DNA of 64,000 bases from an uncultured Rivularia sp. (GTDB lineage: Bacteria; Cyanobacteriota; Cyanobacteriia; Cyanobacteriales; Nostocaceae), in assembly GCA_963665115.1 (NCBI GenBank), contig OY762007.1, positions 64,001 through 128,000 of the forward strand, given 5' to 3'. A program made the position numbers and the translations under genes. Shown here in pieces: positions 1 through 64,000 of this stretch (within the stretch, counting starts at the first letter, position 1; every line of letters starts with the position of its first letter). A model generated the notes under the pieces. That model did not search any database. It was not told the DNA's origin and saw only the letters and a list, made by a program, of their open reading frames with translations.

Positions 1-476
1 CGGATGTGGTATTAATGGACTTGAGAATGCCAAAAATGGAAGGGATAGAGGCGATCGCCCAAATTAAATCGGAATTCTCTGAGGCAAAGATTGTTATTCT
101 TACTACCTACGACACAGATGAGGATATCTATCGAGGATTACAAGCAGGAGCAAAAGGTTATTTACTCAAAGATACCTCTTCAGAAGAATTAGCTACTGCT
201 ATTCGTACCGTTTATCAAGGAAAAAAATACGTTCCTCAGCAGGTGGCAATAAAATTAGCTGAACGTATTACAAATCCCGAACTTACCAGCAGAGAAACAG
301 AAGTTTTAAAGTTATTAACCAAAGGTAAAAGCAATCAAGAAATTGGCTCTATGCTCAAAATTACCGAGGGAACAGTTAAATTTCACGTCAACAACATTTT
401 CAACAAATTAGGCGTTAGCGACCGCACTCAAGCTGTGATTACGGCATTTAAGCGAGGTTTGAGTCGATTGGAGTAG
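1..476 (+). CDS. NarL/FixJ-family response regulator (REC + LuxR HTH), 5' end outside window
   Basis: DVVLMDLRMP receiver motif, GAKGYLLKD, C-terminal LTSRETEVL...TVKFHVNNIFNKLGV HTH. Confidence 0.95.
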   Translation, partial: DVVLMDLRMPKMEGIEAIAQIKSEFSEAKIVILTTYDTDEDIYRGLQAGAKGYLLKDTSSEELATAIRTVYQGKKYVPQQVAIKLAERITNPELTSRETEVLKLLTKGKSNQEIGSMLKITEGTVKFHVNNIFNKLGVSDRTQAVITAFKRGLSRLE

Positions 477-648
477 GGAGCAAGGAGTAGGGAGTAGGGA
501 GTAGGGAGTAGTAAGTAGTGAGTAGTAAGTAGTGAGTAGTAAGTAGCGAGTAAGGAGTAAGGAGTAGGGAGTAGTAAGTAGTGAGTAGCGAGTAAGGAGT
601 AAGGAGTAAGGAGTAGTAAGTAGGGAGTAGTAAGTAGTGAGTAGCGAG
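471..648 (+). repeat. STRR heptamer tract (GGGAGTA/GTAAGTA/GTGAGTA variants)
   Basis: tandem 7-mers read directly; complementary to the tract at 1073-1210. Confidence 0.95.
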
Positions 649-695
649 TTTAGTGACTGTGAGTTATAAAAAAGAATAAATAATAATATAAAATC

Positions 696-1064
696 ATGAT
701 GAATAATGATATTAGCATTCAGCAAAGAACGAAAATTTTTGCGATTAGAGTCATAAGCGCTTATATAGAATTAAACAAAAAACCTTTCGATGATGCTGGT
801 AAAGTGTTATCAAAGCAATTTTTACGTTGTGGTACTAGTATAGGTGCAAACTGTGCGGAGGCAAAGTTTGCACAATCGAGAGTTGACTTTTTATCAAAAT
901 ATTCAATCGCTTTAAAAGAAGCTTCCGAATGTAAATATTGGATTGAAATAATGATTGAATCTAATATCGTATCAGAAAGTAAATTTAAAGATATGTTGCC
1001 TGAACTTCAAATAATAATTAAAATACTCATTTCTACTACTAAAAAACTAAAAGCAAACAAATAA
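696..1064 (+). CDS. four helix bundle protein (23S rRNA IVP / S23-like family)
   Basis: KQFLRCGTSIGANCAEA...SRVDFLSKYSIALKEASECKYW signature. Confidence 0.92.
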   Translation: MMNNDISIQQRTKIFAIRVISAYIELNKKPFDDAGKVLSKQFLRCGTSIGANCAEAKFAQSRVDFLSKYSIALKEASECKYWIEIMIESNIVSESKFKDMLPELQIIIKILISTTKKLKANK

Positions 1065-1072
1065 ATTTTATT

Positions 1073-1210
1073 CACTACTCCCTACTTTTTACTTCCTACT
1101 CCCTACTCCCTACTTTCTACTCCCTACTTTTTACTTCCTACTCCCTACTCCCTACTCCCTACTCCCTACTTTTTACTTCCTACTCCCTACTCCCTACTCC
1201 CTACTCCCTC
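1073..1210 (+). repeat. STRR heptamer tract (TACTCCC/TACTTTT variants)
   Basis: tandem 7-mers, reverse complement of the tract upstream of the four-helix-bundle gene. Confidence 0.95.
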
Positions 1211-1285
1211 CATAACTTTAGACTAGGTTTATTACTAGACTTTATTAACGGTTAAAGTCTCATCTTTTCATAGGCGAATATCTTC

Positions 1286-2188
1286 ATGCTTTTCTCTAGC
1301 ATAATCTTAGTTATAGTTAGGGTGATGCTGGTGTGCGATTTGGAAAATTTGAGCAGTACTGTTTACCGATTTGATGGCTTTAGTTTTTACAGTTCTTCAG
1401 AGCAATCTAATTACTGGCTTGAACACGGCCATGAGGAGATACAGATTACGCTACCGCAAGCTAATGCTCAAGCTTGGATGGCTTGTCAATCTTCTACTGG
1501 GAAACAATGCATTAGAGAAATAAAAGCAGGTGAAAGTTTTTTAATTTCATCGAACCAATCCCATACCCTTGATTGGCAACAAACGGCAGAATTAACTCTT
1601 TTTTATCTTCATCCTCGTTTTTTAGCCAATGCAATAGATGATTCAATAGATAATCATCATTTAGAAATTAACGACCGCTTTTCATTAGTAGATGATACTT
1701 TAATTCGAGAAATAGGTGTAATTTTTCGTTATTTATGTCGTTTTGATGTCGCTACGGAAAGACTTTACATTGAAAATTTGGCAAATCTATTAGCAGTTTA
1801 TTTACTCAAAAATTACTTAAATTATAATTTAAAACTTCCTCCTAATACAAAAGGACTATCTCAAAGCCAAATAAATCCCGTTTTAGAATATATTGAAGCC
1901 AATCTCGATCAAAAAATAACTCTATCGGATTTAGCTGCTATTGCTGGTGTAGGAAAATTTTATTTCAGTCGTTTATTTAAGAATTCTTTAAATTTAACTC
2001 CCTATCGCTATGTTCTACAACAAAGAATAGAAAAAGCTAAAAGGCTATTAAAATATTCAAATATACCTATCTGTGACATTTCTTTAGAATGTGGTTTCAG
2101 CAATCAAAGCCATCTTGCCAAACATTTTCGCGTTATGGTGGGAATCAGCGCCATGAACTATCGTAAAAGTGCTACGAAATGTCTTTAA
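1286..2188 (+). CDS. AraC-family transcriptional regulator
   Basis: C-terminal double HTH: YFSRLFKNSLNLTPYRY...ECGFSNQSHLAKHFR; true start may be slightly downstream. Confidence 0.93.
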   Translation: MLFSSIILVIVRVMLVCDLENLSSTVYRFDGFSFYSSSEQSNYWLEHGHEEIQITLPQANAQAWMACQSSTGKQCIREIKAGESFLISSNQSHTLDWQQTAELTLFYLHPRFLANAIDDSIDNHHLEINDRFSLVDDTLIREIGVIFRYLCRFDVATERLYIENLANLLAVYLLKNYLNYNLKLPPNTKGLSQSQINPVLEYIEANLDQKITLSDLAAIAGVGKFYFSRLFKNSLNLTPYRYVLQQRIEKAKRLLKYSNIPICDISLECGFSNQSHLAKHFRVMVGISAMNYRKSATKCL

Positions 2189-2197
2189 ATTGATAGT

Positions 2198-2609
2198 TTA
2201 GATAAATAAATTATTAAAAGAAACTAAATCTACACCATATTTTATAATTGCATCTCTATTATCACCTTGAGTAATATTAGTCATTCGCTTTGTGATGTCG
2301 CTATACCAAAGTTGTAGGAAAATCTTACCCTTTTTTTCCCTCACAGTTTCGGTAATAGCTCTCCACGATTGCACTTGTTGATGAGTGTAAATTCCTGGAT
2401 AGTTCGGTAATGTCTCATCAGCAGTAACTAAGGTTGGTTTCGGTAATAATCAACCCGCAAGAAGCCTTACGGGCGTAATAATCTAGCGCTTGTGGTTGTG
2501 ATAAATTGTTGTCCGCTAACAGTTGTGGCTTTGATGCTATGACTATTCGATTGGGTAAAGTATAAGCTCCAAGTCGAACTGGTGAGGTTAAACAAGCAGA
2601 AGGTTTCAT
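2198..2609 (-). pseudogene. internally deleted Old Yellow Enzyme (alkene reductase/NemA-like) remnant
   Basis: LPNRIV..YYARKASCGLIITE, then after a frameshift near 2430 YPGIYTHQQVQSWRAIT..GKIFLQLWY, joined to a C-terminal-like GVDLVSFNNLFI; ~136 codons only. Confidence 0.8.
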
Positions 2610-2747
2610 TCAGAGATTTTCTGGCAAAGATAACTCAATCGCAATTTTTGAATTGTTGAGCTAATTCTAATCAAAACCAAAATTCCTGTCTTGTCTCTTA
2701 TTGACTTAATTATTCTAATCTTGCTTTTTTCTTATTTTTATCAACTC

Positions 2748-3365
2748 CTAAGCGGGTGAATTGTTCTGCAAAGTGATAATTTTCTCTTGACGAGCGATCG
2801 CACCTTCAGCTTCTAGCTTAATCAATGCTCTGGATAAGGTTTCTGGAGTAAAACCGATATCGCTGGCAATATCTCTAAGGGGGCGATCTAAAACGATAGT
2901 TGTTTCTTGAGGGAAGTTTACCAAGTTACGCAAATAACGCAATACTCTTTCGTGAGCGATACGAATATCTCTAAGTTCAAGACGAAATTTCATCGACTGA
3001 ATTTTTTTGACCAACATTGCCATAAAATCCAATGCTATATCGGGATATGCTCGCAAAACGCTTAAAAGCTGCTCTTTGGGATAAGCAATTACTTCAGAGT
3101 CAATTTCGGCGATCGCCGTACAAGGATAAATATCTGCAAACAGAGCAATTTCTGCAATGCTTTCCGATCTTCTGACTATCTCAAAAGTACTTACTTGTCC
3201 TTGTTCGAGAAACCGAACTAGCTTGATTCTACCCGATCTGACTACATAAAAATTTGAAGCTTCATCTTCCTGTGCGAACAAGGTTTCTCCCGCAGCTAAA
3301 TTTTGAATTGTCAGATTATTCCGCAATGTTTCGGGAAGGCTATCAATAGCAGTCAAATCCATCAA
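2748..3365 (-). CDS. Crp/Fnr-family transcriptional regulator
   Basis: cNMP-binding beta-roll plus IASDIGFTPETLSRAL HTH. Confidence 0.93.
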   Translation of the reverse strand: MMDLTAIDSLPETLRNNLTIQNLAAGETLFAQEDEASNFYVVRSGRIKLVRFLEQGQVSTFEIVRRSESIAEIALFADIYPCTAIAEIDSEVIAYPKEQLLSVLRAYPDIALDFMAMLVKKIQSMKFRLELRDIRIAHERVLRYLRNLVNFPQETTIVLDRPLRDIASDIGFTPETLSRALIKLEAEGAIARQEKIITLQNNSPA

Positions 3366-3401
3366 ATTTCCTCCTAATAGTTGGTAATCCAGCCTCTAAT
3401 A

Positions 3402-3423
3402 TATTTAGTCGGCTAAGTAAATA
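3402..3423. promoter_or_regulatory. candidate operator (TTAGTCGGCTAA palindromic core) upstream of crp-like gene
   Basis: 21/22 identical to the reverse complement of 4221-4242. Confidence 0.6.
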
Positions 3424-3470
3424 AGCAAAAAAAGCTTTTCGTAAAGGGGTAATTTAATTTTTTACACTAC

Positions 3471-3703
3471 TAGTTGATTGCATAAATTCTGATGGGTGTA
3501 TAGAAAAAATAAAAGATTATTCTACCCCCTCTACCCTCTCTTCCCCCTCTTCCCCCTCCCCATCTTTACCCGTCAGAACAAATGAAAAGGACTACTACTA
3601 GTAGTTGATTGCATAAATTCTGAATGGTTCGTTTTTTCCGTAACCTTCGGGAGACGTTATGTATAACGTCTCTACAACCCATCGGAACTAATGAAAAGGA
3701 CTA
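3471..3703. repeat. two tandem small elements with imperfect terminal inverted repeats and different internal cargo
   Basis: TAGTTGATTGCATAAATTCTGA...AATGAAAAGGACTA occurs twice; the second copy contains a GAGACG..CGTCTCTAC REP hairpin. Confidence 0.75.
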
Positions 3704-3767
3704 CTACGTTTCAATGGATCGAATCTTGAACCAAGAGTTTTGAACTATGGCAATTCCCTATTTCCTT

Positions 3768-4217
3768 TTAATAAGATTTTTTGACAGACTCTAAATTATT
3801 GTAAATTTGCATTAGCAAACGGCGAAACAGCAATCTTTCTTCTAAGGAAAAGTTGGCAAGTATTGTTTCTTCCAAATCAAGCCATAAATCGGTAACAGGC
3901 TGTTGTAAGGAATATCCCTTCTCAGTTAAAAAGATGCGGCAAATCCTAGCATCTTCTATATCTTTACATTTTTCTACCAGTTCTGTCTTCTCCAATCTAC
4001 TCAGCATTTTAGTTAAAGTTGGCGGTTCAATACACAGACGCTCTGCTAGTTCGGTTTGGGTTAAACCGTTTTGATGCCATAATTCCATCAGCAATCGTTC
4101 CTGTCCGATGTGCAGGTTCATTCCTGTTAAAGCAGCACTAACTAAACCTCGTTGCGCTTTGGCAATTCGCACCATGAGGTAGGTAGTGGTTTGGAGTGGG
4201 TTTTGATTAGACATCAA
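3768..4217 (-). CDS. MarR-family transcriptional regulator
   Basis: LTQTELAERLCIEPPTLTKMLSRLEK...DARICRIFLTEKG winged helix. Confidence 0.95.
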   Translation of the reverse strand: MMSNQNPLQTTTYLMVRIAKAQRGLVSAALTGMNLHIGQERLLMELWHQNGLTQTELAERLCIEPPTLTKMLSRLEKTELVEKCKDIEDARICRIFLTEKGYSLQQPVTDLWLDLEETILANFSLEERLLFRRLLMQIYNNLESVKKSY

Positions 4218-4220
4218 ATT

Positions 4221-4242
4221 TATTTGCTTAGCCGACTAAATA
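4221..4242. promoter_or_regulatory. candidate MarR autoregulatory operator
   Basis: TTAGCCGACTAA palindrome immediately upstream of the marR start. Confidence 0.6.
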
Positions 4243-4484
4243 AATAATACCACTATTGGATAGATTTGGAAGAGGTAGGGAAAGCCGAATAGGGAGAGTA
4301 GTAAGTAGTAAGTAGTAAGTAGTAAGTAGTAAGTAGTGAGTTATGAGGGATAACACATTTGTAGTGGGAGCGAGACGCTGCCTCGTGGCACCCAGCGAGC
4401 AAGATGCTCGCACTACGATTTTCTTTCTAATTATGAGTTGCAAATTATACTTGATGTTAAAAATAATGTGGTGGAATACTACTA

Positions 4485-4595
4485 CTAGTACAGTACGGCG
4501 TAAATAAAGCACCCATTTAAAAAGTTTGAAAGCCTTATCATATAATACTTTTTACTCCTTACTTTTGACTTTTTACTTCCGCGCAGCGGTACTAG
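4485..4595. mobile_element. 111-bp MITE-like element bounded by CTAGTAC...GTACTAG (copy 1)
   Basis: near-identical copy at 40279-40389; CTAG at both ends. Confidence 0.85.
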
Positions 4596-4695
4596 TCTGT
4601 CCCATAAAATATGATAGGTTTTCTCGCACACTCGCCTGGGGCTAGCAACTGTTCGCTAATAACTACCTAAATACGAACAAAGCACTACCTACTCA

Positions 4696-6504
4696 TTACT
4701 CATTATTCGCTACTGTGACAATAATTTCAGTTCCTTGCCCGATTGCGCTGTTAATAACTAAATTTCCTTTTAGCCGATCGCATCTTTCGCGCATTCCTAT
4801 CAAACCAAAACCTTCACCGAGTAGTAGTTGAGGATTGAAGCCCTTTCCGTTGTCTTTTATCTGGAGGTGAACTGTATCGTTTTCATGTATTAACTGGAGA
4901 AAGATTTCTGAAGCTTGGGCGTGTTGTAGGGTATTAGCAATAGCTTCTTGGGTGATGCGGAATAAATCGACTTCTACTTCTGGGTTTAAAAATTGTGGTT
5001 CACCGCCAATCAAAATCTCTGTTTTAATATCTGTACCTGAAACCATTTTATCTATTAATTGATGTAAGGCAGTACTTAAACTACCTGATTCTAAAGCTTC
5101 TGGGCGTAGGGCGCGAACGGAACGCCTAGCTCCGGAAAGACCTTCTTGAGCCAGATTCCTAGCGCGTAACAAGCGTTCTTGAGCGGCTTCGGGTTGAGTA
5201 GATAAGATGTTTCTGGCAGCTTCGAGTTGTAAAGAGATACCTGTAAAAGCTTGTGCTAAAGTATCGTGAATTTCTCGCGCCATGCGGTTGCGTTCGTTGA
5301 GTATAGCTAGTTCGGCTCGTTCTTTTTCTTGTTGAATTTGTGGGCGATAGATGGCGCTGCCGATACAGCTTGCTGCTATTTTAAATACGGCAATCTCCGC
5401 AGGAGTTAAACGTTTTGGCTCGCGGCAATAATCAATGCCTAATGTTCCCCAGTAAATATCGTTGACAAAAACTGGCACTGCATATGTAGATTTTACATTT
5501 AATTGTGCCATAGCATCTCTGAAAGGTTGATTGAGTTCTGACAAAAACCCACCAATCCAATCACCAGCTTTTAGTCTAACCACCCAATGTTCAACTCCTT
5601 CGGTTGAAACTTGATGAAGTTTTGGATGCAAAATTTGAGAGCTAGCGTATGGAGAATCCCACTCGTAAATTAAGCGCACGAATCCCGCAGATTCAGCCGT
5701 ATCACCTTCAAAATTCTGCATCACACCAACGCGATCGCAATCCAAGCCTTCTCCTAACATCTTGAGGGCAGCGTTCATTCCTTCATCTAAATCGGCAATT
5801 TCTAATAGCTGATTAGCTGCATTAGCGGTTGCTTCTAACCATCTATCTCGTAGCGATAATACTTGGTTACTTTCTGCTAATTGTGCAGCTTTTTCTATAG
5901 CTGCTTGTTCTTTAGCTTTGCGGTTACGTTCTCTTTGAATCGCACTACCAATACAGGTAGCAGCAGTTTTCAATACGGCTATTTGTGCATCGCATAATTG
6001 CCGTGCAGTTTGGCAAAAATCTAAACCAATAATTCCCCAATACTGCCCTTCAACCATGATGGGGATAGCGTAAGTAGCTTTTACACCTAATTTTTCTTGC
6101 CCGCTACGAAACGGTTCGGGCATTGTTTTTAACAAACCACCCCAATGCTTGCCTAAGTTAACCGCATGATAGCAATCTTCTAACCCATCATAAGAAATAC
6201 GACTTAATTCGGGATGATGAAGTTGAGAAGTAGCATTATAAGAAAGCCATTCATATTGTACGACTACATAACCAATTTCATTAATACAATCGCTAAAATG
6301 CTCGCTTAGAGCCAATCTATCCACACCTGCACTTTTTCCTAATATTGCTAGCGCTCGATTTATACCTCTTTCAAAATCTTCATCTGAAAGTAAAGCACTA
6401 GCACAATCTGCTGCTGCTTGTAGTAGACTATTTATTCGGTAGTTCGCCAATGATTTTTTGTCGCTATTTGAGGTTGAAGTGTAATTTTTATTAGTTTGAC
6501 TCAT
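4696..6504 (-). CDS. GAF-GAF HisKA_3 sensor histidine kinase
   Basis: two GAF repeats, ERNRMAREIHDTLAQ H-box, DNGKGF and GFGLIGMRER boxes; probable partner of the NarL regulator. Confidence 0.95.
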   Translation of the reverse strand: MSQTNKNYTSTSNSDKKSLANYRINSLLQAAADCASALLSDEDFERGINRALAILGKSAGVDRLALSEHFSDCINEIGYVVVQYEWLSYNATSQLHHPELSRISYDGLEDCYHAVNLGKHWGGLLKTMPEPFRSGQEKLGVKATYAIPIMVEGQYWGIIGLDFCQTARQLCDAQIAVLKTAATCIGSAIQRERNRKAKEQAAIEKAAQLAESNQVLSLRDRWLEATANAANQLLEIADLDEGMNAALKMLGEGLDCDRVGVMQNFEGDTAESAGFVRLIYEWDSPYASSQILHPKLHQVSTEGVEHWVVRLKAGDWIGGFLSELNQPFRDAMAQLNVKSTYAVPVFVNDIYWGTLGIDYCREPKRLTPAEIAVFKIAASCIGSAIYRPQIQQEKERAELAILNERNRMAREIHDTLAQAFTGISLQLEAARNILSTQPEAAQERLLRARNLAQEGLSGARRSVRALRPEALESGSLSTALHQLIDKMVSGTDIKTEILIGGEPQFLNPEVEVDLFRITQEAIANTLQHAQASEIFLQLIHENDTVHLQIKDNGKGFNPQLLLGEGFGLIGMRERCDRLKGNLVINSAIGQGTEIIVTVANNE

Positions 6505-6773
6505 CTTCTAACCCGAACAACTAAAAATTTAATAGCTTGCTGCAATGGTTCTATTGTACAATTCAAACTTGCTTTATTTGTATTGTTACAAGTCTACCAG
6601 AAAAACTGGGCAAATTTTAATTTCTATTTCAGGGTACAAGAAACAGCAGAAACTGAAGCTGCTTCCACAAAAACTTGATTTGTTTAGTAACCATCATCTA
6701 CAGTAATTTTTATTTTTTAGATATCTTGTTTTCTATTAGCTTGAACGGCTTTAGATTTACTAAAAATAAACCA

Positions 6774-6923
6774 TCACAACTCCAAAATTTTGTTTTCTGA
6801 TTGTCGAGATTGAACGTTAACTATTTTTGCTTTTGTATCAGCATCAACTCTTTTAATAGCTTTAGTTACAGTATTTACACAATCCGAAAAAGCAATACCT
6901 GAAACTTTTAATTGGATATCCAT
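6774..6923 (-). pseudogene. degenerate Atx1/CopZ-like heavy-metal chaperone
   Basis: manual translation MDIQLKVSGIAFSDCVNTVTKAIKRVD...; first Cys of CxxC replaced by Phe, early stop; not in the ORF track. Confidence 0.7.
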
Positions 6924-7352
6924 AGTCTGGCGTTGAAATCAAGTACAAATAATTTACTTCATTGAAAGTATGTTAAACCCTCTAGTAGGCTAGAGAGTCA
7001 AGAGCTAAAACGCAAAGATATTATTTTATATTAAAAAGGCACAAGTTCAAGTAAGTTATAAACAGCTATATATTAAATCTTAAATTGGTAATCATATAAT
7101 AAAAGTATTCAAATTAAATAACATCTCTTTAGATTTAAAGCGATTTCATCTTGGGATGTTATTAAATCATTTGCCAATAAAAATGTAGTAGGAGCGTCTC
7201 GCTCCCTCTTACAACCAGCTAGCTTTCCGGCTCGCACCTCATAAATGAATATCTATTCAAATTTAGCTACAATGTTGATCGGTATCGCTATTTTTTGAAA
7301 TTTTCTAATTATAAGCGAAAAATAGCCTTTATTCGTCGTAAATGCCTTCTCC

Positions 7353-7751
7353 ATGACTAAATCACTAAAGCCAAAACAGGAACCATCAAATCTTGATTCA
7401 CCTAGTTGTGATTCTCGTGAAGTTCATCTAGATAATGTTCGTCAAGTACAGCCAGAAATTATATCCACTGAGAAAGCACAGCGGATGGGTGAATTTTTCG
7501 GAACTCTTGCAGATCCACACCGTTTGCGTCTGCTCTCTGCTTTAGCAAAACAGGAATTATGCGTTTGCGATTTAGCCGCATCTGTAAAGATGAGTGAATC
7601 GGCTGTTTCCCACCAATTGCGAATTCTGCGTAATATGCGTTTGGTTAAATACCGCAGGGAAGGACGCAATGTTTATTACAGTTTAAAAGATAGCCATGTC
7701 ACAAATATCTACCATGAAGTGGCTTCTCACATTGATGAACCAGAAATTTAA
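7353..7751 (+). CDS. ziaR: ArsR/SmtB metal-sensing repressor (SmtB/ZiaR-like)
   Basis: LADPHRLRLLSAL..ELCVCDLA..SAVSHQLR; alpha5-type DSH...H.E ligands; upstream of a Zn/Cd ATPase remnant. Confidence 0.88.
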   Translation: MTKSLKPKQEPSNLDSPSCDSREVHLDNVRQVQPEIISTEKAQRMGEFFGTLADPHRLRLLSALAKQELCVCDLAASVKMSESAVSHQLRILRNMRLVKYRREGRNVYYSLKDSHVTNIYHEVASHIDEPEI

Positions 7752-7792
7752 TTTGAATTAATCGTTATTTGTGCAGATTACTAAATTTGAGA

Positions 7793-7836
7793 CAATATAT
7801 GAATAATTGTTCAGGTATAGAAATATTCATATATTG
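7793..7836. promoter_or_regulatory. SmtB/ZiaR-type operator
   Basis: ATATGAATAATTGTTCAGGTAT core inside a perfect 13-bp inverted repeat CAATATATGAATA...TATTCATATATTG. Confidence 0.75.
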
Positions 7837-7848
7837 AGGTAGTCAATA

Positions 7849-8654
7849 ATGGCATCACATTCTGGTTGTTGTGCTTCATATAACGAACGCGATGGGCATA
7901 ACCACGGGCAGAGTCATGGTGCAGAATTCAGCCTAAAGCGAGAAATTATACCTGTTGCAGTGTCGATGTTTTTGTTTGTGGTGGGTTTAGTATTTTATGA
8001 ACTTTTGCATATTACTCCTTTTTCTATCGGTGAGTATTTAATTTTTATCCCGGCTTATCTCCTGAGTGGTTGGAGCGTTTTGACTGCATCTGGACGGAAT
8101 ATTTTGCGGGGTAGAATATTTGACGAAAACTTCCTGATGACAATCGCGACATTGGGGGCGTTTCACCGTCAGGTGCGGCTCTCGCCATTCATCAGATTCC
8201 CGAAGCTGTAGCGGTGATGCTGTTTTTCCAAGTTGGGGAGTTGTTCCAAGATTTTTCGGTAAGTCGCTCTCGCAGAGCAATCGAAAGATATTTGAGTAAA
8301 GCTGGTAAAAATAAGAAAGTTGTATTTGTCGGTGATGGAATTAACGACGCACCCGTAATTGCTAGGGCTGATGTGGGAATGGCAATGGGAGCCTTGGGTT
8401 CGGATGCAGCAATTGAGACAGCCGATGTGGTGTTGATGACGGATGCTCCTTCTAAGGTAGCTGAAGCTATTCAAGTTGGTAAAAAAACACATAAAATTGT
8501 TTGGCAGAATATTACTTTAGCGATGGCAATTAAAGGTTTATTTATTATTTTGGGAATCATTGGGATTTCAAGTTTATGGTTGGCTGTGTTTGCAGATGTC
8601 GGTGTGGCGCTGTTGGCAATTTTGAATGCAGCTAGAGTTTTGAGAGTTAATTAA
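7849..8654 (+). pseudogene. ziaA: Zn/Cd P1B-type ATPase, frameshifted and internally deleted
   Basis: His/Cys-rich N-terminus, DENFLMTIAT, then SRSRR joined directly to VFVGDGINDAP; TGE, CPC and DKTGT motifs absent. Confidence 0.88.
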
Positions 8655-8684
8655 AATGAGTGAAATCAAAGTTCGCGATCGGAA

Positions 8685-8813
8685 AAGGTAATTCCTAATA
8701 CTAAGACTGACAAGTTTATTCAAGCAACCAATGTGCCAGTGTACGTTCCTTTAAGCGGAAAAACAATGCAGTTTAACAAAGCAGGAAAATGCGTTGCTGG
8801 CTGTCAAGATTAG
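8685..8813 (+). pseudogene. C-terminal fragment resembling cyanobacterial MBL-fold hydrolases
   Basis: VPVYVPLSGKTMQFNKAGKCVAGCQD* with no in-frame start; recalled similarity only. Confidence 0.4.
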
Positions 8814-9211
8814 CAAATTGACGGAGAGTATAAGGCTTAATACTACTTTTTAATATTGGTTAAGCCTTTCTTTTTATAAATTTTAAGTAATGACATCATG
8901 CTTTTATTAATTCTTTTGCCGCTCTATGGAATTAAGAAGCGATGGTTGATTAAACAATCCGCGCAGGCGGGTTTTGCCTGTGTAGCCAAGCCATTGCGTT
9001 GGGCGGGTTCCCCGACTTGTAGCAAGTGGCGCGTGATTTCTAATCGCCAGGTATGAATAAAACTTCCTATTTTAATAATTTTCTCGCATCTTAATTCGGA
9101 TTGCTATATATCTAGGGCTTGCTCGATCAAATATCGAGTTTTTCAGCTTGACGATAGTTTATTGAAGCGATTTGGGAATACTAAATGCAGAAGTATTAAG
9201 GGTTTAGCGTC

Positions 9212-12200
9212 ATGGTTAGCATTAAGGGATATCAAATCAACGAAGAACTCTACAATGGATCGAGAACCTTTGTACATCGTGCTATCCGAGAAAATGACCA
9301 AAAATCAGTTGTTATTAAAATACTAAAAAATTCATCACCGAGTTTCAATGAGCTTTTGCAATTTCGCAATCAGTATACAATTACTAAAAATCTTGATATT
9401 CCGGGAATAGTTCGTCCTTACAATATAGAGTCTTATCAAAATAGCTATGCTTTGATAATGGAAGATTTTGGTGGAGTTTCTTTGCATGAATATATACAGA
9501 ATTGCGATGACATATCTTTACAAAAATTGCTATCTATTATGGTGCAAATTAGCGATGTTCTTCACTATCTCCATCAAAATCGGGTGATTCATAAAGATAT
9601 TAAACCAGCTAATATATTAATTCATCCGCAAACACAAGAAGTTAAATTAATTGATTTTAGTATCGCTTCATTGCTACCTAAAGAAAGTCAAGAAATGAAG
9701 AATCCGAATAGTTTAGAAGGAACTCTTGCTTATATATCACCCGAACAAACTGGTAGAATGAATCGGGGAATTGATTACCGGGCTGATTTTTATGCCTTGG
9801 GTGTTACCTTTTATGAATTATTAACGGGAGAGTTACCTTTTCAATCGGATGATGCGATGGAATTGCTGCATTGTCATATTGCTAAAAGTCCTCCGAGGAT
9901 GCAAAAACCTCACCCTAATCCTCTCCTTGGTAATGATGAAAAACCTCACCCTAACCCTCTCCTTGGTAAGGAGAGGGAATTGGAGGAGATTCCGCAAGTT
10001 TTATCAGATATCGCGATCAAATTAATGGCGAAAAATGCTGAGGATAGATATCAAAGTGCTTTGGGATTAAAGCACGATTTAGAAAGTTGTTTATATCAAT
10101 TAAAAGATACTGGGAAAATAGAAAATTTTCAAATTGCCCAAAAAGATGTTAGTGAAATGTTTCTAATTCCGGAAAAACTTTATGGTAGAGAAACTGAAGT
10201 TCTACAACTGTTAGAATCATTTGATAGAGTATCGTATGGTGACAACGAATTAATCTTAGTGGCTGGTTTTTCTGGTATTGGGAAAACTGCGGTGGTTAAT
10301 GAAGTTCATAAACCCATTGTTAAACAGCGTGGTTATTTTATTAAAGGTAAATTTGACCAGTTTAATCGCAATATTCCTTTAGATGCTTTTGTGCAGGCAT
10401 TTAAAAATTTAATTGCACAATTAATCACGGAAAGCGATAGTCAATTATCAATTTGGAAGTCTCAGATATTAATAGCTTTAGGGGATAATGCAGGGGTAAT
10501 TATTAATGTTATTCCCGAATTAGAAAAAATTATTGGTAAGCAGCCTGCTGTTACAGAATTATCGGGTACTGCGGCTCAAAATAGATTTAATTCATTATTT
10601 CAAAAATTTATTCAAGTTTTTACCACCAAAGAACATCCTTTAGTTATTTTCTTAGATGATTTGCAGTGGGCTGATTCTGCATCTTTAAAATTGATGCAGT
10701 TGCTGATGAGTGATTCCGAGAATAAATATTTATTGTTAATTGGTGCATATCGCGATAATGAAGTTTTTCCGGCTCATCCTTTAATGTTGATTTTGGAGGA
10801 AATTCGGAAATCCGAAGCTGTCATTAACACGATTACTTTAGCACCGTTAAGCGAACAAAGTTTAAATCAACTGGTTGCCGATACTTTAAATTGTCTTTGC
10901 TTGAGGGCACAACCACTAACTCAACTGATATATCAAAAAACTCAAGGTAATCCATTTTTCAGCACGCAATTTTTAAAATCTCTGTATGAAGATGGTTTAA
11001 TTAAATTTAATTTTGAGGATTGTTTTTGGCAGTGTGACATTTCCGAGGTAACAGCTTTAGCGCTGACGGATGATGTGGTTGAATTTATGGCTTTGCAGCT
11101 AAAGAAATTGCCACAATCTAACCAGAATATATTGAAATTAGCAGCTTGTATCGGCAATCAGTTTGATTTAACAACTTTAGCAATTGTTTGCGAGCAATCA
11201 GAAGCTGACGCTGCTGTTGATTTATGGAAGGCTTTACAATTTGGATTGATTTTACCTCAAAGTGAGGTTTACAAATTTTATCTTGGGGAACAGCAAGTTA
11301 ATCGAGAACAAACTTCTCAAGTTGTTAACTACAAGTTTTTACATGACAGAGTTCAACAAGCTGCTTATTCTTTGATTCCCGATGACCAAAAACAAGCAAC
11401 CCATCTACAAATTGGGCAATTGTTGTTAGAGCAAACTTCCCAAAACGAGCGCGACGAAAAACTTTTTGATATCGTCAACCATCTTAATATTGGTAAATCT
11501 TTAATTACTCAAACATCCCAGCGCTCGGAATTAGCTCAGCTTAATTTGTCAGTTGGGCGTAAAGCCAAATCGGCTACAGCTTATAATGCGGCAATTGCTT
11601 ATTTCAATATTGGGATTGAATTCTTAGAAGAGAATTGCTGGGAATCGCAATATGCATTAACTCTTGCTTTACACGAAACAAAGGCAGAGGCTATTTACTT
11701 AAATGGGCAATTTGAACAATTAGATGCAGTTGTCAACGTAACGTTACAGTCAGCTAAAACTTTATTGGATAAAATCGCAATTTACGAAACACAAATTCAA
11801 GCCTGTATGGCACAAAACCAGCTTTCCGAAGCTATCAAAACTGCGCTCGATGTTTTGAAAAAGCTCGGCATCGATTTACCGCAGACTCCGAATATGGCAC
11901 AGGTTTTACTAGGATTGGGCAAAACAAAACTGATTCTCAGAGGTAAAAAAACCCAAGACTTGTTGAATCTGCCCACCATGACTAATCCAGAAAAATTAGC
12001 AGCGATGCGGATTCTCTCCAGTGCTTTATCTGCGGCGTTTATTGGTGCCCCGAAACTGTTACCACTGCTGGTGTTTGAGCAAGTCAACTTATCGGTGCGG
12101 TATGGCAATATCCCTCTATCTGCCTTTACTTATGCTTGGTATGGAACGATTTTATGTGGGGTTTTGGTGGATATTGATGCAGGCTATGAATTTGGGGACA

Positions 12201-14664
12201 GTTGGCTTTGCAAGTATTAGAACGTTTCCACGCCCAAAATCTGCGTTGCAAAACTGTGTTTATGGTGAATTCTTTTGTATTCCATTGGAAACAGCATCTT
12301 AAATCTACTTTATCTCGACTTCAGGAAGCCTATCAAAGTGGAGTTGAAAATGGTGATGTGGAGTATGGAGCTTGGTCAGCTTTGTTGCACGGTATACATC
12401 TATACTGGAATGGTAGCGAACTCAACGATTTAGAACAAACTCTCTGTGATTATGGTGAAGCTGTCAAGCAGTCGAAGCAAAATAATGCTTTAGTTTACAT
12501 CAATATTCATCGCCAGTGTGCATTAAATTTAATGGGGCAAACCCCCAACCCCAGCCTGCTTAACGGTGCTTACTATAGTGAAACCGAGAATATTCCCATA
12601 CAAATAAAAGCAGGCGATCGCACTGGAATTTTCTTCTATTATGTGAATCAACTGCACCTACGTTATTTATTTGGTGAGTTTGAAACTGCTCTAGAAGTAG
12701 TTAATCGTTTTAAAGAATATGAAGAAGCAGGAATGGCACTCATTCCAAATATACCGCTTTACCTGTACGATTCTTTAGCGCGGCTTGCAGTATATTCTAC
12801 AGCAACTAAAGCTGAGCGGTTGCGTCTGTTGCGTCAAGTTACCAAAAACCAGAAAAAACTGAAAAAGTGGGCAGATTTTGCCCCGATGAATTCGCTGCAT
12901 AAATGGAATTTGGTGGAAGCTGAACGTTATCGGGTTTTAGGTAAATATACAGAAGCAATTGCTTGTTACGATTCTGCGATTGCAGGAGCCAAAGAAAATA
13001 ATTATCTTCAAGAAGAAGCTCTAGCAAACGAACTCGCAGCTAAATTCTACCTCAACTGGAATAAAGAAAAAGTAGCTGCGGCATATATGCAAGGATCTTA
13101 TTATTGTTATTCTTGTTGGGGAGGCAAAGCTAAAACTGACGATTTAGAAAAACATTATCCTAATTTACTCCGTCCAATTTTACAGCAAGCTACACAAGTT
13201 ATAAATCCCTTAGAAACCTTTGCCACAATTGGCGCACCGACTTTCTCAATTCATAGTGATACAACAACCAAAAATTCTTCTTCTAATACCAGCATTAACG
13301 CTGTTTTGGACTTTGCTGCTATTATCAAAGCTTCCCAAACCCTTTCGAGTACCATCGAAATTTCCGAATTACTGCGACAACTTACCCAAATTATTCTACA
13401 AAATTCCGGTGGGGATTCTTGCGCTTTAATTCTACCAAATGCAGATGAAGTATGGTGTGTTGAAGCGATTGCGACACCCGAAACGATAGAACTTTGTTCC
13501 GAATCCCTCGATGGTAATTTTAACCTACCCGTAAAATTGATTAATTATGTTAAAAATACCCAAGAATTAGCGGTAATCAACAATCTCAAAACCAATTTAC
13601 CCGTAATTGATGAATATCTTATTCAACAGCAACCCAAGAGTATTTTATGTTTACCTATTCTTACTCAAGGACATTTGGTGGGAATTCTGTATTTAAAAAA
13701 CAGCTTGGCAAGTGGAGTATTTTCCAAAAATCGCTTAGTTGTTCTTAATTTTCTTTGTACCCAAGCAGCGATTTCTTTAGAAAATGCTCGTCTTTATCAA
13801 CAAGCTCAAATATATACCCAGCAACTCGAAGAATCGCAGCTACAAGTGGTGCAAAATGAAAAAATGGCAACTTTGGGTAACTTAGTTGCAGGGATAGCGC
13901 ACGAAGTTAATAATCCGGTTGGATTTCTTGTAGGTAGTATCAGCAATGCCAAAGAATATCTTCAAGATTTATTCAGACATTTAGAACTTTATCAAAAACA
14001 ATATCCTCAATTTGCCGCAGAAATTCAAGAAAATGCCGAAGAAATTGATTTAGAATTTTTGCTCGAAGATTTACCCAAATTACTCGATGCAATGACAGGA
14101 GCAACTGACAGAATTGCATCGATTAGTAACAGTCTCCGCACTTTCTCCCGTGCCGATACAGAACACAAAGTTAGTGCAAGTATTCATGATGGAATTGATA
14201 GCACTCTACTAATTCTTAAATACCGTCTCAAAGCCAATAACAATCGTCCTGGGATTATTATTAATCAAGAATATGGCGAAATACCCCAAATAGAATGCTT
14301 TCCCGGTCAATTAAACCAAGTATTCATGAATATTTTCGCAAATGCCATCGATCTGTTTGATGAAATGGCACAAACTCAAACATACAAAGAATTAGAAGCA
14401 AGTCCCCAACAAATTAATATTCGTACCGAAATCATTGCTAATCAAGCTTGTATTTACATCCGCGATAACGGAAAAGGAATGAGCCAAGAAATTAGTCAGA
14501 ACATCTTTAAACATTTATTTACTACCAAAGCTGTAGGAAAAGGTACCGGATTGGGATTGGCTATAGCTAAACAAATAGTTGTAGAAAAACATAACGGAAC
14601 AATTGAAGTTAATTCTGCCGTAGGAGAAGGTACAGAATTTATGATTAGTATTCCAATGCAATAG
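9212..14664 (+). CDS. HstK-type Ser/Thr kinase-AAA ATPase-GAF-histidine kinase (frameshift near 12195)
   Basis: HKDIKPAN, GFSGIGKT, FLDDLQWAD, GAF, IAHEVNNP, GKGTGLGL; the two ORFs join as GYEFG-QLALQVLE across a G-run. Confidence 0.93.
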
Positions 14665-14667
14665 TGA

Positions 14668-14818
14668 ATTGGGGATAGTTAGGAGTATTGAGTAGGGAGT
14701 AGAGAGTAGCAAGTAAATCACTTTTTTATTATTTTCATAAATATCGGTACTTCTGCCCGTCTATTTTTACTCGCTACTTGTTACTCACTACTCACTACTC
14801 ACTACTTTAATAATGTCT
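14668..14818. repeat. dispersed element: heptamer arms enclosing a unique ~60-bp core (copy 1)
   Basis: inverted near-copy at 17905-18089. Confidence 0.85.
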
Positions 14819-15031
14819 CCTTGTCTCCCCCTCTACCCACTCTTCCCCCTCACTCAACACTGGTAATACCTTAGCTGCTGGAACATTCGGAATCGACTTC
14901 ATACCCAAACTTTAAGATAAATGAAGCCAATACATCTATGCGAAAACACTAATTCCCCATTAGAATCTAGCAAAGTCGGGTTATAAACAAAACAACCCGA
15001 AACCAAACACCACTAACTTACCTTCTGCACT

Positions 15032-16244
15032 GTGAAATTGAAATTAAGCCGTTTGATTCCATTTCTTGATGAAACTGTATCTAGTTGGGCATTAGAAGCC
15101 CGTTTGTTACGCTGGTTAACCTTGATTTGGCTGTTTGTAGGTTTAGCCGTATTGTTTTCGGCTTCTTATCCAGTTGCTGACGTTAAACATGGTGATGGGC
15201 TTTTGTTTTTCAAACGTCAACTGATAACTGTATTCTTGGGCTTGATTCTCTTCAATATTATTGTCAATTTACCCTTTCATAAAATAATCGGGGTATCCCA
15301 TTGGCTGCTAATGCTGTTTTTGGGATTGATTATTCTCACCTTAATTCCGGGTTTAGGAACTAGAGGGGTTTACGGTACAAGTCGCTGGTTATCTATTGCA
15401 GGATTCCCGATTCAACCTTCGGAATTTATCAAACCTTTTTTAGTGTTGCAAAGTGCGCGAGTTTTTGGAAATTGGGACAGACTTAGTTGGGGAATTCGCA
15501 TTGCTTGGTTGGTGGTTTTTGGTTTTGTGCTGTTAGGAATTCTGGCGCAACCTAACTTAAGTACCACAGCACTTTGCGGAATGACTGTCTGGTTAATTGC
15601 TATGGCTAGTGGTTTGCCTTACAAATATTTAGGAGGTAGCGCTGGTGCAGGAGTTGTATTAGCGCTGATGAGCGTTACCGTTAATAAATACCAACGTTCC
15701 CGTATCACCTCTTTTTTCAATCCTTGGGACGATCCTCAAGGTACAGATTACCAGTTAATTCAAAGTTTACTAGCAGTAGGTTCGGGTAATACTTGGGGTT
15801 TCCGGATTTGGGCTTTCTCAACAAAAGCTTTCTTGGCTACCAATTGCAGATAGCGACTTTATTTTTGCAGTATTTGCTGAAGAATTTGGCTTTGTTGGCA
15901 GCGTCACGCTATTAGTAATGTTAGCTGTATTCGCAACTTTGGGATTAATTGTAGCTTTCAAAGCAAAAAGTGTTATATACAGGTTATCGGCAATTGGGAT
16001 TACCACCTTACTTACAGGACAATCATTTATAAATATTGGTGTTGCCAGTGGAGTTTTACCAACCACAGGTTTACCTTTACCATTTTTTAGTTACGGCGGA
16101 AGTTCGATAATTGCCACATTGATTGCAACAGGATTATTAATTAGAGTTGCACGGGAAAGTAACGAAGCCGACGTGCTTCCATTACGAAGACAACCAATAA
16201 AACCCAAACGCGAACGACGGTTTTTACATAGGAATAAATTTTAA
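15032..16244 (+). CDS. ftsW: SEDS protein FtsW (+1 frameshift near 15800)
   Basis: QPSEFIK, QPNLST, YQLIQSLLAVGSG, DFIFAVFAEEFG, GLPLPFFSYGGSS. Confidence 0.9.
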
Positions 16245-16524
16245 TTTACTACTATTTATTCGATATAGCATTTCCCAGTCTATCAAGGTATATCTCAAAA
16301 CCTCACCCCCAACCCCTCTCCTAATATGCAAAGAGGCTATGCATTAGGTAATCGCTGTACCTCAGTTGCCAGGGCAAACGCTATAGCAAGCAAACATATA
16401 TTAAATTTGCTTGAATTATTTCTGAAAAGGTTAGTAAGGTGAACTGTAAGTAGACTAGAGATAAAAATCAGTTTACCAACCGTTTTTATATAGCCCGCAT
16501 CAGCGGGCTTTATTTATGAGTAAT

Positions 16525-16872
16525 AGATAATTGGGGATTGGGGATTGGGCATTGGGCATAGGGAATTGGTAATTGATAATTGGGGATGGGGGATGGGGCA
16601 TTGGGCATAGGGAATTGATAATTGATAATTGGTAATTGATAATTGATAATTGGTAAAGTAATTACAGTTATTACCACGTAAGGAAGCAATGCCATAGCCT
16701 GGAAAGTTGTAGCGAGTGTATAAATTCTGATTTTATTCAAAATCCTAAAATCATTACCAGGTAAAAGTTTTGAAATGTATAAGAAGACTAATTAATTTGT
16801 AAAAAACAAACCTCTATTACCAATTACCAATTACCAATTACCAATTACCAATTACCAATTACCAATTACCTA
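16525..16872. repeat. inverted STRR tracts (ATTGGGG/ATTGATA ... TACCAAT) flanking a unique core
   Basis: read directly. Confidence 0.85.
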
Positions 16873-16880
16873 ATTCTAAT

Positions 16881-17885
16881 ATGTCAATTAATTTGAATCG
16901 TCGTAAATTCCTGGGATACAGTACCGCAGTCTTTAGCGGTATACTATTAAAAGCTTGTAGCAACAACCAAACCTCAACACCCACAGCTACTAGTGGTGAA
17001 GACGCTTTCAAAATTGCGATCGCGCTTCCGGGAGCGATTACCGATAAGACTTGGAATCAGTCTGGTTATGAAGGCGTGCAGTTAGCAAGACAGCAACTCG
17101 GTGCGGAAACTGCTTTTTTAGAACAAATTCCTCAAGCCGAACAAACAGAAGTTTTAACAGATTTTGCTCGTAAGAAATATAATCTTATATTTGCCCACGG
17201 TGGACAATTTGATGCTGCAATTCAACAAATAGCACCCCAATTTCCCGATACATTTTTTATCGCTGTTAACGGTGCAGTTAAAGGAGATAATATTGCTGCT
17301 TTACGGATAAATCACCAGCAAGCTAGCTATTTGTGTGGAATTGTTGCCGCTTCGATGACAAAATCTAATCAAATAGCTTACATTGCCGGACAAAAATTTG
17401 CTGCCACTGAAGAAGAATTACTTGGTTTAGAATTAGGAGCAAAATCGGTAAATCCTAAAATAAAAGTAACTTCTACTTTCACAGGAGATTGGAATGATGC
17501 TTCCAAAGCCAAAGAAGCGACATTAGCTTTAATTTCTACTGGTGCCGATGTTATTTATCAATGGTTGGATAATGCATCACCTGCGGTATTACAAACAGCC
17601 GCAGAAAAAAATGTTTATGCTTTCGGAAATACAAAAGATCAATTAGAAATAGCACCAAAGGCAGTATTAACAAGTGCAGTTAAAAGAATGGATTTAGCAA
17701 TAGCTTATATATCAGAATTAGCTAAAAACAAACAATTAAAAGGCGATATTTATAAAATTGGTTTAGAAAACTCCGATATTCTTAGTTTGGGAAAATTTGG
17801 CGATATGGTGTCAGGAGATATTCAGAAAAAAGCAATGGATGCAAAGCAGGGAATTGTTGAAGATAAAATTAAAATTGGTAGTTAG
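16881..17885 (+). CDS. BMP-family ABC transporter substrate-binding lipoprotein (nucleoside/purine type)
   Basis: Tat motif RRKFL, lipobox LKAC, DKTWNQSGYEG, FAHG, TGDWND. Confidence 0.92.
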   Translation: MSINLNRRKFLGYSTAVFSGILLKACSNNQTSTPTATSGEDAFKIAIALPGAITDKTWNQSGYEGVQLARQQLGAETAFLEQIPQAEQTEVLTDFARKKYNLIFAHGGQFDAAIQQIAPQFPDTFFIAVNGAVKGDNIAALRINHQQASYLCGIVAASMTKSNQIAYIAGQKFAATEEELLGLELGAKSVNPKIKVTSTFTGDWNDASKAKEATLALISTGADVIYQWLDNASPAVLQTAAEKNVYAFGNTKDQLEIAPKAVLTSAVKRMDLAIAYISELAKNKQLKGDIYKIGLENSDILSLGKFGDMVSGDIQKKAMDAKQGIVEDKIKIGS

Positions 17886-17904
17886 GGGTAGAGGGGGGAG
17901 AGGG

Positions 17905-18089
17905 GACATTATTAAAGTAGTGAGTAGTGAGTAATGAGTAACAAGTAGTGAGTAATGAGTAGTGAGTAATGAGTAACAAGTCGCGAGTAAAAATAGACGG
18001 GCAGAAGTACCGACATTTATGACAATAATAAAAAAGTGATGTACTTGCTACTCTCTACTCCCTACTTAATACTCCTAACTATCCCCAAT
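17905..18089. repeat. dispersed element (copy 2, inverted relative to 14668-14818)
   Basis: shared core AAAATAGACGGGCAGAAGTACCGA...AAAAAAGTGA. Confidence 0.85.
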
Positions 18090-18141
18090 CCCCAATCCCC
18101 AATCCCCAATCCCCAATTACCAATTACCAATTCAAATTTGA

Positions 18142-19641
18142 ATGCCATTTTTACGCTTAGAAAATATTACAAAATCCTTTGGTTCCTTTGTTGCTAACGA
18201 TAATATCGGCTTTGAAATAGGGGCTGGTAAAATTCACGCGATTTTGGGAGAAAATGGTGCTGGTAAAACTACTTTGATGAATATTATTAGCGGTCTTTAT
18301 CAACCAGATAAGGGCAAAATTTATTTAAAAGACAAACCTGTAAATATTACATCTGCGAATGCAGCAATTAAACTCGGTATTGGCATGATTCATCAACATT
18401 TTATGCTAGTACCGCAGTTAAGTGTCACAGAAAATATTATTCTCGGAATTGATAGAAATTGGTCGTTAAATCTTAAACAAAAACAACAAAAAATAGCTGA
18501 TTTATCTAACTCTTACGGATTAGAAATTAACCCCGAAACAAAAGTTGGAGATTTACCAGTAGGAACTCAACAACGAGTCGAAATTCTCAAAGTTCTTTAC
18601 CGTCAAGCTAAATTATTGATTCTTGATGAACCAACGGCTGTTTTAACTCCATTGGAAGTAAAATCTTTAATTAAAATTCTCCGCAAACTCGCTGCTGCTG
18701 GTAATACAATTATTTTTATCAGTCATAAGCTAGAAGAAGTAATCAACCTTTGCGATACCGTGACAGTATTACGACGGGGAAAAGTAGTTGCGAATAAGAA
18801 CATTGCAGAAACTACTGCTTCCGAATTAGCAGCTTTAATGGTGGGAAGAGAAGTTACTTTTCAATTAAATAAATCTCCGGTAAATCCAGGAAAGGTGATT
18901 TTATCGGTAAATAATTTACAAGTAACAGACGATAGAGGTGTAACTGCTGTAAATAATATATCCTTTGAACTGCGAGAAAGAGAAATTTTAGGTATTGCTG
19001 GAGTAGATGGAAATGGACAGCGAGAATTAGCCGATGCTTTAGCACAAATCCGAAATATCAAAGCTGGGGAAATTACGTTTATTCAAAATTCAACTACAGG
19101 TTATATTCCCGAAGATAGGCAAAAAATGGGTTTGATATTGCAGTTTAATATTGCTCAAAACTTGATTTTAAAAGCTTTTAAAAAATTACCCTTTTGTCGT
19201 CACTTCTTATTTAAACCCCAAGTAATTAATCACAATGCAACTTCTGCAATCGAAGAATTTGATATTCGAGGAGCGGGAGTTAACGTAAAAGCAAATCAGC
19301 TTTCAGGAGGAAATCAACAAAAGATTGTTTTAGCAAGGGAATTAGCAGGAAATCCGGTATTAATCGTAGCTATGCAGCCCACTCGCGGATTAGATGTAGG
19401 AGCTACCGAAACAGTACAGCAACGATTGTTAAAGGAAAGGGAACGAGGAGCCGCGATTGTATATATTTCTACCGAGTTAGAAGAAGTGATGGCAATTAGC
19501 GATCGCCTTGCGGTGATGTATCGAGGTGAATTTGTTGGTGTATTGGATGCCCAGACAGCGACGGTTGAGGAAGTTGGTTTGTTGATGGGAGGAGGGGGGA
19601 GAGATGGGGTGATGGAGGGACAAGGGGACAACCCCCCATAA
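18142..19641 (+). CDS. ABC transporter ATP-binding protein (tandem NBD, CUT2/Nup type)
   Basis: GENGAGKT, LDEPT, LSGGNQQK, QPTRGLDVGA. Confidence 0.95.
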   Translation: MPFLRLENITKSFGSFVANDNIGFEIGAGKIHAILGENGAGKTTLMNIISGLYQPDKGKIYLKDKPVNITSANAAIKLGIGMIHQHFMLVPQLSVTENIILGIDRNWSLNLKQKQQKIADLSNSYGLEINPETKVGDLPVGTQQRVEILKVLYRQAKLLILDEPTAVLTPLEVKSLIKILRKLAAAGNTIIFISHKLEEVINLCDTVTVLRRGKVVANKNIAETTASELAALMVGREVTFQLNKSPVNPGKVILSVNNLQVTDDRGVTAVNNISFELREREILGIAGVDGNGQRELADALAQIRNIKAGEITFIQNSTTGYIPEDRQKMGLILQFNIAQNLILKAFKKLPFCRHFLFKPQVINHNATSAIEEFDIRGAGVNVKANQLSGGNQQKIVLARELAGNPVLIVAMQPTRGLDVGATETVQQRLLKERERGAAIVYISTELEEVMAISDRLAVMYRGEFVGVLDAQTATVEEVGLLMGGGGRDGVMEGQGDNPP

Positions 19642-19765
19642 AAAGCAGTTTTATTACCAAAGCCCTTCGGGCTTAAGTAAGAAGCAAGAAGTAAAAAGTA
19701 ATAAATATTGCCCGAAGTATGGTATCAAGCCTCGTCTTTTAAAGACGAATAAAAACCTGCATTCA

Positions 19766-22319
19766 TTACTTGAATCCTCTACCATGAGCGGGAGAGGTGT
19801 TACTTATTACTTTTGGCTCTCTAATTATTACTTGTGAAGTATTGGCTCCGCTGCACTCAGATATTTGTTTTGTTGCCAAAGGTGTATTTTCAAGAGCAAC
19901 CAGTTCAATTTCTCCTTTTGAATTTCGAGCAAAACCAGTAGCTTCTACAATTGCTGATTTCTTCGGTATTTGCATAATTTCAACAGTATTATTATTTCTT
20001 TTACGATATGCAGATAAATCGCGAATATCCGACCAAGTTTGTTTTTCATTTATATTTACATTGGGGTTTCTGCGGTACTCCACCCCTTCCGGTTGCCACA
20101 AAAGTACTGCCGGAATTACTAGAACATCCAGAAGAAATTTCTTGAGATGAATCAGAAAGAGCTACGGGTAATTCCACTAAACCAGAACTAGGATCAATAC
20201 TAATATTATTAATTTGGACCGTACCGTTGACACCAAATTTGGAACTTGCGGTAATGTCACTTTCTGGAGTGAGTTCTTCGCGAAATTCTAAACCGAAAAT
20301 ACCTTGAGTCGTAATGTTTATATTACCACCCATACCTTCAACTGCATTGGCGACAATATCGCTGTTTTCAAAACCGGCAATTACAGGAGAATTGATGGTT
20401 ATATTACCACCATCACCTACAACACCTTTAGCTTCTGTATTAATAGCACCTCCACGACGTAGGCTTAAAAAATCTGCTGCATTAATATCAATATTTCCAC
20501 CTTCTCCAGATTGTGTTGAAGCAGACAAACGTCCATTTCGATCTAAGGAAATCAAATCCGCATTCACATATAATGTACCTGCATTACCTACACTTTGGTG
20601 ACTAACCGTAAGCTCTGCTCCATCGGTAATTGACAATTTGGGTGTATTAATAATAATACTACCTGCATTTCCTGTAACTTCATCAGGTACTCCAAACCTT
20701 CGACGGAGGGGTGGTGGTAATAATGTACCTCTAGTATTGATAGTGCTAGGTTCAGTACGACCACTTCTAACACGACTACCGCTTAACAAAATACTATTCG
20801 ATGCATTAACCATAATTTCGCTACTATTTCCAGCACCAAAAGTTGATGAAGCAATAAATGCTCCTCCCAAGAGAGATAAACGAGGAGTATTAATCTCAAT
20901 ATTGCCTGCATTTCCCATAGAAGAAACTACACTAGATGTGATAGTTGCATCATTATTATTGGATGGGAAAACGCTCAATTCAATTAATTCACTAGCATTA
21001 ATCAAAATATTACCAGTATTTCCATTTGCTCCGAAATTAATAGTTGTAATTGCACCACCACCATTCACAGAAAGGACTTCAGTATTAATAGTCAGGTCGC
21101 CACTATTTCCATTTCCGATAGAAGTTCTAGTCCCAAGAGTACCAATAATACTATCGGATTTACTATCTATAAATTTGATAGTGGAAGCATCAACATTAAC
21201 CTTTCCTGAATCTCCAAAAGAAAAAGTACGAGCTTGTAAGCTTCCTCCTTCCATAAATTTCATTTCGGTAGTATTAACATTAATATCACCACCTTTACCC
21301 GTACTGCTAACATCAGCATAAATCCCACTTCTAAGTGTTGTGTTGGGAGCAGTTCCCATCAAGTCAATAGAATTTGTAATGTTAAGGTTGATAGAACCAG
21401 CTTGTTGATTACCCCGATTTTCCAGCCATACTATAGAACCATTATCCAAAGTCAAATTTTCTCCCTGGATTTGTATTGTTCCCTGTCCCGTACCGCTAAC
21501 ATCTACTAAAGACTTTTGTAAAAGTTGAATATTTCCTGTTGGTTGAACTGTATCGTATGTTAAGGAAGGGCGATTATTAATCGTTTGCAACCCGATTTGA
21601 GATGGAGAGTCTTGATTCCCAACAGCACTTAATTCGACTTTACCGCTAGCAGTTGTTATTACACCTCCATCAAACTTTAAATTACCTCCTACTAATGCAA
21701 AAGTCTGGTTTGAAGGGACTTGCAAACCCACAATACTAGTGTCTTGATTAGTAATTTGTGTCCCCGCACCAAGAGTAAGCTGATGTCCGGTGTTGTTAAC
21801 TGTTATGTCTGCTGAACTTCGTCCCATCTGCAAACCAACAGGAACACTCACAGTTAACAAAGGCTCACTTTGAGGATTTATTGCGCTAAATTCAAACCCA
21901 TCCTCAAACAAAATACTTTCTGCGGTAGTTCCCAAAAATGAACCACCAATATCTAACCGTGCATTTTCACCAAACACAATTCCGGCAGGATTAATTAAAA
22001 ATAAATTCGCATTTCCGTTGGCTTTTATTAAGCCATCAAGATTAGAAATATTTCCACCTGTTACTCGGTTAATAATATTAACTACATCAGTAGAATTATT
22101 GAAAGTTGCGGAACCACCTGTAGGAATAGAAAACTCTTTAAAACTATGAAATAAATTATTACCTTTTTGAATACCGTTAATAATATTATATTTACTGTCA
22201 TCTAATTTTACTTTTGTATCAGTAGTTCCATCAGATGTTATCTGAGCAATTGCTGGTAAAACAATTCCCGAAGTTAGTAAACTACTTATCAATCCAAATA
22301 GAAGCTTAATCCCTTTCAT
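19766..22319 (-). CDS. filamentous haemagglutinin N-terminal (TPS) domain exoprotein (frameshift near 20070)
   Basis: signal peptide, NLFHSFKEFS, NPAGIVFG, beta-helix repeats, C-terminal GRGG.P.NP..TWSD.R..IVEATG motif in the next frame. Confidence 0.92.
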
Positions 22320-22524
22320 CTTGTAAAAATATTTGTGTGTTCTGGATTTATAGTTCCCATTATCTTCGTGATACTAACCCCAAGAAAAACGTATTATTGT
22401 GAATAGGGGAGCCTCAGCGAACTCTACCCCACGCGCTGGGAAATGTAATTCCCCGTCTAATAGCAAAAGTCCATTAAAATGGACTGAATAAAAACCATCA
22501 AATTTAATGCAACGCATTAATAGT

Positions 22525-22592
22525 ACTCCTTTATGATTTACCAGTCTGGGAGTTTTGATCGCGTTAAAAGCCGGACAATTTAACATTGGTGG
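22525..22592 (+). repeat. 68-bp copy of an internal segment of the ABC permease gene (25970-26037)
   Basis: 66/68 identity by eye. Confidence 0.9.
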
Positions 22593-22736
22593 CTAATATT
22601 ACGAAGTCCGGCGACCTCTTCTAGGGTGAGGGTGATTTAGCGCAGTCTCTGAATTACTATATTATGGAAAAGGTAAATAATTATTGTTGTCTATTAAGCT
22701 AGCAGATAACAAGCTGGAATATTGGGAGACTATTCG

Positions 22737-23822
22737 ATGACGGGGACTATTAACGAAAAACAACTGTCGAGAATAGTTTTAAAAGGTTTCAAGTCTATTG
22801 TCGAATGCGATATTGAACTCAATAAGATAAATGTTTTAATTGGTGCTAATGGAGCGGGAAAATCCAATTTTATCGGCTTTTTTCGCATGATGCAGCAGTT
22901 ACTTGAAGAAAATCTACAAGTTTTTGTCAGCCGTCAAGGTAGTCCCGATACACTACTACACTTTGGACGGAAAACAACGGAACAGCTAGAGTTTCGGCTA
23001 TATTTTGGTAATAAAGGCTATTTCGCAGCGTTAGCAGCAACTCAAGATAATCGCTTGATGTTTGTTGAGGAGTTTTTTTGGTGGAATTTAGCGGCAGAAT
23101 ATGAACTAGGAAAAGGTCATTTTGAGACAAAGGCTTTTTCTCTTACTGGGACAAGAATTCATGAGAATATTTTGTCTGCTATGCAGGGATGGAGGGTTTA
23201 TCATTTTCATGACACCAGCGATAGTGCTTATGTAAAACAGCGTCACGGTATTAATGATAATAATTATCTGCGTCCTGATGCGCGAAATCTTGCAGCTTTT
23301 CTTTATTTATTGCGCGAGAATTACTCTTCATCCTATCAGAAAATAGTCAAAACTATTAGACTTGTTGCACCGTTTTTTCGAGACTTTTACCTGCGTCCAT
23401 CACCACAAAATAACGAATTTATAGAACTCGAATGGTTTGAGCGGGGACATGATATTCCCTTCAAAGCACATTTACTTTCCGACGGTACGCTACGTTTTAT
23501 ATGTCTGACAACAGTTTTTTTACAACCAGAAGATTTTCAACCGGAGACAATATTAGTTGATGAGCCAGAACTTGGTCTTCATCCCTATGCTATTACGGTT
23601 TTGGCTTCGTTGATACGGACTTCTAAACAGGTAATTGTTTCTACTCAGTCAGTGGAATTGCTCAACGAATTTGATGCTTCAGATGTAATAGTTGTTGACC
23701 GTAATAGCGGTTGTTCTTCACTTCGCAGGTTGGAAGAGCGAGAGTTAGAGGAATGGCTAGAAGATCATAGCTTAGGAGAGCTTTGGAAGAAAAACCTTAT
23801 CGGAGGTAGACCTTCAAAATGA
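22737..23822 (+). CDS. ABC/SMC-like AAA ATPase (AAA_21 family)
   Basis: GANGAGKSN Walker A, LSDGTLR signature, LVDEPELGLHP Walker B/D-loop, STQS. Confidence 0.92.
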   Translation: MTGTINEKQLSRIVLKGFKSIVECDIELNKINVLIGANGAGKSNFIGFFRMMQQLLEENLQVFVSRQGSPDTLLHFGRKTTEQLEFRLYFGNKGYFAALAATQDNRLMFVEEFFWWNLAAEYELGKGHFETKAFSLTGTRIHENILSAMQGWRVYHFHDTSDSAYVKQRHGINDNNYLRPDARNLAAFLYLLRENYSSSYQKIVKTIRLVAPFFRDFYLRPSPQNNEFIELEWFERGHDIPFKAHLLSDGTLRFICLTTVFLQPEDFQPETILVDEPELGLHPYAITVLASLIRTSKQVIVSTQSVELLNEFDASDVIVVDRNSGCSSLRRLEERELEEWLEDHSLGELWKKNLIGGRPSK

Positions 23823-24469
23823 TTCGAGTTCACGTTTTTGTTGAAGGACAAACCGAAGAAACTTTTGTTAGAGAACTGCTCTATGAGTATTTTATAGATA
23901 AGAATATATACCTCAATCCAATCTTAGTAAGCACCAGTAAAACTGCTAAAGGTGGTGTAGTCAGTTATGCAAAAATCAAGCCGCAAATTAATCGCAAGTG
24001 TCTGGAAGATGCAAAAGCATTTGTCACCACAATGTTTGATATGTACGCTTTACCTAAAGACTTTCCCGGAAGCAGTTTGCTACCAAAAATCAATGAACCT
24101 TTGCAGAAAGCAGAATATTTAGAAAGGGAAATGGGTAAAGATATTGGACACAAAAATTTTATCCCTAATTTACTAGTTCATGAATTTGAAGGTTTGTTAT
24201 ACAGCAATCCACAAGCTTTTGCTGGGTGGTTTGATGAAAGTGCCGTAGTTACCTTGCAAGAAGAACGTAATGCTTTTTCTTCACCCGAACATATTAACGA
24301 TAGTCCCCTAACAGCACCATCAAAAAGAATTCGTAATTGCTGTAAGGGATACGATAAACCGCTGCATGGTTCCTTACTTGCTATAGATATTGGGCTAGAT
24401 ACAATCCGTTTTGAATGTCAGCATTTTAATCAATGGTTGCTGCGGATTGAAAATATAGTTGTAGCTTAA
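23819..24469 (+). CDS. DUF4276 family protein (TOPRIM-like)
   Basis: VFVEGQTEETF, MFDMY, HEFEGLL, PEHIND...APSKRI, YDKPLHG; ATGA overlap with the ATPase stop. Confidence 0.85.
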   Translation: MIRVHVFVEGQTEETFVRELLYEYFIDKNIYLNPILVSTSKTAKGGVVSYAKIKPQINRKCLEDAKAFVTTMFDMYALPKDFPGSSLLPKINEPLQKAEYLEREMGKDIGHKNFIPNLLVHEFEGLLYSNPQAFAGWFDESAVVTLQEERNAFSSPEHINDSPLTAPSKRIRNCCKGYDKPLHGSLLAIDIGLDTIRFECQHFNQWLLRIENIVVA

Positions 24470-24742
24470 ACAAGAGAATTTTTTACTTGCTTAATAATCG
24501 CTTCAATTAATATCTAACATCATTCATCATTCTCACAATCACCGGGGAATGAAATTAAGAGGCTAATAGCTGGCATTCCTATAAATAGCACTAGGCAAGA
24601 ATTTTAGTCTTCTTTAGAAGACTTTGTATGTAAGCCTGGGAATTTATTCCAAGGCGGTTGTTGAGAATGGTGCAAGATGTGAAATGAATCGGACTGTTTT
24701 TTGTAGGGTTTGATTTTTTGATTTAAAAACGATAGCTCAATG

Positions 24743-25359
24743 ATTTTAATCCCCTTTCGGGGCAAAGGTATCGGAAAGTTTTTGGCGTATTAACTGGTGG
24801 AGCTGGCTTTGCAATAAGGTTTCCATCCCCTTTCGGGGCAAAGGTATTGGAAAGCTGTAAATATGTATATTAAGGAAGAAGGGTGCTTGAGAGTTTCCAT
24901 CCCCTTTCGGGGCAAAGGTATCGGAAAGTGTTAGTGCGGTTGAAAAATTTAGTATCCAATGGTTTCCATCCCCTTTCGGGGCAAAGGTATTGGAAAGCTG
25001 TAAATATGTATATTAAGGAAGAAGGGTGCTTGAGAGTTTCCATCCCCTTTCGGGGCAAAGGTATCGGAAAGGGTGGTAGTGTTGGAAATGTTGAAGGCTC
25101 CTCAGCCAAGTTTCCATCCCCTTTCGGGGCAAAGGTATCGGAAAGAAAAGGGATGGGCTAGTAATAGCCTGGTTGGTTAAGTTTCCATCCCCTTTCGGGG
25201 CAAAGGTATCGGAAAGTCCAACAATGTCATAGACAAAGTTGGATGTGAGTTAGGGTTTCCATCCCCTTTCGGGGCAAAGGTATCGGAAAGTGAGCATGAA
25301 AACTATAATTCACATTTCTAAAAGTTTCCATCCCCTTTCGGGGCAAAGGTATCGGAAAG
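24743..25359 (-). CRISPR. orphan CRISPR array: 9 repeats of 36 nt (CTTTCCGATACCTTTGCCCCGAAAGGGGATGGAAAC on minus strand), 8 spacers of 33-40 nt
   Basis: repeats start at 24743 (degenerate), 24819, 24893, 24962, 25036, 25110, 25181, 25255, 25324; CCCC-GAAA-GGGG hairpin and 3' GAAAC. Confidence 0.98.
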
Positions 25360-25545
25360 AGTTCACTTCTGGAACCCTTACACAGAGGGCATTTGAGATA
25401 CCCCAATCGACACACTCCGAAAAAATGGAGAAATTTTTCGAGAAAACGGTCATTTTTGTCGCTTGAAACCCTTACTGGGTAAGCAATCGACACACTCCAA
25501 CGAAGTTATAGGGTTTTCAAGGTTCTGAGCTAGTGTGTCGATTTA
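25360..25545 (-). promoter_or_regulatory. CRISPR leader
   Basis: lies opposite the degenerate repeat; AATCGACACACTCC twice plus an inverted copy, AACCCTTAC twice. Confidence 0.8.
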
Positions 25546-25798
25546 GTTCGACTTCTAACTAACTCAAGTAAGATACATTAGCTACTGATATTTATCAAGC
25601 TATAAATCAAAAAAGTTTACATGGTCAGAATTTTATTGTTAATACATAAGTTAAAATCATGCTAATTAAGGCGATCGCCAGCAATCTACTTATGAATCAA
25701 AAACCTACCAATAATTAAGATAAATTTAAACTCGGATTGAGCAATTGCCGTCGTAAAAGCATCCGTTGTAAAAACTAATCTACCCGTTATTAAAACCA

Positions 25799-26837
25799 AT
25801 GCATCCGTTGCTAAAATTTTTCTCACCAATAATTGCCATATTATCGGCTTTAATAGTCGGTGCAATTCTAATTTTAATAGCTGGTGCAAATCCCATCGCA
25901 GCATATACAGCACTTTTTCAAGAATCGCTTTTCGATTATTTTGGTTTTGGCAATACTTTAACTAGAATGACTCCTTTATTATTTACCAGTTTGGGAGTTT
26001 TGATCGCGTTAAAAGCCGGACAATTTAACATTGGTGGGGAAGGACAAATTTATTTGGGTGCTTTGGGAAGTACTTTAGTTGGTTTGTATTTTCAAAGTTT
26101 ACCAGCATTTATTCATGTACCTTTGGCATTGCTGGTAGGATTTTTATTTGGTGGAATTTGGGGTTGGATTCCCGGTTATTTAAAAGCAATCAAGGGTGTA
26201 AATGAGATAATTACAACTTTGTTGCTCAACTATATTGCGGTGAATTTAATTAGTTACTTGGTGCAAAATCCCCTCAAAGCAGAAAACGCACCCAGCCCTT
26301 ATTCACCATTGATTGCCAAATCTGCTCAATTACCAATGTTGCCGGGAAATTTGGCTCATAGCGGTATTTTCTTAGGCTTATTAGTCGCAGTAATTTTATG
26401 GATATTATTGCAGCGTACACCTTTGGGTTATCAAATAACAGCAGTGGGATTTAACTCGATAGCTTCTAACTACGCGGGAATTTCCGTAAAACGAACCATT
26501 ATTTTAGTAATGGCTGCTTCGGGTGGATTAGCTGGATTAGCAGGTAGTTGTGAAGTCATGGGCTTGAAATATCGGTTATTTGAAGAAATTTCCCCCGGTT
26601 ATGGATTCGACGCGATCGCAATTGCCTTTCTCAGTCGTGGTAACGTTTTGGGAGTAGTTTTAGCTTCCTTATTTTTTGCAGCATTGCGGAGTGGAGCCAA
26701 TGTCATGCAGCGTAGCGCCGGTGTTTCCGGTAACGGTAGTTTTGGCGATTCAGGGGTTGACAGTGTTGTTTATTGCCATTGGTTTAGCATTGGAAAACAG
26801 AGATGGGGAGAGGGGGGAGAGGGGGGAGAGGGGGTAG
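25799..26837 (+). CDS. ABC transporter permease 1 (+1 frameshift near 26725)
   Basis: FNIGGEGQ, NEIITTLLLNY, GYGFDAIAIA; corrected frame continues PVTVVLAIQG to TAG at 26835-26837. Confidence 0.9.
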
Positions 26838-26929
26838 AGGGGGTAGAGGGGGGAGATGGGGAGACAAGGAATTATCCAAATATTCGTAGTGGGAGCATCT
26901 TGCTCCCTTGCAGTTTTCTAAACTAAAAA

Positions 26930-27203
26930 AACCAATCCCCAATCCCCAATTACCAATTACCAATCCCCAATTACCAATTACCAATTACCAATTACCAATT
27001 ACCAATTACCAATTACCAATTCCCAATTACCAATTACCAATCCCCAATTACCAATTACCAATCCCCAATTACCAATTACCAATTACCAATTACCAATTAC
27101 CAATTACCAATCCCCAATTACCAATTACCAATTACCAATTACCAATTACCAATTACCAATTACCAATTACCAATTACCAATTACCCATTACCAATCCCCA
27201 ATC
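26930..27203 (+). repeat. long STRR tract (ATTACCA/ATCCCCA)n between G-rich and C-rich 9-mer tracts
   Basis: read directly. Confidence 0.95.
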
Positions 27204-27274
27204 CCCTCTACCCCCTCTACCCCCTCTACCCCCTCTCCCCCCTCTCCCCCAACTCCCCCCTCTCCCCCTCCCTC

Positions 27275-28207
27275 ATGAATAACAATTTAGCTTTCTTCAC
27301 AGATTACCTCGCATCAAGCATCCGTTTAGCTGTTCCTCTTGCCTTCGCGGCTTTGGGTGGGATGTATTCGGAGCGTGCAGGTATATTAAATATTGCTTTG
27401 GAGGGGATGTTATTAACTGGGGCTTTTACTAGTGCTGCGGCAACTTTTTACTCTGGTAATCCTTGGTTGGGCGTAATATCTGCTGTTGTTGCTGGAGGTT
27501 TGGTGGGGTTGCTTCATGCTTTTTTGTGTGTGAGTTTGCGGGTTAATCAGTTGGTGTCTGGATTGGCGATTAATTTGGTAGCGTCTGGGTTAACGTCATT
27601 TTTGGCGAGGTTGGTGTTTAATAGTGGTAGCAATCAAAGATTAGCGGGAATTGAAGCAATTATCATTCCTGGATTTGCTAATATACCTTTGATTGGGAAG
27701 CTCCTATTTCAACAAGATCTCTTCGTATATTTACTGATTATTTTAATTGCTTTTAGTATATATTTTCTGTTTCATACCAGCCCTGGATTAACTTTGCGTG
27801 CTGTGGGAGAATATCCCCAGGCTGCCGATACTGCGGGAATTTCTGTATTCAAGGTGCGTTATTTGGCTGTTATCGCAAGTGGTTGTTTGGCTAGTTTGGG
27901 AGGAGCTTACTTGAGTTTAGTACAGGTAAAATATTTTGCTGAAGGCATGAGTTCGGGAAAAGGGTTTATTGCGATCGCAGCTTTAATTTTTGGTAAATGG
28001 CATCCTCTAGGTACTAGTTTGGCGAGTTTATTATTTGGTGCTACAGAAGCTTTACAGTTAAGAATTCAAGCTTTAGGCGTAAATATACCCTATCAATTTT
28101 TAATTATGCTGCCTTATGCAGTGGCATTAATAGCTTTAGTTGGTTTTGTGAAAAAATCCCCACCTCCCGCAGCTTTAGGTATTCCTTATAATCAAGAACG
28201 AAAATAA
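27275..28207 (+). CDS. ABC transporter permease 2
   Basis: SERAGILNIALEG, GEYPQAADTAG, GKGFIAIAALIFGKW. Confidence 0.93.
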   Translation: MNNNLAFFTDYLASSIRLAVPLAFAALGGMYSERAGILNIALEGMLLTGAFTSAAATFYSGNPWLGVISAVVAGGLVGLLHAFLCVSLRVNQLVSGLAINLVASGLTSFLARLVFNSGSNQRLAGIEAIIIPGFANIPLIGKLLFQQDLFVYLLIILIAFSIYFLFHTSPGLTLRAVGEYPQAADTAGISVFKVRYLAVIASGCLASLGGAYLSLVQVKYFAEGMSSGKGFIAIAALIFGKWHPLGTSLASLLFGATEALQLRIQALGVNIPYQFLIMLPYAVALIALVGFVKKSPPPAALGIPYNQERK

Positions 28208-28296
28208 TTAAAAAAAGCAATTGTTAGTAATTAGGAGATGCTTGAATAAATATCTTCCAATGCCCAATGCCCAATTATCAATTACCCAAATTCAAT

Positions 28297-29169
28297 ATGA
28301 CTTGGTTTTTCTTCGCAATTTCCACAGCTTTCCTCGAATCAGTCAGGGATATTTTTAATAAAAAGACAGTTTCCGTAATTGACGAATACATTCTAGTTTT
28401 TTCTTTCAATCTATTAACCGCCATATTTGCTTTTCCGCTATTATTTATTAATGATATTCCAACTTTCGACAATCGCTTTTTATCTGCTGTAATTGCTATC
28501 GGAATTTTAAACACCATTTCGTATTTACTTTTTTTCAAAGCCATCAAAGCATCAGATTTATCAATAGTTGCTCCTATAACTACATTAAGTCCGATATTTC
28601 TTTTAATTACATCTCCGCTTCTTGTCGGTGAATTTCCTAACGCTGTCGGTATTTTGGGAATATTTATCATTGTGATTGGTGCTTATGTATTGAAATTCCA
28701 AGATAAAACCAGCGGATATCTAGCTCCTTTTAAATCGTTATTCAAAGAAACTGGATCAAGATTAATGTTTTTGGTGGTATTAGTATGGAGTATTACCGCC
28801 AATGTTGATAAAATTGGCGTACAAAATTCCTCACCAATTATGTGGACAGTTGCCGCACATTTCAGCGTAGCTGTATTTACTTTACCGATAGTATTTTTGA
28901 AATCAAAACCAAATATTCAAAGTATTAAATCTAATTCGCGAAACTTGATTTTAATTGGTTTTATAAATACCTTGGCAATCTTATGTCAAATGAGTGCATT
29001 ACAACTCGCTCTCGTATCCTTCGTAATTGCAGTTAAACGTACCAGTGCTTTGTTTAATGTTTTATGGGGTTGGTTAATTTTTAAAGAGCAAGGTATCAAA
29101 GAAAGAATAGCCGGTTCAATTATCATGATTGTAGGAGTTGTAGTGATAACTTTGTCGAAAATGGTTTAG
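28297..29169 (+). CDS. EamA/DMT family transporter
   Basis: multi-TM pattern, SDLSIVAP, AVKRTSALF; start taken at MTWFF. Confidence 0.88.
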   Translation: MTWFFFAISTAFLESVRDIFNKKTVSVIDEYILVFSFNLLTAIFAFPLLFINDIPTFDNRFLSAVIAIGILNTISYLLFFKAIKASDLSIVAPITTLSPIFLLITSPLLVGEFPNAVGILGIFIIVIGAYVLKFQDKTSGYLAPFKSLFKETGSRLMFLVVLVWSITANVDKIGVQNSSPIMWTVAAHFSVAVFTLPIVFLKSKPNIQSIKSNSRNLILIGFINTLAILCQMSALQLALVSFVIAVKRTSALFNVLWGWLIFKEQGIKERIAGSIIMIVGVVVITLSKMV

Positions 29170-29383
29170 AAGGGAATGAGGAATGGGGCATGGGGCATGG
29201 GAAATTGATAATTGAATAAACCCGGCGGTTGAAACCGCGTCTACACAGGCAAAACCTGCCTCCGCAGGTTATAAGAGGTAATTGATAATTGAATAAATCC
29301 GGCGATTGAAACCGCGTCTACACAGGCAAAACCTGCCTCCGCAGGTTAACAGAGGTAATTGATAATTGATAATTGTTAACTGA

Positions 29384-30874
29384 TTAAGGTAGCCAGAAAT
29401 CGGGAACAACCGATTTAACAATTCCCCGCACGGTATTGTTAATTGTTCTGCCTATTTGTATATGTGGTTCGTCTGCTTCTACTGGTAAAATATTCGCATT
29501 TGCGCCTTTTCCTAAATAATCAACTACTAAATTCGCAGCTTCTAAACCTGTAACAAAAGCCTTTTCTTGGGACCAAGATCCATGACGGCTGGTAATCCAA
29601 TCACCGCTCATAAATACGTTATTAAATGTGGTTTTTGCTGGCAACATATGGCGATAGCTGCCGGGTGAAAAGTGTGTTACGGCTTGGGGTAAACGAATGA
29701 CGCTGCTGTCAATTACTTTGGCATTGGCAAATTCCGGTACGCAAGTTGCTAAATATTTTTGGACTATAGGAATTATCTCTTCATCGCTCAAAAGAATAAA
29801 TTGATTGGCATGATAAAAATCAACTTCTACAACTGTTCCCGGCTCGTCTCTATATTCATCGTGGAGCGCGTTTAAATCAAAAAATGTCCATCCGGTGGTT
29901 TCATCGAAGCCAAAACAAGCGTTAGATGGAAGAGGAATATTGATTTTGCGATCGAACCATAAACGAGTTGCTAATACGTCAATTGCGTTTAAATTCTTTA
30001 AATTACGGAATTCTTCACGACTTTGCAAACTTTCGCTGTTAGAAACAATCTTCTTCATTCCACTAATACCGACGCTAAAAACTACGGCATCGGCTTCAAA
30101 AACTTCATCGCCACAAACTACACTTTTAACTTGATTCCCATCAGTAACTAAATCGGTAACTCGTTTATTTGCAAGTATTTTTCCCCCAGCTTGTTCAATT
30201 TTCTCTACCCAAGGACGAAAAATTTGTTCTCCAACGGTACCCCGACACCAAACCACATCAAAATCTGGTTGATGCGCCAAAATAAAGTAGTAGAGCATTC
30301 CTAAAGTTGCCGCCGCCGAACATTGTTCCCCCGGTGCAAATAAACCCACCAGCAACATTGGCTCAAATGATTCGTGATAAAGTCGTGCCGAAACACCAAA
30401 CTGTTTAAACAATTCCCGCGCCGTGACATAATCGTAACGTCGCCAAGCAGCATCGGAATTATCAAAATCTATGAGAGCGTAGAGCAAAGGTAAAGCGCTG
30501 ATTCGATCGACTAACGGCAACCTTTTAAACTTGGTATAAATAAAAGTTCCTAAAGGAGTGGGGAGCTTGGGTAAATCTTGAAAAATTGGAGACTCAACCT
30601 CTAAACCTGCGGGAGAATACTGAGATGAACGAGTCCAAGTTGTGAAAGGATTAATATTTAGCTCATTTATTAAAGCAAAAATATTTCTATAAGGATACCA
30701 AAATCCGTGAATACCCGCTTCAACAGATTTGCCTTTCTCAGTTTTCCAACCAGCAACTAAACCCCCTGGATAAGAGCCAGCTTCCAGAAGCGTTACATCA
30801 TAACCTTGTTTGGCTAAATGGTGAGTTGCACCCAAACCAGCCCAACCAGCACCAACTACTACTACTTTTTTCAT
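29384..30874 (-). CDS. FAD-dependent amine-oxidase/carotene-desaturase-like oxidoreductase
   Basis: VVGAGWAGLGA dinucleotide fold, EAGIHGFW, GDW..SWSQEKA. Confidence 0.88.
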   Translation of the reverse strand: MKKVVVVGAGWAGLGATHHLAKQGYDVTLLEAGSYPGGLVAGWKTEKGKSVEAGIHGFWYPYRNIFALINELNINPFTTWTRSSQYSPAGLEVESPIFQDLPKLPTPLGTFIYTKFKRLPLVDRISALPLLYALIDFDNSDAAWRRYDYVTARELFKQFGVSARLYHESFEPMLLVGLFAPGEQCSAAATLGMLYYFILAHQPDFDVVWCRGTVGEQIFRPWVEKIEQAGGKILANKRVTDLVTDGNQVKSVVCGDEVFEADAVVFSVGISGMKKIVSNSESLQSREEFRNLKNLNAIDVLATRLWFDRKINIPLPSNACFGFDETTGWTFFDLNALHDEYRDEPGTVVEVDFYHANQFILLSDEEIIPIVQKYLATCVPEFANAKVIDSSVIRLPQAVTHFSPGSYRHMLPAKTTFNNVFMSGDWITSRHGSWSQEKAFVTGLEAANLVVDYLGKGANANILPVEADEPHIQIGRTINNTVRGIVKSVVPDFWLP

Positions 30875-31133
30875 CAGAAAACATTTAAGAGTGAACAGTT
30901 AGCAGTAATCATATTATTTTAGGTTGCCCTTGGGAAAGCTTTCAGGATTTACCTCTTGCCATATTTTATTTATTGCAAGATAATACAGGATATATTTAGA
31001 TGAAAAATTCCAGTATTTTTATTTGTTTTAAAACGCGGTTTATAATGATTTTTGTCCGTTATTTTTTATTTGCTAACCTTTACCAAATATGAATTTTAGC
31101 TTTGAGTCAAATGCTAATACTTAACTATATATA

Positions 31134-32054
31134 ATGATAAAATTAGCAGAATTATTAAAGATATTTCAAGAGAAGAAACCAATATTAGTCACAAGTATAA
31201 TTATTATAGCTTCGATAACTATCTTACTATTTTTACTCCCGCAGCTATATAAATTTGACTGGATTGGATTTGGAACTGTTTCAGATATCTATATAAGTGA
31301 CGAAGAAGCAATAAATTTTAAAACTGGCAATATTGTCACACTTCACAAAAAAACCGAACATATAAAATCGGCGAAAAAGCTTTGGGATTGGCTGGAATTG
31401 CTGGGAATTCCAGTTTTATTAGTTATTTTAGGTACTCAATTTCAAATTAACGAAAAAAAGCTAGCAGAAGAAAAAGCTAGAACTGAAAAAGAACGAATTG
31501 ACGAACAAGTAAAAGCCGAAAAAGAGCGAGTTGAGGAACAAGTTAAAGCTGAAAAACAACGAGCCGACGAACAAGCAAAAGCTGAAAAAGAAAAAACAAC
31601 TAATATTTTAAACGAAGAAGCCTTGCAAGCTTATATCGATCGGATGTCAGAGTTATTGATTGATAAAAACTTAAAATCTTTGTCTCCGAAAGATCCTTTA
31701 CGAGAAGCAGCATTAGATGTTGCCCGTGCTAGAACTTTGTCAGTATTGCGGAGATTGGATATACACGGAGAAAGAAAAGGAAGCATTATTCGGTTTTTAA
31801 TTAATGCAGAATTTATCAATGAATTGCAGCTAGATTCGAGTTATGCCAAGCTCAATGGTGCTGACTTTAGTAATACCAAACTTAACGGTGTCGATTTGAA
31901 TGGTGCCAACTTAGTCGAAGCTAAAAACTTAACTATAGAACAAATTAAACAAGCTAAAAACTGGAAAAAAGCGGTATATACTCCTGAATTTAATAATCAA
32001 CTATTGTCAACAGAAAATATAACTGAAGAAGAGGGAGTAGGGAGTAGGGAGTAG
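31134..32054 (+). CDS. membrane-anchored coiled-coil protein with a short pentapeptide-repeat C-terminus
   Basis: two TM segments, KLWDWLELLGIP, 11-aa EKERxxEQVKA repeats, ARARTLSVL, A(D/N)Lxx-type repeats. Confidence 0.85.
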   Translation: MIKLAELLKIFQEKKPILVTSIIIIASITILLFLLPQLYKFDWIGFGTVSDIYISDEEAINFKTGNIVTLHKKTEHIKSAKKLWDWLELLGIPVLLVILGTQFQINEKKLAEEKARTEKERIDEQVKAEKERVEEQVKAEKQRADEQAKAEKEKTTNILNEEALQAYIDRMSELLIDKNLKSLSPKDPLREAALDVARARTLSVLRRLDIHGERKGSIIRFLINAEFINELQLDSSYAKLNGADFSNTKLNGVDLNGANLVEAKNLTIEQIKQAKNWKKAVYTPEFNNQLLSTENITEEEGVGSRE

Positions 32055-32360
32055 GAAGTAGGAAGTAGGGAGTAGTAAGTAGGGAGTAGGGAGTAGGGAG
32101 TAGGGAGTAGTAAGTAGAAAGTAGGAAGTAGGGAGTAGGGAATATTCTCAAAGTAGCATCCCAAATTTTAATTTTGTAGTGCGTTAGCGTTCACGCGGAG
32201 CGTGCGGCTCAGCGTGTCTGAAAGACAAGCATCTTGCTCGCTATATGTCTCAAGCGATCAAGATGTTTGCGCTTCGCGCACACTGCGTTAACGCACTAAC
32301 TGCGGATTTTTCAACAATTAGGATGCTCCCAATTCCCAATCCCCAATCCCCAATCCCCAA

Positions 32361-32933
32361 TTAAACTTCTAATTCAATTTCATATCCCAATCTTTTTGCG
32401 AGAGAAATTTTATAAACATCACCTTGATTCATTTCTCCCGGCTCTTTCATTTGAGTTAAAGCGGTAACTACTTCATCTGAGTTTGCTGTGAGGATAACTA
32501 CGGGTTGATTGCAAGCTATAGGAAAATCATGCCAAGTACCCAGATACAATAAAAGTCCGTGCCCAGGAGGAAAACGTAGCGCTTTTACTTGGGATAAATC
32601 CGGTAAATATTGATTGTTTTGATGAGTTGGTGGTGACAAAACCATAATAAAAGGAGATTGCCCCAAAGCGATAAACATTTGCGTCATGTACATATGACGT
32701 TCTAACCAGGTTACTGTTGGATAACCCGGCATTATTTTCGCAGTTCTAAAAGTTGCATCGCCGCGATAGGTAAAGTCTATATTTTCACCTTCTAATACTC
32801 TTCCTTGATAAAAAGGTATTCCCAATCCCGGTTTACTGACATCATCACCTAGTAAATGTCCGTAAGGTTTAATGTTTTCCGAATTGGCATCAATTACAGG
32901 AATTGTTAAAGTTTGAGTTTGAGAAATATTCAT
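32361..32933 (-). CDS. ureidoglycolate lyase-like cupin
   Basis: PYG, LERH..TQMFI, GTWHDFP. Confidence 0.8.
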   Translation of the reverse strand: MNISQTQTLTIPVIDANSENIKPYGHLLGDDVSKPGLGIPFYQGRVLEGENIDFTYRGDATFRTAKIMPGYPTVTWLERHMYMTQMFIALGQSPFIMVLSPPTHQNNQYLPDLSQVKALRFPPGHGLLLYLGTWHDFPIACNQPVVILTANSDEVVTALTQMKEPGEMNQGDVYKISLAKRLGYEIELEV

Positions 32934-33135
32934 AGGAATTTTAGATTTTGGGTTTTAGATTTTAACAACGGATACTTTTTTGCATATTGTATTATAAATC
33001 GCAAAACCTCACCCTGTCCTTACGGACATCCCTCTCCTTAGTAAGGAGAGGGAAAGATTTACAATAGGTAAATCGAGGGCGAGTTTTTTTGATAAGTGCA
33101 TTATCGATAGCTAATAATTGATAATTGATAATTGT

Positions 33136-33987
33136 TCATTGATTAATCACTGATTCACATATTTGTTCTCCCGTAGTTATCCAGGTGTCGGGTTGATTTT
33201 TTATGTTCATTAAACATTCTTTTAAATATTTTAACCGCATGGGTTGACCGACTATAAATGGATGCAAACCAATTGCCATTACTCGCGTTTGCGATTCTCC
33301 TTCTTGCCACAATTGATAAAATTGGTCTTCTATGGCTTTAGCAAATTCTGCACCGGAAAAACGGTTGCTCAAACATAAGGTGATATCGTTGGCTTCTATG
33401 GTATAAGGAATAGCTAATAAACGTCCATCTGGAACGGGATACCAATAAGGTTGGTCGTCATTTACCCAATCTGCTGTATATTTAATTCCGGCTGAATGTA
33501 ATAATTCAAATGTTGATTCTGTAATCGAAAATCCCGGTGTTAACCAACCTTTCGGAGTTTTGCCTGTGGCTTGTTTAAGTAATGTTAAAGTTTTACTTAT
33601 AGTATCGGTTTCTGCTTCTCTATCCATGCCACTATGACCTGTAGAATTATTAATTCCATGTGCCATTATTTCCCAGTTGTGAGAAAGCATTGCTTCCATA
33701 ATTTCCGGATATAGCGTGCAAATTTCGCCGTTGACTGCTGCGGTGACGGGAATTTCTAATTCGGCAAATAAATCGAATAAACGCCAGATACCAACTCTAT
33801 TTCCATAATCTCGCCAGCCGTAGTTAGCAATTTCTGGATAACTATTTAAGTGAGGTTGAATTGCCGTTCCTATTTTACCAAATGTAAAATGTTCAACGTT
33901 CATTACTATCCATACGGCAACTCTAGGATTTGATGGTAACTTTAATTCTGGACGTTGGGAAATTGGTTGAAAAGATGGAGGAAGCAT
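33136..33987 (-). CDS. polysaccharide deacetylase family (PuuE allantoinase-like)
   Basis: NVEHF, WRDYGNRVGIWR, EIMAHG, GWLTPG, DDQPY, GLHPFIVGQP. Confidence 0.88.
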   Translation of the reverse strand: MLPPSFQPISQRPELKLPSNPRVAVWIVMNVEHFTFGKIGTAIQPHLNSYPEIANYGWRDYGNRVGIWRLFDLFAELEIPVTAAVNGEICTLYPEIMEAMLSHNWEIMAHGINNSTGHSGMDREAETDTISKTLTLLKQATGKTPKGWLTPGFSITESTFELLHSAGIKYTADWVNDDQPYWYPVPDGRLLAIPYTIEANDITLCLSNRFSGAEFAKAIEDQFYQLWQEGESQTRVMAIGLHPFIVGQPMRLKYLKECLMNIKNQPDTWITTGEQICESVINQ

Positions 33988-34636
33988 ATTTGAGTTAGGA
34001 GTTAGGAGTTAGAAGTTGGGAGTTGAGAGTTAGGAGTTAGGAGTTGATTATTATCTAGGTTTTATAGTCATTCCAATTAATTTCCGTAGTGCGAGCATCT
34101 TGCTCGCTAGTACCGAGCGAGCAAGATGCTCGCACTACAAATCAATCGGTTTCTATTTAGAATTGCTATACTCGCTACTCCCTATTATTTATTGCTCTTA
34201 ACCGTGGGTTTCTTAAAATTTAGCAAATAAAATTTTGTACATTATACAATATCAAATTATTCACCACCAAAAAAAGTCATCTTTTATCCACACAGCGTAC
34301 TTATTTGTTTTGTTTTTGGGGTTTACACAAGTTTTGTCATTATTGATAATTAATCTGTTCTATCAGGAAATTAAAAAAAAATTATTCATTGATTGAGGCA
34401 TAACAGTTTATATGTCAATTTACTATGTCTGCATTAGATCTATTGCCGTACTATTTTATACTAAAATGCGCCCTGTTTAAATTCTCTGGCTCACTCGATA
34501 TCATGGCGTTAGGAAGAGCTAAGCGTTAACAAAGTGTGTAGAGGACACCTGTTAACCCAGCTACTATTAGGTGCAGCAACACACTATACTATGCAAAATT
34601 GTTACTGCAATCAAACCATTTAATAAGACTACAAAC

Positions 34637-35677
34637 TTAGGACATCAGGCTAAATTCCATCACCGTTAAGCTTGTTCCTGTAGGAATGACTTTTTCTAAT
34701 TTAAAACCACTAGCTTCCAATAAATCCTTATATTCTTCTTCCGTGCGCCAGTAACCCCCTGGATTTGTAATCATCATCTGTACGGCAGCTAAAGCTGGCA
34801 TAGTTCCATCGGGATATTCTACAGGGGCACCAAGAGCAGGAACTAAGGTTTGTATCAGTATCAACTTACCATCTTTCGGGAGAGCTTCCTTACAGTTAGT
34901 GAGTACCTTAATTGAATTTTCTTTACTAAACACTGACAGAAAATACTTCATTACAATGGCATCGGCACCTTTTGGCAAGGATTCCAAAGCACTCCCACCA
35001 ACAACTTTTACCGCACCATTAACTCCATATTTAGAAAGGTTATCAGGAGCAGTTTTTACTTCCGACGGCAAGTCAAACAAAATACCCTTACAGCCGAATC
35101 TCTTGACAATACTTGCAATTAATGTGCCTTGATTTCCTCCTACATCCATCACTGTCTCAAAACTACCAAAATCATAAGTTTCAAATAATGAATCAACAGC
35201 TTCATTAGTTAAAAAACTCATGGCATTGTTGAACAGGTTTTTACTGTTGGGATTCTGTGTCATATAGGAACTATAAAAATCCTCACCTTTAGCCAATTCA
35301 AAAGGCACTTCTCCCGTCTTTAAACCGTTTTCCAATTCCCTCCAACCATCCCACATATTAGGTTCTGTAATGTGCATTAAGAAATCACCAATAGATGGGG
35401 AACCATTATTAATCAGAAGTTCTGATAATTCTGTAGAAGCAAAAACCCGTCCTGGTTTTTCTTGGAATACACCTAAATGAGCTAAAGCACGCAACACAAC
35501 ATAAAGTTTTTCCACTTTAGTTCCAGTTTTTTCTGCTATTGCCTCAACAGTTTGAGGCCCATCTTGTAACAAGTTTGGGATACCTAAATTTGTCGCGACA
35601 TAAACGCACTGACTTTGCCAGTAACCGTAGATAATTCTGTAAATTTTCTTCTTAGATTCCGATGCAGAGCCTAGCAT
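34637..35677 (-). CDS. O-methyltransferase (COMT/Methyltransf_2 with dimerisation domain)
   Basis: DVGGNQG, LFDLP, N-terminal winged helix, RTEEEY. Confidence 0.9.
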   Translation of the reverse strand: MLGSASESKKKIYRIIYGYWQSQCVYVATNLGIPNLLQDGPQTVEAIAEKTGTKVEKLYVVLRALAHLGVFQEKPGRVFASTELSELLINNGSPSIGDFLMHITEPNMWDGWRELENGLKTGEVPFELAKGEDFYSSYMTQNPNSKNLFNNAMSFLTNEAVDSLFETYDFGSFETVMDVGGNQGTLIASIVKRFGCKGILFDLPSEVKTAPDNLSKYGVNGAVKVVGGSALESLPKGADAIVMKYFLSVFSKENSIKVLTNCKEALPKDGKLILIQTLVPALGAPVEYPDGTMPALAAVQMMITNPGGYWRTEEEYKDLLEASGFKLEKVIPTGTSLTVMEFSLMS

Positions 35678-36159
35678 AATTAATTCCCCAAAAAAAATTA
35701 ATCTTATTTTAAACTATTATTCAAGCCTTCTGCTAATACTTTTAAATTTGGTTGCTTTACGAATGAATAATGACTGGAAGGAACCATAATTAGCTGGATA
35801 TCAGCAGCATCTAAGATTGCATACAATTATACCTAAATCAACCGGCGCATTTCGCGTTTTAACCACCGTGTCATTAAATTAAACTGAATAGGAATACCAG
35901 TCTTTTTTATTGATAAAATTGCAGTATTTATACGAAATACATTGTACTAATTTTCATAGTTAATTGTATTCAACGAACTTGTTCAACGGGTTGCGATACC
36001 AGTATATTCACCAACTTCTTTTGCCACTAGTAACAACGTCTTTTACAATTAGAGAGAGAAGTTGAATGGGAGATGTTCTTTCGGCAAACTTTCTCGTACC
36101 AGATTTTAGATTGTCGGCTTGTTTCGATCGGAAGCTGAGAAATTGTAAATTTTAGATAT

Positions 36160-36783
36160 CTACTTATCTCCGACTATACAGACAAATTGTTCTTTAGGTT
36201 GAGAATTCATAATCCACTGAATATTCTTAAAACCTATTGCTTTCATCAAATGTTTTACTTCTTCAATGTCATACACCTGAAAACCATGTTTGGGTAGAGT
36301 TGTTTGTTTCAGAAATCCCTTACAATTAAAACAAATAACTAATGAACCGTTTTCTTCTAGAATTTGATGCAGTTGAGTTAAAGTTTGTTTGACATCCGAC
36401 CAAAAATAGATAGTATTAACCGTGCAAATTTTAGTAAATTTGCTGTCAAAAGAGGCTTTATTTACAGTATTGCTACATTCTAGTTTTAATTTGCCTCTAT
36501 TTATCTCTGAAGCAAAACGCTTTCGACAAAAATCAACCATTTCCGGAGAAACATCTATACCAGCAACAGATTTTACTCCCGGATTTCTCAGAATGTTATA
36601 AAGTAAATAACCTCCACCAAAACCGAATTCCAAAACGCGCTCATCTGCGGATTCTAGATTCAACATTCTTAATGCAAGTTTGTTCATGGCAGCATTGTCT
36701 CTATTTAAAATCCGAGAAATAATTTGCTTACCAAACCATCCTGAAGGCTGACGAAGTTGTGATGCGAAAAATTCACTAATCAT
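36160..36783 (-). CDS. class I SAM-dependent methyltransferase
   Basis: QLRQPSGWFGK, LEFGFGGG, GIDVSPEM, VNTIYFW. Confidence 0.9.
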   Translation of the reverse strand: MISEFFASQLRQPSGWFGKQIISRILNRDNAAMNKLALRMLNLESADERVLEFGFGGGYLLYNILRNPGVKSVAGIDVSPEMVDFCRKRFASEINRGKLKLECSNTVNKASFDSKFTKICTVNTIYFWSDVKQTLTQLHQILEENGSLVICFNCKGFLKQTTLPKHGFQVYDIEEVKHLMKAIGFKNIQWIMNSQPKEQFVCIVGDK

Positions 36784-37121
36784 TATTTTCTGAACCTAAC
36801 TATTTTTGATCGCAATTCAAAAATGGACAATTTCCGGCAGACAAAATTAAGGAATCACACTAATCTGGACTGTACATACAGTTGCAAGATCAATTATTCC
36901 GGAGTCATTTGATTAAGATTAAGTTAAGAAAATCAGCCTGATATAAACTTTGAAATAAATTAAATGACTTATATCTTCAGCCCTCTCAAGATCACTGAAG
37001 ATGTAATGGTTGGTTATAATGATTTGGATTTAGTTGGTTTTGAAGAGACTTTGGCTTATGCAGCCCTAGAATTAATTTCAAGGTGGCGATCGCCCTCAGC
37101 TTTAACTTCGTTACATAGCAA

Positions 37122-37887
37122 TTAAGATTCTCCTTCACCTTGCTTTTCAATAGCTTGTCTAACAACTTCAACTTCTAATTCGAGTGCTTGAGCAATTTGT
37201 TCTACACTTAATCCCATTTTTAACAAACGAGGAGCTACTTCAAGCTTAACTTCCTGATAAAATCTAGTTTGCTGCCATTCGGTTAATCCAAACATCGCTT
37301 CTAACTCCTGTCTACTTTGATTTGAGAATTTATAAATCAACATCCTTTCTACCAATTCTAAAAGCTGACTACGGTTTGTAACATCTGCTTGTTGGACTTT
37401 GTTGATTAAGTTTCTTGCTACTTGTACTGCTTCGTCTTCCGGAGCAACTACTAAACCAATAATCCCTAACCCAATTGAGGAAGAAGTATCGGCTAATTCA
37501 TCCAGATAAATTATTTTAATTTGCCCATTAGATAGTGAGGTTTGATACGCAATGGGGATACCTGGATCGAGGCTACGTTTTGCTCACAGAAACTACAGCC
37601 TGCCAAGGCTTTTCTGGTCTATATTGATTTAAATAAACAAATGCTTCGGTGATTAATCGCCAGTATAAATCATCATCGCGCTGATATTGTACTTCTACAA
37701 AATATATTGGTTCTTGTGGGAATTCGGGTTTCGGTAAAAATAAACCGTCAATTCGCCGCGAGAGTTCTTTTATTTCCACAGAGGAAAATTCGTAATGCAA
37801 AGCTTGTGTAGGAGATTGTTCGAGTAGTTCAAATAATACGCTGGGGAGGTTTTGTAGCAGAGTATAGAAGATGGTATCTGTTTTCAT
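37122..37887 (-). pseudogene. Rpn/DUF2887 PD-(D/E)XK nuclease family protein, interrupted
   Basis: MKTDTIFY..RIDGLF..FVEVQYQ; frameshift plus in-frame TGA near 37580; C-terminal GLSVEQIAQALEL. Confidence 0.85.
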
Positions 37888-37961
37888 CTATTGCCGCTTT
37901 TGAGTCAATAGTAGAGCATAAGTATTATATGATAATGTAATGTTAATTTTTTATTCTATAT

Positions 37962-38300
37962 TTATTTACCATCGGATATTTCAACACTATCAACAGCAGA
38001 AGATTCAACTAATTTATTCGATTTATACAAAAGCTTAAAGTTTTGAAATAACATTGCTCCACCCGTGAATAACATCCATAGTAAACCTAAGCCATTCAGT
38101 AGTACATAAACTGGTTCTAAAGTTTTTCCTAAATATTCACCTTCATGGAGAACCATTAAAAAATGAACTTGATTTCGAGATAGTCCGAACCAATCTTTGG
38201 AAATGCGATAAATAACTCCTGTTGAAACCGTGATTAATAATGGAAGTATGACAATTGGAGCAATGGTGAGGTGTAATTTTCTTAATAGTTGCTTTTTCAT
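37962..38300 (-). CDS. PepSY-associated TM helix protein
   Basis: RKLH..IAP..TG..YR, LHEG. Confidence 0.8.
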   Translation of the reverse strand: MKKQLLRKLHLTIAPIVILPLLITVSTGVIYRISKDWFGLSRNQVHFLMVLHEGEYLGKTLEPVYVLLNGLGLLWMLFTGGAMLFQNFKLLYKSNKLVESSAVDSVEISDGK

Positions 38301-38666
38301 GATTCAACTCGGATATATTATTTTTGGAATCATTGTAAATAGAATTGGAAACAAAAAGCGATTTATATCTTATCTATTGCACTATTATCAACACCACCTT
38401 AGAATAAATTCTTGCGCTGCATAAACCTTCGTCTGATAAATCTCACATATTGCACTATTCTCAACGCCGCCTTGGAATAAATTCCCAGGCTAAAACGCAA
38501 AGTCAGATAAATCAGACTGAGTATCGCTTTTAGTACGTTTTAACGTACTTTGTATATTAGCCTTGAAATTAATTTCTCTGCGTTCACGCGGAGCGTGCGG
38601 GCTAGAAAGCCTCCGGCTTACAAGGTGGGGATTTAAACTTAACAACAATGGTGCAAGATATTAGCT

Positions 38667-40065
38667 TTATTCTACTTCTCCATTACCAGGAATTGGAAAA
38701 TCTTCTGCTGAGTAGTTTTTATTGGCATAATTGATAGCACGCTGAATTGTTTTTTCCATCCCAGGTATAAATACAGCATGAATATCGCCAGTTTGAGAAT
38801 CTATTCTTCTCAAAATATGAGTTGTTTTGACACCTTTATTTTTAAGTTTGAAAAAAGTATATTCTTCTATTGTCTCTTGTTCTATTCCTTCTATTAAAGG
38901 TAATTCTTGAGATAAACGAACTGCTCCAATACCTTGAATTAATGCTTCTTGTAAGTCGTTATATTCTTCCTCTAAAATCCATTGAGTTTGCCATTCGCTG
39001 GGATGAATTGCTCCATATTTTTCTGGTAAATAAGTGCCATTATATGCATAAGCAATAAATCCATCTGCGAATTCTATAGCTGTTTCTCCTTCCCCATGAA
39101 GTTGGTTATCTTCATTTACCAAGATTTTTGTTGGGCGATCGCAAATAATACACAGATTATCCACACCTAAAATCCAGCCGCAATATTTTACTAAACCTTG
39201 TAAAGCAGACCATTTTTGCGATTTGTGGGGATAATTGAGTACTGAAATCGCAAAATCAAGCCAAATACAAGAGATTGAACAGCTAGAGGTAATTACGGGA
39301 GGATTTTCTAATAAAAACTTTTGTTCGGAAGGGGATAATCCAGGAATAATTAATTCTCTAAATTTAGGATGTTCTACCCCAGAAATTTTTGCGATTAAAC
39401 TACTTTGGAGCATCTGCTTGAGCCATCCTTTAAATAGCAATTCTTTACCGGGAATCCAACCTAATTGTTGATCGAGCGCTTCTGCTGTCATACCAAAGGA
39501 TTCTTGCCATTCTTCTGGTTGTTTATTCTCCATTATCCTTGAGAATCCAGGTTCTCCTTGACGAGTCATTTGTTTTTTCAAATTATCGAAAAGTGGAGAT
39601 GCTCCAAGGAAAGATTGTTCGACAACATCATAAGTACTCAAATCTTCGGGAAGACAGTTTTCAATATGTTTTTCCAGAGATTTATAGGGTTCTGTAGAAA
39701 CTTGTGCTAGCAAATCGTGAAGCGGTTTTGTTCCAGCATTTTGCTGTTTATTAATAATTTTGATTGTTTCCCAAGCTGCTCTAGCAAATTGAAAAAAATT
39801 GTTTTGGACTTCTTCTCGTAAGGGTTGAGGACTTTCTGGAGGAGTTTCCACATAAGATTGAAGCCGCTCTAAAGCAGCACGGGGACTACTACAGAAAATC
39901 ACCTCTGGTTTCTGCTTTCCCCATGACAGCGTAAGCACCTTGTACTGCTGCCTTTGCTCGATTCCGCTCAATCGGTTGAGTTGATAGATAAATACGTTTC
40001 CATTTCTCCTGATATTCAGGAATTAAAGCTTCTTGCTCCGGTGTAAGAAAATGAATTCGTGTCAT
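38667..40065 (-). CDS. DUF6745-like protein (frameshift near 39918)
   Basis: true N-terminus MTRIHFLTPEQEALIPEYQEKW in another frame; C-terminal CDRPTKI...LHGEGETAIEFADG. Confidence 0.8.
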
Positions 40066-40278
40066 TTCACTATTTGGTAGATATCTGAACGCTTACGATT
40101 ATTGTTCCCGGAAATAAATTGAAAATTACTATTAGAACTATCTCTTTCTACTTCTTTCCTCCGCGCTCTCCGCGTCTCTGCGGTTTTATAATCTGCAATC
40201 TTTTAGCACTTTGTAAAGTTTTCACGTAAATCGGACTTCTTTCAGTAATTTAACTATTGTTTTTGTATTTTAAAATGA

Positions 40279-40389
40279 CTAGTACAGTAAGGCGTAAATA
40301 AAGCACCCATTTAAAAAGTTTGAAAGCCTTATCATATAATACTTTTTACTTCTTACTTTTGACTTTTTACTTCCGCGCAGCGGTACTAG
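40279..40389. mobile_element. 111-bp CTAG-bounded MITE-like element (copy 2)
   Basis: 2 mismatches versus 4485-4595. Confidence 0.85.
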
Positions 40390-40437
40390 GTGATTATAGT
40401 TAATTTTTCGGACATCATATAGATTAAAAATAAAATC

Positions 40438-41361
40438 ATGACAAAAATGCAGAAGAAGTCATATTCAACATTTGGGAAAAAGTTAATTTTACAAGTCTCT
40501 CCACTTGTCGCTACCTCGATGTTAGCAAGTTCACCTGCTTTAGCTGCAACTTTTGCTGGTTCCTTTGGGGATTTAATATTTACAAATTTCAATCGAGAAA
40601 ACGCAGCATTTGAAGCGATTAATGATGCTAATGCTTCTGCTGAAACTAATGCGGATGATAGCATAGCAGATTTTCGGAACTTTTCGAGAACCAATGCTGA
40701 ACCAACTCCATTAGAAATATCTAATATTGCAGAAAGTTTGGTATTTGGTGAGGGTTCAAGCTATAACGCTTCTGCGGAAACCATGCCAAGATTTTTTGCT
40801 AATTTTGATGTAAGTCGCAACGATACTTTATCATTTGACTTTACAACTATTCTTGATTTGGAAGCTTCTGTAGACAAACCAGGAGTTGAAACAGCGAGTG
40901 CTGCGGGAGATATTGCTTTTTATCTTTTGGATACAACTGGTATTTCTACAGAAAATCGGTTTGATTTTCTCAATTCAACACAATTAGAAGCGAATCAGAT
41001 TGGTCAAAATAATATATTAGAATTCTTTACCCTTGCAGCCAATATTGATGCTTTAGGTAAAAAGAATTTTTTTAATAACACTAAGAGTCCAAATATTAAT
41101 CTTACCAGTGATTTCAGTAATTATAGTGTCGAAGAAATTAATGATTTAGGTAGAAGTCAAGCGTTTAGTACTTCTCTTTTTGAGGGTTCTGTAGAAAGGT
41201 TTTTTGAAGAAGATAGAAATATCACTTTATTAGCGTTTAAAAATACAAAATCTAATGTCAAAGTTCCCGAATCTGGAACTAGTTTATGGTCGGTTTTATT
41301 TACATTTTTGATTTCTCTAGGTGTTAAACTAAGAAGTAAAGCTGAGAAAAAGTCTTTTTAA
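40438..41361 (+). CDS. PEP-CTERM-like exported protein
   Basis: signal peptide ..SPALA-ATFA, C-terminal VPES + TM helix + basic tail. Confidence 0.8.
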   Translation: MTKMQKKSYSTFGKKLILQVSPLVATSMLASSPALAATFAGSFGDLIFTNFNRENAAFEAINDANASAETNADDSIADFRNFSRTNAEPTPLEISNIAESLVFGEGSSYNASAETMPRFFANFDVSRNDTLSFDFTTILDLEASVDKPGVETASAAGDIAFYLLDTTGISTENRFDFLNSTQLEANQIGQNNILEFFTLAANIDALGKKNFFNNTKSPNINLTSDFSNYSVEEINDLGRSQAFSTSLFEGSVERFFEEDRNITLLAFKNTKSNVKVPESGTSLWSVLFTFLISLGVKLRSKAEKKSF

Positions 41362-41596
41362 GAAGCATGAACTTTGGGGATAATCTCGAATTTTTAATTT
41401 TGTAGTTCGAGCAAGATGCTCGCTAAGGCTACCGAGCCAGCAAGATGCTGGCACTAACAACTAAATATTTTTGGTTATTCAACACTTAGTATGCTTAACT
41501 AACATCTTAAATGCCAATTAAGTAAACATCAACCAGGAATAGATAAACGCATTTATGGTGGTATCCTAGATTCGGCACCCTCGACCATAATCATCA

Positions 41597-42145
41597 TCAG
41601 TTCCCCATTGCCAGCAGGTAGTGTAATAAAGCCATAAAGTCTGAAGACTCATCGAAGAAAGCACGACATTTTTTCTCCCTCTTCCATTCCGACTCTCCTG
41701 TGTCAAGCGTCGGAAAATCCGGGATGACATGAAAACCAACGCTGACGACATATTCAACATAATTTGAACTGTTGGTTAAAGCTGTATTCAACCAAGAAAT
41801 TAAATAAAAATTCCCGTTTTTACCTACCAAGTAGTTTTTGTTTTCAATAGGATATTTGCCTGTTAAAACTTCTTGAAAAATAGCTTGACTCGTTTCTACT
41901 TGTTCTGGAATCATACATAAATCCCAAATGCATTTACCTTTGACTCCATCGAGATTAGAACCAACTATGAATCCGCAAGCTTCATTAAAGCAAACTATTC
42001 GACCTAGCCTGTCTTGCACAATTACTAAAACATCAGGATCGTTTATTACAGCTTTGCAAAATTTATGATTTCCTGCAAAGGTTTTAACAAGCGATTTAAT
42101 TTGATCTTCTACTGCAAATAACTTCTCCGAATTTCGGTCTAACAT
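41597..42145 (-). CDS. stand-alone PAS domain protein, possibly a truncated sensor
   Basis: DRLGRIVCFNEAC..G..KGKCIWDL..ISWLNT; ends just as a second PAS begins (RAFFDESSDFM). Confidence 0.75.
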   Translation of the reverse strand: MLDRNSEKLFAVEDQIKSLVKTFAGNHKFCKAVINDPDVLVIVQDRLGRIVCFNEACGFIVGSNLDGVKGKCIWDLCMIPEQVETSQAIFQEVLTGKYPIENKNYLVGKNGNFYLISWLNTALTNSSNYVEYVVSVGFHVIPDFPTLDTGESEWKREKKCRAFFDESSDFMALLHYLLAMGN

Positions 42146-42405
42146 TATTTTTAAAGATAATTTTATTTATCGCGGATTTTCCGGATATCACCTTAAACCT
42201 ATATTGCTCAAATATATTCTTCTTTGCACAACGTTAGAAAGTTCGGCAAGCAATCCGCCAGTCTCAGCGCAATTAATCTTCTACAAATAGATTTCAACCA
42301 GGGAATTTAAACTTTGCTATCAAAAATAATAGATTTGTTACCCAATTCCTGTCTGTACGCCAACGAATATACATAAAATTAAAAAAATATTGCAATAATA
42401 TCGAT

Positions 42406-43128
42406 CTAATTCTTAAACACGCCAAGCAAACGCCTATAGTCCTGTTTGATTATGTTGTAGCACTCGCAAGCGGTTGTTTCTAAAGCATGGCGATCGCATA
42501 TGCTAATATGACCGCGAACGTAGTGAATTATGCCTTTGTCTTGAAGAATGCCAGCTGCCACAGAAACGCCAGCACGACGAACCCCCAGCATATAGGCGAT
42601 AAATTCCTGAGTCAGCGGTATATCCTCTTGCTCCAAGGAGTCTCGCACGGAAAGCAACCACCGAGCCAGTCTTTGCTCAATGGGATGGTGGCTATTGCAG
42701 GCAACATTTAGCGAAATCTGAGTAAACATAGCTTGAGTGTAGAGCAGCAGCAGTTTTGTCAGTTCGCCGTGTAGTAAGCACTCACTTTTAAATGCCGAAG
42801 CATCTAAGGCGATCGCACTACCGCTAACTTGCGCTTGGATGGTGCTAGGTGAGGAATTTCCCCCCCAAAAAATAGGAAGTCCCACCATTCCTTCATTACC
42901 TACTAAAGCAACTTCAGTCGTCAAGCCATTCTCCATAATATAAACATTAGAAATCATTGCACTTACTGGAAAATAAACCAATTTAATTGCTTCTTCGGCT
43001 TCGTAAATAATTTCACCGGAAATGAAGGAGGTTTCTTTGAAATTGACAGCAAGACGTTGGTATTCTGGTTCTGATAAAGCCGCTAATAGTTTATTCTTTT
43101 GTCTGCCTTGATGATTTAAATCTAACAT
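42406..43128 (-). CDS. Crp/Fnr-family regulator (HTH_Crp_2 type)
   Basis: NKLLAAL, GNEGMVG, LTQEFIAYMLGVRRAGVS. Confidence 0.93.
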   Translation of the reverse strand: MLDLNHQGRQKNKLLAALSEPEYQRLAVNFKETSFISGEIIYEAEEAIKLVYFPVSAMISNVYIMENGLTTEVALVGNEGMVGLPIFWGGNSSPSTIQAQVSGSAIALDASAFKSECLLHGELTKLLLLYTQAMFTQISLNVACNSHHPIEQRLARWLLSVRDSLEQEDIPLTQEFIAYMLGVRRAGVSVAAGILQDKGIIHYVRGHISICDRHALETTACECYNIIKQDYRRLLGVFKN

Positions 43129-43401
43129 TTTTATATTTCCTTAATTATAAGTAAACACTGACTACAGAAAAATTTCTCCTGTAAAAAAATATTTACCGTC
43201 ATTTTTGTTACAGCAACCTAAGTTTTTTAGCGTAAATAACCAGCAAAGAATAAACACGACAAAGGCTGCTAATCCATTCTCATTTATCCAAATACTGCTG
43301 CCCGTTCCCAACCATATTTTGTACACAAAAAAACCAGATTTTTTTTTAACTGTTCTTAAGTCAGTGTTTTTATTCTTATGGAAAGTTTTATTTTTCAGTG
43401 T

Positions 43402-43504
43402 TAAGCTGACGTGCAGCTAAATTTTATAAGGTAAAGAATTTGAACGATTGTAGTGCGGGCATCTTGCCCGCTTCTCATATACAAATTGAATACGCAACAG
43501 CTTA
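43402..43504. mobile_element. MITE-like element TAAGCTG...CAGCTTA (copy 1)
   Basis: second copy at 51454-51578. Confidence 0.8.
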
Positions 43505-44112
43505 CTCCTTTATAGGTAGAAATGAACCTTCTTTATATCCAGCTTCAGACTTTATGTGAGGGGAAATTTATACTTTGCGATTGCTAGACGCAATTGAACA
43601 TCTAACGCAGATCTTAATAGCAAAGGGTTAAACATGATTAAAATCTTTATTCATCGTACATCTATATTTTATATCTGTATGCACGGTACCGCGCATATTC
43701 GCCTACATTTAATCAATAATTAAAGCCCTATGAGTAAATGCTATGAAAGAATATATTGCTTAGTATATAGGCTTAAAATACTTGCTATACAAGCATTAGC
43801 CACAAAAAACTACTTATTTTTATCGCTATAATTAGGCTAATATAAATGTTTTAATTCGGATTAATATTTATTTAACAATTAGCGAGTAGATACTCTCTTA
43901 AATGTTAATAAATATAATTGCAATAGATAATAAAAACGAGCAATATTTAATTTATAAAAAAGCTTTTTATTATATTAATAAATTGAAACAATCTTGCCAA
44001 GGTCTGTTAAACCAATTAGCAATAATGTTTGGCGATGGAAATTTAGAATCCGACACCAAAAAACTCTACTAACAGAAGTAGAGGAATTAACCGCAATAAT
44101 TTGTTCAACAGC

Positions 44113-44808
44113 TTACGGGCTACTCAGCAAGCGAGTCAATTCGCTTTTGACAACATGGTAACAAGAACAACTTGCTGACTCTAAACCCCTTCTATTGAGA
44201 ATTTTGATTCGGCCGCGACTATAGCTAATCAGTTCCATCTTTTGAAGAGCCGCAGAGCCTTCCGAAACGCTAGCACGACGGACTCCCAGCATTTGGGAGA
44301 TAAATTCCTGAGTTAGCATAAACTCGTCTTGCTGTATGCAGTCTTGAACGGACAGCAGCCAACGAGCGAGCTGCTTATCTATGGTATGGTTGGCTCTACA
44401 AGCACCATTTTGTGAAACTTGAGTAAATAATGCTTGGGTATAAATTAGTAAGAGTTTTCGTAGTGTTTCATTTTGACTGCACTCTCTTCTAAATACATCG
44501 GCATCTAGTTTCATCGTATTGCCTTTAACTTGCACTATGGCTGTATTAATGGTGGAATTTCCTCCCCAAAACACTGGAAGACCGACCATTCCTTCATTAC
44601 CTACTATTCCGATTTCGATTGTCAAATTTTCTACAGGGGCAGTTAAAGAAATTACTGAACTCGTTGGAAAATAAACGAATTTTATCAATTCATTGGGTTT
44701 GTGGAGGATTTGCCCAGAAGATAAAAAGACTGTTTCGAGTTGAGGTAAAAGCCGCTGGTATTCCGATTCTTTTAAAGCTGCAAGTAGCTTATTTTTTGAA
44801 GAACTCAT
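44113..44808 (-). CDS. Crp/Fnr-family regulator, paralogue of 42406-43128
   Basis: same motifs, LTQEFISQMLGVRRASVS. Confidence 0.93.
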   Translation of the reverse strand: MSSSKNKLLAALKESEYQRLLPQLETVFLSSGQILHKPNELIKFVYFPTSSVISLTAPVENLTIEIGIVGNEGMVGLPVFWGGNSTINTAIVQVKGNTMKLDADVFRRECSQNETLRKLLLIYTQALFTQVSQNGACRANHTIDKQLARWLLSVQDCIQQDEFMLTQEFISQMLGVRRASVSEGSAALQKMELISYSRGRIKILNRRGLESASCSCYHVVKSELTRLLSSP

Positions 44809-45039
44809 ATTCGCTATCCTTGGTTGAGCCGTTGAAAAAAACCGACTGTATCAGGATAGGATTTCAAATATTAGATTAAAATCTTAGCCAAATCATAAAA
44901 GTTTTTTCAGTTTACAGTAAAGATAATTGACAGTTGATTGGCGTTGATTCTATTTTTTTAGCTATCTAAATAGTATACCTCATTTCACTCATCCGTCCGT
45001 ACTCCACTGGACATATAGAAAGTCAAAAAAAGATATTTT

Positions 45040-45480
45040 TCAGTGATTAAGTCTTAAATTTTCAATTAATTCTTGCACCTTTTGTTCTAATTCTTCTAGA
45101 GCTTCTTGGGGAGAAGTTCGATCGATGTCGTGAATTAACCAGTATTCAATATTATCCATCCATTGAAGAAAACGTTCTTGCATCAAAGGGCGATGTTCGG
45201 ATTCATCTACGGCAACAATCAAATCAAACTTTTGGAAATCATCAGCAATTGCAGATTTAGGAAAACGTTCTTCTGGTAGTATGTTAATTCCGCGCTGTTT
45301 GAGAGCTTCAACAGCATACCGAGACATTGCACCAACATTATTAACACCACGCTCGATTGCTAAACCACGAGAATCAGCTTCCCAATCTAAATTTTGTTGA
45401 GTTGCTAAATTATTAAATAATTTTTCAGCAAAACGACTGCGGTAGTAATTACCAGTGCAGAGGAATAAGATTTTTTTCAT
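45040..45480 (-). CDS. low-molecular-weight protein tyrosine phosphatase family
   Basis: ILFLCTGNYYRSRFAE P-loop; start at MKKILF. Confidence 0.9.
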   Translation of the reverse strand: MKKILFLCTGNYYRSRFAEKLFNNLATQQNLDWEADSRGLAIERGVNNVGAMSRYAVEALKQRGINILPEERFPKSAIADDFQKFDLIVAVDESEHRPLMQERFLQWMDNIEYWLIHDIDRTSPQEALEELEQKVQELIENLRLNH

Positions 45481-45698
45481 AGAGGGAGTAGGGAAAGAAG
45501 ACGGTATTAATTTAGGTTGTGAATTTTTCAGCCGATAATCCTTGTATAGTAAATATTCCCGCCTTTTACGCCAAAATTTTGGCATCCGTTTGTATTTAAG
45601 AACCAAAAATATTAATCCCAATTACCAATTACCAATTACCAATTACCAATTACCAATTACCAATTACCAATTACCAATTACCAATTACCAATTACCAA

Positions 45699-46598
45699 TT
45701 ACCAATTCCCTTTTTGCTGATAAATTGCTGCTAAGTTTCTTTGAGCCATTTGCCATTCGTCGGGATATGCTTCGCGGGTGTGAACTTGTAATGCTGCTTG
45801 ATAATGATAAATGGCTTTGTCAAGGTTGTTTGCTTTATCTTCCTTGACTCTGTTGGTATAAGCAGTACCCAAATTATTGTGAATCATTGCCCATTCATAA
45901 GGATATGTTTCGCGGGAATGAACTTTTAATCCAGCTTGATAGCAAGAAATCGCCTTTTCGATGTTTTCGGCTTTTTGCCCGCTAATTCTATCGGTGTAAG
46001 CATTCCCTAAATTATATTGAGTAGCCGCCCATTGTTCGGGATAATTGGACGAATTAAACACATGATTTACCACTTCATAACCTGCGATCGCAATTTCCAA
46101 GTTATTTAAGCGCTGCCCTAAAGGAAATTCCTGAATCAAGCTGCTGAAAATACCAATAGTTGTACCGATATCTTCTGCTTCTTCAGAAGTTGATTGAGAT
46201 ATTGCATCCATAGCCCAGCTTTTTAATACTTCAGCAAAATTATTGTCGAGTAATTCGATATTCTTGTGTAGTAAAGGATATACAGCTTCTGGATTACCTT
46301 CGCTTTCTTCAGTAACTAACAATGCCTGTATTAATAATTCACCTTGATTTTCCGCACTAAAATCTGATAATGATAATCCTAAAGCTTCAGCCAACTGAGT
46401 TGAAATACGTAACAAAAATTCCGCAGCATCTTCCTTACCTTGTTCAGAAAACCCTCGCGCTACCTCGATCGTAGTCTGTACTAACCCTGCATCGATATAT
46501 TCAGGTTCGGTATCTAAAGCTATTTCTTCTTCACTACCAGCATTTGTAAGTAATTGATTGATGATATTGAAATAAATTTGGAGACGCTTTTGATCCAT
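45699..46598 (-). CDS. tetratricopeptide repeat protein
   Basis: PEQWAATQYNLGNAY / PYEWAMIHNNLGTAY repeats. Confidence 0.88.
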   Translation of the reverse strand: MDQKRLQIYFNIINQLLTNAGSEEEIALDTEPEYIDAGLVQTTIEVARGFSEQGKEDAAEFLLRISTQLAEALGLSLSDFSAENQGELLIQALLVTEESEGNPEAVYPLLHKNIELLDNNFAEVLKSWAMDAISQSTSEEAEDIGTTIGIFSSLIQEFPLGQRLNNLEIAIAGYEVVNHVFNSSNYPEQWAATQYNLGNAYTDRISGQKAENIEKAISCYQAGLKVHSRETYPYEWAMIHNNLGTAYTNRVKEDKANNLDKAIYHYQAALQVHTREAYPDEWQMAQRNLAAIYQQKGNW

Positions 46599-46813
46599 TG
46601 GATTTAAAAATATTTTTTCACTGCTATATTAGAAAACTATTCATAAAGGTTTTTCAAGAGTGAATAAATACAATTGGTAGGGAATTGGGGATTGGGGATT
46701 GGGAAACAGAAATCAAATCAAATAAAATATTTGGTTTTGACAGATAACGTTGGGGAGACGTAGCACTGCTACGTCTCTACATTTTTTGCGTTAAAATATT
46801 TTAATTCAAATAT

Positions 46814-48458
46814 CTACACAGCACAATTCAATTCCCCAGCTTTTTTAGTAAACCGCATATTTTCGCGATAATCTACACGACAATCAATTACCGCTGGAAC
46901 ATCTTGCGCTAAAGCTTCTTTGAGCATGGGCACTAAATCGGTAGCAGCTTCAACTCGATAACCTTTTAATCCCATACTTTCAGCAAATTTAACAAAGTCG
47001 GGATTACCAAATTTGATAAAAGATGCATTACCTTCACCAAATTGATTTTCCTGTTTCCACTCAATTAAACCATAACCGCCGTCGTTGAAAATCAAGGTTA
47101 CAAATGGCGTACCCACTCGCAAAGCTGTTTCCAATTCCTGAGAGTTCATCATAAAGCCGCCATCACCGCTGACAGCGACAACCTTACGGTTGGGATGAAC
47201 TAATTTCGCCGCTAAAGCACCGGGAATTGCAATTCCCATCGCTGCAAAACCATTGGAAATAATACAGGTATTTGGACTATGACAGTGATAATGACGGGCA
47301 ATCCACATTTTATGTGCGCCGACATCAGATATTACAATATCTTCAGGGCCCCATCACCTGCCGTAAGTCGTAAATTACTTTCTGCGGTTTCATGGGAAAT
47401 GCGTCATCTTTGGCGTGATATTCGTAATCTACACGAATATTTTCCCTGAGTTTAATCGCATAAGGAGACTCTTTATCATGTCTATTTGCTACCTTCAGAA
47501 TCTCGTTTAAAGAGTCAGTTATATCGCCAACAACTTCCACTTCCGGAATATAGCTACTATCTATTTCTGCTAACTTTGTAGCAATATGAATAATCGGAAT
47601 GTTCCCATCTGGATTCCATTTTTTCGGCGAAAATTCAATTAAATCGTAGCCAATTGCAATTACTAAGTCAGTATTATCAAAACCACAAATACTAAAATCT
47701 CTTTGCTGCAATCCTACAGTCCATAAAGCTAAAGGATGAGTATAAGGAATTATTCCTTTACCCATAAAAGTATTCGCAACCGGAATATTTAAGTCGGTAG
47801 CAAATTGAGTTACCGCATCGCTAGCATTTGCACGAATTGCTCCATTCCCAACTAAAATTATCGGATTTGTAGCTTGAGAAATTGCCGCAGCAGCAGCCCT
47901 AATAGTAGAGAAAGAAGCAAAACTTTTTTCTACATTATCTTTACCTAAAGGCTTACCTTCTACCGGCATTGCAGCGATGTTTTCGGGTAAGTCAATATGT
48001 ACCGCACCTGGTTTTTCTCTTTGCGCTCGTTTAAAAGCTTTGCGGACAATTTCCGGGGTAATACTCGGACGAACAATTTGCTTATTCCACTTAGTGACTG
48101 GTGCAAACATTGCTACCAAATCCAAATATTGATGGGATTCAATATGCATTCTATCGGTTCCCACCTGTCCGGTAATTGCTACCAAAGGCGCACCATCAAG
48201 GTTAGCATCTGCAACCCCAGTCATCAAATTAGTTGCACCGGGGCCAAGTGTAGAAAGACATACCCCAGCCTTCCCCGTCAAACGTCCGTAGACATCCGCC
48301 ATAAAAGCCGCACCTTGTTCGTGACGGGTAGTAATAAATTTAATTGGAGATGTTTTCAAAGCCTCCAAAACGTGTAAATTCTCTTCACCGGGGAGTCCAA
48401 ATACATATTCCACCCCTTCATTTTCCAAGCATTTGACTAGCAATTCTGCTGTATCCAT
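46814..48458 (-). CDS. ogdA: ThDP-dependent 2-oxoglutarate decarboxylase (acetolactate synthase-like; frameshift near 47348)
   Basis: FGLPGEEN, RHEQGAAFMAD, GDGGFMMNSQELET; adjacent to SSADH as in the cyanobacterial TCA bypass. Confidence 0.85.
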
Positions 48459-48579
48459 TATGATTCCCCAAGTTTTAAGTAGTTAGGAGTTAGGAGTTAG
48501 GAGTTATGAGTTAATATTTTATTGAAAGCTACCAACTAATAACTAACAATTAATAACTAACAACTAATAACTAACCAAT

Positions 48580-49947
48580 TTATTTAACCCACACCGTTTT
48601 AACATTGACAAACTCATGTATGCCTTGAATGCTTAATTCTCTTCCATAACCGGAAAGCTTGGTTCCACCGAAGGGCATTCTAGGATCGGATTTGACTAAA
48701 CCGTTGATGAATACAGCCCCTGCCTCGATTTCGGAGATTAAGCGCTGTTGTTCTGCGGTGTCTGTTGTCCAAGCACTGCCACCCAAACCGAAGGGTGTAT
48801 TATTAGCAATTGTTATAGCTTCATCAATATTTTTAACCCGGAATAACATTGCTACAGGGCCAAAAAATTCTTCTTTAGCCGTGGCAGAATCGGGGGCAAT
48901 ATCGGTCAGAATTGTTGGTGGATAATAGTTTCCCTTCATATTTAATAAAGGCTTTCCTCCCATCAATACTTTTGCACCGTTATTGATAGACTTTTGTACT
49001 TGTTCGTCTAATTCTTTAAGAATATCCGCAGTAGCTAATGGTCCGATATCAGTATCTTCCTGCATCGGATCGCCTATCTTCAAGGCTTGAAACTGTTCTA
49101 ACAGCAATTTTTCAAACTCGTCTGCAACAGCTTCGGCCACAATAAACCGTTTTGCTGCTATACAAGATTGCCCGTTATTCAACATACGTGCTGTAGTTCC
49201 AGTCACAGCCGCAGCTTCGATGTCAGCACTTGCTAACACGATAAACGGATCGCTTCCTCCTAATTCCAATACCGTTTTTTTAAGATGCTTACCAGCATTC
49301 TGGGCTAAAGACGCTCCCGCACCTTCACTTCCCGTCAAGGTAGCAGCCTTAACTCGTTCGTCGGCAATAATATTTGCTACCTTGTCCGAACCTATTAATA
49401 AACTTTGAAAAACACCTTGGGGAAAACCCGCTCTTTGAATAATATTTTCAATAGCTAACGCGCACTGAGGTACATTAGAAGCGTGTTTGAGCAAGCCAAC
49501 ATTACCAGCCATCAGCGTCGGAGCCACAAAGCGAAACACCTGCCAGAAAGGAAAATTCCACGGCATCACCGCTAAAATAACCCCTAGAGGCTGGTATTTA
49601 ACAAAACTTTCGCTAGCATCGGTTTCCACTGAGACATCAGCAAGAAACTCAGCAGCCTTATCTGCATAATAACGGCATACCAAAGCGCACTTCCCGACTT
49701 CAGCCATAGCGCTTTTATAAGGCTTACCCATTTCCAAAGTCATTATCTTGGCAAAATCCGCCTTATCCTGCTCCAAAATATCAGCAGCCTTAAGCATCCA
49801 CTCAGAGCGTTGCTCAAAACTCGTCTGGCGGTAATCCCCGAAAGCTTCATGAGCTTTGCTGACTGCATTCTTTACTTCCGCATCGCTCAAAGACTCAAAA
49901 GACTTGAGAGTTTCTCCGGTTGCGGGATTTATCGTGGCGATCGCCAT
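48580..49947 (-). CDS. ssaD: succinate-semialdehyde dehydrogenase
   Basis: MPWNFPFWQ, TLTGSEGAG, ELGGSDP, NNGQSCIAAKR, EEFFGP. Confidence 0.92.
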   Translation of the reverse strand: MAIATINPATGETLKSFESLSDAEVKNAVSKAHEAFGDYRQTSFEQRSEWMLKAADILEQDKADFAKIMTLEMGKPYKSAMAEVGKCALVCRYYADKAAEFLADVSVETDASESFVKYQPLGVILAVMPWNFPFWQVFRFVAPTLMAGNVGLLKHASNVPQCALAIENIIQRAGFPQGVFQSLLIGSDKVANIIADERVKAATLTGSEGAGASLAQNAGKHLKKTVLELGGSDPFIVLASADIEAAAVTGTTARMLNNGQSCIAAKRFIVAEAVADEFEKLLLEQFQALKIGDPMQEDTDIGPLATADILKELDEQVQKSINNGAKVLMGGKPLLNMKGNYYPPTILTDIAPDSATAKEEFFGPVAMLFRVKNIDEAITIANNTPFGLGGSAWTTDTAEQQRLISEIEAGAVFINGLVKSDPRMPFGGTKLSGYGRELSIQGIHEFVNVKTVWVK

Positions 49948-50034
49948 TTTTTCACCCCTCGAATAAATAGTGTGAGGTAACTTCATAGTCTTACATTAAA
50001 TTTTCAAAAGCTACCACTTTTGGGAAGAGAATTG

Positions 50035-50285
50035 GGGGGATGGGGAGATAATAATTACTAACTTTTTTACAAATTCCTGGAATTTCGGGAAGCTATGCTA
50101 AACCCGCTGAAACTGAACCAGAGGTGACGGTTACGACTGTTGCAACTATTGTGGGAATTGTCGGTGGAACTATGGCGTAATACCTTTATGCATCAAGCTG
50201 AGCCGCACCTCGCGGTAAACGCTTATCGCCGAACAAGTCCATAAGTGGTATCTCGAATATAAACAGCACAAGCCTGGTAAAAAAT
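50035..50285 (+). pseudogene. decayed duplicate of the 107-aa gene at 51677-52000 including upstream DNA
   Basis: LQIPGISGSYAKPAETEPEVTVTTVATIVGIVGGTMA-[47-nt insert]-IAEQVHKWYLEYKQHKPGKK; start codon region deleted. Confidence 0.9.
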
Positions 50286-50412
50286 GCGCTTTACTACCTA
50301 AGTAATTTTGACGAATTATAGTGCTATCCTATTTAAGTAAAAAGATGTATCTTATTAATCATTCTTTCTACGTAGTAAAAACTGTAGTATTCTTCTTCTA
50401 GAAATTATACCG

Positions 50413-51195
50413 ATGAAAATCTCACCTAATTTTCGCGCAATGGTTTTAAATGCTACTGCTACGCTCATGGCTTTGGGGTTAAGCATCAGCACTGGAAGCA
50501 CAGTATTGGCACAATCCAAACCCACGATTTCAGTTCCAGAATTCAAAAATGAGTCAGCCTGGTGGTGGTGGCAGAGAAGCACTGCCAGAGATTTGGCAGC
50601 TGCGCTGAGTAATGAATTGAATGCGACAGGAAAGTTTACTGTGGTCGAGCGGCAAAAACTCGGAGCAGTTTTATCTGAACAGGAATTAGCCGAACTCGGG
50701 CTAGTCCGTCAAGGAACCGAAGCGAAGAAAGGACAACTAACAGGGTCTAGGTACATCGTGTTGGGTCAAGTAACATCCTACGAAGAAGGAGTTGCCAAAG
50801 AATCCACCAGAGGTCGAATCGGCGGTATCAAAGTTGGTGGCATTAGGATTGGAGGTGGCGGGGGTAAAAAGTCCCAGGACGCTTATATCGCCATCGATTT
50901 GCGAGTTGTTGATTCCACTACAGGCGAAGTAGTTTATGCGAGAACCGTAGAGGGCCGCGCTACCTCAAAATCTGGAGGTGGTAATGTAGGAGTGAGGTTA
51001 GGTGGTGTGAATTTGGGTGGCGATCGCTCCGAGACAAAGCGTGTCCCTGTAGGAAAAGCGCTGCGTGCAGCTTTAGTTGAAGCAACCGATTACTTGAGTT
51101 GTGTCATGGTTGAAAAAGGATCTTGTATCGCGAAGTTTGACGAGAAAGATCAAAAGCGTCGTGATAGCAACACAGATATACTGAAGCTAGACTAA
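50413..51195 (+). CDS. CsgG/HfaB family exported protein
   Basis: signal peptide, FTVVERQKLGAVLSEQEL, IDLRVVDSTTGEV. Confidence 0.85.
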   Translation: MKISPNFRAMVLNATATLMALGLSISTGSTVLAQSKPTISVPEFKNESAWWWWQRSTARDLAAALSNELNATGKFTVVERQKLGAVLSEQELAELGLVRQGTEAKKGQLTGSRYIVLGQVTSYEEGVAKESTRGRIGGIKVGGIRIGGGGGKKSQDAYIAIDLRVVDSTTGEVVYARTVEGRATSKSGGGNVGVRLGGVNLGGDRSETKRVPVGKALRAALVEATDYLSCVMVEKGSCIAKFDEKDQKRRDSNTDILKLD

Positions 51196-51294
51196 AAATT
51201 TACATTCTCAGGTCGTGCATATACTAAGATTATTGGCTGACTAGAGAATAGAACCAAATAACCTATGTAGAGACGTTGCACTGCAACGTCTCAT

Positions 51295-51439
51295 TAGACA
51301 TCTCCGGAAATAAAAAAAACCTCTCTCCAAACCTCTCTCCTACGAGGAGAGAGGCTTTAAACCCCACTTTCCTGCTCCGGAAAGGGGGGGTAGGGGGGTT
51401 AGGTTTTCAACTCTACTGAATGTTTTCCGGAGATGTCTA
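51295..51439. mobile_element. MITE with perfect 16-bp TIR TAGACATCTCCGGAAA and internal REP hairpins
   Basis: TIRs read directly; sits against a GTAGAGACG..CGTCTC REP. Confidence 0.85.
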
Positions 51440-51453
51440 TTAATTTTGCGAGA

Positions 51454-51578
51454 TAAGCTGACGTGCAGTTAAATTGTATAAGGTAAAGAATTTGAACGAT
51501 TGTAGTGCGGGCATCTTGCCCGCTTCTCATATACATCTTGCCCGCTTCTCTTATACAAATTGAATACGCAACAGCTTA
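51454..51578. mobile_element. MITE-like element (copy 2, with internal 22-nt duplication)
   Basis: matches 43402-43504. Confidence 0.8.
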
Positions 51579-51676
51579 ACAAAATTTCTTCGGGAGATGG
51601 GGAGATGGAAAGAATTTTAACCTTAATTACTTCTAACCTTTTTTACAATGACATAGAAATGATTCGCAGGTAAATT

Positions 51677-52000
51677 ATGGCAGATATCCAAGTAGCAATC
51701 GAGGGTGAGAATGCAGTTTCCGCAACTGAGGAACTTTTGCAAATTTCTGGTATTTCGGGAAGCTATACTACACCCACAGAAACCGAAAGAGAGGGAACAG
51801 CCGCAACCATTGCAACCATCGTGGGAATTGTTGGGGGGACAATGGCGATCGCCGAACAAATTCGTAAGTGGTATATCGAATACAAACAGCACAAGTCTGG
51901 TAAGAAAATAGCCAAGGTGTTGATTGTGGGCAAGAATGGCGAAAGACTGATTTTGGAAGGGGCTACAGCCGAACAGATTCAGCGGATTTTGAGCAGTTAA
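51677..52000 (+). CDS. small protein with Gly-rich hydrophobic helix, EACC1-like putative protease-activated effector
   Basis: 107 aa; ATIATIVGIVGGTMAIAEQIRKW hydrophobic segment, C-terminal VLIVGKNGERLILE hairpin; directly upstream of a CHAT gene; family call from recalled resemblance. Confidence 0.6.
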   Translation: MADIQVAIEGENAVSATEELLQISGISGSYTTPTETEREGTAATIATIVGIVGGTMAIAEQIRKWYIEYKQHKSGKKIAKVLIVGKNGERLILEGATAEQIQRILSS

Positions 52001-52203
52001 TCTATTTTCGTATTGCTAATTGATTTTTTGGATAACCGAAACCCTTGTAGAGACGTAGCAGTGCTACGTCTCAAAATCTAGATTCACACCTGACAGCAAA
52101 ACCTTTCAACACCGCAGGTAATTATTATATCTAAACAAAAACATCCGGAATCAAACTTGTTACCATTGGGGATAATATTTAACATCCCCATTTTCCCGGA
52201 TTT

Positions 52204-55200
52204 ATGCAAATCCTTCATTTTAATCTCAAGCTTTTACAGAATCATTGCGTAGAGTTACGTTATTTCGAGAATAATCCCAATCAGTATCAAAGCCGCTCTC
52301 TTCCTTTAACAGAGATTGCCGATTTAATTAGATTGGCAGAACAAGATTACTATATTCCTTTACCAGAAGACTATAAGAAAACGGGACAAAAATTATTTGA
52401 TTGGTTGGATGGAAATGACAGGTTTCTGCAACAATTGCTCGACAAGCAGCGGGGTGAAGGGATTGTTTTAGCCATCAGCACGTCGGGAAATATCGCGCAT
52501 CTACCTTGGGAATTATTACACAACGGTAAATGCTTCCTGGTAGAAACAAAACCGGGGATAATTCCGGTGCGGTGGGTGTCGTCAGATGCGGTAAAACAAC
52601 TATCAATCAAACCACAGCCAGAAAATCGAGCTTTGCAAATGCTGTTTATGGCGACTTCTCCTTTAAACGTAAAACCCGTATTGGATTTTGAGAAGGAAGA
52701 AGCGAGTATATTAACAGCTACAGCGCGACAACCTTTGACGTTGACGGTGGAAGAAAGCGGCTGTTTGCAAGAATTGGGATATTTAGTAGAAGATTACGGT
52801 AAAGAAGATGGTAAAAGTTATTTTGATGTTTTACATTTAACTGGTCATGCGACAATCAAGGATGAGACACCAGCTTTTATTACAGAATCGGCAACGGGTG
52901 AAGCTATAGAATCCACCGCCGACGATATCGCTTCAGAATTACAGTTTCAGCTACCCAAATTAATTTTCCTTTCCGGTTGTCGCACTGGGCAAGCAGCTAA
53001 CTGTGGTGCGGTGCCTTCGATGGCGGAATCTTTGCTTGATAAAGGTGCTACTTCGGTTTTGGGTTGGGGGCAAAAGGTTTTAGATGCTGATGCAACTGCT
53101 GCTGCTGAGAGTTTATATCAAGCTTTATCTGCGGGAAAGTTATTAAGCGAAAGTTTGGCTTTGACTTATCAAGCTTTGATTGAAAATAAAGCCAGAGATT
53201 GGCATTTACTGCGGCTGTATGTTGCGGATACTTTACCGGGGAATTTGGTGACATCTTTACGCACTACGGGAAGGATACCAGCATCACCTCGTTCGTTTAA
53301 TGCGGAATTTTTAGATGCTGCTGGTAAAGTGAAGGTGCCAACTAGAGAAAGTTTTGTTGGTAGAAGAAGACAGTTACAATGTTGTTTGAGAACTTTAACT
53401 TTACCCCTCCTAACCTCCCCTTATCAAGGAGAGGAAATTAGTGGAAGAATCGGCGTGTTAATTCATGGAATGGGAGGATTGGGTAAAAGTAGTTTAGCTG
53501 CAAGATTATGTGACAGGTTAACTAATTTTCAGCGCGTTGTTTGGGTGGGAGCAATTGACGAAGCAAGTTTAGTAAATCGTTTGACGGAGAAATTAGATAA
53601 TCAAACCTTGCGAGAAACGCTGCAAAATCCAGATGAAGAATTAAAATTTCGGTTGAGAAGAGTTTTTAATTCATTGCAAGAAACCGGGAATAATCCTTTT
53701 TTACTAGTTTTAGACGACTTTGAAGCCAACTTAGAACCCCGCAACGACAGTTATATATTGCTTCCAGTTGCAGCAAAGGTATTATCAGCTTTAGTTTGGG
53801 CAATTAATGAAACTGACAAACTCCAACGAATTATAATTACCTGTCGCTATGACTTTGAATCAAGTTCTTTACAGCACTTCTACAAACAACCTTTAGAAGG
53901 AATGCATGGTGCAGACTTGCGAAAAAAGCTGAATCGTCTCGCTGCTTTTGAGGAAACATCCCAAGTAGACGAGACGTTACAAGCAAAAGCGCAACGGTTA
54001 GCAGATGGTAATCCCCGGTTGTTGGAATGGTTGGATAAATTATTGCAATCTAATGTTGATGTTGCGGCAATTTTAGATAAATTAGCAGATGATTCTGTAG
54101 AATTGCGAGAGCAGGTTTTAGCTGAAAAATTGTTGCAGCAGATGGATGATACCATGCGAGAAATGTTGCAGCTTGGTTTGGTGTTTGAGTTACCAGTACC
54201 CAGGGAAGCTTTAGAAATCGTTTGTGAAAATATTGCGGAAGTGCAACAGTATATAGATAAAGCGATCGCGTTGGGGTTGTTGGAAGTTAGCCCGGATAAG
54301 TCGTTGCGGGTGCCGAGGATTTTACCTTTGAAGAAATTAAATTCTGGCTTACCCACAGATAATGAAATTACAGTCATTGCGACGACAGGAAGCAATCGCG
54401 AAATATTTGAGATAGCTGCACAGGTTTTATATCGGTTGTGGCGGGAAGATAAAGAAACTTATATAGAAGAGCAAGCATTAGAAATTCATCGCTTGGCTTT
54501 GTTGGGGAGAGAAACCGAAATTTCTGGTAATTTAGCATCTAATCTAGCAAATAACTGGTGGCATAAAAATCGTTATAGAGAAACAGTAGAACTTTGTAAA
54601 TCAACCTTAGAAATTATAGAAGATTATCGTCTTCTCAAGCCAATGGCTTATTGTCAGCAACAATTGGGTGAAGTTGAACAAGCATCAAAGAATTATCAGC
54701 AAGCCTTAAAACTTTGTCCGTTGAAAGAGGAAGCAGAGACATCAGCCATTTATCTTTCTTTTGGAATGCTCAAAGCACAACAAGGTGATGTCGAACAAGC
54801 AATCAACCTTTACCAACAATCTTTGGAATTAGAAGAAAGAATTGGTAACGTACAAGGAAAAGCTGCAATTATTCACAATCTTGCCATAATTTACGCACAA
54901 CGTGGTGAAGTCGATGAAGCAATCAACCTTTACCAACAATCTTTGGATTTAGATGAAAGAATTGGTAACGTACAAGGAAAAGCTGCTTCTCTACACCAAC
55001 TTGCAGGAATTTACGCACAACGTGGTGATGTCGATGAAGCAATCAACCTTTACCAACAATCTTTGGAATTATATGAAAGAATTGGTAACGTACAAGGAAA
55101 AGCTGCTTCTCTACACTGTCTTGCCATAATTTACGCACAACGTGGTGATGTCGATGAAGCAATCAACCTTTACCAACAATCTTTGGAATTATATGAAAGA

Positions 55201-56301
55201 ATTGGTAACGTACAAGGAAAAGCTGCTTCTCTACACCAACTTGCAGGAATTTACGCACAACGTGGTGATGTCGATGAAGCAATCAACCTTTACCAACAAT
55301 CTTTGGAATTAACAGAAAGAATTGGTAACGTACAAGGAAAAGCTGCTTCTCTACACCAACTTGCAGGAATTTACGCACAACGTGGTGATGTCGATGAAGC
55401 AATCAACCTTTACCAACAATCTTTGGAATTATATGAAAGAATTGGTAACGTACAAGGAAAAGCTGCTTCTCTACACCAACTTGCAGGAATTTACGCACAA
55501 CGTGGTGATGTCGATGAAGCAATCAACCTTTACCAACAATCTTTGGAATTAAAAGAAAGAATTGGTAACGTACAAGGAAAAGCTGCTTCTCTACACCAAC
55601 TTGCAGGAATTTACGCACAACGTGGTGAAGTCGATGAAGCAATCAACCTTTACCAACAATCTTTGGAATTATATGAAAGAATTGGTGACGTACAAGGAAA
55701 AGCTGCTTCTCTACACCAACTTGCAGGAATTTACGCACAACGTGGTGATGTCGATGAAGCAATCAACCTTTACCAACAATCTTTGGAATTAACAGAAAGA
55801 ATTGGTGACGTACAAGGAAAAGCTGCTTCTCTACACCAACTTGCAGGAATTTACGCACAACGTGGTGAAGTCGATGAAGCAATCAACCTTTACCAACAAT
55901 CTTTGGATTTAGATGAAAGAATTGGTAACGTACAAGGAAAAGCTGCTTCTCTACACCAACTTGCAGGAATTTACGCACAACGTGGTGATGTCGATGAAGC
56001 AATCAACCTTTACCAACAATCTTTGGAATTAAAAGAAAGAATTGGTGACGTACAAGGAAAAGCTGCTTCTCTAGGTATGCTTGGACAACTTTTAGCTGAT
56101 GAAAAGCAAGACTTTACAACCGCACTGGACTATTTACAGCAATCTTTTGAGATATTACAGCGTATCAAGTCACCGGATGCTCAAACTGTAAAGGAAATAA
56201 TTGATAGAATTAAAGCTGCACAAATTAGATCGACAAGTCAAGATTCTAGTAATGGGATTATTTCTCTTTGGCGAAAATTAGTTAATAAGATAAGAAGTTA
56301 G
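52204..56301 (+). CDS. CHAT (caspase-like) protease - STAND/NB-ARC-like ATPase - TPR array protein
   Basis: LPWELL, HLTGH (His), FLSGC (Cys), FVGR, GMGGLGKS, LVLDDFE, GNPRLL, ~13 TPR-like repeats. Confidence 0.93.
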   Translation: MQILHFNLKLLQNHCVELRYFENNPNQYQSRSLPLTEIADLIRLAEQDYYIPLPEDYKKTGQKLFDWLDGNDRFLQQLLDKQRGEGIVLAISTSGNIAHLPWELLHNGKCFLVETKPGIIPVRWVSSDAVKQLSIKPQPENRALQMLFMATSPLNVKPVLDFEKEEASILTATARQPLTLTVEESGCLQELGYLVEDYGKEDGKSYFDVLHLTGHATIKDETPAFITESATGEAIESTADDIASELQFQLPKLIFLSGCRTGQAANCGAVPSMAESLLDKGATSVLGWGQKVLDADATAAAESLYQALSAGKLLSESLALTYQALIENKARDWHLLRLYVADTLPGNLVTSLRTTGRIPASPRSFNAEFLDAAGKVKVPTRESFVGRRRQLQCCLRTLTLPLLTSPYQGEEISGRIGVLIHGMGGLGKSSLAARLCDRLTNFQRVVWVGAIDEASLVNRLTEKLDNQTLRETLQNPDEELKFRLRRVFNSLQETGNNPFLLVLDDFEANLEPRNDSYILLPVAAKVLSALVWAINETDKLQRIIITCRYDFESSSLQHFYKQPLEGMHGADLRKKLNRLAAFEETSQVDETLQAKAQRLADGNPRLLEWLDKLLQSNVDVAAILDKLADDSVELREQVLAEKLLQQMDDTMREMLQLGLVFELPVPREALEIVCENIAEVQQYIDKAIALGLLEVSPDKSLRVPRILPLKKLNSGLPTDNEITVIATTGSNREIFEIAAQVLYRLWREDKETYIEEQALEIHRLALLGRETEISGNLASNLANNWWHKNRYRETVELCKSTLEIIEDYRLLKPMAYCQQQLGEVEQASKNYQQALKLCPLKEEAETSAIYLSFGMLKAQQGDVEQAINLYQQSLELEERIGNVQGKAAIIHNLAIIYAQRGEVDEAINLYQQSLDLDERIGNVQGKAASLHQLAGIYAQRGDVDEAINLYQQSLELYERIGNVQGKAASLHCLAIIYAQRGDVDEAINLYQQSLELYERIGNVQGKAASLHQLAGIYAQRGDVDEAINLYQQSLELTERIGNVQGKAASLHQLAGIYAQRGDVDEAINLYQQSLELYERIGNVQGKAASLHQLAGIYAQRGDVDEAINLYQQSLELKERIGNVQGKAASLHQLAGIYAQRGEVDEAINLYQQSLELYERIGDVQGKAASLHQLAGIYAQRGDVDEAINLYQQSLELTERIGDVQGKAASLHQLAGIYAQRGEVDEAINLYQQSLDLDERIGNVQGKAASLHQLAGIYAQRGDVDEAINLYQQSLELKERIGDVQGKAASLGMLGQLLADEKQDFTTALDYLQQSFEILQRIKSPDAQTVKEIIDRIKAAQIRSTSQDSSNGIISLWRKLVNKIRS
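54781..56073 (+). repeat. 120-bp near-identical tandem repeat, 10 full units + 1 partial (40-aa TPR-like units)
   Basis: read directly; units 2 and 10 identical, units 4 and 6 identical. Confidence 0.98.
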
Positions 56302-56702
56302 GAATTGGGTATTGATAATCGTGGTGGCGTGTTGGGTTGGTTTGGATGATAAAAAACCGCAGAGACGCGGAGTACGCGGAGGTAAGAGGTAAGGAGAGGT
56401 TGTAGTGTGTTGGGTTGCGCTGTGGTTTAACCCAACCTACGAAGAATTGGGCATAGGGGATTGGGGATTGGGCATTGGAAATTTCTCGTAATCCGATAAT
56501 CCCATAATTTAATTTACAGATGAACCCACGGAGGTGGGTTTTGCTTGTTTAGACGCGGTTTCCAACCGCCAATATTTAATTGATCATTTTCTTAATACAT
56601 CCGTGGTGCGTTACGGCATTTTCAAACGGATAACCTTTCAATAAAATATCTCGTGCTGTAACACACCCGCGCAAACTCCTCGCAATGACAAACAATATCA
56701 AA

Positions 56703-56746
56703 CTTCCATCTATAAAACCATTACGCATCGGTTTTATAGATGGAAG
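56703..56746. other. strong hairpin CTTCCATCTATAAAACC...GGTTTTATAGATGGAAG between convergent genes
   Basis: 17-bp perfect stem; terminator or REP-like. Confidence 0.5.
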
Positions 56747-57403
56747 CAAGGTTTCTAAATGCTAATCACTGAAAACTATTGCAGTCTAAGCATTAAAGCA
56801 AGTTAGAGTCTTTTCAAAAATAGTCATTTAAAGTCAATTCAGCGAGCGAAAAACTGAACCGCAAACATTGTCAAAAAGAACAATGAAAATAAGTACATTA
56901 AACTATCTGTATTTAAAAGCATGGTATCTGTTCCCTAAAAACTATTCACTGTAGACTGAGTATATTCACATAATTGTTCCTGAGCAAAATATAAGTATAA
57001 TTACTATATTTAATCATTAAAAAAATATCAATAAGTTTTATAAATAGCAGTATGGTTAATATACCTAAGTGTATAAATTATTCCTGGTATGTAGTGGCGC
57101 TTTAGCGTATCAGTCCAATAATTCCGCGCAGCAAGCCTTTACCTCCTTAGTGCGCTTTCTAACTTCATCAGCGAAATATCCGAAACTATACTTATTAACA
57201 TCGAAAGTAATATTTGTCATCCCTAGTTCTCCGGTTTTATGGAAATTTATATTTCTATCTAAAGTTAAATCAGAACTAGAATAATTGCGTAGAATTACGT
57301 TACCCAACTATCAATTATCAATTATCAATTATCAATTATCAATTACCAATTATCAATTATCAATTATCAATTATCAATTACCAATCCCCAATGCCTAAAA
57401 ATT

Positions 57404-59014
57404 CTAATACCGTTTGCGATTGTGATAAACCGTAACCAACCGCTCAATACCTTTAAACCGATATTTGCCCATAATTTCAAATCTGCGTGGTTTGGAAAGC
57501 ATTTTATAAGTCTCTTCGCTAACTACGCATTCTCCAGGATGACAAATCCCTTCCATCCGTGCTGCTAAATTAATTGTTGCTCCTAAAGCTGTATATTCTA
57601 CTCTTTGAGAACTGCCTACATCACCTACAACCGCTTTACCGCTATTAATCGCAATTCTCAACTCTAAGGGTTCTTGCCAAAACTGATTGTAATTCAAGTT
57701 TTCTAAACGGGCTAACATCCTCATGGCGGCTGCTACAGCCCTATCTGCATGATTGGCTTGCGGTTCAGGTGCGCCGAAAAATGCCATGATGCAATCGCCG
57801 ATATATTTATCCAAAGTACCGCCACAAGCAAATACTTCTTTTAGCATTTCTTCAAATAATTTGTTGAGTAACTCCGCAATTTCCGTAGGAGTAAATCGTT
57901 CGGACATTGCCGTAAATCCGACGACATCGGCGAATAAAATGCTAATTTCGCTTTCTTTGGGCGGTAAACGTCCGTCGGGTAAGGCTCCTAATGCTATCAA
58001 CTGCTGTACCACTGCTGGTGAGTGATAGCGTTCCAATCTTTGCCGAATTATTTCTTCACTTTTGAGCTTTTCGATTAATAACCAACGTTGAACGCTCGAA
58101 GAAACCAGGTTTCCTAAAGTTGAAAAAAAGCTCAAATCTTCGGAACCTTCTCTTACCCAATGATAGGAAGAAAAACTTGCATCGGCATAAAGCACCCCGA
58201 CAACTTTATTTTCATCCCATAAGGGTACTGCCATTGCGCTACGAATTCCTTTGAGAAAAACGCTATGCTCTTCTTCAAATCGTTCGTCTTGATGGGTATC
58301 GGCTAACTGAATCGCGACTTTTTCTTCAAATACTTGCTGACATATGCTTTGAGAGATCCAGCTATCATCAGCCATTAACTGCTGTTTGTTACTAACATTT
58401 CTACTCGCAGCATTTAATAACACTAAATTGCCGCAATTCTTAACATCTATTAACAGCCCCAAACGGTCAATACTATTAAGATAACGAAAGACAACCTGCT
58501 GTACTTGCGAGAAAATTTCTTCAATAGAAGTAGCTCCCGAAAGATTTTTGGCTATATCTACCAAATCCTTTAGACGGGCGATCGTTCTATCTTTGCTCCT
58601 GATATTACCATCGTTACTATCAGCATCTATCCACTGCTCTTGTAATTGTTCAACATTGCGAAGTATAGTTTTACCTTCAGAAAAACCACCATACTTAGGT
58701 GCAATTGCTTTGGGAGGAAGACTTAAAAGCACTATTAGAGAAATATCTCCTACCCAAATTACATCCCCATGAGAAATTGCAGTAGGTTTAGTTACGGGTT
58801 GTTCGTTTAATAGTGTGCCGTTTTTGCTACCCAAATCTTCAACCATCCACAAACCATTCTTTCCTTTCGTAAAACGCGCATGACTGCGAGAAATACCTCC
58901 GAAAGGTAAACTTAGGTTACATTCTGGCAACCTACCAATAATATAAATATCTTGATCCACCGTCACCGTTTTTTGGGTATTTCCCCTTTGGAAACGTAGT
59001 TTCAACTCAGTCAT
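57404..59014 (-). CDS. cyaD: FHA-GAF class III adenylate cyclase
   Basis: IGR..SRSHA..DLGSKNGT (FHA), GAF, FADVVGFT, DKYIGDCIMA, NLAARME. Confidence 0.9.
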   Translation of the reverse strand: MTELKLRFQRGNTQKTVTVDQDIYIIGRLPECNLSLPFGGISRSHARFTKGKNGLWMVEDLGSKNGTLLNEQPVTKPTAISHGDVIWVGDISLIVLLSLPPKAIAPKYGGFSEGKTILRNVEQLQEQWIDADSNDGNIRSKDRTIARLKDLVDIAKNLSGATSIEEIFSQVQQVVFRYLNSIDRLGLLIDVKNCGNLVLLNAASRNVSNKQQLMADDSWISQSICQQVFEEKVAIQLADTHQDERFEEEHSVFLKGIRSAMAVPLWDENKVVGVLYADASFSSYHWVREGSEDLSFFSTLGNLVSSSVQRWLLIEKLKSEEIIRQRLERYHSPAVVQQLIALGALPDGRLPPKESEISILFADVVGFTAMSERFTPTEIAELLNKLFEEMLKEVFACGGTLDKYIGDCIMAFFGAPEPQANHADRAVAAAMRMLARLENLNYNQFWQEPLELRIAINSGKAVVGDVGSSQRVEYTALGATINLAARMEGICHPGECVVSEETYKMLSKPRRFEIMGKYRFKGIERLVTVYHNRKRY

Positions 59015-59540
59015 TCGCTAACAGGATTTACGATTTTGTATTTTGGATTCTCCCGTGTGTTGAAAAACGGCTTTTGGCACGCTTCATCAACGGGGGCTGG
59101 CTGATTTACGGTTACTTAAAACTAATACATTCCATTTATGACACTGTAAACGGCACTCCGACAACTATAACTCTTGTCCGAGCAACCATTAACCCACTTG
59201 TGACTCAAGGAAGCCAAATCGAATATTCTCGTTACAAGTCAAAGCTTTATAACGCAGCTTCGGAGAGGCTTTGCGCCTGTATTCAAGACTATTCCTTCGG
59301 ATTTTTTAGCGTAAGTTATGCGATCGCGATCTATAAATGTTGCTCATTCCCCGTTTTCTGCCCTGTGCTAGAAAAATATTAATCAATTCTTTACATAACC
59401 GGAGTCACATCCGCCATGTGTGAAGAAACAATACAGCAAGAAGCGTTAGAATCAAATTTAATAATTTGCAATGGTTAAGCTATCGAGACAAATCATCACT
59501 TAATAGTTATAGTTGATTTTTTATCCCAAAAAAAATATTT

Positions 59541-61058
59541 ATGAAACAGCATTATAGTTCAAAAAATAATCACTTCAGTCAACTGAGAAACTCGGTTTTT
59601 TTGATTTTAGTTATTTTCAGTATATTAGCAGTAGTAGTCGCAACACTTTATCCTTTCAACTTTTCAGTCCCAAACAATATTTCTAAGCGAGAATTAGTTA
59701 ATAGCTTTGATAATAATAGCTTTTTTAACGATCAGGTAAACAATGTCTTGCTATTTTTACCTTTAGGGTTTGGCTTAACGGGTTTATTACAAAAAAAAGC
59801 AAAATTAGTTGTGCAGATTATAGTCGCAATTTTAGCCAGCGCTGCATTATCATCAAGCGTTGAATTGCTGCAAATTCTCGTACCTTCAAGAACACCAACA
59901 CCCGCCGATATTTTTAATAATAGCTTTGGTGGCTTTCTAGGACTAATTTGCTTTTATATTTGGAATTCTAAAAGCTTTAAAGCGATATTACAAAGAATAG
60001 AAAATAGTCAAGCCAGTAGCTCAATCGGCAAGATTACCTTATTTTTTACAGGCTATATAATTCTGACATTTTTGCTGACAATTCCTTGGCAAGCTACAAC
60101 TAATTTAAGTGGCTGGAATTCCAGTTTCCCATTAATTATCGGCAATGAAAAAACTGCCGATCGAGGTTGGGAAGGTTACATTTCCGAGCTTAATATTACC
60201 AATCGATATTTTTCTCAAAACCAAGTAAAACAAGTATTTTCTCAAAGCAATAATTTTGCAAGTCAGGGAGATTCCCTACTTGCTTCCTATGAATTTAATG
60301 GAAAAGCACCATACAAAGATAAAACCGGAAAACAGCCAGATTTAGTCTGGCAAGGTGAATCAACAACTCAAAATCAAAATAAAGTTTTTATAAGTCCAAA
60401 TCGCTGGCTACAAACAGCAACACCCGTGACATCGTTAACCGAAAGTATCAGTAAAACTTCTAAATTTACGATTAGCACTACCCTTACCACTACTAAAACA
60501 GAACAAAACGGCCCTGCACGAATTATTTCGCTTTCCAACGATTCTTTTCGTCGTAATTTCACCTTGGGACAACAAGGAAGCGATTTAGTATTTAGAGTTA
60601 GAACTCCCCTTACCGGAGCAAATGCTGCTGATGTAAAACTAGATGTTCCTGGTGTATTTAATGATGCAAAACCGCATCACATCGTCATTACCTACTCCAA
60701 ATCATCACTAATTATTTATGTAGACAACATTGCGAATATCCACACCTTAAACTTACTTGACTTAATACCCAAAGAAAAAAGATTTTTCTATTATGGACTA
60801 ACATTTATTCCACTAGGACTTTGTTTAGCACTGCTAACAACATTAGCAAAAAGAAAAATCAACTTTTACCGTTTAATGCTACCCGCAGGAATCATATTAC
60901 CTTCCTTAATATTAGAAGGAATCCTCGTACAAGAAAGCGGTAAAAGCATCAATCCAAAAAACCTATTTCTGGGAATATTATTTACAGCCGGTACAATGTT
61001 GATATTAAAAGCAAGAACGGGAAGTAGTGAGGAGTTAGGAGTAGTAAGTAGTAAGTAG
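59541..61058 (+). CDS. VanZ-like membrane protein with LamG/concanavalin-like domain
   Basis: NVLLFLPLG, ELLQ..PSR..DIFNN, GPARIISLS, HHIVITY. Confidence 0.85.
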   Translation: MKQHYSSKNNHFSQLRNSVFLILVIFSILAVVVATLYPFNFSVPNNISKRELVNSFDNNSFFNDQVNNVLLFLPLGFGLTGLLQKKAKLVVQIIVAILASAALSSSVELLQILVPSRTPTPADIFNNSFGGFLGLICFYIWNSKSFKAILQRIENSQASSSIGKITLFFTGYIILTFLLTIPWQATTNLSGWNSSFPLIIGNEKTADRGWEGYISELNITNRYFSQNQVKQVFSQSNNFASQGDSLLASYEFNGKAPYKDKTGKQPDLVWQGESTTQNQNKVFISPNRWLQTATPVTSLTESISKTSKFTISTTLTTTKTEQNGPARIISLSNDSFRRNFTLGQQGSDLVFRVRTPLTGANAADVKLDVPGVFNDAKPHHIVITYSKSSLIIYVDNIANIHTLNLLDLIPKEKRFFYYGLTFIPLGLCLALLTTLAKRKINFYRLMLPAGIILPSLILEGILVQESGKSINPKNLFLGILFTAGTMLILKARTGSSEELGVVSSK

Positions 61059-61108
61059 TAAGTAGTAAGTAGTAAGTAGTAAGTAGTAAGTAGCGAGTAG
61101 AAAGTAGT

Positions 61109-61403
61109 TATAGCAATCTGAATTTGAATGTGAGAAAATACGTAGATGCAATATTCATATCAAAAGCGCGGCAGTCGCTACAACGCGCTGCCTTGGCTAC
61201 ACAGGCAAAACCCCTTCGGGTAAGGCTAACGCCTCGCTTCGCTAACACTAGTTTGGGGGACGGAAACCGACACCCGCAACTAGATTCACCGCCTGCGCGG
61301 GTTATTTAATTGAGTCCAGGTTGCCGGACTTTGCTTATGTAGTAGCGGTAATAAAGCGCCAGTTTGTTTGTGAAATTCTCACGAATCATTTAGGATTGCT
61401 ATA
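61109..61403. mobile_element. TATAGCAATC...GATTGCTATA-bounded element with nested small repeats
   Basis: imperfect ~28-bp TIR; related ends at ~9085-9110, ~16263-16385, ~34063-34170. Confidence 0.7.
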
Positions 61404-61469
61404 TCAATTGTAAATTCTTAATTCTTAACTCATTACTCATTACTCATTACTCTCTCCTTGCCCCCCTGT

Positions 61470-62366
61470 TCACTGTTCACTGTTCACTGACTCCGGCACT
61501 TCCAGGGGGAATTGTCCTAAAAGTCCTTTACGATAATCGGTGACAATAGTTCTGGCACTACGCTCTACATCACCTTGATATTTATGTTCGGCTAAAGCGT
61601 ATATATATTCTTCTCCGGTGTATGGTGTGGATTCAAGCTTGTAACGAGATAAGAAAGGATTTTCTGGTAACACTTTCGGCGCAGTTTCTTGCATCTCTCC
61701 AACTATATCTACGAATGCTGCTGCTACTTTTTGATTGTCGTAGGATGCTTCTCCAATATCGTCGCAAATTGCTAATTTTAATGCTGCTTCCTGATTATCT
61801 AATCTTAAAGGAATGACACCGGGAGCATCTAATAATTCTAATTCTTTGGAAATTCGTACCCACCTTAAAGCACGAGTTACACCGGGGCGAGCCGCGCTTG
61901 GTACCACACGTTTACCCAATAAACGATTTATCAAAGCTGATTTACCTACATTCGGAAAACCAATTACCACAGCACGTATAGGGCGAGGTAACATTCCCCG
62001 CTGTTTACGTCGTTGATTAACCGCACTTCCCGCAGATTGTGCTGCTTTAGCAACTCCATTTACCCCTTTTCCTTGTTTGGCATCAGTAAAAATGGGAACT
62101 TCATTATTAGCTCTAAAGTAATCCGTCCATAATTCCCTTACCTCAGATGAAATCATGTCCAACCGATTGATTACCAACAATCTTGCTTTATCTCCTATCC
62201 ATTCCGACACTTGCGGATGGTGAGTTGATAAAGGAATACGTGCATCTCTTACTTCTAAGACAACATCAACTAATTTTAGTTGTTCTTTTAATTGTCTTTC
62301 AGCTTTCGCTATATGGCCGGGATACCATTGAATTAGATTTAATTTATAGTTGTGAGTTATGGGCAT
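61470..62366 (-). CDS. rbgA: ribosome biogenesis GTPase RbgA/YlqF
   Basis: IQWYPGHIAKA, DARIP, GFPNVGKS, LLDAPG. Confidence 0.95.
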   Translation of the reverse strand: MPITHNYKLNLIQWYPGHIAKAERQLKEQLKLVDVVLEVRDARIPLSTHHPQVSEWIGDKARLLVINRLDMISSEVRELWTDYFRANNEVPIFTDAKQGKGVNGVAKAAQSAGSAVNQRRKQRGMLPRPIRAVVIGFPNVGKSALINRLLGKRVVPSAARPGVTRALRWVRISKELELLDAPGVIPLRLDNQEAALKLAICDDIGEASYDNQKVAAAFVDIVGEMQETAPKVLPENPFLSRYKLESTPYTGEEYIYALAEHKYQGDVERSARTIVTDYRKGLLGQFPLEVPESVNSEQ

Positions 62367-62573
62367 GAGATTAGGGAGTAGAAAGTAGGAAACGAGGGAT
62401 AAGGAATAAAAGTCTAATATAGCTATTAAAGTATATAACTTTATATATAATGAGTTGAACTATTTTTAGGCGATCGCCATTAATCGCCATTAATTATATA
62501 GTGCAAGAAATATTGGCTAATTATAATTGATTGCTAACATTTTTTTTTGAATATTGCTTCTTTTCCCCACTCC

Positions 62574-62948
62574 CTACTCCCACGACTGATGTAAAATAAT
62601 GCGATTGCCATCAATATCGTAAGCGTAAACCTCTCTACCGTGGGGAGCATGAGTAATTTCGCCGAAAGGGGCATGACCTAATGTTTCAAGATGATACATT
62701 ACACTTTCTAAATCTTTCACTTCTAAACATAAACTAATGCTACTTCTAAAAGAATCACTAAACTCAGAGAAATGAGATTTTTTTGGTTTAAAAATGGCTA
62801 GTTTTAAACCTGAAAGCTGAAACTCTGCATAGCTATTAGGAATATGATTGTTAGGATTTTGACCGAGAAATTTAATGTAAAAATCAGCTAGCTTTACAAA
62901 GTTGATAGTCGCAATAGTTACAAATGCTTCAGTACATTTAAAGGACAT
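62574..62948 (-). CDS. VOC/glyoxalase family protein
   Basis: SLCLEVKDLE, HGREVYAYDIDGNRIIL; start at MSFKC. Confidence 0.88.
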   Translation of the reverse strand: MSFKCTEAFVTIATINFVKLADFYIKFLGQNPNNHIPNSYAEFQLSGLKLAIFKPKKSHFSEFSDSFRSSISLCLEVKDLESVMYHLETLGHAPFGEITHAPHGREVYAYDIDGNRIILHQSWE

Positions 62949-63211
62949 ATTAATATACAGGTCAAAACAGTTCAAAATTATCATTACCTAAACTTTGAGG
63001 CTTGAAGCAAGGAATATGCTTTTATATTTTTCCCTTCAAAGGAGAGGCTTATATTCTTAATTAAACAATTAGAAAAATTAGAAAATAATCCTATTTTAAT
63101 TTTTAACTTTTAATTTTTAATTTTGAATCCAAAAAATGCTCAAAGGTGAGAAATTACTGTTTATAGTTAAAGTTAATCGTAAAGTTTAGACAATTGCGAG
63201 TTTACGCTATT

Positions 63212-63757
63212 TTAGTCATTAGTTAAAGCTGTTTTTGCTTCATGTTGAATATCTTTTTCTGGATTACCCAACTCGCGGGTATTTGCGGCAAATTCTAATA
63301 GTATTCCATCGGGATCGAAAAAATAAAATGATGAGATGAAAGTGTTTTCGTCGGCTTCTGATACATAGCCAGAGGGAACATCGGCGTGATGTAAAATTGG
63401 TGTGGTTTGAATCCCTTTGCTATTCAGTTTTTCTCTATATTCTTCAACTTTTTCCAAAGGGATTTTAAAGGCTAGATGATTCAAAGAGCCGTGAGCAGTG
63501 GCTATATTACCTGTTTGTAAAGCGTCGGGGCTTACCGAAGCTATCCCTGGTGATGCTTGTGGTGCTTGAGGAAACCAGAAAAAAGCCAAAGCATCACCGT
63601 TACCAATATCGAAGAAGAAATGCTGTCCACCGTCGGGAAGAGCAATAGTTTTAATTAATTTTAACCCCAGGGTATTAGTATAAAAGTTTACTGTCTGCGC
63701 CATGTCTTTACATACTAAAGCGATATGATTGATTCCTTGAAGTTGAAAGTCTTTCAT
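63212..63757 (-). CDS. VOC/glyoxalase family protein
   Basis: INHIALVCKDM, LNHLAF, YFFDPDGILLEF. Confidence 0.92.
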   Translation of the reverse strand: MKDFQLQGINHIALVCKDMAQTVNFYTNTLGLKLIKTIALPDGGQHFFFDIGNGDALAFFWFPQAPQASPGIASVSPDALQTGNIATAHGSLNHLAFKIPLEKVEEYREKLNSKGIQTTPILHHADVPSGYVSEADENTFISSFYFFDPDGILLEFAANTRELGNPEKDIQHEAKTALTND

Positions 63758-64000
63758 GATGGCTATGCTTGAATGCTCGATAACTTATTGTTTTCACAAT
63801 ACTGTTAAAAACGCAACTACGATCAAAAGCGATGATTTCTTCATAAAAATCAATCATCTGAGATATATATTGGAATAGAAGCTTAAAATCATTGATAATA
63901 AGCGAAAATAGCATTATTTGGCTATAGGTAATTCTTTTTAGTCCAAATTTTCTGACAAGGCTTAACTATTAGGTTTTTTTAATGGCTTATATAAATGATT

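Follow-up and report, generated by a model that had tools for sequence, protein, structure and literature searches.

We asked whether a 107-aa gene and the large receptor gene next to it, both found in the window (the whole stretch of 64,000 nucleotides of an uncultured Rivularia sp. that was analysed), form an immune module in which a protease releases a membrane toxin. The small gene (51677..52000), a putative EACC1-like pro-toxin, indeed lies just 5' of the whole CHAT-STAND-TPR receptor gene (52204..56301; 1365 aa), as a sequence-only reading had stated, with a gap of 203 nt and with both ORFs, like all features given below, on the + strand. Positions 51506-54700 are matched without difference by one public-run contig, the run possibly being the source sample itself. 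Purifying selection acts on the small gene, with a dN/dS of 0.07-0.17 against 7 of the 7 close relatives tested. A promoter and terminator scan gave a result at chance level, and no RNA holder was listed.

Linkage and co-decay of the two genes

The small gene and the sensor-protease gene form a conserved pair across many filamentous cyanobacteria. A CHAT-protease gene or its remnant adjoins the small gene in 78 of the 80 best GTDB loci, so that small-gene homologues standing apart from proteases, looked for as counter-evidence, did not turn up as a pattern there, and CHAT sequence lies at most 1.5 kb downstream in 77, which bears out the proposed linkage to CHAT-STAND-sensor genes. In the other three loci the receptor is directly upstream (one), the contig is too short (one) or the receptor is absent (one). 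Among 20 further loci, chosen to take in second copies and weak matches, 15 were linked, several with stop and start abutting or overlapping, and in all five unlinked ones the small gene was damaged. Similarly, the small gene was broken in 5 of the 6 genus genomes without CHAT beside it; loss of the receptor is usually accompanied by damage to the small gene. Two genomes depart from this: in one (L005) the small gene is intact although the receptor is missing, and in the other (G016) the receptor is there but the small gene is frameshifted. Chance adjacency of the small gene and the CHAT gene was rejected. Mirror-tree correlations (r of 0.70 for small protein and CHAT, 0.66 for small protein and STAND, and 0.92 for CHAT and STAND) were left unused, because shared descent gives the same signal as co-evolution and the two are not separable in these values.

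Of the 401 cyanobacterial genomes that were sampled, 46 contain the small-protein family, which is mainly cyanobacterial, in contrast to the EACC1 two-gene systems. Non-cyanobacterial-like contigs with a GC content of 68-74% also carry the pair, and 6 of 9 distant metagenome loci in that GC range were linked. Searches of plasmids and viral contigs with a distant homologue found nothing. In the genus, the site of the pair is flanked by housekeeping genes and no obvious defence island was seen there. We also found a decayed remnant of a second small-gene copy upstream of a csgG-like gene (50064..50293; 72% over residues 20-58, with an internal stop), which is identical in the public-run contigs X1-X3. 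The genome contains 17 further CHAT-like frames, none adjoined by a copy of the small-protein family. It also has an EACC1-like gene that is linked to a caspase (G000:C1:484740-485123).

Receptor and small protein

The receptor starts with a CHAT (caspase-like cysteine) protease region (52204..53259), matched by PF12770 at residues 59-332 (E 2e-20, 73.9 bits against a cut-off of 24); among solved sequences this region found no useful match. The His/Cys dyad was rightly read as intact: it lies in HLTGH (residues 211-215) and FLSGC (255-259), and H215 (52846-52848) and C259 (52978-52980), like H211 and G214, are invariant in 81 of 81 aligned receptors, on which ground a dead-enzyme reading was rejected. 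The STAND NTPase module follows (53284..54500), where the middle part of the protein is matched by NB-ARC (31.5 bits against a cut-off of 23.5, E 1.4e-7) and nSTAND1 (30 against 27.1, E 5.4e-7). The Walker motifs are likewise intact (Walker A, GMGGLGKS, residues 422-429, 53467-53490; Walker B, LLVLDD, residues 500-505, 53701-53718), with K428 present in 75 and D505 in 72 of the 81 aligned receptors, and place a P-loop domain between effector and repeat sensor, the layout of STAND/NLR-like proteins. The long TPR array, the putative sensor, consists of eleven 40-aa units (residues 844-1283; 54733..56052), of which units 2-11 have a mean DNA identity of 95% and vary at positions 9, 12, 34 and 39, mostly at the first three.

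The receptor changes fast. The repeat count ranges from 0 to 14 across 48 receptors, GUN4 replaces the TPR part at the C-terminus in some relatives, about 19 of 80 receptors are split or truncated by our own reading of the loci, and a near-identical strain differs at 3 of 1339 flank bases but at 118 of 1985 receptor bases, with a frameshift in addition. This turnover is of the immune type and favours a role in defence. The PADLOC Avs models gave no match at E<=0.1.

The family of the small protein appears, from profile comparisons and structure models, to be remotely EACC1-like, in line with the original EACC1-like assignment. A Pfam search with the 107-aa protein gave no EACC1 match, and the cut-off of Pfam EACC1 (PF19953; 23.6 bits) was reached by 0 of 96 aligned members (best 23.0 bits); a 241-aa fused relative from outside the alignment scored 23.7 bits. 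Nevertheless, EACC1 was the family most often matched: at E<=1 it was hit by 20 of the 96 members, with 8.4e-5 as the lowest E. Profile-profile comparison with 12 actinobacterial caspase-adjacent proteins, 11 of them above the EACC1 cut-off, gave a probability of 63% and an E of 6.9e-5 over 108 columns, with W65 falling on a conserved Trp. Against a cleaner 10-member EACC1 set the score was 24.2 (E 9.5e-4), where column and 8-block shuffles reached maxima of 19.5 and 18.0 and 1 of 100 shuffles in blocks of 15 columns came to 24.4, above the real score; against a cyanobacterial EACC1-like set it was a weak 19.7, with an 8-block shuffle reaching 21.1. PF19953 exceeded its cut-off in 0 of 41, 0 of 301 and 0 of 201 genomes, counts that are uninformative on absence. 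The small protein matches no PADLOC system, and its family is missed by Pfam, NCBIfam and PADLOC.

AlphaFold modelling predicts a latent ferredoxin-like fold for the small protein (beta-alpha-beta-loop-beta-alpha-beta-beta-alpha), and the model of a caspase-adjacent cyanobacterial EACC1-like protein has the same element order with a disordered loop at the same place. Ferredoxin-like folds rank first for both, at a Z of about 7, which is not specific. For the small protein, Foldseek against the PDB gave nothing at E<=0.001 and the VIA fold search a best Z of 7.2, with none at 8; a viral structure library yielded one uncharacterised match (E 7e-4). The hydrophobic Gly/Ala-rich segment (residues 41-59), which leads into an amphipathic helix with the invariant W65 (51797..51892) and is the putative membrane-inserting part, is real: its Kyte-Doolittle value is 1.75, and exceeds 1.6 in all 120 close homologues. 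Such a single small-residue hydrophobic segment with alpha and beta flanks is an EACC1 trait. It is, however, modelled not as the one Gly-rich helix that had been proposed, but as a strand (residues 43-51) plus a helix (55-72), buried in the soluble alpha/beta domain. With part of the hydrophobic stretch thus predicted to form a strand held within a sheet, the earlier picture of a freed helix would need changing.

The candidate cleavage loop is acidic and of low confidence (residues 32-42, 51770..51802; pLDDT 60 for residues 31-40) and contains R38 (51788-51790) and E39 within ETER-EG (residues 35-40). ExxR is the motif cut by separase, and the loop had been compared to it on that ground. Since only 65 of 121 close homologues and 31 of 112 distant ones have the strict motif, with Lys often in place of Arg at column 38 (27 of 121 and 41 of 112), we rejected strict ExxR as a separase-like site. 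A basic residue as such was found at this column in all 121 close homologues and in 97 of the 112 distant ones, and the alignments point to a single basic residue ending an otherwise variable acidic loop as the conserved feature.

Proposed mechanism and alternatives

The pair is probably a protease-gated cell-suicide defence, in which a cut by CHAT would release from the small protein a piece that is predicted to be membrane-damaging. Co-occurrence and co-decay of the two genes were observed, as were intact protease and ATPase motifs. As in Avs and NLR systems, the TPR or GUN4 sensor would bind a ligand, most probably a protein of phage origin, upon which the STAND module would oligomerise and activate the CHAT domain. 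CHAT would then cut the exposed loop, most likely after R38. The cut is predicted to remove the acidic 4.0-kDa N-terminal half (net -6); in the model, two strands and a helix of the sheet in which the hydrophobic strand sits come from this half. The C-terminal fragment, which is basic and has 7.5 kDa (net +4), would oligomerise in the membrane as KrEACC1 suggests by analogy, and one cell would be killed while the filament is spared.

The small protein could instead be a membrane-associated adaptor, activator or inhibitor of CHAT, which would kill or signal by cutting other proteins. We consider this rather unlikely. It was the original proposal for EACC1, which Kaur et al. (2020) saw as a single-TM membrane sensor activating the caspase (PMC7159879); linkage and co-decay suit any obligate partner, the other CHAT-like frames of this genome have no neighbour from this small-protein family, and an effector-less defence caspase was also reported by Evans et al. 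(10.1101/2025.11.14.688446). However, the predicted fold would bury the hydrophobic stretch in a soluble domain, the acidic loop varies but for its basic residue, and the EACC1 that was tested is a cleaved toxin (10.1101/2025.11.14.688446).

A second possibility keeps the cleavage but has a trigger other than phage: the hypervariable repeats would recognise an intruding protein, whether non-self cyanobacterial or other, in the way of fungal incompatibility NLRs. The near-identical TPR units with their focused variation and the sharp allele differences between close strains are in line with this, as is the high internal repeat conservation noted for fungal and bacterial NLRs (10.1101/2020.01.06.895854), and a role in kin recognition has been discussed for multicellular bacteria (PMC10907252). 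It is nonetheless quite unlikely, as phage pressure equally predicts repeat turnover and the characterised bacterial STAND-TPR receptors that we covered sense phage proteins. It is likewise unlikely that the near-identical, reshuffling repeats serve as a variable recognition surface of the fungal type and let filamentous cyanobacteria kill single cells upon meeting non-self, not necessarily phage, proteins. There is a similarly small chance that such a non-self system, with a CHAT-clade NLR in control, would represent a so far unannotated branch among the membrane toxins that proteases activate, and a bacterial counterpart of cell death in heterokaryon incompatibility. Very improbable is a developmental or stress-signalling protease module: CHAT is named after the cyanobacterial HetF, which has a role in development, and the neighbours at the genus site are housekeeping genes, but a core developmental gene is a poor fit because of the patchy presence, the frequent breakage and deletion within the genus and the occurrence in contigs of 68-74% GC.

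Relation to known systems

The closest known systems are EACC1-caspase (PMC7159879) and KrEACC1-KrAvs12 (10.1101/2025.11.14.688446). As in the pair here, a small 5' gene (about 110 aa) encodes a hydrophobic segment rich in small residues, with a loop before it, and the gene that follows encodes a caspase-superfamily protease at the N-terminus, then a STAND NTPase and a C-terminal sensor that varies; the profile alignment is colinear. The protease is here of the CHAT clade, whereas the caspase-adjacent EACC1 loci that we fetched are annotated as 'caspase family protein', and the sensor consists of near-identical 40-aa TPR units or GUN4. KrEACC1 is cut at Asp49 by caspase-Avs12 and only its 7.1-kDa C-fragment is toxic and makes liposomes leak (10.1101/2025.11.14.688446); in a by-eye comparison, the loop here has the conserved Arg/Lys where Asp49 is cut.

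In the bacterial gasdermin systems, too, CHAT, often fused to TPR or NACHT, makes a single cut in an exposed loop and thereby switches on the membrane toxin next to it (10.1101/2021.06.07.447441), as we propose here. Gasdermin is, however, unrelated in size and fold, and the part it sheds is a C-terminal peptide; in the pair here it would be the N-terminal half. CHAT need not cut after basic residues: the Runella CHAT cuts after Leu247 (10.1101/2021.06.07.447441), in contrast to the candidate basic site here. Avs and other bacterial NLR-like STAND receptors (PMC13581612) share the effector-STAND-TPR order with intact Walker motifs; the receptor is likened to them by architecture, with no numbered Avs family matched. 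Pepco (Trypco1/2), which is common in cyanobacteria (10.1101/2025.11.14.688446), and CATASP are also small genes beside proteases, but Pepco preassembles into a barrel and is cut in the C-terminal tail. Identity with either was rejected, since the 25 families listed for the 96 members include neither of them.

The logic of the pair is already known, because cleave-and-release was shown for EACC1 and caspase-Avs12 (10.1101/2025.11.14.688446); this 2025 preprint means that the novelty first attributed to the locus was too high, and it caps the surprise. The pair is likely a new version of an immune design first tested in 2025. What appears to differ, judging from the alignments, is the CHAT-clade protease, the unannotated effector branch and the conserved Arg/Lys in the loop. 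In the literature text and readable supplements that were covered, no description of this CHAT-linked family and no experiment on it was found, though the term 'caspase' as used by Kaur et al. may include CHAT. The proposed mechanism would extend the EACC1-type effector to CHAT proteases, adding one that is likely specific for basic residues and a sensor with repeats that differ quickly from strain to strain. With one receptor, one substrate of 107 aa and one predicted cut site, it would offer a concrete, compact and testable genetic explanation of how filamentous cyanobacteria undergo regulated cell death.

Linkage and co-decay of the gene pair

The two open reading frames proposed in a sequence-only reading of the window were both found, on the same strand and separated by 203 nt: a small gene encoding 107 aa (51677-52000) and a receptor gene encoding 1365 aa (52204-56301). 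The receptor comprises a CHAT domain (PF12770, residues 59-332, E 2e-20), a STAND domain (NB-ARC and nSTAND1, both above their own cut-offs) and a TPR array of eleven units of 40 aa each, and the CHAT dyad and Walker A/B motifs put forward in that reading could all be located in it (HLTGH starting at residue 211, FLSGC at 255, GMGGLGKS at 422 and LLVLDD at 500). The small protein gave no match below E 0.01 in Pfam, NCBIfam or PADLOC. Its homologues number 372 when clustered at 90% and 229 when clustered at 50%; the close ones carry the names Rivularia, Calothrix and Richelia, which makes the host a filamentous cyanobacterium. The dN/dS of the small gene against seven close relatives is 0.07-0.17.

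The small gene and the receptor are one unit, and the supposed linkage to CHAT-STAND-TPR genes across cyanobacteria was borne out. Among the best 80 of 238 relatives from GTDB genomes, CHAT sequence was found at most 1.5 kb downstream of the small gene in 77; in the other three the receptor lies directly upstream, the contig ends after 263 nt, or CHAT is absent. As these 80 loci are all at least 62% identical, we also examined wider, more distant ones. A phylum search supplied 20 further loci, selected so that weak matches and second copies were represented. The CHAT gene adjoins the small gene in 15 of them, in several cases with stop and start codons that touch or overlap, and in all five loci without CHAT the small gene is truncated, frameshifted or polar-substituted. 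A distant sub-alignment turned up nine metagenome loci of 68-74% GC: in six the next gene downstream is CHAT (identity up to 48%), in one the contig breaks off after about 200 nt, and two are without CHAT. A sample of 401 cyanobacterial genomes contained the small-gene family in 46, and within the window's genus 17 of the 27 genomes gave a match. Six genomes of the genus have no CHAT beside the small gene, which is broken in five of them and intact in one, and in one genome the small gene is frameshifted and the receptor retained.

The genus-wide site beside an aldehyde dehydrogenase gene is occupied by a broken small-gene copy (50064-50293), followed in the window by a csgG-like gene (50413-51195) and then by the intact pair. 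Another genome (G004) has csgG and the broken copy but no intact pair, and the pair in the window may therefore have arisen by duplication or have been re-acquired. In several Pseudanabaena-type loci a DUF29 gene is inserted between small gene and receptor (e.g. L015:7329-7778 and L031:7284-7778). The intergenic stretches 51190-51670, 51993-52153 and 57290-57390 contain palindromes and short tandem repeats of which the genome has many copies (high depth).

Conservation and turnover of the receptor

In 81 aligned receptors, selected by CHAT similarity and length, the CHAT residues H211, G214, H215 and C259 are kept without exception; the Lys of Walker A is found in 75 of them and the Asp of Walker B in 72, with gaps accounting for most misses. 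The 48 closed receptors range from 819 to 1516 aa and carry 0 to 14 window-type repeats, and in three tested relatives (L088, L091 and L098) GUN4 replaces the TPR array, giving CHAT-STAND-GUN4 receptors. TPR units 2-11 of the window share a mean DNA identity of 95%; eight codon columns vary in amino acid and two vary silently only. In nine receptors with similarly homogeneous arrays, repeat variation is highest at positions 34, 12 and 9. By manual reading, the receptor is split, truncated or internally deleted in about 19 of 80 loci, some of which may be assembly errors. Compared with a close strain from a public run, the flanks show 3 differences in 1339 bases, the region around the small gene 12 in 553, and the receptor 118 in 1985; a 4-base deletion also affects that strain's receptor. 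Judged from its sequence, the receptor looks active and fast-changing, and the intact residues, the variable repeats, lengths and sensors, the broken receptors and the strain divergence together suggest an immune locus.

The receptor middle is replaced in Pseudanabaena sp. UWO311 by a gene for a 724-aa Piwi-domain (Argonaute-like) protein, flanked by a CHAT fragment and a remnant of the TPR array (L060:7826-10739). An acetolactate-synthase-like gene, named from its sequence, is split in the window (46814-48458) into 371 and 164 aa, its relatives being one 547-aa frame; the extra base at 47346 is present in one public-run contig (X1) and absent in three (X2-X4), and is therefore a strain mutation or a source-data error.

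EACC1 likeness and the candidate cut site

The EACC1 likeness first ascribed to the small protein held as a remote one, below the Pfam cut-off. EACC1 (PF19953) is the commonest Pfam match among 96 aligned family members (20 at E<=1, best 8.4e-5; the next-commonest family has 11), yet none of the 96 reaches its cut-off and one 241-aa relative is barely over it. In the ESM Atlas, 6 of 30 neighbour clusters belong to one set; in the best cluster of that set, 10% of members have EACC1. Profile-profile comparison with 12 small proteins whose genes precede actinobacterial caspases (11 score above the EACC1 cut-off) gave a probability of 63% (E 6.9e-5, 108 columns), with W65 aligned to the conserved EACC1 Trp. 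Trimmed profiles scored 24.2 against ten clear EACC1 members, shuffled controls reaching at most 19.5 (columns) and 18.0 (8 blocks), and 24.4 once in 100 with 15 blocks; the score against the cyanobacterial caspase-adjacent set was weak. The small protein is thus likely a homologous, divergent EACC1-like branch, and by the Pfam test not an EACC1 member.

AlphaFold (pLDDT 84) predicts strand 4-10, helix 13-21, strand 26-31, a low-confidence loop, strand 43-51, helix 55-72, strands 78-84 and 90-92, and helix 98-106, a latent fold in which the hydrophobic strand would be held in the sheet. A caspase-adjacent EACC1-like protein (L084:1447-1830) has the same predicted element order, with a disordered loop at the same place; fold searches with both models rank ferredoxin-like folds on top (Z about 7, non-specific). 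Cyanobacterial proteins of this caspase-adjacent EACC1-like type bear the label 'sugar ABC transporter permease' in public databases, which is probably wrong. One protein (P0216, 368 aa) carries the small-protein domain C-terminally, behind a region without Pfam match.

The ExxR motif originally suggested as the cut site does not hold across the family (strict ExxR in 65 of 121 close and 31 of 112 distant homologues). Column 38 is Arg or Lys in 121/121 close and 97/112 distant homologues, and 109 of the 112 have a basic residue in that part of the loop, with mostly acidic neighbours. E39 is a second candidate, being near-invariant in close (120/121) and not in distant homologues (61/112). In KrEACC1, from the tested caspase system, the published cut residue Asp49 precedes the conserved Trp by 24 residues; R38 precedes W65 by 27, by eye in the same loop. 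By calculation, a cut after R38 would yield an acidic piece of 4.0 kDa and a basic one of 7.5 kDa, similar in size to the KrEACC1 fragments (reported as 5.7 and 7.1 kDa). The Runella CHAT cleaves after Leu; for the window CHAT, specificity for a basic residue can only be inferred.

Proposed mechanism and relation to known systems

EACC1 two-gene systems, including STAND and repeat fusions, were defined mainly in actinobacteria (Kaur et al. 2020, PMC7159879), and caspase-Avs12 cleaves EACC1, of which only the C-fragment is toxic and makes liposomes leak (Evans et al. 2025, 10.1101/2025.11.14.688446). Related work describes gasdermins activated by CHAT proteases (10.1101/2021.06.07.447441), Avs receptors (PMC13581612) and NLRs with conserved repeats in filamentous bacteria (10.1101/2020.01.06.895854), with further context in PMC8195603, PMC10907252 and 10.1101/2022.07.19.500537. 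We found no description of the CHAT-linked small-protein family in the literature and supplement text searched; figures and the largest supplements may list it.

Linkage, co-decay, intact motifs and sensor variability are direct observations on the pair, which is a real conserved module that most likely works like EACC1-caspase-Avs12. Ligand binding to the sensor would oligomerise the STAND module and activate the CHAT domain, which would cleave the loop of the small protein, followed by membrane insertion and death of the cell; we consider this whole sequence of events probable. The small protein could instead be an adaptor or inhibitor, which is unlikely, and a trigger other than phage seems rather improbable. 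A developmental role of the pair is very improbable. The logic of cleavage and killing is known from EACC1-caspase-Avs12; the CHAT protease, the unannotated effector branch and the rapidly varying sensor are what differs here. The genome of the window also has 17 other CHAT-like frames and a gene (G000:C1:484740-485123, E 7e-35) of the caspase-linked cyanobacterial EACC1-like family.
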